Notes under the pieces: model-generated
Database searches by the model: none
What the model saw: the letters and a program-made list of their open reading frames with translations, nothing else
What the model was told of the DNA's origin: nothing
Shown here: positions 1 through 13,823 of the stretch, in pieces
Numbering within the stretch: the stretch's first letter is position 1
Layout of the letters: each line of letters opens with the position of its first letter
Made by a program: the position numbers and the translations under genes
Virus record (IMG/VR): IMGVR_UViG_2579778797_000009
DNA from: a virus
Taxonomy: Duplodnaviria; Heunggongvirae; Uroviricota; Caudoviricetes
DNA: 13,823 bases
Direction: 5' to 3' (one strand)

Positions 1-2
1 GG

Positions 3-353
3 GCTAAATCGCGCCAGCGCTGGCTGTTTTACGCGTATGACAGGCTCCGGAAGACGGTTGTTGCGCACGTATTCGGTGAACGCACGATGGCGACGCTGGG
101 GCGTCTTATGAGCCTGCTGTCACCCTTTGACGTGGTGATATGGATGACGGATGGCTGGCCGCTGTATGAATCCCGCCTGAAGGGAAAGCTGCACGTAATC
201 AGCAAGCGATATACGCAGCGAATTGAGCGGCATAACCTGAATCTGAGGCAGCACCTGGCACGGCTGGGACGGAAGTCGCTGTCGTTCTCAAAATCGGTGG
301 AGCTGCATGACAAAGTCATCGGGCATTATCTGAACATAAAACACTATCAATAA
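3..353 (+). CDS. insB: IS1 transposase InsB, C-terminal part (5'-truncated by the window edge)
   Basis: Open frame from the window start to TAA at 351-353. Translation ...[116 protein letters not shown] matches the recalled InsB C-terminus. The ORF-track start at 87 is an internal Met. Confidence 0.92.
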
Positions 354-368
354 GTTGGAGTCATTACC
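346..368. repeat. IS1 right terminal inverted repeat
   Basis: atcaataagttggagtcattacc is the reverse complement of the IS1 end GGTAATGACTCCAACTTATTGAT. Confidence 0.85.
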
Positions 369-390
369 GATAAGGATTATCCAATTCTAA

Positions 391-500
391 AAAAAAAAGC
401 CCGGACGACTGTTCGGGCTTGTCTTTTTATATGTTGGAAAATCAGTGGCAATGCAATGGCCCAACAGAAAATAAAATCTGTGACAATAAAGGCATATAAC
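391..500 (-). ncRNA. micC: MicC small regulatory RNA (Hfq-dependent repressor of ompC), including its intrinsic terminator
   Basis: Reverse complement of 391-500 reads GTTATATGCCTTTATTGTCACAGATTTTATTTTCTGTTGGGCCATTGCATTGCCACTGATTTTCCAACATATAAAAAGACAAGCCCGAACAGTCGTCCGGGCTTTTTTTT, matching the recalled MicC sequence. The terminator hairpin is aagcccg/cgggctt (7 bp) followed by a U-run. Position divergent from ompN matches the known micC-ompN arrangement. Confidence 0.85.
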
Positions 501-727
501 CCGCGCAGAATAACGTATAGCAAATTAAAAGTATAATTTTTATTTTGTATGTATTATCTTCGATACATTCACCAGACTTATTATCATTTCAGAGGAATTA
601 TTTGATTAAGGTTTTACTTAAGGCGTAACAAATGATATTTATCGGCTAACTGAACTTCTCCTTTAGGATGTTTTCACTCCCCGAAATGGGGATAAAAGGC
701 AAATAAAATAACTAAAGGATTTATTCA

Positions 728-1861
728 ATGAAAAGCAAAGTACTGGCACTTTTAATTCCTGCCCTGCTCGCCGCAGGTGCTGCACATGCAGCCGAAGTTT
801 ATAATAAAGACGGCAACAAATTAGATCTGTATGGCAAAGTTGATGGCCTGCATTATTTTTCTGATAATTCAGCGAAAGATGGCGACCAGAGCTATGCGCG
901 TCTGGGTTTTAAAGGCGAAACCCAAATTAACGATCAACTCACTGGCTACGGTCAATGGGAATACAATATTCAGGCAAACAACACTGAATCTTCAAAAAAC
1001 CAGTCATGGACCCGTCTGGCATTTGCCGGGCTGAAATTTGCAGATTACGGTTCTTTCGATTACGGACGTAATTATGGCGTAATGTACGACATCGAAGGCT
1101 GGACCGATATGCTGCCTGAATTTGGCGGTGACTCTTATACCAATGCAGACAACTTTATGACTGGTCGAGCCAATGGCGTCGCGACTTATCGTAATACTGA
1201 TTTCTTCGGTCTGGTAAATGGTCTGAACTTCGCGGTGCAGTATCAAGGTAACAACGAAGGAGCCAGTAATGGTCAGGAAGGCACCAACAACGGACGTGAT
1301 GTTCGCCATGAAAACGGTGACGGCTGGGGTCTTTCCACAACATATGATTTAGGCATGGGCTTTAGCGCTGGTGCGGCATACACCTCTTCTGACCGCACCA
1401 ATGACCAGGTTAACCATACTGCGGCGGGTGGTGATAAAGCAGACGCGTGGACTGCTGGGCTAAAATACGATGCTAACAATATTTACCTGGCAACCATGTA
1501 TTCAGAAACGCGTAATATGACCCCGTTTGGCGACAGCGATTATGCTGTGGCAAACAAAACCCAGAATTTTGAAGTCACTGCACAGTACCAGTTTGATTTT
1601 GGTCTGCGTCCGGCAGTCTCTTTCCTGATGTCTAAAGGCCGTGACCTGCACGCTGCGGGTGGTGCAGACAACCCGGCAGGTGTTGATGATAAAGATCTGG
1701 TTAAATACGCCGATGTTGGCGCGACTTACTATTTCAATAAAAACATGTCCACCTACGTTGACTATAAAATCAACCTGTTGGATGAAGATGACAGCTTCTA
1801 CGCTGCCAATGGCATCTCTACCGATGATATTGTCGCTTTAGGTCTGGTTTATCAGTTCTAA
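728..1861 (+). CDS. ompN: Outer membrane general porin OmpN (OmpC/OmpF/PhoE family), 377 aa
   Basis: ATG at 728 with an AGGA-type Shine-Dalgarno upstream; signal peptide [21 protein letters not shown]; porin hallmarks (C-terminal ...GLVYQF, aromatic girdle). Identity as ompN rather than ompC/ompF rests on the flanking micC and uspF. Confidence 0.9.
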
Positions 1862-1870
1862 ATCCTCCTG

Positions 1871-1898
1871 CCCGCTGTTATGGCGGGGTTTTTTTTCT
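1871..1898 (+). terminator. Intrinsic terminator after ompN
   Basis: Stem cccgc (1871-1875) / gcggg (1883-1887) with a 7-nt loop, followed by a T-run at 1889-1898. Confidence 0.6.
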
Positions 1899-1920
1899 TT
1901 TTTTTTCTCCTTTTTTCTAA

Positions 1921-2436
<516 letters not shown>

Positions 2437-2443
2437 CACTAAC

Positions 2444-2468
2444 GCCCGCACATTGCTGCGGGCTTTTT
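2444..2468 (+). terminator. Intrinsic terminator after uspF
   Basis: Stem gcccgca (2444-2450) / tgcgggc (2457-2463), 6-nt loop, then ttttt at 2464-2468. Confidence 0.7.
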
Positions 2469-2611
2469 GATTCATTTCGCAAATGTGCTGACATTTTCCC
2501 CTCTAATCCGTACCATACACGCCACAGTTTTTTATATCAGATTTCTTATGCTGGGCGTTCCGGCATGACGCATACTCTTCTGATGCCATATAACGAATTG
2601 AGTCGCTTTTA

Positions 2612-2665
2612 ATGTCGCAAAATCAAGAAATTAGTAAGAAAGAACAATACAACCTGAACAAGTAA
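2612..2665 (+). pseudogene. ttcC: 5' fragment of ttcA (tRNA 2-thiocytidine synthetase) left at the prophage attachment junction (ttcC-like remnant)
   Basis: ATG at 2612 encodes MSQNQEISKKEQYNLNK then TAA. KKEQYNLNK matches the recalled N-terminus of TtcA, and sequence after 2665 has no ttcA character. Rac-type prophages are known to integrate at ttcA and leave a short duplicate fragment next to uspF. Confidence 0.5.
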
Positions 2666-2765
2666 GGGCAAAAATCACAACCATCTGACACATAAAGATT
2701 TTATTTATTTTTCAAAACGTTAAACAATATCAGCGACTACAATAACCTACGATAACCCACTCTTT

Positions 2766-2813
2766 TTTTGCCCCATTTTTGCCCCTTTTGCAGCGTTTTG
2801 CCCCATTTTTGCC
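2766..2813. repeat. Phased direct repeats of a T-tract + GCCCC motif at the prophage end
   Basis: GCCCC(A) starts at 2770, 2781 and 2800, with a degenerate gccac at 2811, each preceded by TTTT(T/G). Spacing of 11, 19 and 11 bp is roughly helical. Function unknown. Confidence 0.4.
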
Positions 2814-2938
2814 ACCACAAAAAATCCTAAACCACACAAATCTAAAACCTACAAATTGCCCCCTTGGATACTTTTCAATAGAATCTGTTCCGGCTGGAAA
2901 TCATTCAATACTCGCACTATCGAAAGTTATCCAGCCAA

Positions 2939-2983
2939 CCGCAGCACGTCCTGCATACGTCGTGTCTGCGGTTTTTCTTTTTC
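2939..2983 (+). terminator. Orphan plus-strand intrinsic terminator inside the prophage end
   Basis: Stem ccgcag-cacg (2939-2948) / cgtg-t-ctgcgg (2961-2971) with a 12-nt loop, followed by tttttctttttc at 2972-2983. The T-run is on the plus strand only, so it terminates rightward transcription, antisense to the tail-fibre genes. Confidence 0.5.
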
Positions 2984-2985
2984 GC

Positions 2986-3168
2986 TTACATTGTGTCTGG
3001 TTCTTCCGGCCACTCAATATCAGGTGCAGTTGATGTATCAACACGGTTCAACAACACCCGATACTTTTTCCATGCGGCCAGTAACGCTTTCTCTTCCTCC
3101 GTTGCGATTTCCAGCTCAACAACAGTCTGAACGTACCGGGAACAGCCTCCTTCAGAGCTTGAAGGATA
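2986..3168 (-). pseudogene. tfa: Remnant of the tail fibre assembly gene tfa (C-terminal about 45 codons recognisable)
   Basis: The 60 sense codons directly after the stf stop, in the same frame, translate [60 protein letters not shown]. The ...[23 protein letters not shown]... block matches the recalled conserved C-terminus of lambdoid Tfa (e.g. TfaR). No start codon or N-terminal part is present. Confidence 0.6.
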
Positions 3169-5658
3169 TCAATGTTCGCTTCCTGTTAACTGCCGGACAA
3201 GTGCAACCAGTTCGCTTACCTGATTTTCCAGAGTGCTGATCCGGGTGTCTGCTGTTGCCAGATTTTCACGTAGCGTTGTGTTTTCCTCTTCCAGCGCGGT
3301 AACGCGATCATCTGTTTCACGGGCGACCTGAACAAGTAAACCCGTCACGGCGGCGTAGTCAACATTAAGATAGCGCGTTTCTTCGCGTAGCTCGTTGCCG
3401 TCAACGGTCGGACCTTGTAACGCTTCACCGTAATGAGTAAACGATCCCACAGCTTCCGGTAGCGCCTCCATTACCTCCTGAGCGATAACGCCAGCGTAAG
3501 GTAGTCCGTTTTCCTTAAGGGTATAAGTGTACCCGTTCATTTTGCGGATGGCTTCAGTTGCATCACCTATAACCTGAATGTTGTCCTTCAGATCACGATC
3601 AGATGATTGGTTTATCGTTTCGCATGTAATGTGACCAGACGCTTTAAGATTTTTTACATCAAGTCTGTCGTTTGCAAAATTATATGAAATTGCGGTGCTG
3701 GTGCTTCCGGCATCATCATAATCGCTTTTATGAATAAACCAGTTTCCACCATTAGCAATGAGAGTATAAGTAGGCGTGTTAGCCGGGCGATCTGTTTCAT
3801 TAAATCTTATTGCTGGGTTAGCGCTCCTTATTTGTAAAGGTTTTTCAACCGTGGATTTCAGTATCGCACTATCTACAATTAAATTACCTTCTGAGTTAAT
3901 GTTTAGATATTTTGAAGCACCAGTTGAACCATCGTATGTAAACCTTATTGTTAATTGACCTGGCTCATTTGATAAAGTCTCAACATACATATCAGCACCA
4001 AGACGCACAGTGCTGTCAGTTGCTAACAGTCTTGTATGGAGAATACCACTAGATGTGTATGTATTGGTCGAATCACTATATCTATCAAGAAATAGACTGT
4101 TAAGTTGAGGGCTATTGCTCCTGCCTAATCCAAGATTCGTTCTGGCACCATCAATAGTTGCCGCACCAGTACCTCCGGCCGCGATCGAAAGCGGAATCCA
4201 TTCGCTATTCTCTGCATCGTAATAACCCCATGTTCCTGAATCGTAGATACTAAAAAATTTGCTTGCATTTTGACAATATACGCGTGTATTACCTGTTAGT
4301 TGAGTAAGCCTGTCCACTTCATCTTTTCTTGCGTGACGCGTCCACTGCGGGCCTATTGTCGGATTCCAGCGATAAGTATAAAGCGAGCGCGTAGCCCATC
4401 CCTGAAATACACCTGTATACGCTGGTGTTCCATCTACCTGACTAATAAACCCCGTAAGACTGCTTTCACCGGATGCAATCGATGGAAAGCCTTTTGCATT
4501 ACTCATAATGCGCATAAATCCGATATACCCTGATGGGTTGCCGGAAATATCAGGACAATCACGCGGGGCTGAGCCAAGACCGATATTATCGCCAACAATT
4601 ACTTGCGCCTGGTTGCGATAATTAAGTGCGTCCGCTGCAGATTTCGCCGCGTTTGTTTCACTGGATTTAGCATTAGTTTCGCTGGCTTTAGCGTTTGTTT
4701 CGCTGCTCTTTGCTGCTGCCTCGCTATTTTTCGCGTTGGTTTCTGATTTTTTGGCTGCTGTCGCGGAGTTTGCCGATGCAGTTTGTGAGGCCGCTGCCGC
4801 CTGTGCGCTGTTATCCGCATTCGTCTCAGACGTTTTTGCGGCCTTCGCGGAATTTCCTGCCGCCGTTGCCGAGGAAGCTGCACTACTGGCACTTGATGAT
4901 GCGTTCGTTTCTGATGATTTCGCTGCCTCTTTTGAGGCCGCCGCATCCCGGGCTGAGGTGGCAGCTTCTGACGCTTTCGTGGTCGCGGTGGATGCAGAAG
5001 TGGCTGCAGATTTTTGTGACGCTGCAGCATTCGTTTCTGACGTTTTCGCCGCACCGGCACTGGTAGCCGCCGCGCTTTTTGAGGACTCTGCAGCGGCAGC
5101 ACTTTTTGATGCTTCAGTAGCCTTTGTTGATGCCGTTCCTGCGCTGGAAGACGCTGACTGAGCCGACGTCGCGGCCTGCCCGGCTGATGTGCTGGCTGCA
5201 CGTGCTGAGCCTGCAGCATCAGTCGCATGGGTTGCCGCCTCACGGGCTGATGTGCCGGCATCGCTGGCTGACTTCTTCGCGGCTGCCGTGTTCTGTTCCA
5301 CTGCGGACGCGTTACGCGCCACCTCTTCCACCATCAGTTCAAAGCGGCGCAGTGCCTCCGGACGGGCATCATCCTCCGTCATGGCACCGAGAAAATCATT
5401 CAGTGTGCCCGGCTTTGAGTCCTCATATACGGTGATAATCCCGGCGTGTGACGGCGGGAATCCCTCCACCAACAGACTGACGCTGTACTGACCATACTCG
5501 ACGTCCATTGTGTAACGCCCGGCTTCATCCGGGTTTTCTGAGGCCACTGTGTTCACCACCACCGTGGTGCTGTTGCGCCTGGCCTTTAGCTGAATGGTGC
5601 AGTTTTGTATCGGCTTACCTGCGCCATCTTTCAGTACACCTGAAATCCGTACTGCCAT
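3169..5658 (-). CDS. stf: Side tail fibre protein, mosaic: lambda Stf-like N-terminus, Ala/Ser/Thr-rich repeat shaft, distinct distal domain, C-terminal intramolecular chaperone (peptidase S74-like) domain; 829 aa
   Basis: ATG at 5658 with a GGGGGGA Shine-Dalgarno. N-terminus MAVRISGVLKDGAGKPIQNCTIQLKARRNSTTVVVNTV... resembles recalled lambda Stf; repeated K(S/T)SETNA motifs across about residues 105-330; C-terminal 144 aa begin SDRDLKDNIQVIGDATEAIRKMNGYTYTLKENG..., the signature of self-cleaving fibre chaperone domains. Stop TGA at 3169-3171. Confidence 0.85.
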   Translation of the reverse strand: MAVRISGVLKDGAGKPIQNCTIQLKARRNSTTVVVNTVASENPDEAGRYTMDVEYGQYSVSLLVEGFPPSHAGIITVYEDSKPGTLNDFLGAMTEDDARPEALRRFELMVEEVARNASAVEQNTAAAKKSASDAGTSAREAATHATDAAGSARAASTSAGQAATSAQSASSSAGTASTKATEASKSAAAAESSKSAAATSAGAAKTSETNAAASQKSAATSASTATTKASEAATSARDAAASKEAAKSSETNASSSASSAASSATAAGNSAKAAKTSETNADNSAQAAAASQTASANSATAAKKSETNAKNSEAAAKSSETNAKASETNAKSSETNAAKSAADALNYRNQAQVIVGDNIGLGSAPRDCPDISGNPSGYIGFMRIMSNAKGFPSIASGESSLTGFISQVDGTPAYTGVFQGWATRSLYTYRWNPTIGPQWTRHARKDEVDRLTQLTGNTRVYCQNASKFFSIYDSGTWGYYDAENSEWIPLSIAAGGTGAATIDGARTNLGLGRSNSPQLNSLFLDRYSDSTNTYTSSGILHTRLLATDSTVRLGADMYVETLSNEPGQLTIRFTYDGSTGASKYLNINSEGNLIVDSAILKSTVEKPLQIRSANPAIRFNETDRPANTPTYTLIANGGNWFIHKSDYDDAGSTSTAISYNFANDRLDVKNLKASGHITCETINQSSDRDLKDNIQVIGDATEAIRKMNGYTYTLKENGLPYAGVIAQEVMEALPEAVGSFTHYGEALQGPTVDGNELREETRYLNVDYAAVTGLLVQVARETDDRVTALEEENTTLRENLATADTRISTLENQVSELVALVRQLTGSEH

Positions 5659-5669
5659 ATTCCCCCCAC

Positions 5670-5695
5670 AAAAAAGCCCGCCTGAACCGGCGGGC
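5670..5695 (-). terminator. Intrinsic terminator between lom and stf (minus strand)
   Basis: Stem gcccgcc (5676-5682) / ggcgggc (5689-5695), 6-nt loop, with an A-run at 5670-5675 on the plus strand (a U-run after the hairpin on the minus-strand transcript). Confidence 0.7.
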
Positions 5696-5722
5696 TGTCA
5701 TAACACTGTGTTACCTGGCTAA

Positions 5723-6322
5723 TCAGAATTTATAACCGACACCAACGATGAAACTGTTGGTACGCCAGTCACCGCTGCCGGAGCCTTCATAAGCGACGTC
5801 AACGGCCACGGATTCGGTCGGGTTAAACTGCACGCCAGCTCCCCACGCCAGAGACGTGTTGCTGTGGCGACCGTCATCACTTCCGGTCAGCACATCGTGC
5901 GTTTTCCCCTTGTTGTCAGTTACGCGGATATAATCCCCGGAGAAAGTCGACACACGGCTGTAAGCCATACCCGCCATCGCATACGCGCTGAACCATTCAT
6001 TCACGCGCACAGACGGCCCCGCCATCACGCTGAACCAGCGATTACGCACGGAATCCTCATGCCAGCGGGTATCGCTGTAATGCGTTTTTTGCTCATCTTC
6101 AGCGTTGGCATAACTGAATGACGTAATCAGCCCCAGCGTGTCCGTAAACTCATAACGGTATTTCACGTTAATCCCGTTCAGATTATCGCTGCCGGGAGCG
6201 TTCGTACGGGCATGAAGATACCCTGCGCTCAGTGTGGCCTGCTGCTCAGACGCCCATGCAGGCGCACCGGATACGGCCAGACAGATGGCTGCGGACAAAA
6301 TGGCTGCACAAACTTTACGCAT
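5723..6322 (-). CDS. lom: Lom outer membrane beta-barrel protein (Ail/Lom/PagC family), prophage moron; 199 aa
   Basis: ATG at 6322 with a GAGG Shine-Dalgarno. Signal peptide MRKVCAAILSAAICLAVSGAPAWA; motifs INVKYRYE and the C-terminal VAYEGSGSGDWRTNSFIVGVGYKF match recalled lambda Lom. Position between J and stf as in lambda. Confidence 0.9.
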   Translation of the reverse strand: MRKVCAAILSAAICLAVSGAPAWASEQQATLSAGYLHARTNAPGSDNLNGINVKYRYEFTDTLGLITSFSYANAEDEQKTHYSDTRWHEDSVRNRWFSVMAGPSVRVNEWFSAYAMAGMAYSRVSTFSGDYIRVTDNKGKTHDVLTGSDDGRHSNTSLAWGAGVQFNPTESVAVDVAYEGSGSGDWRTNSFIVGVGYKF

Positions 6323-6346
6323 AATTACCTCTCGCTTTTCTGCAAT

Positions 6347-6370
6347 AAAAAAGGCGCCATTTCTGGCGCC
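6347..6370 (-). terminator. Intrinsic terminator between J and lom (minus strand)
   Basis: Palindromic stem ggcgcc (6353-6358) / ggcgcc (6365-6370) with loop atttct, and an A-run at 6347-6352 on the plus strand (a U-run on the minus-strand transcript). Confidence 0.65.
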
Positions 6371-6389
6371 CGTATATGGGTTATAAAAT

Positions 6390-9300
6390 TCAGCTGATAC
6401 TGATGCCTGCGGTGGCTTTCTTCATCACCACAACCAGCAAATCGCTGATACTTGCTGTGGGATACCAGTCATTTACCAGCCATGCTGACACCGAAAACTC
6501 CAGCGTCGTGTGACCGTGACCGGCAGGCATATCAATAACGCCACTGTAAATCAGCGTATTATCCAGCGCGGTACGGTTATAAATTTCAGCACCGTTTTTC
6601 CGCACTATCAGACGGCATGAGGAGTAAATATCAGTATGCTCTCTCTCATGTTTAGCGCCGCTGAATGCCACCGCCGGAATAACAATCTGCCGGTCAAACG
6701 GCTGATCGTCATAAATCCTGACGGTAATGGTCCCTGATGGCCACCGCTCCGGTGCCCGGGAGTCCCGCGGGAAAGCCTTACCCACTGTTTTGACAATATC
6801 GCCTTCAATCTGGTTGGCTGACAGTTTCCCTTTAATCTGACAGTTCTCATTTATCGTAACGTTGTTGAGCGTCCCGGCGTTCGCATTCACACTGCCACTG
6901 ATATCCGCATTTTTAGCGGTCAGCTTTCCGTCCGGTGTCAGGGAAAAGGCCGGAGGATTGCCGCCGCTGGTAATGGTGGGGGCCGTCAGGCGCTTCAGGA
7001 ACACTTCATTCATGAATATCTGATCACCCTGACCAACAAACATCGGTTTTGTGTTGCCATTCGCAGGATTAATCATCGCAATCCTGTCTGCCGCCAGCAG
7101 CACCTGACTCTGCATGCCGTCAGGGGTGTTCTCAATACCGGCACCAATACCCGCGATATAAAGGCGTCCGTCCTGCATCTGCTGCAGCTTCACAGCCCAC
7201 ATGCTGTTCAGGTTATTATTTGTATCAACCTGAACCTTCTGTATCTGCTGAATTGCAGCACTCTGGTCTTCCAGTTTCTTATTGACGGTCTGCGTGATTT
7301 CATTGCTGACATCCGTAATGGACGTCCTGATTTCAGCCAGGTCAGGCGCAAGCTGACCGTTATCAATCTGCGTCCACAGCTCCTGAGCCAGATGGGTTTT
7401 CCCTATCTCGCCTTTGAAAAAATCCAGATAACCGGATGCATCATCACTCGGCTGACCAACAGCCTCCACGAATGCCGATTTGCCAACGGTGTTCACACTG
7501 CGGATATAAAAGTAATAATCATGGCCCGGTTTGATATTGATACTGGCGGCTATCCAGTACAGCGCCGTACCAAGATAGCGTGCTGTGGTTTCAACCTGCC
7601 TGATATCCGCAATCCGCTTTTCCGAGAACCAGAACTCAAACTGTACCGTCGGATCATAAACCGCAAGATGCGGCGTGGCGGTTATCTGAAAATAGCCCGG
7701 TGTCAGCTCAATCCGAGACGGCGCTGCCGGTGCGGCAATCCGGAACGATACCGATGCCGGATCGCCCTGCTGTCCCCACGCATTTACCGCCCGGACTGTC
7801 AGCCTGTAGTTCCCCAGCGCCAGTTGCGTGAAGCGGTATGTAGTTTCCGTCGTCCGGGCCGTGCTGACCAGCCGCTCACTGCCGTCATCCGCTGCCACGG
7901 TCAGGCGAAGCATAAAGCTCACCCCCTTCACCACCTTCGGCGTGTCCCAGCGCGCCAGCACCTGATATTCCCCGCTGTCTGCGGTGACTTCGGCAGTCAG
8001 GTGCTGCACCGCTGGCGGCGTGACACCATTCACCGTGCCGCTCTGGTCGCCGTCAAAGTGCGCCCCGTTATCCACGATGGCCTCTTTTTCCGGCACATGC
8101 TGCACGGCGGTGATGGCATACGTGCCGTCGTCGTTCTCACGGATACTCACGCAGCGAAACAGTCGCTGGCGCAGCGTCGGCAGCTTCAGCCCCCATACGC
8201 TGTATTCAGCAACACCGTCAGGAACACGGCTCACTTTTACCTTCACGCCGTCGGTGGCGGACTGGACCTCCACGCTGACCGGATTGCCATTTCCGTCAAC
8301 CAGGCTTATCAGCGTGGTACCGGAGGATGGCAGCGTGATTTCACGGTCGAGCGTCAGCGTCCGGGTCTGGCTGTTCACCGCCAGCACGCGCCCACCGGTG
8401 CTGATACCCGCATAGTCATCATCACAGATTTCAATGACATCGCCCGGCACATGGCGAAGCCCTTCTGCGCCCACGCTGAAGTCCACGGTCTGCGTTTCCA
8501 GCAGTTCTGTTTTAATCAGCCACAGCCCGGCGCGGTGTGCCTGCCCCCGGCTGGTACAGCCAAAGGCATCCATCTTCGTGACATTACGACCATAACGGGC
8601 AATGGCCTGCGTATCTTCAACAAGCTCTGTCGCCGTCTCCCAGCCGTTGTCCGGGTCAATCCAGTTCACCTCAACGGCATTATGGCGGACCTTCAGGGCG
8701 CTGAAACTGTAGCGGAACGGCGCGCCATCATCCGGCATCACCACATTACTGCGGTTATAGGTCCACACCTTATCCGACGGCCGGTCCTGCACGAACGTCA
8801 GCGTCTGCCCGTTCCATACCGGCATACAGCGCATCGCCGAGCAGAAATCACTGAGCACATCCCACGCCTTACGCTGTGTGGTCAGCCAGGCATTACAGGT
8901 GATGCGCGGCTCCGTGCCGCCAAAGCCGTCCGGCACCGACTGGTCGCAGTACTGGCCGATGACATACAGCGCCCATTTATCCACATCCGCCGCACCAAGA
9001 CGTTTCCCCATGCCGTAGCGCGGGTGGGTCAGCATATCCCACAGACACCATGCCATGTTGTTGCTGTATGCTGGCTTAAACGTTCCGTCCCAGATACCGC
9101 TGTATTGCCGCGTCTGCGGGTTATAGTTCGACGGCACCTGCAGAATGCGCCCGCGAAGATGATAATTACGGCTCACCTGCTGGCTGCCGAACTGCTCCGA
9201 GTCCACCTGTACGCCGACCAGTGCCGTGTTCGGGTAGCACTGTTTCACATCGATGATTTCGGTGTATGACGACCAGAGCGTTTTGTTCTGCAGCTGGTCT

Positions 9301-9869
9301 GTGGTGCTGTCCGGCGTCATCCTGCGCATCCGGATGTTGAACGGGCGCGGCGGCAGGTTACCCACCACCACCGAGGCCAGATACTGCGAGGTGGTTTTGC
9401 CCTTAATGGTGATGTCTTTTTCCGTCACCCAGCCACCGTTACGTTGTATCTGAACCAGCAGGCGGACTTCCGACGGATTCCGGTCCCCCTTTGAGGTGGT
9501 TTCCACCAGTGCCTGCACACCGAAGGTAAAGCGCAGTCGGTCGATGTTTGCCGACGTGATGGCGCGGGTGATCGGCGTGTCGTATTTCACTTCCGTACCC
9601 AGCACCGTCTCGGAGCCGGAGGATTCAAATCCCTCCGGCGGAGTCTGCTCCTGCTCACCAGCCCGGAACACCACCGTGACACCGGCGATGTTGGTATTCC
9701 CCTCACTGTCCAGCACCGGCGTACTGTTCAGCAGCACGCTTTTTAATCCATCCACCGGACCTTCAATCGGCCCTTCACTGATGGCATCAATCACACTCAG
9801 CAACTGCGTGGATTTCAGGTTGTCCTTCGCTTCACGCGGGGTATGCCCCTTACTGCTGCCTTTACCCAT
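6390..9869 (-). CDS. J: Tail tip / host specificity protein J (central tail fibre), 1159 aa
   Basis: ATG at 9869. N-terminus [45 protein letters not shown]... and most of the first ~800 residues match recalled lambda gpJ. The C-terminal region appears divergent (see findings). Confidence 0.93.
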
Positions 9870-9929
9870 TCGTCACGCTCCATAAACGACAAAACCGCCC
9901 GCAGGCGGTTTCACATAAAACGTTTTTCA

Positions 9930-10571
9930 TCAGCGACCAATCACCACAACCTGACCACCATCACCTTCATCTGCTGTGCTGATCTCCTGAGATACCACCC
10001 GCGACCCCACACGCATTTCACCGTACAGAACGGGCAGGACATTGCCCTGGGCAACCATATTATCCAGTGAAGAAAAATAGGTGTTCTGTTTGCCGTTATC
10101 CGTTGTCTGTGTGCGGGGGGTTTTGGGTTTAGGGGCCAGCATCTGTGCAACACCGCCAAGCGTCATACTGGCACCGAGAGAAAACAGCAGATTACTCGCC
10201 ATAATTCCTCCCCCCGGCATCCATATAGCAACCGCCATAACAGCCGCCCCCAGCACAGCCTGAAACACACCGCCACTTTTGGCTCCTGCCAGACGCGGCA
10301 CGATATGGATCACAGCACCATTTGCCAGCGGTTCATTAAGACGGGCTGATAATTCCGTTTCACCTGTATCACGCCCGGCAATGCGTATCTGATACCAGCC
10401 GTCGCTCAGCTTCTGACGAAACGCCGGGATCTGCATGGCCAGCGCCCGGATGGCTTCAGCCCCCGTTTTTACACGAAGGTCGATGCGGCGGCCAAATCGT
10501 TGTAAATCCCCGTAAAGGCAGATGCGCGCCATGCCCGGTGACGCCAGAGGGAGTGTGTGCGTCGCTGCCAT
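9930..10571 (-). CDS. I: Tail tip assembly protein I, 213 aa
   Basis: ATG at 10571 with a GAGAGAGG-like Shine-Dalgarno. MAATHTLPLASPGMARICLYGDLQRFGRRIDLRVKTGAEAIRAL... matches recalled lambda gpI, with a Gly/Ala-rich hydrophobic segment and C-terminal ...EISTADEGDGGQVVVIGR. The start lies inside the 3' end of K in another frame. Confidence 0.85.
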   Translation of the reverse strand: MAATHTLPLASPGMARICLYGDLQRFGRRIDLRVKTGAEAIRALAMQIPAFRQKLSDGWYQIRIAGRDTGETELSARLNEPLANGAVIHIVPRLAGAKSGGVFQAVLGAAVMAVAIWMPGGGIMASNLLFSLGASMTLGGVAQMLAPKPKTPRTQTTDNGKQNTYFSSLDNMVAQGNVLPVLYGEMRVGSRVVSQEISTADEGDGGQVVVIGR

Positions 10572-11212
10572 TTGTCGGTATACCTCTCTCGTTTGCTCAG
10601 TTGTTCAGGAATATGGTGCAGCAGCTCGCCATCACCACAGTAAATGGCGGCATGATTCGGCACCGATGAACCAAAACAGCACAGCAGTACATCGCCCGGC
10701 TGCGCCGCTGACAACGGCACCTGATACAGCCCCGTTGCCTCCAGATTATCCAGATAGAGATTCTGGCCGTTACGCCACCAGCCATCCTCACGATGAAAAT
10801 CCGGCATCTCAATCCCCGCCAGATGATAAGCATCCCGGAACAGCGTGTAACAGTCCGTCACCCCGTGCTCAAAGCGCCGCCCGGTGAGATGCGGCACACA
10901 GCGGAACTTATGAATCGCCCCCCGGCAGACCAGCCACCACGGCAAATCACTCTGCACCTGCAGCCGCCGGTCAGCCTCACTCAGCCAGGGCAGACCACCG
11001 GGGTGGCTGTGGACCAGCGCCACAATCTCACCCTGCATTTCTGCCCGCAGCCAGTCCTCCGGAGCCATCCGGAAATAATCCTCCGGCTCACCGGAAATAT
11101 TCACGCAGGGATAATATCTTTCTCCCTCCGGCGTTCTCACCACGAAGCCGCACGACTCCGCTGGCGCACATCGCCGGGCGTGCGCCAGAATCGCTGATTC
11201 TGTCTCTGTCAT
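10469..11212 (-). CDS. K: Tail tip assembly protein K (MPN/JAB + NlpC/P60 domains), 247 aa
   Basis: ATG at 11212. MTETESAILAHARRCAPAESCGFVV... matches recalled lambda gpK. A JAMM-like HSHPGG...SEAD motif and NlpC/P60-like Cys/His context (GVTDCYTLF..., NHAAIY) are visible. Overlaps I by 103 nt out of frame. Confidence 0.88.
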   Translation of the reverse strand: MTETESAILAHARRCAPAESCGFVVRTPEGERYYPCVNISGEPEDYFRMAPEDWLRAEMQGEIVALVHSHPGGLPWLSEADRRLQVQSDLPWWLVCRGAIHKFRCVPHLTGRRFEHGVTDCYTLFRDAYHLAGIEMPDFHREDGWWRNGQNLYLDNLEATGLYQVPLSAAQPGDVLLCCFGSSVPNHAAIYCGDGELLHHIPEQLSKRERYTDKWQRRTHSLWRHRAWRASAFTGIYNDLAAASTFV

Positions 11213-11217
11213 GGGAT

Positions 11218-11916
11218 TTACTGCGAAAATTTGTTAATGGAAAGGAAGCCGCCAAAGTTGCCGACGTTATTGCGGAACTTACATCCGCTCAGGCATTTGC
11301 TGCATTTATCCTTCGTGATATCGGACGTCGGCTGGTCATATTCATCCGCGACCGCCGGACCGTGATAACCGCACTCATCGCCGCGATAGGTCCAGGTGCA
11401 GGTGTTGGCCAGCATGATACGTCCCGGAAAAACGGCACCATCCGTTTCAGTCGGAGTAGACAGCACAAAGGCCGCGCTAACCGCGTTCAGTTCGCTGCAC
11501 TGCTCGATGCGCCAGCGGCTGATCACCTCCTGCTCCGGATCGGCTTCGCTGTTTCCGTTGATGAAGTTCACCGCATCCAGAAAACGGGCGTAGACCTTAC
11601 GCCGGACCACTGTTCCGCCGACCAGACTCTGTAAATCCTCCACCATCCCGGTGACCATGCCGTGCAGGTTAGATACTTTCAGTGTTGGCCTTGCACTGGC
11701 ACCTTTGCCGTTCATCTCAAATCCACTCCCCTGAATGGGATAGGCCTGATACTGCCGACTCTGCCAGGTGACAGACTCACCTTTTTCATTCTGCTCATTG
11801 CAGAAAAAGTAGCGATCCCCGCCTACCTCTGTCAGGTCGATTTCCCAGAGCACCACGCTGGCCGACTGCTCCGCCCGAATGCATTCATTCAGTGTTTCCT
11901 GTTGTATGTCCTGCAT
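11218..11916 (-). CDS. L: Minor tail protein L, 232 aa
   Basis: ATG at 11916. MQDIQQETLNECIRAEQSASVVLWEIDLTEVGG... and the C-terminal cysteine cluster CTWTYRGDECGYHG...CSKCLSGCKF match recalled lambda gpL. Start overlaps the M stop (ATGA). Confidence 0.92.
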   Translation of the reverse strand: MQDIQQETLNECIRAEQSASVVLWEIDLTEVGGDRYFFCNEQNEKGESVTWQSRQYQAYPIQGSGFEMNGKGASARPTLKVSNLHGMVTGMVEDLQSLVGGTVVRRKVYARFLDAVNFINGNSEADPEQEVISRWRIEQCSELNAVSAAFVLSTPTETDGAVFPGRIMLANTCTWTYRGDECGYHGPAVADEYDQPTSDITKDKCSKCLSGCKFRNNVGNFGGFLSINKFSQ

Positions 11917-12254
11917 CAGATCACCACTTCGTCAAACTGACACGAAAAATCGGTATAGGTGATATGTTCTGTCGCTGACCACGTTCGACACACCACTCTG
12001 ATTTTTCTGTTAATACCCGGCGGGCGCCAAAAAAAAGATTTATAGCCTTCATGCCGGGCTAAAAATTTTTCAAATGAATCACGTTCATTCGCCTCAACTT
12101 TGAAATCACAGGTGAAAACGCGCAGAGAATGATTAAGTCCATTTGGACTTCGTTGCTCATAACCATCGCCAAATCTTACAATTTTTATCGATGGTTTATT
12201 TTCTGTTTTCATTCCATCCTCTGGTAACCAGTGAAATTCTTCCGTATTAGCCAC
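11916..12254 (-). CDS. M: Minor tail protein M (tail tip complex), divergent from lambda gpM; 112 aa
   Basis: Position between H and L with tight coupling (8-nt overlap with the H 3' end, ATGA overlap with L). Blocks VRFGDGYEQR, KSFFW and FDEVV align with recalled lambda gpM (VRFGDGYSQR, KSFLW, FEQVV), but overall similarity is low. Confidence 0.75.
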   Translation of the reverse strand: MANTEEFHWLPEDGMKTENKPSIKIVRFGDGYEQRSPNGLNHSLRVFTCDFKVEANERDSFEKFLARHEGYKSFFWRPPGINRKIRVVCRTWSATEHITYTDFSCQFDEVVI

Positions 12255-13823
12255 TTAACATTCCCCCATCACGTCGCATATTTAACAGATTGCCCTGCAC
12301 CCGCTGATCAACCATCCCCATAAGTGCTTTTATTGCCTGAGGGCCAATCTCTCCATTCTGGCCGTCATTTTGAATAGTGATTTGGTATACAGGGGCATAG
12401 GTAATATCTCCGCCTCCATTACCACTTTTACTATTAATAGCTCTGACACCAAGAGAACCATCGGAAGTTCGTGTTAATGGCATAATGGCTTCCGGTCCAG
12501 CCTCACCAAAAACACCAGCCCCTTTTGCAAAAGCAAAAAATTGCGGGGAATCATAAATACCGTTCGAATACGTGCTCAATGACGGAGACTCATAAACACC
12601 GCCCTTTGCATTCGGAATAAATTTACTAATAGCACTCCCGATAGTTCCTAAAATCCCCCCAGAAGAACTGTTACTAATGCTGTCGAAAATCCCAGTAATT
12701 GAAGCCTTTAATGCTATTCGACTAAGATCCGAAATCACGGAAGTAGCGAAAGAACGAAAATTTGCCTTGCCTGTCGTGACAAAATCACCCAGCGCATCGG
12801 TCATCCCATCAAACATCTGAGTCGTGGTTGATTTTATCTGCTCACTGATATCCTTAGTGTCATCCAGCCAGTTATTGAATCCCTGGGAGGCACCACTAAC
12901 CCAGTCTCCTGCCTGAATATCGAGCTGCTCGTTTTTCTGTCTGACAATTTCTTTTTCCCGTTCCAGAGCATCATTCAGAGCCTGCATTTTCTCTTGAAAA
13001 ACATGATCTGACATTCCACGGGATTTATCTGCATAGTCACGTTCAAGTTGCAGACGCTGATTGTTATATCCATGTTCAATCCGCAGTAATTCCTGCTGGC
13101 GTTGCTGATTTTTATCGCCAACCCCATAACCAGCAATCTGAATATCATACCCCTGCTGACGATTATCAATCGAAGCCTGCAATGAATCACGCCATGCTGT
13201 TATTTCGGCGGATTCCTTGATTAGCCTGTTATTCTTTTCAATCGCAACATTTTTCTCCATCAACGCGGTTATTTCTTCCCGGTGTAAGAGAAGCGATTTC
13301 TGATCCTGGGTTAATTTCGATGATGGTCGTGACTCCAGGTCGGCAATCCGCTGACGCCACTTAACCAGTTCCTGTTCAGAGGAACTTAATTTAACGGTCA
13401 ACTCAGCTTGTGAACTTAGTAACGCATTCTGTTGATTCAGATGATCAATCATTCGTTGGGCTGCATCATCAGAATAACCTTTCGCCTTTGGTTGCTTTGG
13501 ATCTTTATAACGCTCATTTATTTGAGCGATAAGATTATTATATTCTTCCTTTGAATACTGATTCTTTAGCTTTTCCAGTTTTGCAAGTTCACTAGCTCTC
13601 TGCTGCTCCCGGGTCTGATATTGTTTTGAAAAGGCATCTGCTCTCTGTCTGAGTTCAATTCCTTCCTGTTGTCGCTTGTTGTAATCGTTTATTGATGAAT
13701 TTAGTACGTCCTGAGCAATTTTTTCTGCTTGAAGTACGCCCAATTGCTGCTTTAATCGTGCCAGCCTTTTATTTTGAGCTCCGCCATCTCCAATGCCACC
13801 TAACCCGAAAACTCCGGGTCGGG
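12247..13823 (-). CDS. H: Tail tape measure protein H, C-terminal part (N-terminus outside the window)
   Basis: Minus-strand frame is open from the window end to the stop at 12247-12249. The apparent ORF-track start at 13743 is a TTG inside an open frame. Coiled-coil-rich sequence (...LQLERDYADKSRG..., ...ELVKWRQRIADLESR...) and position immediately upstream of M fit a tape measure. Confidence 0.8.
   Translation of the reverse strand, partial: RPGVFGLGGIGDGGAQNKRLARLKQQLGVLQAEKIAQDVLNSSINDYNKRQQEGIELRQRADAFSKQYQTREQQRASELAKLEKLKNQYSKEEYNNLIAQINERYKDPKQPKAKGYSDDAAQRMIDHLNQQNALLSSQAELTVKLSSSEQELVKWRQRIADLESRPSSKLTQDQKSLLLHREEITALMEKNVAIEKNNRLIKESAEITAWRDSLQASIDNRQQGYDIQIAGYGVGDKNQQRQQELLRIEHGYNNQRLQLERDYADKSRGMSDHVFQEKMQALNDALEREKEIVRQKNEQLDIQAGDWVSGASQGFNNWLDDTKDISEQIKSTTTQMFDGMTDALGDFVTTGKANFRSFATSVISDLSRIALKASITGIFDSISNSSSGGILGTIGSAISKFIPNAKGGVYESPSLSTYSNGIYDSPQFFAFAKGAGVFGEAGPEAIMPLTRTSDGSLGVRAINSKSGNGGGDITYAPVYQITIQNDGQNGEIGPQAIKALMGMVDQRVQGNLLNMRRDGGMLSG

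Follow-up and report, generated by a model that had tools for sequence, protein, structure and literature searches.

A junction within the start of ttcA, very probably the right-hand end of a Rac-family prophage, in a variant without cargo between attachment site and tail fibre gene

Phage lambda integrates between genes and has a b-region of several kilobases, an intact tfa gene and a core different from the one described below. The cryptic prophage Rac of Escherichia coli K-12 ends on its right-hand side at ttcC (b4638), a 51-bp pseudogene located at the boundary of the annotated prophage, between ynaM/ynaE and uspF. Rac lies between ttcA and ttcC' (Liu et al. 2015, PMC4632033). Its excision requires XisR, the named integrase being IntR, and alters four N-terminal residues of TtcA because attL and attR match imperfectly; the same holds for CP-933R and Sp10 (PMC4632033). 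XisR (YdaQ) was also found to bind an attR fragment (PMC4632033), and a 2019 review repeats this account (PMC6379469). In a 2021 study, an IHF consensus was marked at K-12 ttcA/ttcC, and IHF bound attL with no peak at attR (PMC8407004).

We compared with these systems a 13,823-nucleotide stretch of viral DNA (Caudoviricetes; IMG/VR record IMGVR_UViG_2579778797_000009), called the window throughout. We are highly confident, from the sequence comparisons that follow, that it contains the known Rac-family right-hand junction in the ttcA start, in a variant without cargo between the att site and the fibre gene. The identity of the junction is not new, as K-12 ttcC is annotated and both the junction and its effect on TtcA have been described (Liu et al. 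2015, PMC4632033).

Table 1. Features of the junction, the prophage arm and the adjoining tail genes (window coordinates).
Feature	Position	Strand	Evidence
uspF, last intact host gene before the junction	2002–2436	+	Pfam Usp E=3.6e-31; annotated at the same position in ET358, K-12 and ATCC 8739
uspF intrinsic terminator (host)	2444–2473	+	terminator scan: 7-pair stem with 6 G-C pairs, then TTTTTGATTC
Candidate orphaned native ttcA promoter, CTGACA-17-TACCAT	2488–2516	+	consensus scan only, 9/12 matches
ttcC, first 17 ttcA codons and phage stop	2612–2665	+	translation; identity to K-12 ttcC and ATCC 8739 TtcA
43-bp extended homology, host ttcA 5' end versus phage-borne ttcA 5' mimic	2619–2661		blastn against ET358 and K-12 attL: 93%, 3 mismatches
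Match to IHF consensus TAAnnnnTTGATW, TAATTTCTTGATT	2621–2633	-	read from sequence; same consensus as at K-12 ttcA/ttcC
26-bp perfect att core AAGAAAGAACAATACAACCTGAACAA	2636–2661		identical in window, ET358 and K-12 attL and attR, and ATCC 8739 attB
Conserved tail-side attP arm (prophage DNA)	2662–2816		alignable in 11/11 attR/attP copies
Inverted copy of arm motif, GGGCAAAAAT, adjoining the core	2666–2675	-	inverted repeats I3, I5, I6
Tandem TTTTGCCCC(A/T) motifs at 9–11 bp spacing, candidate IntR arm-type sites	2766–2816	+	repeat family D1
Short non-conserved spacer in place of b-region, with imperfect hairpin at 2892–2936	2817–2936		common only to ET358 and WEM25
Predicted intrinsic terminator, stem 2937–2973, then UUUUUCUUUUU	2937–2982	+	RNA fold
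tfa 3' remnant, last 48 codons and stop (2986–2988)	2986–3132	-	TfaR and Caudo_TAP matches
Side tail fibre, 829 aa, with C-terminal S74 intramolecular chaperone domain	3169–5658	-	Pfam phage_tail_N E=1.8e-70; Peptidase_S74 E=1.6e-14
lom	5723–6322	-	Pfam Ail_Lom E=1.4e-125
J	6390–9869	-	gpJ domains in near-identical locus L021

The open reading frame at the junction runs from ATG to TAA and encodes the 17-residue product MSQNQEISKKEQYNLNK*. This product is identical to the translation of K-12 ttcC and to residues 1–17 of TtcA in E. coli ATCC 8739, whose ttcA–uspF locus is unoccupied: ttcA lies directly beside uspF there, and TtcA begins with MSQNQEISKKEQYNLNKLQKRL. The intact ttcA that adjoins intR in lysogens such as K-12 and ET358 starts instead with MQENQQITKKEQYNLNK. 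Since the window ORF matches the empty-site start and the ttcA of lysogens differs from it, the ORF is the original 5' end of the host gene, displaced by integration. The flanking DNA (369–2661), which includes ompN (728–1861, plus strand) upstream of uspF, is 98.7–99.6% identical to E. coli ydbK/micC–ompN–uspF DNA, so the match of the ORF to ttcA is not due to chance.

Identity to the host continues through position 2661 and breaks at 2662 (G in the window versus A in attB), and the stop codon of ttcC, TAA at 2663–2665, is supplied by the phage just past the core. On this alignment, the junction fixes the prophage boundary at 2661/2662. A displaced 17-codon 5' end of ttcA beside uspF, closed by a phage stop codon, is the arrangement of a Rac-type attR, and the window matches the K-12 Rac attR base for base: the 17-residue ORF, the 26-bp core and the TAA after it are identical, and the host side is likewise uspF–ompN–micC. 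The original prediction, made from the letters of the window, had read the ORF as the start of TtcA, cut off by a stop exactly where host-like sequence ends, and had placed the prophage at the ttcA site used by Rac-type phages. All of this was borne out, including by the comparison it proposed with an unlysogenised ttcA–uspF locus, which in ATCC 8739 was checked base by base and is uninterrupted. The one peculiarity of the window at this end is a 1-bp deletion at 2606–2611, just upstream of the ttcC ATG, which gives CGCTTTT-AATG versus CGCTTTTAAATG in every other aligned attR or attB copy. The promoter-like site further upstream would, by its position, precede the ttcA start in strains with an empty site.

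We aligned the window attR with ET358 attL, K-12 attL, K-12 attR and ATCC 8739 attB. This five-way alignment contains one uninterrupted identity of 26 bp, at 2636–2661, which is also present in ET358 attR. To the left of it, the window attR follows attB with the 1-bp deletion as the sole difference, and attL has phage-type bases, the last difference being GT versus CA at 2634–2635. To the right, attR leaves attB at 2662. As judged from the alignment, strand exchange must have taken place within this core, which falls inside the interval of about 2630–2665 foreseen for it. The same 26 positions are annotated as attP in Rac-SA53 (KU052037.1), with two base differences in that phage. The prophage of ET358 spans ~52 kb from attR to xisR–intR–ttcA, and its far end has the same core. 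The duplication of the core that the original prediction expected at a distant ttcA/integrase junction was accordingly found in ET358 and K-12, which serve here as proxies and have the same 26 bp at the intR–ttcA junction; the window ends before its own attL, and for this genome we infer that intR–ttcA is present at the other end of the prophage.

Joining the host flank and core of the window to the ttcA body of ET358 recreates a natural, uninterrupted ttcA–uspF locus. Of 5426 complete E. coli genomes, 2489 have this rebuilt attB uninterrupted at a single site, with identities reaching 99.8%; a few of these matches are broken only by a small insertion (e.g., IS200C). The attR junction (2560–2820, at ≥80% coverage) was present in 1839 of the complete E. 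coli genomes. A scan of species-representative genomes found the junction in Escherichia and Shigella only, a scan that demanded an exact match and so says nothing about more distant hosts.

These comparisons, which supply the junction, core, empty site, arm conservation and domains, combined with the literature on K-12, which supplies the dependence on IntR and XisR and the change in TtcA, suggest the following mechanism. The tyrosine integrase IntR would recombine the attP of a Rac-family phage with host attB in codons 9–17 of ttcA. The attP would bring a start codon of its own together with a mimic of ttcA codons 1–17, and exchange would occur inside the 26-bp perfect identity. At the int-proximal junction, the phage-borne 5' end would be fused to the ttcA body, keeping the gene intact with four N-terminal residues changed. 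The first 17 codons of native ttcA would be stranded beside uspF along with their promoter and ribosome site; there the phage TAA right after the core would turn them into the pseudogene ttcC. The tandem TTTGCCCC repeats in the arm at 2662–2816 probably bind the N-terminal domain of IntR, and the fibre's own S74 domain would replace the Tfa chaperone, leaving the 3' end of tfa as a fossil.

The phage-side arm of the window is homologous to that of the Rac attR, being 98.7% identical to K-12 as far as 2832. The 11 copies that could be aligned are drawn from E. coli, S. flexneri, E. ruysiae and an entry submitted under the name Salmonella phage SPF_0923 (host genus unconfirmed), and past ~2816–2832 they diverge into three unrelated continuations. 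K-12-type copies pass almost straight to a terminator and then to ynaM–ynaE–pinR–tfaR; sit-type copies have the 3.77-kb sitABCD between the equivalents of 2820 and 2893; and the window, ET358 and WEM25 have a short spacer only. The tail-side arm of Rac thus ends near +155 bp, and the spot just beyond it is a point at which cargo is swapped (sitABCD, pinR–ynaE, or nothing).

The arm contains copies of the motif TTTTGCCCC(A/T) at 2766, 2777, 2796 and 2807. The exact sequence TTTGCCCC occurs three times within 38 bp, as compared to 0.74 occurrences expected in the whole window. Two more motif copies are located in the int-side arm of ET358, K-12 and Rac-SA53, after the intR stop codon and before the phage ttcA mimic. 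In the attP of phage PHB10, the flanks have diverged, yet two motifs before the core and three ~105 bp after it have been kept. As in a lambda-type attP, then, a short motif distinct from the core is repeated in both arms and conserved among related phages. Lineages differ in how many TTTTGCCCC units they have, with one extra in E. ruysiae (locus L013) and ~30 bp of the array missing from S. flexneri (locus L010). In the searchable literature, taken without subscription journals, we found no description of Rac arm-type sites and no IntR footprint. The chances seem to us about even that the TTTGCCCC repeats, in both arms and as the inverted copy, are undescribed arm-type sites of the Rac integrase, that their copy number (~2 to 6) may tune integration and excision, and that the cargo-free window presents the minimal functional tail-side arm of ~155 bp. 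These conserved arm repeats are the sole modestly new item at this locus.

A search of a phage collection with the rebuilt attP returned prophage-form records as its close matches, and a true contiguous attP only in the divergent phage PHB10 (MK524177.1). This attP has, in order, int, two arm motifs, a mimic of the ttcA 5' end, ~105 bp and three motifs, which is the layout expected of an attP that would give the window junction. PHB10 differs from the window in that its integrase 3' end and attP are ~78% identical, its core departs at two positions, and its cargo past the arm consists of an SOS-response-associated peptidase and a cold-shock-like protein. Rac-SA53 was deposited in prophage form with host ttcA attached. 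The record of Salmonella phage SPF_0923 (ON032529.1, locus L014) was rejected as evidence of an attP; it is really an attR with ydbK–ompN–uspF flanks and sitABCD. Although deposited as a complete phage genome, ON032529.1 is a prophage excerpt with chromosomal flanks and not a packaged genome. At 6655–7560 of locus L010 (S. flexneri SFBU1023, CP182556.1), an intR truncated by IS1 precedes a contiguous attP, comprising int-side arm, core and tail-side arm, and sitABCD comes next. This order suggests that the sit island of this Shigella strain may come from a circularly permuted or tandem Rac-like element and not from a simple attR.

Between the end of the arm at ~2816 and the fibre gene lie ~170 bp without a recognisable gene, including a plus-strand terminator, and then the 48-codon remnant of tfa. 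The segment 2817–2936 has no Pfam-recognisable coding content, and the K-12 alignment jumps from 2832 to 2935. The terminator is missed by a simple scan, its loop being larger than the scan allows, and was found by folding: the fold of 2930–2990 has an energy of -19 kcal/mol (z = -4.4), and none of 200 shuffles was as stable. The segment 2935–2977 also occurs in K-12 and, in locus L003, downstream of sitD. By its position the terminator would stop transcripts from the candidate ttcA promoter and, in sit-bearing relatives, those from sitD. The tfa remnant follows the fibre stop codon in the same frame and is 76% identical to TfaR residues 147–191. A full-length Tfa (Caudo_TAP) domain with its own start codon is absent; the minus strand at 2989–3168, directly after the fibre stop, matches only positions 86–130 of 131, the last third of the Caudo_TAP profile. 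At the equivalent place in ET358, FDAARGOS_1058 and NDM1, the remnant is annotated as a partial tail fiber assembly pseudogene.

No ORF in 2662–3168 encodes a serine recombinase (Pin/Gin-type invertase) next to tfa/stf, a gene present elsewhere as pinR in K-12 and as a fragment in ET358, and neither sitABCD nor ynaE lies between the arm and the fibre of the window. The only two plus-strand ORFs in this interval, of 84 and 127 codons, run across the arm; neither matched a Pfam family, and we rejected them as genes and took them as chance. This check of ORFs and Pfam families upheld the view that, as compared to the stfR–tfaR–pinR–ynaE(–ynaM) order of K-12, the window has no invertase, no intact tfa and essentially no b-region. 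The length first given for the arm, ~320 bp beyond the tail fibre, needs amending: it is right when counted from the stop codon of the tfa remnant (324 bp to the core) and too short when counted from that of the fibre gene (3169–3171), for which the distance to the core end is 507 bp.

The tail genes are located on the strand opposite to ttcC and begin with the fibre gene, lom and J, followed by I, K, L and M; the tape-measure gene comes last and is only partly inside the window. The others are all full-length ORFs. The block, from tape measure to fibre, faces the junction end, so that the tail genes abut attR as in lambda, just as the original prediction described. An ORF of 625 codons on the plus strand (7392–9269), antisense inside J and unusually long, is probably an artefact of codon bias.

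S74-type fibres fold without a separate assembly protein. The Peptidase_S74 domain of the window fibre (PF13884; residues 686–737 of 829) scores 54.3 bits, well above the cut-off of 22, and is of the endosialidase type. With a self-chaperone in the fibre, tfa would probably be dispensable and its fossil tolerated, and the S74 domain probably accounts for the tolerated loss of tfa. The identical 829-amino acid fibre occurs in at least four chromosomal neighbourhoods, namely pot/pepT, bioA/ybhB, uspF with sitABCD, and uspF without sitABCD, and prophages next to dusA also have this tfa remnant and terminator after fibres of the S74 type. Because the tfa fossil travels with the S74 module, the missing intact tfa and invertase are a property of the module and not a sign of decay peculiar to this prophage. 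Loci L016, L017, L019, L020 and L021 (fibre at 10001–12490 or 9265–11754) have the identical fibre and near-identical J and lom in differing neighbourhoods. As judged from these identities, prophages in different chromosomal neighbourhoods have exchanged the whole tail-tip module very recently.

Beyond the shared junction, the K-12 Rac prophage differs from the window in several respects. K-12 continues with ynaM, ynaE, pinR, an intact tfaR and stfR, whereas the window has ~170 bp, the tfa remnant and an S74-type fibre; and K-12 has lost most tail genes and has IS5 in lomR, whereas the tail ORFs wholly inside the window are full-length. The Rac-like prophages of ET358 and WEM25 are 99.6–99.9% identical to the window over 2300–3072, that is, through uspF, core, arm and spacer and into the tfa remnant. 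Beyond 3072, ET358 differs, having a recombinase fragment and opposed fibre/tfa cassettes of the invertible-segment type in place of the S74 fibre. Rac-like prophages bearing sitABCD (FDAARGOS_1058; L019, GCA_019374725.1) share the attR, arm, terminator, tfa remnant and S74 fibre, with a tail region 95–98.5% identical to that of the window. They differ in carrying the 3.77-kb sitABCD, an iron/manganese transporter operon, where the window has 72 unrelated bases (2821–2892). The lambda attR (POB') resembles the window in that J–lom–stf face the att site, arm motifs lie on both sides of a short core and an IHF-like consensus is present, but integration in the window is inside a coding sequence for which the phage supplies a replacement 5' end. 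The segment 2740–3300 does not occur as one piece in any of the 5426 complete E. coli genomes, nor does the whole arrangement. A draft assembly (GCA_000627235.1, contig JJLL01000134.1) aligns without gaps to the full 13,823 bases, including IS1, and differs at 10 positions (99.93% identity). The arrangement is uncommon, not unique, and is ordinary lambdoid mosaicism.

Other explanations can be offered for how the junction arose and for what its ORF does. The 43 bp of 93% identity between the phage and host copies of the ttcA start might have served RecA-dependent homologous recombination in place of an integrase. However, the crossover lies to the right of the three mismatches and inside the same 26 bp in every lysogen compared, the core of the divergent phage PHB10 sits between conserved arm repeats, and K-12 Rac requires XisR to excise and has IntR as its named integrase (PMC4632033); we find this route scarcely credible. 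The ORF could also be expressed and functional, as a micro-ORF or leader of 17 residues served by the orphaned ttcA promoter and the terminator at 2937–2982. Its promoter-like site, start codon and frame are kept and identical in K-12, ET358, Shigella and E. ruysiae, and a plus-strand terminator lies downstream. Such conservation is expected from recent common descent and from sequence constraint on attR, though, and the window, alone among the copies, has lost 1 bp between the likely ribosome site and the ATG. With K-12 ttcC also annotated as a pseudogene, a functional micro-ORF appears highly unlikely, and we keep to integration by IntR and to ttcC as the displaced start of ttcA.

The state and history of the element are a separate matter. 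The junction could be a stranded relic whose integrase end or attL was lost by deletion or IS1 rearrangement, in which case its attR would have ceased to be part of an element able to excise. Defects are common among Rac-type elements, and the K-12 prophage, which lacks most structural genes and has IS5 in lomR, is one example; an IS1 lies 2.2 kb from the junction, and in the related S. flexneri element IS1 truncates intR. We nevertheless consider a relic rather unlikely, given that the tail genes wholly in the window are all full-length ORFs and that its attR arm barely differs from that of ET358, where xisR–intR–ttcA and a ~52-kb prophage are retained. Even so, a relic would alter the state of the element and leave the origin of the junction unchanged. 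A secondary deletion from an ancestor with sitABCD or pinR–ynaE, as opposed to an original cargo-less state later filled in other lineages, is a more serious possibility, though we lean against it. In its favor, the tfa remnant attests to a loss of DNA on the side between fibre and att site, locus L019 carries sitABCD exactly between the equivalents of 2820 and 2893 beside tail genes 98.5% identical to those of the window, and the exact arrangement at 2740–3300 is found in none of the complete genomes. But the remnant and terminator also travel with the S74 fibre module beside dusA, the pot genes and bioA, where sit never was; ET358 and WEM25 share the sit-less spacer at 2817–2892; and the window has 72 bp in place of sit, with no clean deletion scar.

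Taking the junction as a Rac-family attR, the 17-codon ORF should be annotated as ttcC and not as a gene, which matters little beyond correct annotation. TtcA of this strain is predicted to have the phage-type N-terminus (MQENQQIT...), a form associated in carbenicillin with a slight difference in fitness (Liu et al. 2015, PMC4632033). The arm end and the cargo swap point are useful for scoring the carriage of sit, which is associated with virulence, and for delimiting prophages automatically.

At its other end, the window begins inside an IS1 element (1–368), with an ORF for the C-terminal part of InsB at 87–353 and the terminal inverted repeat ending at 368. This accounts for thousands of plasmid matches to the window. 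IS1 is inserted between the end of ydbK/nifJ and micC, and in most E. coli the match begins only at 369; the presence of IS1 shows that the region has evidently been rearranged at least once nearby. The small RNA gene micC (383–503, minus strand; Rfam RF00121, 122 bits) is intact 15 bp from the end of IS1. As the insertion is on the terminator (3') side of micC, the micC promoter is probably unaffected.

Follow-up and report, generated by a model that had tools for sequence, protein, structure and literature searches.

The phased T-tract/GCCCC direct repeats that lie in the phage-derived arm of a Rac-type attR junction, within the 13,823-nucleotide stretch of Caudoviricetes DNA analysed here (the window), are very probably the P-arm arm-type sites of the Rac-type (IntR) tyrosine integrase, as predicted from sequence comparison. 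An earlier note had read them as binding sites for an integrase or an accessory factor, and the recurrence of the motif in the partner arm, in PHB10, in phi367 and at 72 of 80 loci of the IntR clade supports that reading. Arm-type sites are an ordinary kind of element, previously undescribed for Rac or for the IntR/Arm-DNA-bind_2 clade in the searchable literature; our full-text searches returned no description of such sites for Rac or wrbA. Rac is among the best-known cryptic prophages of E. coli K-12, and the arm motif provides a testable model of its excision and integration.

A phased repeat array beside a Rac-type attR core

BLAST searches against complete E. coli genomes and GenBank phages identify the left part of the window as ompN (728-1861) and uspF (1930-2436). 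Beyond uspF comes the right-hand end of a Rac-type lambdoid prophage, with tail genes oriented leftwards. The side tail fibre gene (3169-5658) is succeeded by lom-like and J-like open reading frames. No tRNA gene was found in the window, and neither an integrase gene nor attL lies within it. The junction and the array comprise the following features.

2612-2665, plus strand: ttcC, the displaced bacterial 5' end of ttcA, cut short by the prophage insertion; ATG...TAA, translating to MSQNQEISKKEQYNLNK and a stop
2636-2661, no strand assigned: Rac-type attR core of 26 bp, AAGAAAGAACAATACAACCTGAACAA; matched exactly once in the window, within the displaced ttcA 5' end
2765-2775, plus strand: predicted arm-type unit 1, TTTTTGCCCCA; TTGCCCC core invariant in eight distinct Rac-like P arms
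2776-2785, plus strand: predicted arm-type unit 2, TTTTTGCCCC; kept in seven of the eight distinct Rac-like P arms
2786-2795, plus strand: degenerate unit 3, TTTTGCAGCG; T-tract phase kept, GC part variable among relatives
2796-2805, plus strand: predicted arm-type unit 4, TTTTGCCCCA; kept in seven of the eight distinct Rac-like P arms
2806-2816, plus strand: predicted arm-type unit 5, TTTTTGCCACC, with one mismatch; a perfect TTTTTGCCCC in the relative L200
2856-2865, plus strand: outlying copy TTGCCCCCTT, at most a weak candidate; altered in Rac-SA53 and missing from the K-12 arm

The core sequence is annotated as the att site in phage Rac-SA53 and is the core given for Rac by Liu et al. 2015 (PMC4632033), and the K-12 homologue of the surrounding stretch is annotated as the pseudogene ttcC. 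Because this single Rac att core ends at 2661, the DNA from about 2662 rightwards is phage-derived and forms the P arm of attR; the host side consists of the ttcA 5' end and uspF, and the array falls outside the ttcA target. TGCCCC is absent from the core, and the array motif is thus distinct from core-type sequence. Together, core and arm point to a Rac-type cognate integrase for the prophage in the window.

Units of the form TTTT(T)GCCCC(A) occupy 2765-2816, three of them exact, one with a single mismatch and one degenerate. The exact TTTTGCCCC starts at 2766, 2777 and 2796 and the one-mismatch TTTTGCCAC at 2807, which reproduces the three clear copies, the degenerate copy and the start-to-start spacing of 11, 19 and 11 bp described in the earlier note. 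Once the degenerate TTTTGCAGCG in the 19-bp gap is counted there are five units, with their G at 2770, 2781, 2790, 2800 and 2811 and G-to-G steps of 11, 9, 10 and 11 bp (mean 10.25 bp); the stretch 2765-2813 is scored by Tandem Repeats Finder as an 11-bp unit in 4.8 copies. The first unit starts 104 bp from the end of the core, on the phage side, in agreement with the distance of about 100 bp inside the prophage end that had been proposed. At up to one mismatch the motif occurs six times in the window, against 5.08 expected from shuffled sequence, and four of these six matches fall inside 50 bp, a span that held at most two in any of 300 first-order Markov simulations. The clustering is not due to chance.

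The motif in the partner arm and in other Rac-like prophages

The two places to which the earlier note had pointed for a check, the partner att arm and homologous prophage ends, both carry the motif. The same array is present, unannotated, in the Rac prophage of K-12 MG1655, and the P arm was found in 1,523 of 5,426 complete E. coli genomes (about 28%). On the other side of the prophage, the P' arm of Rac carries the pair TTGCAAAGTTTGCCCCCAATTTGCCCCATT, and the attL of Rac-SA53 has TTTGCCCCCAATTTGCCCCATT, read on the int-sense strand, in the 75-bp interval from the intR stop codon to the core. Both arms can be seen together in an IMG/VR contig (L128) that holds an intact Rac-like attP, where the int stop is followed by TTTGCCCCCAATTTGCCCC and the phage-borne ttcA 5' end with its core, and then by GGGCAAAAAT, an AT-rich stretch and a five-unit array like that of the window. 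In this contig the units of the P' pair and of the P array share one orientation, and 198 bp separate the two clusters.

In E. coli ECMA0423 (L244) and Shigella flexneri SFBU1023 (L245), P-arm sequence (GTAAGGGCAAAAATCACAAC...) comes directly after int, the P' pair and the core, which makes an attP-like junction inside the chromosome; the array of this P arm is lost after unit 2. The integrase match at these two loci is spread over 1,574 bp, which suggests an insertion in int.

Conservation across the IntR clade

Sequence divergence among the relatives separates the motif from its surroundings. PHB10, whose integrase is 69% identical to IntR and which has an intact attP with a ttcA-type core, carries the P' pair TTTTTGCCCCTA-TTATGCCCCTA immediately 3' of the int stop and a P array of clear GCCCC-type units with G at 3946, 3957, 3976 and 3988. 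The steps of 11, 19 and 12 bp place these units about 107-154 bp from the core, and, as in the window, the 19-bp middle gap holds a degenerate unit at most; the spacers have diverged from their window counterparts, and the motif and its layout are kept. The integrase of phi367, a wrbA-type phage of the Stx family, is 44% identical to IntR, and no ttcA-type core was found in the sequence after its int gene. The P' pair of this phage, GTGCCCCAGACGTGCCCCAAAG, lies within the 3' coding end of int, and about 200 bp further on TTTTGCCCCAAATATGCCCCAAA, a gap and TTTGCCCCAATAGCGCCCCAAA follow with steps of 11, 20 and 11 bp, which repeats the pair-gap-pair arrangement of the window. Klebsiella phage 6 likewise has a pair at the 3' end of int. 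Where integrase identity drops to 29-31%, other repeats occupy the same place: a Ralstonia phage has CTGGCAAAA and Pseudomonas phage MD8 has TGGTACA.

For a broader view, five clade integrases were aligned and the alignment was used to search a single genome for each species. The 80 loci obtained have identities of 42-99% and belong to Escherichia, Enterobacter, Citrobacter, Klebsiella, Pantoea, Erwinia, Yersinia, Serratia, Hafnia, Photobacterium and other genera. At 72 of the 80 loci the pair G[CT]CCC-N6-G[CT]CCC is found no more than about 25 bp from where the integrase match ends, on the int strand. Near variants occur at 7 further loci, and about 330 kb of sequence, both strands included, holds only 2 other occurrences. 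From 62 distinct sequences we derived the consensus TTTGCCCCnnnnATGCCCC, in which the CCC of each unit is 100% conserved. A ttcA-like core follows the pair at only 27 of 73 pair-bearing loci, and the motif thus tracks the integrase rather than the insertion site. Furthermore, the pair is non-coding in the ttcA-type members and sits inside the int open reading frame in other members of the clade; because they are 11 bp apart, the two copies there fall in different reading frames, so that the constraint acts on the DNA.

Among the genome loci L238-L292, where the int 3' ends were compared, clade members that do not insert at ttcA have the P' pair embedded in the last int codons (for example ...DFAPSMPH), and the C-terminal tail of these proteins appears to be dictated by the arm sites. 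Two sources were set aside in this comparison. The Stx2_14744 locus (L209), with TGTCCCAAA variants, was rejected as an example of a P arm, its annotation assigning the DNA to a different resident prophage, PPompW; and a scan of IMG/VR with the IntR protein gave 80 near-identical loci, most of them ending at the int stop and unfit for comparing arms.

Probable integrase rather than excisionase sites

The protein that would read these sites has a plausible architecture for doing so. IntR and the PHB10 integrase, both taken from relatives and encoded outside the window, match Pfam PF12167 (Arm-DNA-bind_2) at residues 5-69 (E = 2e-26 and 8e-26), followed by the Phage_integrase catalytic domain, and this predicted domain content makes them lambda-type heterobivalent integrases. 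When the IntR sequence was searched against the PDB, only relatives of the catalytic domain matched, and no structure related to the N-terminal domain.

Excisionase sites, too, usually take the form of tandem direct repeats in the attR P arm, with about one helical turn from copy to copy, and classical Xis sites are restricted to one arm. The array has this form, and XisR (YdaQ) could in principle coat its units in head-to-tail fashion, bending the P arm in the manner of lambda Xis at X1-X1.5-X2. We regard such an origin as very improbable. The motif pair is not confined to one arm, being present in the P' arm beside int as well, and published binding data speak against it. XisR does shift a fragment containing the attR region (PMC4632033), but in that single published experiment, carried out with His-tagged protein, the shift was obtained with the 294-bp AttR fragment and not with the 291-bp AttM fragment (Liu et al. 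2015, PMC4632033). When mapped on K-12 (L004), the published primers delimit AttR to 5790-6083 and AttM to 5669-5959, and the whole array, at about 5805-5858, is contained in both. The AttM result counts moderately against XisR sites. We note that the co-inheritance described above cannot by itself separate Int from Xis sites, as xis travels together with int; it is the presence of the motif in both arms, together with the negative XisR gel shift on a fragment that includes the array, that narrows the choice to the integrase.

The same pair of fragments places the sequence needed for the XisR shift in L004 5960-6083 (about 2513-2661 in the window). This interval consists of the core and about 124 bp of host-side DNA, not of the P arm, which is odd for an excisionase.

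Intrinsic curvature and regulatory alternatives

The array is also the most strongly curved place in the window by prediction. Five tracts of T4-T7 recur with a mean period of 10.25 bp, and a wedge-model trajectory, calculated with Bolshoy-Trifonov parameters, has its maximum for the whole 13.8-kb window at 2798. The predicted value there is 33 degrees per 30 bp, compared with 9.3 for the window mean and 24.4 for the 99th percentile. The intrinsic curvature put forward in the earlier note is thus predicted by this model, with T-tracts of at least 4 bp in helical phase coinciding with the predicted bend, the pattern of a curved A-tract element. Taken to its extreme, this would make the array purely structural, its phased T-tracts and GC spacers imposing a fixed bend that folds the arm, with GCCCC read by no protein; we hold this to be very improbable. 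GCCCC is invariant across the clade (100% at three positions) and the flanking T/A content varies; the P' pair of many relatives lies in coding sequence with hardly any T-tract, as in GTGCCCCAGACGTGCCCCAAAG, and little curvature is possible from two units. Phased T-tracts curve DNA unaided, so part of the conservation could be structural, but because GCCCC is invariant and the T content of its flanks is variable, curvature probably adds to protein binding and does not replace it.

Very unlikely, in our judgement, is that the repeat is regulatory or incidental, whether as a promoter UP-like element, the operator of a phage regulator, an H-NS nucleation site or a simple sequence generated by slippage. 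The region does not code for protein and is situated downstream of the promoter of the displaced ttcA, and H-NS is reported to influence Rac excision (Liu et al., PMC4632033), but the position of the motif is fixed relative to int and the att core across genera and integration sites, which would not be expected of an incidental repeat, and the array shows no overlap with any promoter-like site, terminator-like site or Rfam family. Explanations through a promoter, a terminator or a known RNA were rejected for want of any overlapping match. A coding explanation was rejected as well, no feature being annotated over the array in K-12 Rac or in most of the related E. coli genomes listed.

A model for Rac recombination

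If the units are arm-type sites of the integrase, then by analogy with lambda Int, IntR would act as a two-handed recombinase, its N-terminal arm-binding domain gripping TGCCCC-type sites in the phage arms and its C-terminal domains gripping and cutting the core inside ttcA. In the P arm the sites would be grouped as neighbouring pairs, units 1-2 and units 4-5, at a distance of about 104-155 bp from the core, and the other arm would offer a matching tandem pair just 3' of the int gene. A bend between core and array, which may be provided by the IHF-like site at 2710-2722 and by the phased T-tracts themselves, would let arm-bound integrase reach the core, and the recombination complex could in this way be assembled both for excision (attL x attR) and for integration (attP x attB). 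We infer IntR binding, the assignment of units to integration or excision, and the role of IHF from the lambda analogy.

This model would have practical consequences. The consensus TTTGCCCCnnnnATGCCCC at the 3' end of int would mark the attL side of IntR-clade prophages, including the wrbA-type Stx phages, independently of the insertion site, and the motif amounts to a predicted DNA specificity for the Pfam Arm-DNA-bind_2 domain.

Comparison with known systems

The arm sites of lambda and HK022 (P1, P2 and P'1-P'3) are likewise sites of about 10 bp in the phage arms that are distinct from the core sites. Lambda and Rac have in common a tandem P' cluster beside int, distal P-arm sites 100-150 bp out and an IHF-type site in between, and both lambda Int and IntR possess a small N-terminal arm-binding domain. 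The lambda arm-type consensus is roughly C/AAGTCACTAT, from which the Rac motif TTTGCCCC differs. Furthermore, the P arm of Rac carries two adjacent pairs in one 50-bp array, whereas that of lambda has two separated single sites, and the N-terminal domain of IntR belongs to another Pfam family (Arm-DNA-bind_2) than the lambda-type domain (Arm-DNA-bind_1); the Rac sites are predicted from sequence.

Adjacent arm-site pairs that flank the core on both sides, as in Rac, are also a feature of mycobacteriophage L5, whose attP, studied by Pena, Hatfull and colleagues, reportedly has the arm pairs P1/P2 and P4/P5 about one helical turn apart on both core sides. Motif, host and integrase lineage are unrelated in the two systems, and the L5 sites have been footprinted, whereas those of Rac are predicted. 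Closer to Rac in its setting is KplE1 (CPS-53), likewise a cryptic prophage of K-12, whose IntS/TorI module is said, from the work of Panis and colleagues in 2007, to have att arms with repeated Int arm-type and excisionase sites. Its integrase family, motif and arm layout differ from those of Rac, and the KplE1 module was characterized experimentally, whereas the Rac arms are described by sequence.

A match in sequence comes from Enterococcus. In phiEf11, the direct repeats AAAGGGGCAAA and AAAGGGGCA occur in both predicted attP arms and were proposed to bind the integrase (PMC12540744). The repeat is essentially the same sequence as the Rac motif (reverse complement of TTTGCCCCTTT), and the phiEf11 att site, like the Rac arm sites, is only predicted. 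A passage of the same paper cites Lee & Buranen 1989 for a 'GGGC' integrase consensus.

A wider pattern beyond Rac

An exact scan of IMG/VR for TTTGCCCC-N(2-4)-TTTGCCCC returned the 11-bp register in 75 of the 90 matches listed (80 loci). Of these 75 listed matches, 28 lie at most 400 bp from a tyrosine integrase gene and 18 more at most 400 bp from the end of the locus. We compared the motif with its reverse, a control of the same composition, by the distribution of spacings and the distance to integrase genes among the matches listed; the control gave spacings of 16, 43 and 34, and 4 of its 93 listed matches were near an integrase gene. Many of the listed pairs are in contigs of 31-42% GC, directly 3' of the stop of Firmicutes-type integrases that begin MWIEELPNGKYKF, and some listed loci have a second TTTGCCCC pair about 215 bp downstream. 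Overall, pairs among the listed loci L088-L167 (for example L093, L104, L113, L129 and L164) occur in viral contigs of 26-68% GC, and a paper on the Lactococcus prophage phiKW2 lists aaaggggcaaaaaaggggcata as attR, so that att sites in both the phiEf11 and the phiKW2 paper carry this sequence.

The N termini of the MWIEELPNGKYKF-type integrases examined gave no match to a Pfam arm domain, and a profile-profile comparison of Arm-DNA-bind_2 N-terminal domains with the Firmicutes-type N termini found no relationship (probability 2.6%), although the alignments were shallow and homology at the level of the fold is possible. As TTTGCCCC pairs thus also occur beside integrases with no detectable Arm-DNA-bind_2 homology, an account with one domain and one motif is insufficient. 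It is conceivable, although we hold it only tentatively, that TGCCCC-type tandem pairs at an 11-bp register are a widely shared arm-site code far beyond Rac, one that may include the P' arm of nearly every Enterobacterales integrase of the IntR clade together with the Firmicutes-type integrases, to judge from these sequence matches. If so, either the way in which the arm-binding fold reads DNA is deeply conserved, or a curved T-tract/GCCCC element has been adopted convergently by unrelated integrases, and the pair would provide a sequence rule for finding attP arms and prophage ends directly.

Neighbouring elements of the P arm and prophage end

Three further elements lie between the core and the array.

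2666-2675, minus strand: inverted motif copy ATTTTTGCCC (plus-strand GGGCAAAAAT); exact 10-nt inverted repeat with 2775-2784, 5 bp from the end of the core
2710-2722, plus strand: IHF-like site TTTCAAAACGTTA, one mismatch to WATCAANNNNTTR, from a consensus scan; candidate bend site between core and array
2737-2756, plus strand: tandem CTACAATAAC / CTACGATAAC, a second repeat directly before the array; candidate accessory-factor site

The inverted copy is a possible additional arm-type site, an assignment that we regard as uncertain. Its GGGCAAAAA part is invariant in the eight distinct Rac-like P arms, the last base differing in L200, and PHB10 has at this position only a partial copy, in direct orientation. 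An arm-type site as near to the core as this would be unusual. At the position aligned to the IHF-like site PHB10 has a perfect IHF consensus, AATCAATTAGTTA, and it partly retains the CTAC elements of the 2737-2756 tandem, to which a second protein, be it XisR or some other factor, possibly binds.

The displaced ttcA 5' end, which forms the host side of attR, contains a perfect IHF consensus (AATCAAGAAATTA) at 2621-2633, and a version with one mismatch (AATCAACAAATTA) in the phage-borne ttcA 5' end of attP and attL is a candidate H'-like site.

Beyond the array, a strong hairpin at 2937-2973 on the plus strand (-19 kcal/mol, z = -3.9) is followed by UUUUUCUUUUU and a U-run that extends to 2983. 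The hairpin is directed away from the displaced ttcA promoter, its sequence is recognisable in K-12 Rac, and it was missed by a simple terminator scan; the whole element (2937-2983) looks like a terminator that shields the prophage end from read-through. Further in, a match to the Rfam family IS009 on the minus strand (3029-3229) covers the full model length below threshold (81.6 bits against a gathering cutoff of 117, E = 1e-18) and is located in a remnant of the tail-fibre-assembly region. Between the array and the hairpin, nested inverted repeats at 2865-2936 (TGGATACTTTTCAATAG / CTATCGAAAGTTATCCA and GGCTGGAAATCATTCAATA / TATCGAAAGTTATCCAGCC) lie beside a truncated tail-fibre-assembly gene and are possibly what remains of the boundary of an invertible segment of the Pin type. 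A recombinase fragment adjoins the equivalent stretch in WEM25, a near-identical strain, and a similar stretch occurs in prophage PPompW (L209).

Follow-up and report, generated by a model that had tools for sequence, protein, structure and literature searches.

A tfa remnant in frame behind the stop codon of a side tail fibre gene with a Peptidase_S74 module

The stf gene and the sequence behind its stop codon

The DNA analysed here, referred to as the window, is a stretch of 13,823 nucleotides from a virus of the Caudoviricetes (IMG/VR record IMGVR_UViG_2579778797_000009). It belongs to an E. coli prophage and bears a side tail fibre gene, stf, on the minus strand. As originally predicted, the reading frame of stf continues past its TGA stop (3169-3171) for 60 sense codons, running from 3168 down to 2989, before a TAA closes it at 2986-2988, and our reanalysis confirmed these coordinates. 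The locus comprises the following features:

3169..5658, minus strand: stf, side tail fibre gene, 829 aa (open reading frame and translation)
3172..3603, minus strand: Peptidase_S74 intramolecular chaperone module, stf aa 686-829 (Pfam and alignments)
3169..3171, minus strand: stf stop TGA, next base T (sequence; compared across 106 loci)
3133..3168, minus strand: spacer of 12 codons in the stf/tfa frame, neither S74-like nor Tfa-like (profile matches start later)
2989..3132, minus strand: tfa remnant proper, codons 13-60, corresponding to lambda Tfa residues 147-194, the conserved C-terminal helical domain (Pfam, blastp)
2986..2988, minus strand: TAA, the native tfa-type stop closing the remnant (aligns with the intact tfa stop in HK630/lambda)
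2939..2971, minus strand: GC-rich hairpin CCGCAGACACG...CGTGCTGCGG, directly past the remnant (predicted stem)

The fibre protein opens with a lambda-type N-terminal anchor (phage_tail_N, aa 1-134; Pfam PF08400, E=1.8e-70), which is followed by an Ala/Ser-rich repeat shaft, a receptor-binding middle part and the C-terminal Peptidase_S74 module. Pfam PF13884 matches aa 686-737 (E=1.6e-14, 54.3 bits against a cut-off of 22), and the module holds an SSDRDLKDNI motif and a terminal coiled coil. It could be aligned to the distal subunit of the phage S16 long tail fibre (PDB 6F45_A) across NQSSDRDLKDNI / NVSSDRRIKKDI; in this alignment SSDRDLKDNI pairs with SSDRRIKKDI, and the conserved Ser...Lys motif near the C-terminus is present. 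Like S16 6F45, the fibres of mEp044 and MagusPhagus end in an S74 chaperone as the window stf does, and the stf C-terminus is 75-81% identical to the C-termini of these two fibres, with MagusPhagus at 81%. Among the fibres compared, aa 1-509 of stf are common to the stf of mEp460, aa 510-644 are shared only with PhiR70_1, and aa 645-829 are common to all of the S74 fibres. A C-terminal Peptidase_S74 chaperone is also found in the K1F endosialidase and in T5 pb1, and S74 domains release their C-terminal chaperone fragment by autoproteolysis once folded. By analogy, the S74 chaperone of stf would be expected to be cut off after trimerisation. The presence of this module in stf explains why the fibre locus has no intact tfa.

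In tail fibre assembly proteins (Tfa), the N-terminal domain is variable and binds the fibre, and the C-terminal domain is helical, conserved and responsible for trimerisation (PMC9608196). The original prediction that the 60 codons encode the C-terminal block of Tfa was borne out by both profile and alignment searches: residues 13-57 match positions 86-130 of the 131 positions of Caudo_TAP (Pfam PF02413, E=1.7e-21, 77.1 bits against a cut-off of 22.1), and they are 78% identical to residues 147-191 of lambda-type Tfa and 76% identical to residues 147-191 of K-12 TfaR (blastp). PHROG tail fibre assembly families also match the remnant, with E down to 1e-19, as do residues 133-175 of phage Mu Tfa (PDB 5YVQ_B, E=2.5e-7), and at the DNA level positions 3008-3131 are 84% identical to K-12 tfaR. 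This likeness is restricted to residues 13-60 of the stretch, with profile matches beginning at residue 13 or 14. Positions 1-85 of the Caudo_TAP profile, its N-terminal part, have no counterpart in the 60 codons, where just 12 non-homologous codons precede the C-domain, and the remnant lacks the approximately 145-residue (130-150 aa) variable N-terminal fibre-binding domain.

The further claim that the stretch has neither a start codon nor N-terminal Tfa sequence is essentially right, as in-frame ATG occurs only as the last codon and GTG or TTG only at codons 41-43, from which a peptide of at most 20 aa would result. In the complete genome of mEp460, which has the same junction, the remnant is the sole Tfa-like sequence, and no Tfa N-terminal similarity was found anywhere in that genome. 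Intact tfa genes (lambda Tfa, Rac TfaR and Mu gpU, 5YVQ) have the same order and strand relative to the fibre gene, but they possess the N-terminal fibre-binding domain, a start and a ribosome-binding arrangement; because the window remnant is without all three, it cannot act as a two-domain Tfa. We consider it probable, at roughly 85%, that what lies in the 180 nt behind the stf stop is the non-functional 3′ end of a former tfa gene, which retains only the C-terminal helical domain after 12 unrelated spacer codons, an estimate that covers the whole explanation, including the history of the joint given below. Neither stf nor the remnant had a match in NCBIfam, and the antisense ORFs at 2856-3239 and 2779-3033 (plus strand) and a 47-aa ORF at 2901-3044 (minus strand) had no family matches in PHROGs or NCBIfam.

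Among 106 loci with the same flanks, the stf stop codon is TGA in 104, TAA in 2 and a sense codon in none. The spacer behind it holds a predicted 7-bp hairpin, TCCTTCA-AGCTC-TGAAGGA, at 3148-3166, and an AAGGAGG at 3146-3152, 17 nt past the stop. Across 104 sequences, the first 17 codons past the stop (3118-3168, spacer included) contain 6 nonsynonymous and 2 synonymous variants, small numbers that equal the neutral expectation, and the linker haplotypes fall into two amino-acid forms at about 50% each, S-to-P and R-to-W changes included. No source for the 36-46 nt spacer was recovered by blastn-short against all fetched loci or by distant blastn against phage and plasmid collections; a scan of species-representative genome contigs with a spacer 22-mer gave 0 matches, and Smith-Waterman comparison of the spacer with the 5′ 440 nt of lambda tfa and tfaR gave p=0.1-0.7 (2000 shuffles). 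Inspection by eye suggested two conceivable origins, duplication of an internal 30-nt segment and descent from codons 113-126 of tfa, but neither had statistical support. Pin genes adjoin tfa in Rac-type prophages (L010, K-12), for which reason a DNA-invertase (Hin/Gin/Pin) crossover site at TATCCTTCAAGC was considered and rejected; judged by eye against the site consensus sequences, the AAACC-NN-GGTTT core is missing and the arms stand 5 nt apart rather than 2.

Distribution and origin of the joint

The same 171-bp stf-stop/remnant junction was present in 805 of 5426 complete E. coli genomes, at 1380 places that are all at least 90% identical, the population counts being from exact-pattern searches in which copies mutated within the pattern go unseen. 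Three phage isolates, mEp460, Ayreon and PhiR70_1, carry the junction too. On sister-genome junctions, NCBI PGAP labels the remnant as a pseudogene, ‘tail fiber assembly protein; incomplete; missing N-terminus’ (AM341_RS11330, ACHP5K_RS15205), and this feature in two of the loci (L001 and L002) corresponds to approximately 2986-3120 of the window. The PGAP partial tail fiber assembly pseudogenes of E. coli prophages are the same block in the same place, right behind the fibre gene, and nothing material sets them apart from the remnant described here. We take the tfa fragments of K-12 cryptic prophages, tfaD, tfaX and tfaS, to be of the same kind. The remnant is an ordinary, common pseudogene that is annotated in databases already, and as one that pipelines already flag it has little value as a discovery; we found no paper on the stf-stop/remnant junction. 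For annotation, the TGA is best taken as the end of stf, with the remnant entered as a pseudogene.

The original prediction had proposed looking in related prophages for an intact ancestral stf-tfa arrangement, and this was found: HK630, which is lambda-type, has an intact stf-tfa, and the K-12 Rac prophage has stfR-tfaR at the same chromosomal locus. The S74 fibre genes of mEp044 and MagusPhagus, two non-lambdoid phages, have no tfa behind them: they end in ...LTGSEK-TAA, after which comes a terminator of their own. In the window, the S74 module is instead joined to an stf N-terminus of lambda type, and the tfa remnant comes next. DNA identity between these two fibres and the window ends at the Glu828 codon, within 6 nt of the stf stop. 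In 56 loci, a block reaching from about 300 nt before the stop to about 60 nt behind it is near-invariant, while the loci differ farther upstream, in the receptor-binding part, and farther downstream.

Judged from these alignments, the junction is a recombination scar between an S74 fibre module and a former tfa. As the same joint lies behind fibres with different receptor-binding middle parts, the scar goes back to a single old event, separate from the one that brought this particular tip, and the junction has since spread through E. coli prophages and undergone further recombination. The remnant had been predicted to be the footprint of the recombination that introduced the present fibre tip; the joint of S74 module and former tfa upholds the first part of that proposal, while the tie to this tip fails, given that the joint is found in 805 of 5426 genomes and with differing receptor-binding parts.

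We propose that, in an ancestral lambdoid prophage, a fibre end with its own Peptidase_S74 chaperone was joined onto the resident stf-tfa locus. The left crossover would have fallen somewhere in stf and the right joint no more than about 6 nt from where stf now stops, with loss of the N-terminal three quarters of tfa, the tip-binding domain. The phase with stf may have arisen by chance, or the joint may have been made at shared Ser-Glu(-His) codons. The chance of a remnant being in phase is 1/3 and that of 12-17 spacer codons being free of stops is about 0.45-0.6, giving a joint value of about 0.15-0.2, and the in-frame placement of the remnant is statistically unremarkable. The open in-phase frame would be a by-product whose Tfa-like codons have been repeatedly refreshed from functional tfa alleles, and no product beyond background UGA leakage would be expected. 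Read this way, the locus illustrates how lambdoid host-range modules are built, with an intramolecular-chaperone fibre end having rendered a separate chaperone gene redundant. Side fibres are dispensable in the laboratory, as reportedly shown by lambda PaPa, and the viability of mEp460 and similar phages is no proof of fibre assembly without Tfa.

Recombination and damage at the remnant

Among 57 loci the remnant shows 12 distinct 3′ endings, rising to 18 when 106 loci are compared, and 5 of the endings are paired with both spacer haplotypes, which constitutes a four-gamete violation. Its downstream contexts are similarly varied (14 distinct contexts in 50 loci). The window copy, which ends in EEPDTM, differs from sister copies only by point substitutions, its ending and its downstream flank. 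Because the tfa 3′ block kept in the remnant has about 85-90% DNA identity to the intact tfa of co-resident prophages, it keeps serving as crossover homology, and the pattern of endings and flanks marks the remnant as an active crossover zone that re-links the fibre module to varied downstream modules. The leftover block still provides the shared homology by which fibre modules are joined to different downstream modules.

Of 100 complete copies of the remnant, 98 keep the frame open as far as the native tfa-type stop. We attribute this to import from functional alleles together with low de novo divergence; selection for translation would look alike, and since variation in the Tfa-like part is imported from functional alleles, dN/dS is uninformative there. 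Damaged copies also occur, with the remnant frameshifted in two loci (L020 and L107), interrupted by an IS in a third (L009) and reduced to deletion derivatives in two others (L010 and L062), and these copies hint that the remnant is dispensable. Two candidates for the remnant in other contexts (P0021 and P0012) proved to be the same junction, in the first case with an IS inserted and in the second as a deletion derivative. The deletions in L010 and L062 both end at GATATCC, but the search patterns could only recover such end points, and we do not claim the motif as a hot spot.

Other readings of the segment

Past the remnant, the hairpin at 2939-2971 is followed on the plus strand by TTTTTCTTTTT (2972-2982), on account of which it looks like a terminator for convergent transcription; a simple terminator scan did not call it. 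Lambda-type phages have the same element after their intact tfa; the HK630/lambda copy shows base changes in both arms, and the element matches K-12 Rac at 91% (locus positions 8726-8769). A conserved GC-rich hairpin behind remnant and intact tfa alike is what would be seen if the segment were kept for a non-coding role, whether as an sRNA like those of Rfam family IS009 or as a 3′ UTR and terminator element in the late/stf transcript, and the 281-nt region does fold better than shuffles (z=-3.8). However, the hairpin lies outside the remnant and would be retained regardless, and there is no promoter-like site ahead of the segment on the minus strand. The Rfam IS009 model (RF02111) aligns along its whole length to minus-strand positions 3029-3229 with E=6.6e-19, but the score of 81.6 bits is below the family gathering score of 117 and the match is missing from a gathering-threshold scan. 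The strong part of this alignment is the tfa-homologous block, the same tfa 3′ sequence, while the 5′ half of the model aligns poorly, onto the S74 end and the spacer. The model consensus itself reads as tfa coding sequence on the sense strand, and on its sequence the family resembles part of the tfa gene more than an RNA gene that has been demonstrated. IS009 matches in prophages are likely to be tfa coding sequence as well. We regard a non-coding role as improbable.

Programmed UGA readthrough is known from phage Qbeta, where it extends the coat protein to the A1 protein, and the window resembles Qbeta in that a UGA lies between two coding segments sharing one frame, in a region of phage structural genes. 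Readthrough of the stf stop had been raised as a speculative possibility. On this reading, some ribosomes would decode the UGA as Trp, adding the spacer and the Tfa C-terminal trimerisation domain to the S74 chaperone and aiding trimerisation. UGA is the leakiest E. coli stop, and in certain contexts its decoding as Trp reaches the percent range (PMC11126739). The Tfa C-domain is a trimerisation module, as is the S74 coiled coil (PMC9608196), and the small hairpin at 3148-3166 begins 3 nt past the stop. If leakage gave a few percent of Stf a Tfa C-domain on the S74 chaperone, nucleating or speeding trimerisation, this would explain a remnant that is in phase and open in nearly all complete copies, but we think it very unlikely that it does.

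A T after the stop raises termination accuracy in E. coli, and the TGA-T context of stf is one that favours termination rather than a leaky one (PMC11126739). The tight stop TAA occurs at 2 of the 106 loci and a sense codon or fusion at none; the 6:2 ratio of nonsynonymous to synonymous linker variants (small numbers), with S-to-P and R-to-W at about 50%, gives no sign of coding constraint on the linker, and frameshifted and IS-disrupted copies occur. A remnant in phase with stf would be expected by chance with a probability of about 0.15-0.2. From what is known of the S74 family, the extension would hang on the fragment shed by autoproteolysis and hence lie outside the virion. The window differs from Qbeta in its stop context, a linker with no sign of conserved constraint, its TAA variants and an extension placed on a fragment that would be expected to be discarded. 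Functional readthrough is unsupported, with no hint of remnant translation, and for annotation an open in-frame stretch past a stop is no evidence for it.

Equally implausible is that the remnant is made alone, through an internal or non-canonical start or re-initiation, as a small Tfa of the C-domain only that acts as a generic oligomerisation helper. The AAGGAGG lies close behind the stf stop, but no ATG, GTG or TTG follows it within 4-12 nt in any frame, the earliest in-frame GTG or TTG is codon 41, with at most 20 aa remaining, and the N-terminal fibre-binding domain is missing from the window remnant and from the entire mEp460 genome. Short Tfa-C-terminal ORFs of 42-103 aa are numerous in PHROGs and the protein database, an 89-aa ATG-initiated form having 304 members; the feature behind stf is classed by PGAP as a pseudogene.

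Identity of the tfa-like sequence behind the side tail fibre gene

The tail genes lie on the minus strand (end of H, then M, L, K, I, J, lom and the side tail fibre gene stf), and the 3′ end of stf is followed by a second open stretch in the same frame.

Features at the 3′ end of stf (window positions, strand)
3169-5658, minus: stf, lambda-type side tail fibre gene, 829 codons
3169-3171, minus: stf stop codon, TGA
3168 down to 2989, minus: 60 sense codons after the TGA, in the stf frame
3133-3168, minus: spacer, the first 12 of these codons
within 3146-3166, minus: 7-bp hairpin TCCTTCA-AGCTC-TGAAGGA, directly past the stf stop
2986-2988, minus: TAA ending the remnant frame
2939-2971: GC-rich hairpin behind, and outside, the remnant

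In Pfam, the stf N-terminus is a prophage tail fibre N-terminal domain (E=1.8e-70) and the C-terminus a Peptidase_S74 ‘chaperone of endosialidase’ domain (amino acids 686-737, E=1.6e-14), whose SSDRDLKDNI motif aligns with the counterpart motif in the phage S16 fibre subunit 6F45_A. The sequence of residues 13-57 of the 60-codon stretch leaves no doubt that they represent the C-terminus of a tail fibre assembly (Tfa) protein. They cover positions 86-130 of the 131 in Pfam Caudo_TAP (E=1.7e-21), are 78% identical to residues 147-191 of lambda-type Tfa and 76% identical to K-12 TfaR, and match PHROG tail fibre assembly families and phage Mu Tfa (5YVQ_B residues 133-175). In Tfa, a variable N-domain specific to the fibre is combined with a conserved, helical C-terminal domain for trimerisation (PMC9608196). 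The original prediction of an in-frame Tfa C-terminal block without a start codon is thus borne out, as ATG occurs in this frame only as the last codon and GTG/TTG only at codons 41-43. The in-phase open frame itself is statistically unremarkable, with a chance of roughly 0.15-0.2 (1/3 for phase, times about 0.45-0.6 for 12-17 codons without a stop). The spacer resembles nothing in the Pfam, Tfa/TfaR, PHROG or Mu Tfa comparisons, and sequence comparisons found no source for the 36-46 nt between the stf stop and tfa-like DNA. Across 104 sequences, the stem of the 7-bp hairpin is invariant and its loop bears a common T/C polymorphism.

Intact arrangements, of the kind the original prediction called for, occur in K-12 Rac, which has stfR-tfaR and then pinR-ynaE-ynaM at the same place, and in the lambda-type phage HK630 (stf-tfa, then hairpin). 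The GC-rich hairpin also lies behind intact tfa in lambda-type phages; with its T-run on the plus strand, it is probably a terminator of convergent transcription.

Position, spread and age of the joint

Outside the lambda-type tail context, the closest S74 ends belong to the fibres of phages mEp044 and MagusPhagus, which finish ...ALVRQLTGSEK-TAA and are followed by unrelated sequence and a terminator of their own. DNA identity between these and the window ends at the Glu828 codon (GGAAGCGAA / CATTGATATCC) and tfa similarity starts again at about 3131-3132, which puts the predicted right-hand joint of the S74-installing event no more than about 6 nt from the stf stop. The last His codon of stf and its TGA may derive from either side. 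The sequence ...VASEHIAPLQDA.DLEIAT is found in intact Tfa proteins, and a joint at shared Ser-Glu(-His) codons, which we infer from one matching codon, would automatically place the remnant in the stf frame. Other short, truncated Tfa-like ORFs (P0020, P0024, P0031, P0036 and P0110), whose N-termini are unrelated, likewise begin their Tfa part at SEH. All of them join the conserved block at ...SEHIAPLQDA.DLEIAT, which suggests that truncation or exchange has recurred precisely where the Tfa domains meet. One such short ORF is ATG-initiated and 89 amino acids long, has 304 member sequences and ends in EEPDTM like the window.

A 171-bp probe across the stf stop (3090-3260) found 1380 sites with 90% identity or more, spread over 805 of 5426 complete E. 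coli genomes. In all of the matches listed, an S74 or tail-fibre protein is annotated with a ‘tail fiber assembly protein’ behind it, and in both records inspected this second feature is a PGAP pseudogene (‘incomplete; missing N-terminus’). The isolated phages mEp460, Ayreon and PhiR70_1 carry the junction, the remnant being the sole Tfa-like sequence in the complete mEp460 genome, and the protein database holds many 42-60-amino-acid entries with the remnant sequence, named ‘tail fiber assembly protein, partial’. The junction is therefore old, common and previously annotated, and the feature, a tfa 3′ pseudogene lying at a mosaic joint, is ordinary and already known from annotations in hundreds of genomes.

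At the protein level, stf amino acids 1-509 are common to the window fibre and mEp460, amino acids 510-644 (3727-4131) are shared only with PhiR70_1 among the fibres compared, and the S74 module (645-829) is common to all of them, indicating that receptor-binding cassettes, presumably the middle part, are swapped between two constant arms. Since the S74 module is common and the receptor-binding parts differ, the scar, one event with many descendants, is older than receptor-binding diversification and not a product of the event that brought the window's tip. The earlier description as a recombination scar was right in kind, a tfa 3′ remnant at a joint with an S74 end, but wrong in age and specificity, given its presence in 805/5426 genomes behind varied fibres.

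In 56 other junction loci, about 300 nt before the stf stop and about 60 nt after it form a near-invariant block, with different classes of DNA beyond it on both sides. Among 57 loci the remnant has 12 different C-terminal endings, and among 106 it has 18, including EEPDTM, AVPVME, A/TNPVRE, ALP and VAPIG; intact tfa alleles show the same variety. Each of five endings is seen with both spacer haplotypes, so that the four-gamete test is violated within at most 150 nt, and 50 loci show 14 different downstream contexts. The remnant is thus a mosaic, and its conserved tfa 3′ block works as a zone of crossover that links the fibre module to varied downstream DNA, which fits the two-domain organisation of Tfa (PMC9608196).

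Translation of the remnant and a non-coding alternative

It had also been speculated that readthrough of the stf UGA would append the remnant to the fibre chaperone; this is unsupported, and no evidence favours translation of the remnant. The sole fact fitting translation, an open frame in 98 of 100 complete copies, would be expected anyway, as the Tfa-like codons are probably imports from functional alleles that have diverged little de novo. Against it, 106 loci found with a pattern leaving the stop codon free have TGA in 104, TAA in two (metagenome contigs L068 and L087) and a sense codon in none. The following base is T, which in E. coli improves termination at TGA, the leakiest stop (PMC11126739). 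Variants counted over 3118-3168, which includes the spacer, number six nonsynonymous to two synonymous, small numbers that match the neutral expectation, and include S-to-P and R-to-W, each at ~50% frequency. A perfect AAGGAGG (3146-3152), overlapping the 3′ arm of the 7-bp hairpin, has no start codon behind it. The remnant carries an IS insertion in one locus and a 1-nt frameshift in two (L020 and L107; …WK[S/C]IGCC, 39 codons), the frameshift sitting on both spacer haplotypes, and two loci are deletion derivatives. In the Peptidase_S74 family the S74 fragment is removed by autoproteolysis, so an extension attached to it would presumably be lost.

The two deletion derivatives are independent: L010 (4030-4060) joins codon 5 of the tape-measure gene H to the remnant, and L062 (reverse strand, ~3735) joins the lom N-terminus. 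Both end inside GATATCC just past the stf-stop position, with 2-5 nt of microhomology, and the shared end points could be an artefact of the way these loci were retrieved.

A non-coding element, an Rfam IS009-type sRNA or terminator-related, is unlikely: the IS009 model aligns full-length to 3029-3229 (minus), but its 81.6 bits fall below the gathering score of 117, the GC-rich hairpin lies outside the remnant, and the IS009 consensus is essentially the tfa sense strand. What IS009 detects in prophages is therefore probably not an sRNA but a tfa gene or its remnant.

Prophage end and host flank

A lambdoid prophage located in the E. coli Rac locus has its right end in the window, which from position 2831 downwards is 98% identical to K-12.

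Host flank of the Rac prophage locus (window positions, strand)
383-503, minus: MicC sRNA (Rfam RF00121, 122 bits, full length)
728-1861, plus: ompN, adjoining MicC
within 1930-2436, plus: uspF

In K-12 Rac (L063 6975-8725), the tfaR stop is separated from the hairpin by pinR-ynaE-ynaM (about 1.75 kb); in the window (2977-2986), as in lambda, the hairpin comes immediately after the tfa stop. The block is either an insertion in Rac or a loss in the window. The window and K-12 Rac have 170 nt of prophage right-end DNA in common (2662-2831). Here, at 2765-2813 and just inside the ttcC attachment remnant, TTTTTGCCCC (minus strand: GGGGCAAAAA) is tandemly repeated about 4.8 times, and the repeats could be integrase arm-type binding sites. 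A 625-codon ATG-initiated ORF antisense inside gene J (7392-9269, plus) is most likely spurious.

Follow-up and report, generated by a model that had tools for sequence, protein, structure and literature searches.

A lambda-type side tail fibre gene that very probably ends in a self-cleaving intramolecular chaperone replacing the ancestral tip and tfa

The C-terminal intramolecular chaperones (IMCs) of the K1F endosialidase (3GW6) and the GA-1 neck appendage (3GUD) are the founding members of Peptidase S74, a family that also includes T5 pb1 and S16 gp37. The side tail fibre (Stf) described here carries a domain of the same family, with the same fold and Ser/Lys logic, but the K1F and GA-1 proteins are podovirus tailspikes or appendages with enzymatic or other bodies, and the sequence identity to them is only ~15-24%. 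Salmonella phage S16 gp37 (6F45) shares the pre-cleavage motif '...C..LN.SSDR.K' with this Stf; nevertheless, it is the distal subunit of a myovirus long fibre and docks a separate gp38 adhesin, and no gp38-type gene is present here. T5 pb1 differs in its N-terminal anchor, its shaft and its bullet-shaped oligomannose-binding tip, which are not in this Stf, and in the residues that precede the cleavage site. The related domain of MYRF (ICA, 7DC3) comes from a eukaryotic membrane-bound transcription factor and not from a fibre.

Concerning the rest of the gene, the comparison is with Stf and Tfa of phage lambda. The position after J and lom, the N-terminal ~280 residues and the last ~124 nt of tfa (85%) are alike. 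However, the lambda tip (the orf-314 part) and the first ~3/4 of tfa are missing here, and an unrelated distal region and the IMC are found instead. The same lambda-type N-terminal domain and shaft are present in mEp460 (NC_019716, gp20), PhiR70_1 and Ayreon, whose IMCs show 77-90% amino-acid identity to this one. These phages also have the 36-nt spacer and the start-less tfa stub found here, and an intact tfa is missing from all of them. Over all 829 residues, the fibre of PhiR70_1 aligns collinearly with this Stf at 90% identity. In the fibres of mEp460 (1202 aa) and E. coli E2 (1091 aa), the stretch from the shaft to the IMC contains different or extra receptor-binding blocks; this Stf is the short 829-aa form.

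No functional study of fibres of the mEp460, PhiR70_1 or Ayreon type was found in the searchable literature, and literature searches for an earlier description of an IMC in a lambdoid Stf returned nothing specific. A preprint on the engineering of lambda particles used a P2 chimera and left chaperones unmentioned. On the other hand, the S74 domain, its mechanism, the alternation of IMC and Tfa among related phages and the exact architecture are already known from databases or the literature, and RefSeq names the relatives 'prophage tail fiber N-terminal domain and S74 family endopeptidase-containing protein'.

The stf gene, its setting and its lambda-type part

The window, i.e. the whole stretch of 13,823 nucleotides that was analysed, carries the following features in stf:

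3169..5658, minus strand: stf, side tail fibre gene (ORF list, translation, Pfam of neighbouring ORFs, annotated relatives)
5257..5658, minus strand: prophage tail fibre N-terminal domain, residues 1-134, tail attachment (Pfam PF08400)
4817..5658, minus strand: 5' part of stf that is homologous to lambda, residues 1 to ~280 (blastn)
4624..5256, minus strand: Ala/Ser/Thr-rich repetitive shaft, residues 135 to ~345 (translation)
4324..4566, minus strand: compact beta-rich knob-like domain, residues ~365-445
3604..4101, minus strand: distal beta-rich domain, residues ~520-685 (AF2 strands, pLDDT ~50-79)

The ORF has an ATG start, 829 codons and a TGA stop at 3169-3171 (ORF list and translation), and its primary product is 86.7 kDa. 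The Pfam matches of the neighbouring ORFs give the late operon order H' M L K I J lom stf, in which stf is the last intact gene and lies downstream of J and lom, as expected for a lambda-type Stf. Every tail gene of the window is an intact ORF and has a full-length match in Pfam. On the 3' side of stf there is a tfa stub, followed by ~150 nt of non-coding DNA and by the chromosomal uspF; the carrier is a lambda-like E. coli prophage inserted beside uspF/ompN. The window spans the tail end only, and the prophage may be defective outside it. An NCBIfam scan of Stf and of the tfa stub gave no family match.

The N-terminal part had been described from the sequence as lambda Stf-like, which is borne out over ~280 residues. 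Residues 1-134 correspond to phage_tail_N (PF08400, E 1.8e-70), residues 1-94 match a solved chain of 94 aa that the PDB lists as 'Tail fiber protein' (9e7m, E 2.4e-49), and positions 5794-4817 of the window align by blastn with lambda orf-401 at 86.3% nucleotide identity. The homology to lambda stops within the Ala/Ser-rich shaft, at about residue 280, and beyond this point blastn found no similarity to lambda, its distal tip included. In the PDB, the shaft is weakly matched by repeat regions in chains of depolymerases and of T5 fibres.

Further along the protein, residues 345-685 were modelled as an AF2 monomer with medium to low confidence (pLDDT ~50-79). The distal domain is common to the E. 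coli E2 and PhiR70_1 fibres and is absent from mEp460 and lambda. Residues ~520-685 are presumed to be the tip of the mature fibre and its receptor-binding region, and the domain ends with the pre-cleavage motif KASGHITCETINQS. The conserved pre-cleavage pattern V/L-x-x-x-G-x-I/V-x-C-x-x-x-N-Q-S is present.

The C-terminal chaperone domain and the proposed cleavage

Three features were located at the 3' end of the gene:

3172..3603, minus strand: C-terminal intramolecular chaperone (IMC), Peptidase S74, residues 686-829, 15.9 kDa
3601..3603, minus strand: TCT codon of Ser686, the predicted nucleophile, with which the released fragment would begin (sequence)
3586..3588, minus strand: Lys691 codon AAG, predicted general base, five residues past the Ser (sequence)

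The preliminary description took the last 144 residues for an S74-type IMC, and sequence, profile and predicted fold agree on this assignment, with a match far beyond chance. The translation includes ...CETINQSSDRDLKDNIQVIGDATEAIRKMNGYTYTLKENGLPYAGVIAQEVMEALPEAV..., and the last 144 codons do begin at Ser686 (SDRDLK...), but the peptide that had been quoted for them starts two residues earlier, at Gln684-Ser685. When residues 686-829 were compared with Pfam, as had been proposed, Peptidase_S74 (PF13884) matched residues 686-737 with E 1.6e-14 and 54.3 bits (cut-off 22). The 144-aa domain matches 2190 representative clusters. S-D-x-x-x-K is conserved in the 106 near-full matches (Ser in 105, Cys in 1), and the domain is found at the extreme C-terminus in 104 of these 106 homologues; here it extends as far as residue 829, where the protein ends. 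With the C-terminus of the fibre of slur09, a T5-like phage, it shares 71% amino-acid identity.

A single-sequence phmmer search of the IMC against the PDB found S16 gp37 alone, and the slur09 IMC used as a query did not reach T5 pb1; a profile built from 33 diverse IMC homologues was needed. With this profile, S16 gp37 (6F45) was matched over the whole domain and was the best among solved structures (E 5e-15, more exactly 5.2e-15), and matches were also obtained with the MYRF ICA (7DC3, E 3.6e-10), the T5 L-shaped fibre (8HQZ_d, E 6.6e-6) and the GA-1 appendage (3GUD, E 0.021). The AF2 model of the IMC (pLDDT 95.8) has a helix/strand/hairpin/long-helix topology and contains the parts expected of this fold: the alpha/beta part is short, the beta-hairpin is long (residues ~737-766), and the C-terminal helix, for which a trimeric coiled coil is predicted, has 58 residues. 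Foldseek gave a probability of 1.00 for 7DC3 and the endosialidase IMC 3GW6 only (E up to 4.4e-3), and no structures other than solved IMC domains matched the model over a long stretch.

Regarding the catalytic residues, the placement of Ser686 at codon 3601-3603 in the preliminary description is correct, since TCT is read there directly, and Lys691 is AAG at 3588-3586. Ser686, the Asp that follows it and Lys691 (S1, D2 and K6) are invariant in the alignment of the family (A2), and all family-invariant residues are retained. In T5 pb1 the pair Ser1264/Lys1269 is required, the S1264A mutant stays uncleaved and the uncleaved IMC masks receptor binding, and a C-terminal fragment expressed in E. 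coli folded and cleaved itself, with no added chaperone reported (PMC4690869). Ser686 and Lys691 are the predicted counterparts of this pair. The residues that sense correct folding in T5 are Arg1250 and Asp1239, and in T5 and K1F the Arg and Asp come from neighbouring chains. At the T5 Arg spacing, 14 positions before Ser686, this Stf has Lys672 and no Arg, in a part where the monomer model has pLDDT ~50-79.

By homology, three nascent Stf chains would join via the C-terminal helices of their IMCs, and the alpha/beta part together with the beta-hairpin 'tentacles' would template the trimeric beta-structure of the distal region. After correct folding of the tip, Lys691 would activate Ser686 for an attack on the Ser685-Ser686 bond; the 15.9 kDa fragment would leave, and the mature chain would be 70.9 kDa and end in ...TINQS. 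This step would be equivalent to the unmasking of the receptor-binding tip in T5. The separate chaperone Tfa would be dispensable for Stf because the folding help would be built into it. The mature tip would end at Ser685, which would fix the location of the receptor-binding surface. On the whole, it is very probable that this gene encodes a lambda-type Stf in which a tip with a self-cleaving IMC replaces the ancestral tip and tfa.

It could also be that, after release of the IMC, the tip does not bind a receptor directly but docks a separate adhesin, as S16 gp37 docks gp38. S16 gp37, the closest solved relative in sequence, was crystallised with its adhesin (6F45), and such docking has been suggested for some S74-ending fibres in a tail-fibre atlas preprint. 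Nevertheless, no adhesin-like or gp38-like ORF is found after stf, where there are only the stub, the ~150 nt of non-coding DNA and uspF, and in T5 pb1, another relative, receptor binding is direct, so this reading is extremely unlikely.

Furthermore, the S74 domain could be an inactive relic, attached or idle, in a decaying prophage that makes no side fibres. Side fibres are dispensable for lambda plaque formation, and the laboratory lambda strain lacks them (Ur-lambda and lambda PaPa are discussed in the literature in this respect). The gene is split into two CDSs in some close relatives, e.g. in strain B1W1 and in the case of the 447-448-aa products P0036/P0037, and just the tail end of the prophage is visible. 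On the other hand, the stf ORF is intact and keeps every invariant residue of the family, the tail genes beside it are intact as well, and the same gene is found in isolated plaque-forming phages. Moreover, the dN/dS of the IMC against four relatives is 0.08-0.20, which corresponds to purifying selection. Loss of function is very improbable, and the reading of a working, self-chaperoned fibre is preferred.

The tfa remnant downstream of stf

The region directly after the stop of stf contains two features:

3133..3168, minus strand: 36-nt spacer that separates the tfa stub from the stf stop (blastn boundaries)
2986..3132, minus strand: 3' remnant of a lambda-type tfa, ~47 C-terminal codons and TAA (translation, PHROG, blastn)

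The spacer is not derived from lambda and travels with the IMC cassette, with 0-2 differences in 39 nt among five loci. The stub follows on the 3' side of the stf stop and is in frame with it in the five loci compared in detail. In blastn it aligns with the final 124 nt of lambda tfa at 85.5% nucleotide identity, and it matches PHROG tail-fibre-assembly families (E 5.6e-19) at C-terminal positions only, i.e. ~158-204 of 239 in phrog_105 and 138-183 of 207 in phrog_188. There is no usable start, as no in-frame ATG, GTG or TTG occurs before the last 23 codons, and the stub falls short of a full-length Tfa, which would be an ORF of ~190 aa with a start codon. The ORF list contains no intact tfa in the window, and in the PGAP annotation of E. 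coli E2 and EcPNK006 the equivalent stub is a tfa pseudogene whose N-terminus is missing.

These data support the idea of a module swap that had been put forward from the sequence: the start-less 3' end of tfa lies right after the stf stop in a window without the intact gene. We infer that the stub is the scar of the replacement of 'stf distal part + tfa' by 'new tip + IMC'.

The dN/dS of the stub is 0.24-0.70 and not ~1, on tiny site counts with 5-15 changes. The stub and the adjacent IMC have diverged to discordant degrees (3.5% vs 11.2%, p=0.002; 4.2% vs 13.6%, p=0.0005), and this discordance points to recombination with live tfa genes and not to selection on the stub. Expression of the stub, from a start of its own or by read-through, is unlikely, considering that it is start-less and that its dN/dS comes from such small counts.

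These values bear on whether the fibre needs a Tfa-type chaperone after all, supplied in trans by another prophage or by an expressed stub (e.g. through TGA read-through). The conserved reading frame and a dN/dS below ~1 would fit a contribution of the stub, and other prophages with intact tfa are usual in E. coli, most genomes holding such genes, so that help in trans to Stf is possible. However, the stub keeps ~47 Tfa-like codons vs ~194 in lambda Tfa, a read-through product would sit on the fragment that is cleaved off, and the distal region is dissimilar to the lambda Stf tip on which Tfa acts. The self-cleaving T5 pb1 fragment (PMC4690869) and the recombination signal in the stub also argue against it. 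This dependence is very improbable, and a fibre that brings its own chaperone is the better account.

Spread and probable recombination of the cassette

Of 5426 complete E. coli genomes, 801 have the junction of IMC and tfa stub, and so do the viable, plaque-forming phage isolates mEp460, Ayreon and PhiR70_1. The cassette is combined with several receptor-binding regions and with two or more N-terminal anchors. A fibre gene that joins the same distal cassette to a non-lambda anchor is not followed by a tfa stub, which is consistent with the stub being a scar of the lambda lineage. Hence, the swap is not a feature of this genome alone: the cassette is old, widespread, mobile and already annotated, and stf is here a clear case of tail-fibre mosaicism with a visible scar. 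Expression of self-chaperoned fibres of this kind, and their transfer to lambda-based delivery particles, would probably require no matching Tfa.

As regards the origin of the short 829-aa form, a plain deletion of the 1091-aa E2 form was ruled out by the split in identity and the differing junction sequence. The window and E2 are 96% identical upstream of nt 3631 and only 87.6% on the IMC side, and judging by the sequences the short form looks like cassette recombination at a repeated module.

Finally, it is possible, as a tentative proposal, that the stub, the highly conserved IMC and the conserved lambda-type shaft act as fixed homology arms for swapping whole tips between co-resident prophages through homologous recombination, from Tfa-dependent to self-chaperoned and back, with repeated gene conversion keeping the stub similar to live tfa. 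Hints in this direction are the discordant divergence of stub and IMC, the retention of the stub in those 801 genomes and its absence in the non-lambda lineage.

Gene neighbourhood of the side tail fibre

The window is composed of E. coli-type chromosome and of a lambda-like prophage, represented by its right end. The prophage genes lie on the minus strand in the order H M L K I J lom stf; their ORFs are intact and match Pfam models over the full length, and E. coli proteins on record are 100% identical to the stf product across residues 345-829.

Features of the window
1 to about 368, plus strand: 3' end of IS1, upstream of ompN, cut by the window edge
728-1861, plus strand: ompN
1930-2436, plus strand: uspF
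3169-5658, minus strand: stf, intact ORF of 829 codons
5723-6322, minus strand: lom, intact ORF, full-length Pfam match
6390-9869, minus strand: J, intact ORF, full-length Pfam match
minus strand: H (tape measure, truncated), followed by M, L, K and I (Pfam)

Within the IS1 end, the ORF at 87-353 (plus strand) matches positions 44-131 of DDE_Tnp_IS1 (E 5.7e-48). The prophage-chromosome boundary falls at 2832-2985, within about 150 nt past a tfa stub (2986-3132, minus strand), the 3' remnant of a lambda-type tail fibre assembly gene, and, from 2832 down, the window aligns with DNA flanking uspF in another strain. Therefore, the prophage genes end with stf, and a lambda-like b region is absent. 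Long alternative-frame or antisense ORFs in the Ala/Ser-rich part of stf (4599-5261, minus; 4695-5161, plus) and within J (7392-9269, plus, 625 aa) are probably compositional; in lambda, the antisense orf206b is annotated at the equivalent place in stf.

The C-terminal S74 chaperone domain

The stf ORF translates as the preliminary description had written it. The peptide quoted there as the last 144 codons is correct in sequence, but it begins at Gln684, whereas these codons start at Ser686 (TCT, 3603-3601), with Lys691 encoded by AAG (3588-3586). This segment had been assigned to the intramolecular chaperones (IMC), and Pfam places Peptidase_S74 at residues 686-737 (E 1.6e-14; 54.3 bits, with a cut-off of 22 bits). 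Since the model spans only the first 52 of the 144 residues, the remainder was tested further.

With the whole segment as query, 2190 clusters were retrieved from 1.84 billion representative proteins (E up to 0.001). The S-D-x-x-x-K motif is kept in the 106 near-full-length matches, with Cys replacing Ser in one, and in 104 of them the domain forms the C-terminal protein end. In P0184, from the representative library, the nucleophilic Ser, invariant elsewhere, is Cys (TQTCDRELK). Among solved structures, the profile built from alignment A2 (33 diverse members) matched S16 gp37 over the whole domain (6F45, E 5.2e-15); further hits were the MYRF ICA domain (7DC3, E 3.6e-10), the L-shaped fibre of T5 (8HQZ_d, E 6.6e-6) and the chaperone of the GA-1 appendage (3GUD, E 0.021). 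AlphaFold2 with the same alignment gave a 144-residue model (pLDDT 95.8) consisting of a short helix, two short strands, a helix, a long beta-hairpin and a 58-residue helix. This predicted fold agrees with the published account of the T5 chaperone, in which an alpha/beta part flanks a coiled coil and hairpins form tentacles (PMC4690869). The segment also shares 71% identity with the C-terminal end of the fibre in the T5-like phage slur09. Membership of the S74 chaperone family is established at the level of sequence and predicted fold.

With a dN/dS of 0.08-0.20 against four relatives, the domain is under purifying selection; it is also present and intact. The uninterrupted stf ORF, the conserved key residues and these low ratios make an inactive relic unlikely.

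From work on T5, K1F and GA-1, we infer that the stf product is cleaved. The chaperone would use its C-terminal helices to nucleate the trimer and would clasp the distal beta-structure; once folding is correct, Ser686 and Lys691 would cut the Ser685-Ser686 bond, freeing 15.9 kDa per chain, leaving a mature chain of 70.9 kDa and probably uncovering the receptor-binding tip. The monomer model is confident for a knob-like domain at residues about 365-445; the distal residues 520-685 are beta-rich in it, with only moderate confidence and weak fold matches. Docking of a separate adhesin on the fibre, as in S16, is unlikely, as there is no gene 3' of stf.

This architecture is common and already annotated, and the domain family is well understood. 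PHROGs holds such fibres (phrog_6578), S74 ends are common across fibre classes (fibre-atlas preprint), and phages that are close relatives can rely on a C-terminal chaperone in one case and on a separate Tfa in another (BASEL paper, PMC11990801). A literature search found no paper on the lambdoid case specifically.

Lambda-type front end and tfa remnant

The N-terminal part is lambda Stf-like, as proposed: phage_tail_N covers residues 1-134 (Pfam, E 1.8e-70), and window 5794-4817, which encodes residues 1 to about 280, shares 86% identity with lambda stf in its 5' part (orf-401). The comparison with lambda gave no match between 4817 and 3131; at 3131-3008, the final 124 nt of lambda tfa align at 85% identity. 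Directly past the stf stop, the same frame translates into 60 residues and a stop, of which residues 13-59 match only C-terminal positions of tail-fibre-assembly PHROGs (E 5.6e-19). The stub frame has no start codon ahead of its last 23 codons, and no other tfa was found within the window. In the E. coli strains E2 and EcPNK006, PGAP calls the equivalent stretch a tfa pseudogene "missing N-terminus".

The end of the lambda match at about residue 280 and the startless stub left 3' of stf uphold the proposed module swap. Judged from its sequence, the stub is the footprint of the replacement of a lambda-type tip and most of tfa by a new tip with a built-in chaperone, and it lends the strongest support to the claim that Tfa is no longer used. 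It is less probable that the fibre depends on a trans-acting Tfa or on the stub itself, the sole point in favour being a sub-neutral stub dN/dS (0.24-0.70, not about 1), calculated from very few sites. Overall, the initial observation of a chaperone domain at the end of the fibre is confirmed, and every computational test available supports its interpretation.

Each of the five loci compared keeps the stub in the frame of the stf stop. In some pairs, stub and adjacent IMC have diverged to discordant extents, respectively 3.5% vs 11.2% between E2 and EcPNK006 (p=0.002), and 4.2% vs 13.6% between the isolated phage PhiR70_1 and E2 (p=0.0005). This discordance suggests recombination breakpoints between stub and IMC, and the stub seems to have recombined repeatedly with live tfa genes. 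As a hypothesis, it may serve as a homology arm for swapping fibre tips with other prophages.

Distribution and variants of the fibre

The junction of IMC and stub (probe 2989-3603, coverage of at least 80%) is found in 801 of 5426 complete E. coli genomes, and the full stf gene in 72. RefSeq names for relatives include "pyocin knob domain-containing S74 family peptidase". The isolated phages mEp460, Ayreon and PhiR70_1 share the arrangement, with the tfa stub and without an intact tfa.

The receptor-binding part is variable and is flanked by a conserved shaft and a conserved IMC. The PhiR70_1 fibre is collinear and 90% identical to that of the window; mEp460 has only residues 1-509 and 645-829 in common with it, and E2 shares residues 1-681, followed by an extra block of ~263 residues ahead of the IMC. 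S74-ending Stf proteins occur in E. coli in two lengths, short (829-830 aa; window, PhiR70_1) and long (1091 aa; E2), the extra block being inserted past '...NLKASG' (8024-8815 in the E2 locus; window junction 3631). Because the segment before the insertion resembles that before the IMC, the exchange seems to take place at a repeated structural module.

Another prophage locus (L008, 6001-8193) encodes a 730-aa fibre (P0067) with the same distal cassette and IMC and a different N-terminal anchor (MIYTTGTIAI...); this prophage has a 1646-residue J, no lom and no tfa stub 3' of the fibre. The lambda-like phage 2G7b (157-5416 of its locus) builds its side fibre from two proteins, one Stf-like (791 aa) and a second one (345 aa) that carries the IMC, with a 93-aa ORF listed between them; further downstream, two short stretches are annotated as tfa fragments. 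Finally, a 699-aa E. coli protein (P0068) is recorded with both Ail/Lom (PF06316) and Peptidase_S74 domains, and could reflect either a fusion of lom with a fibre gene or an error in gene calling.
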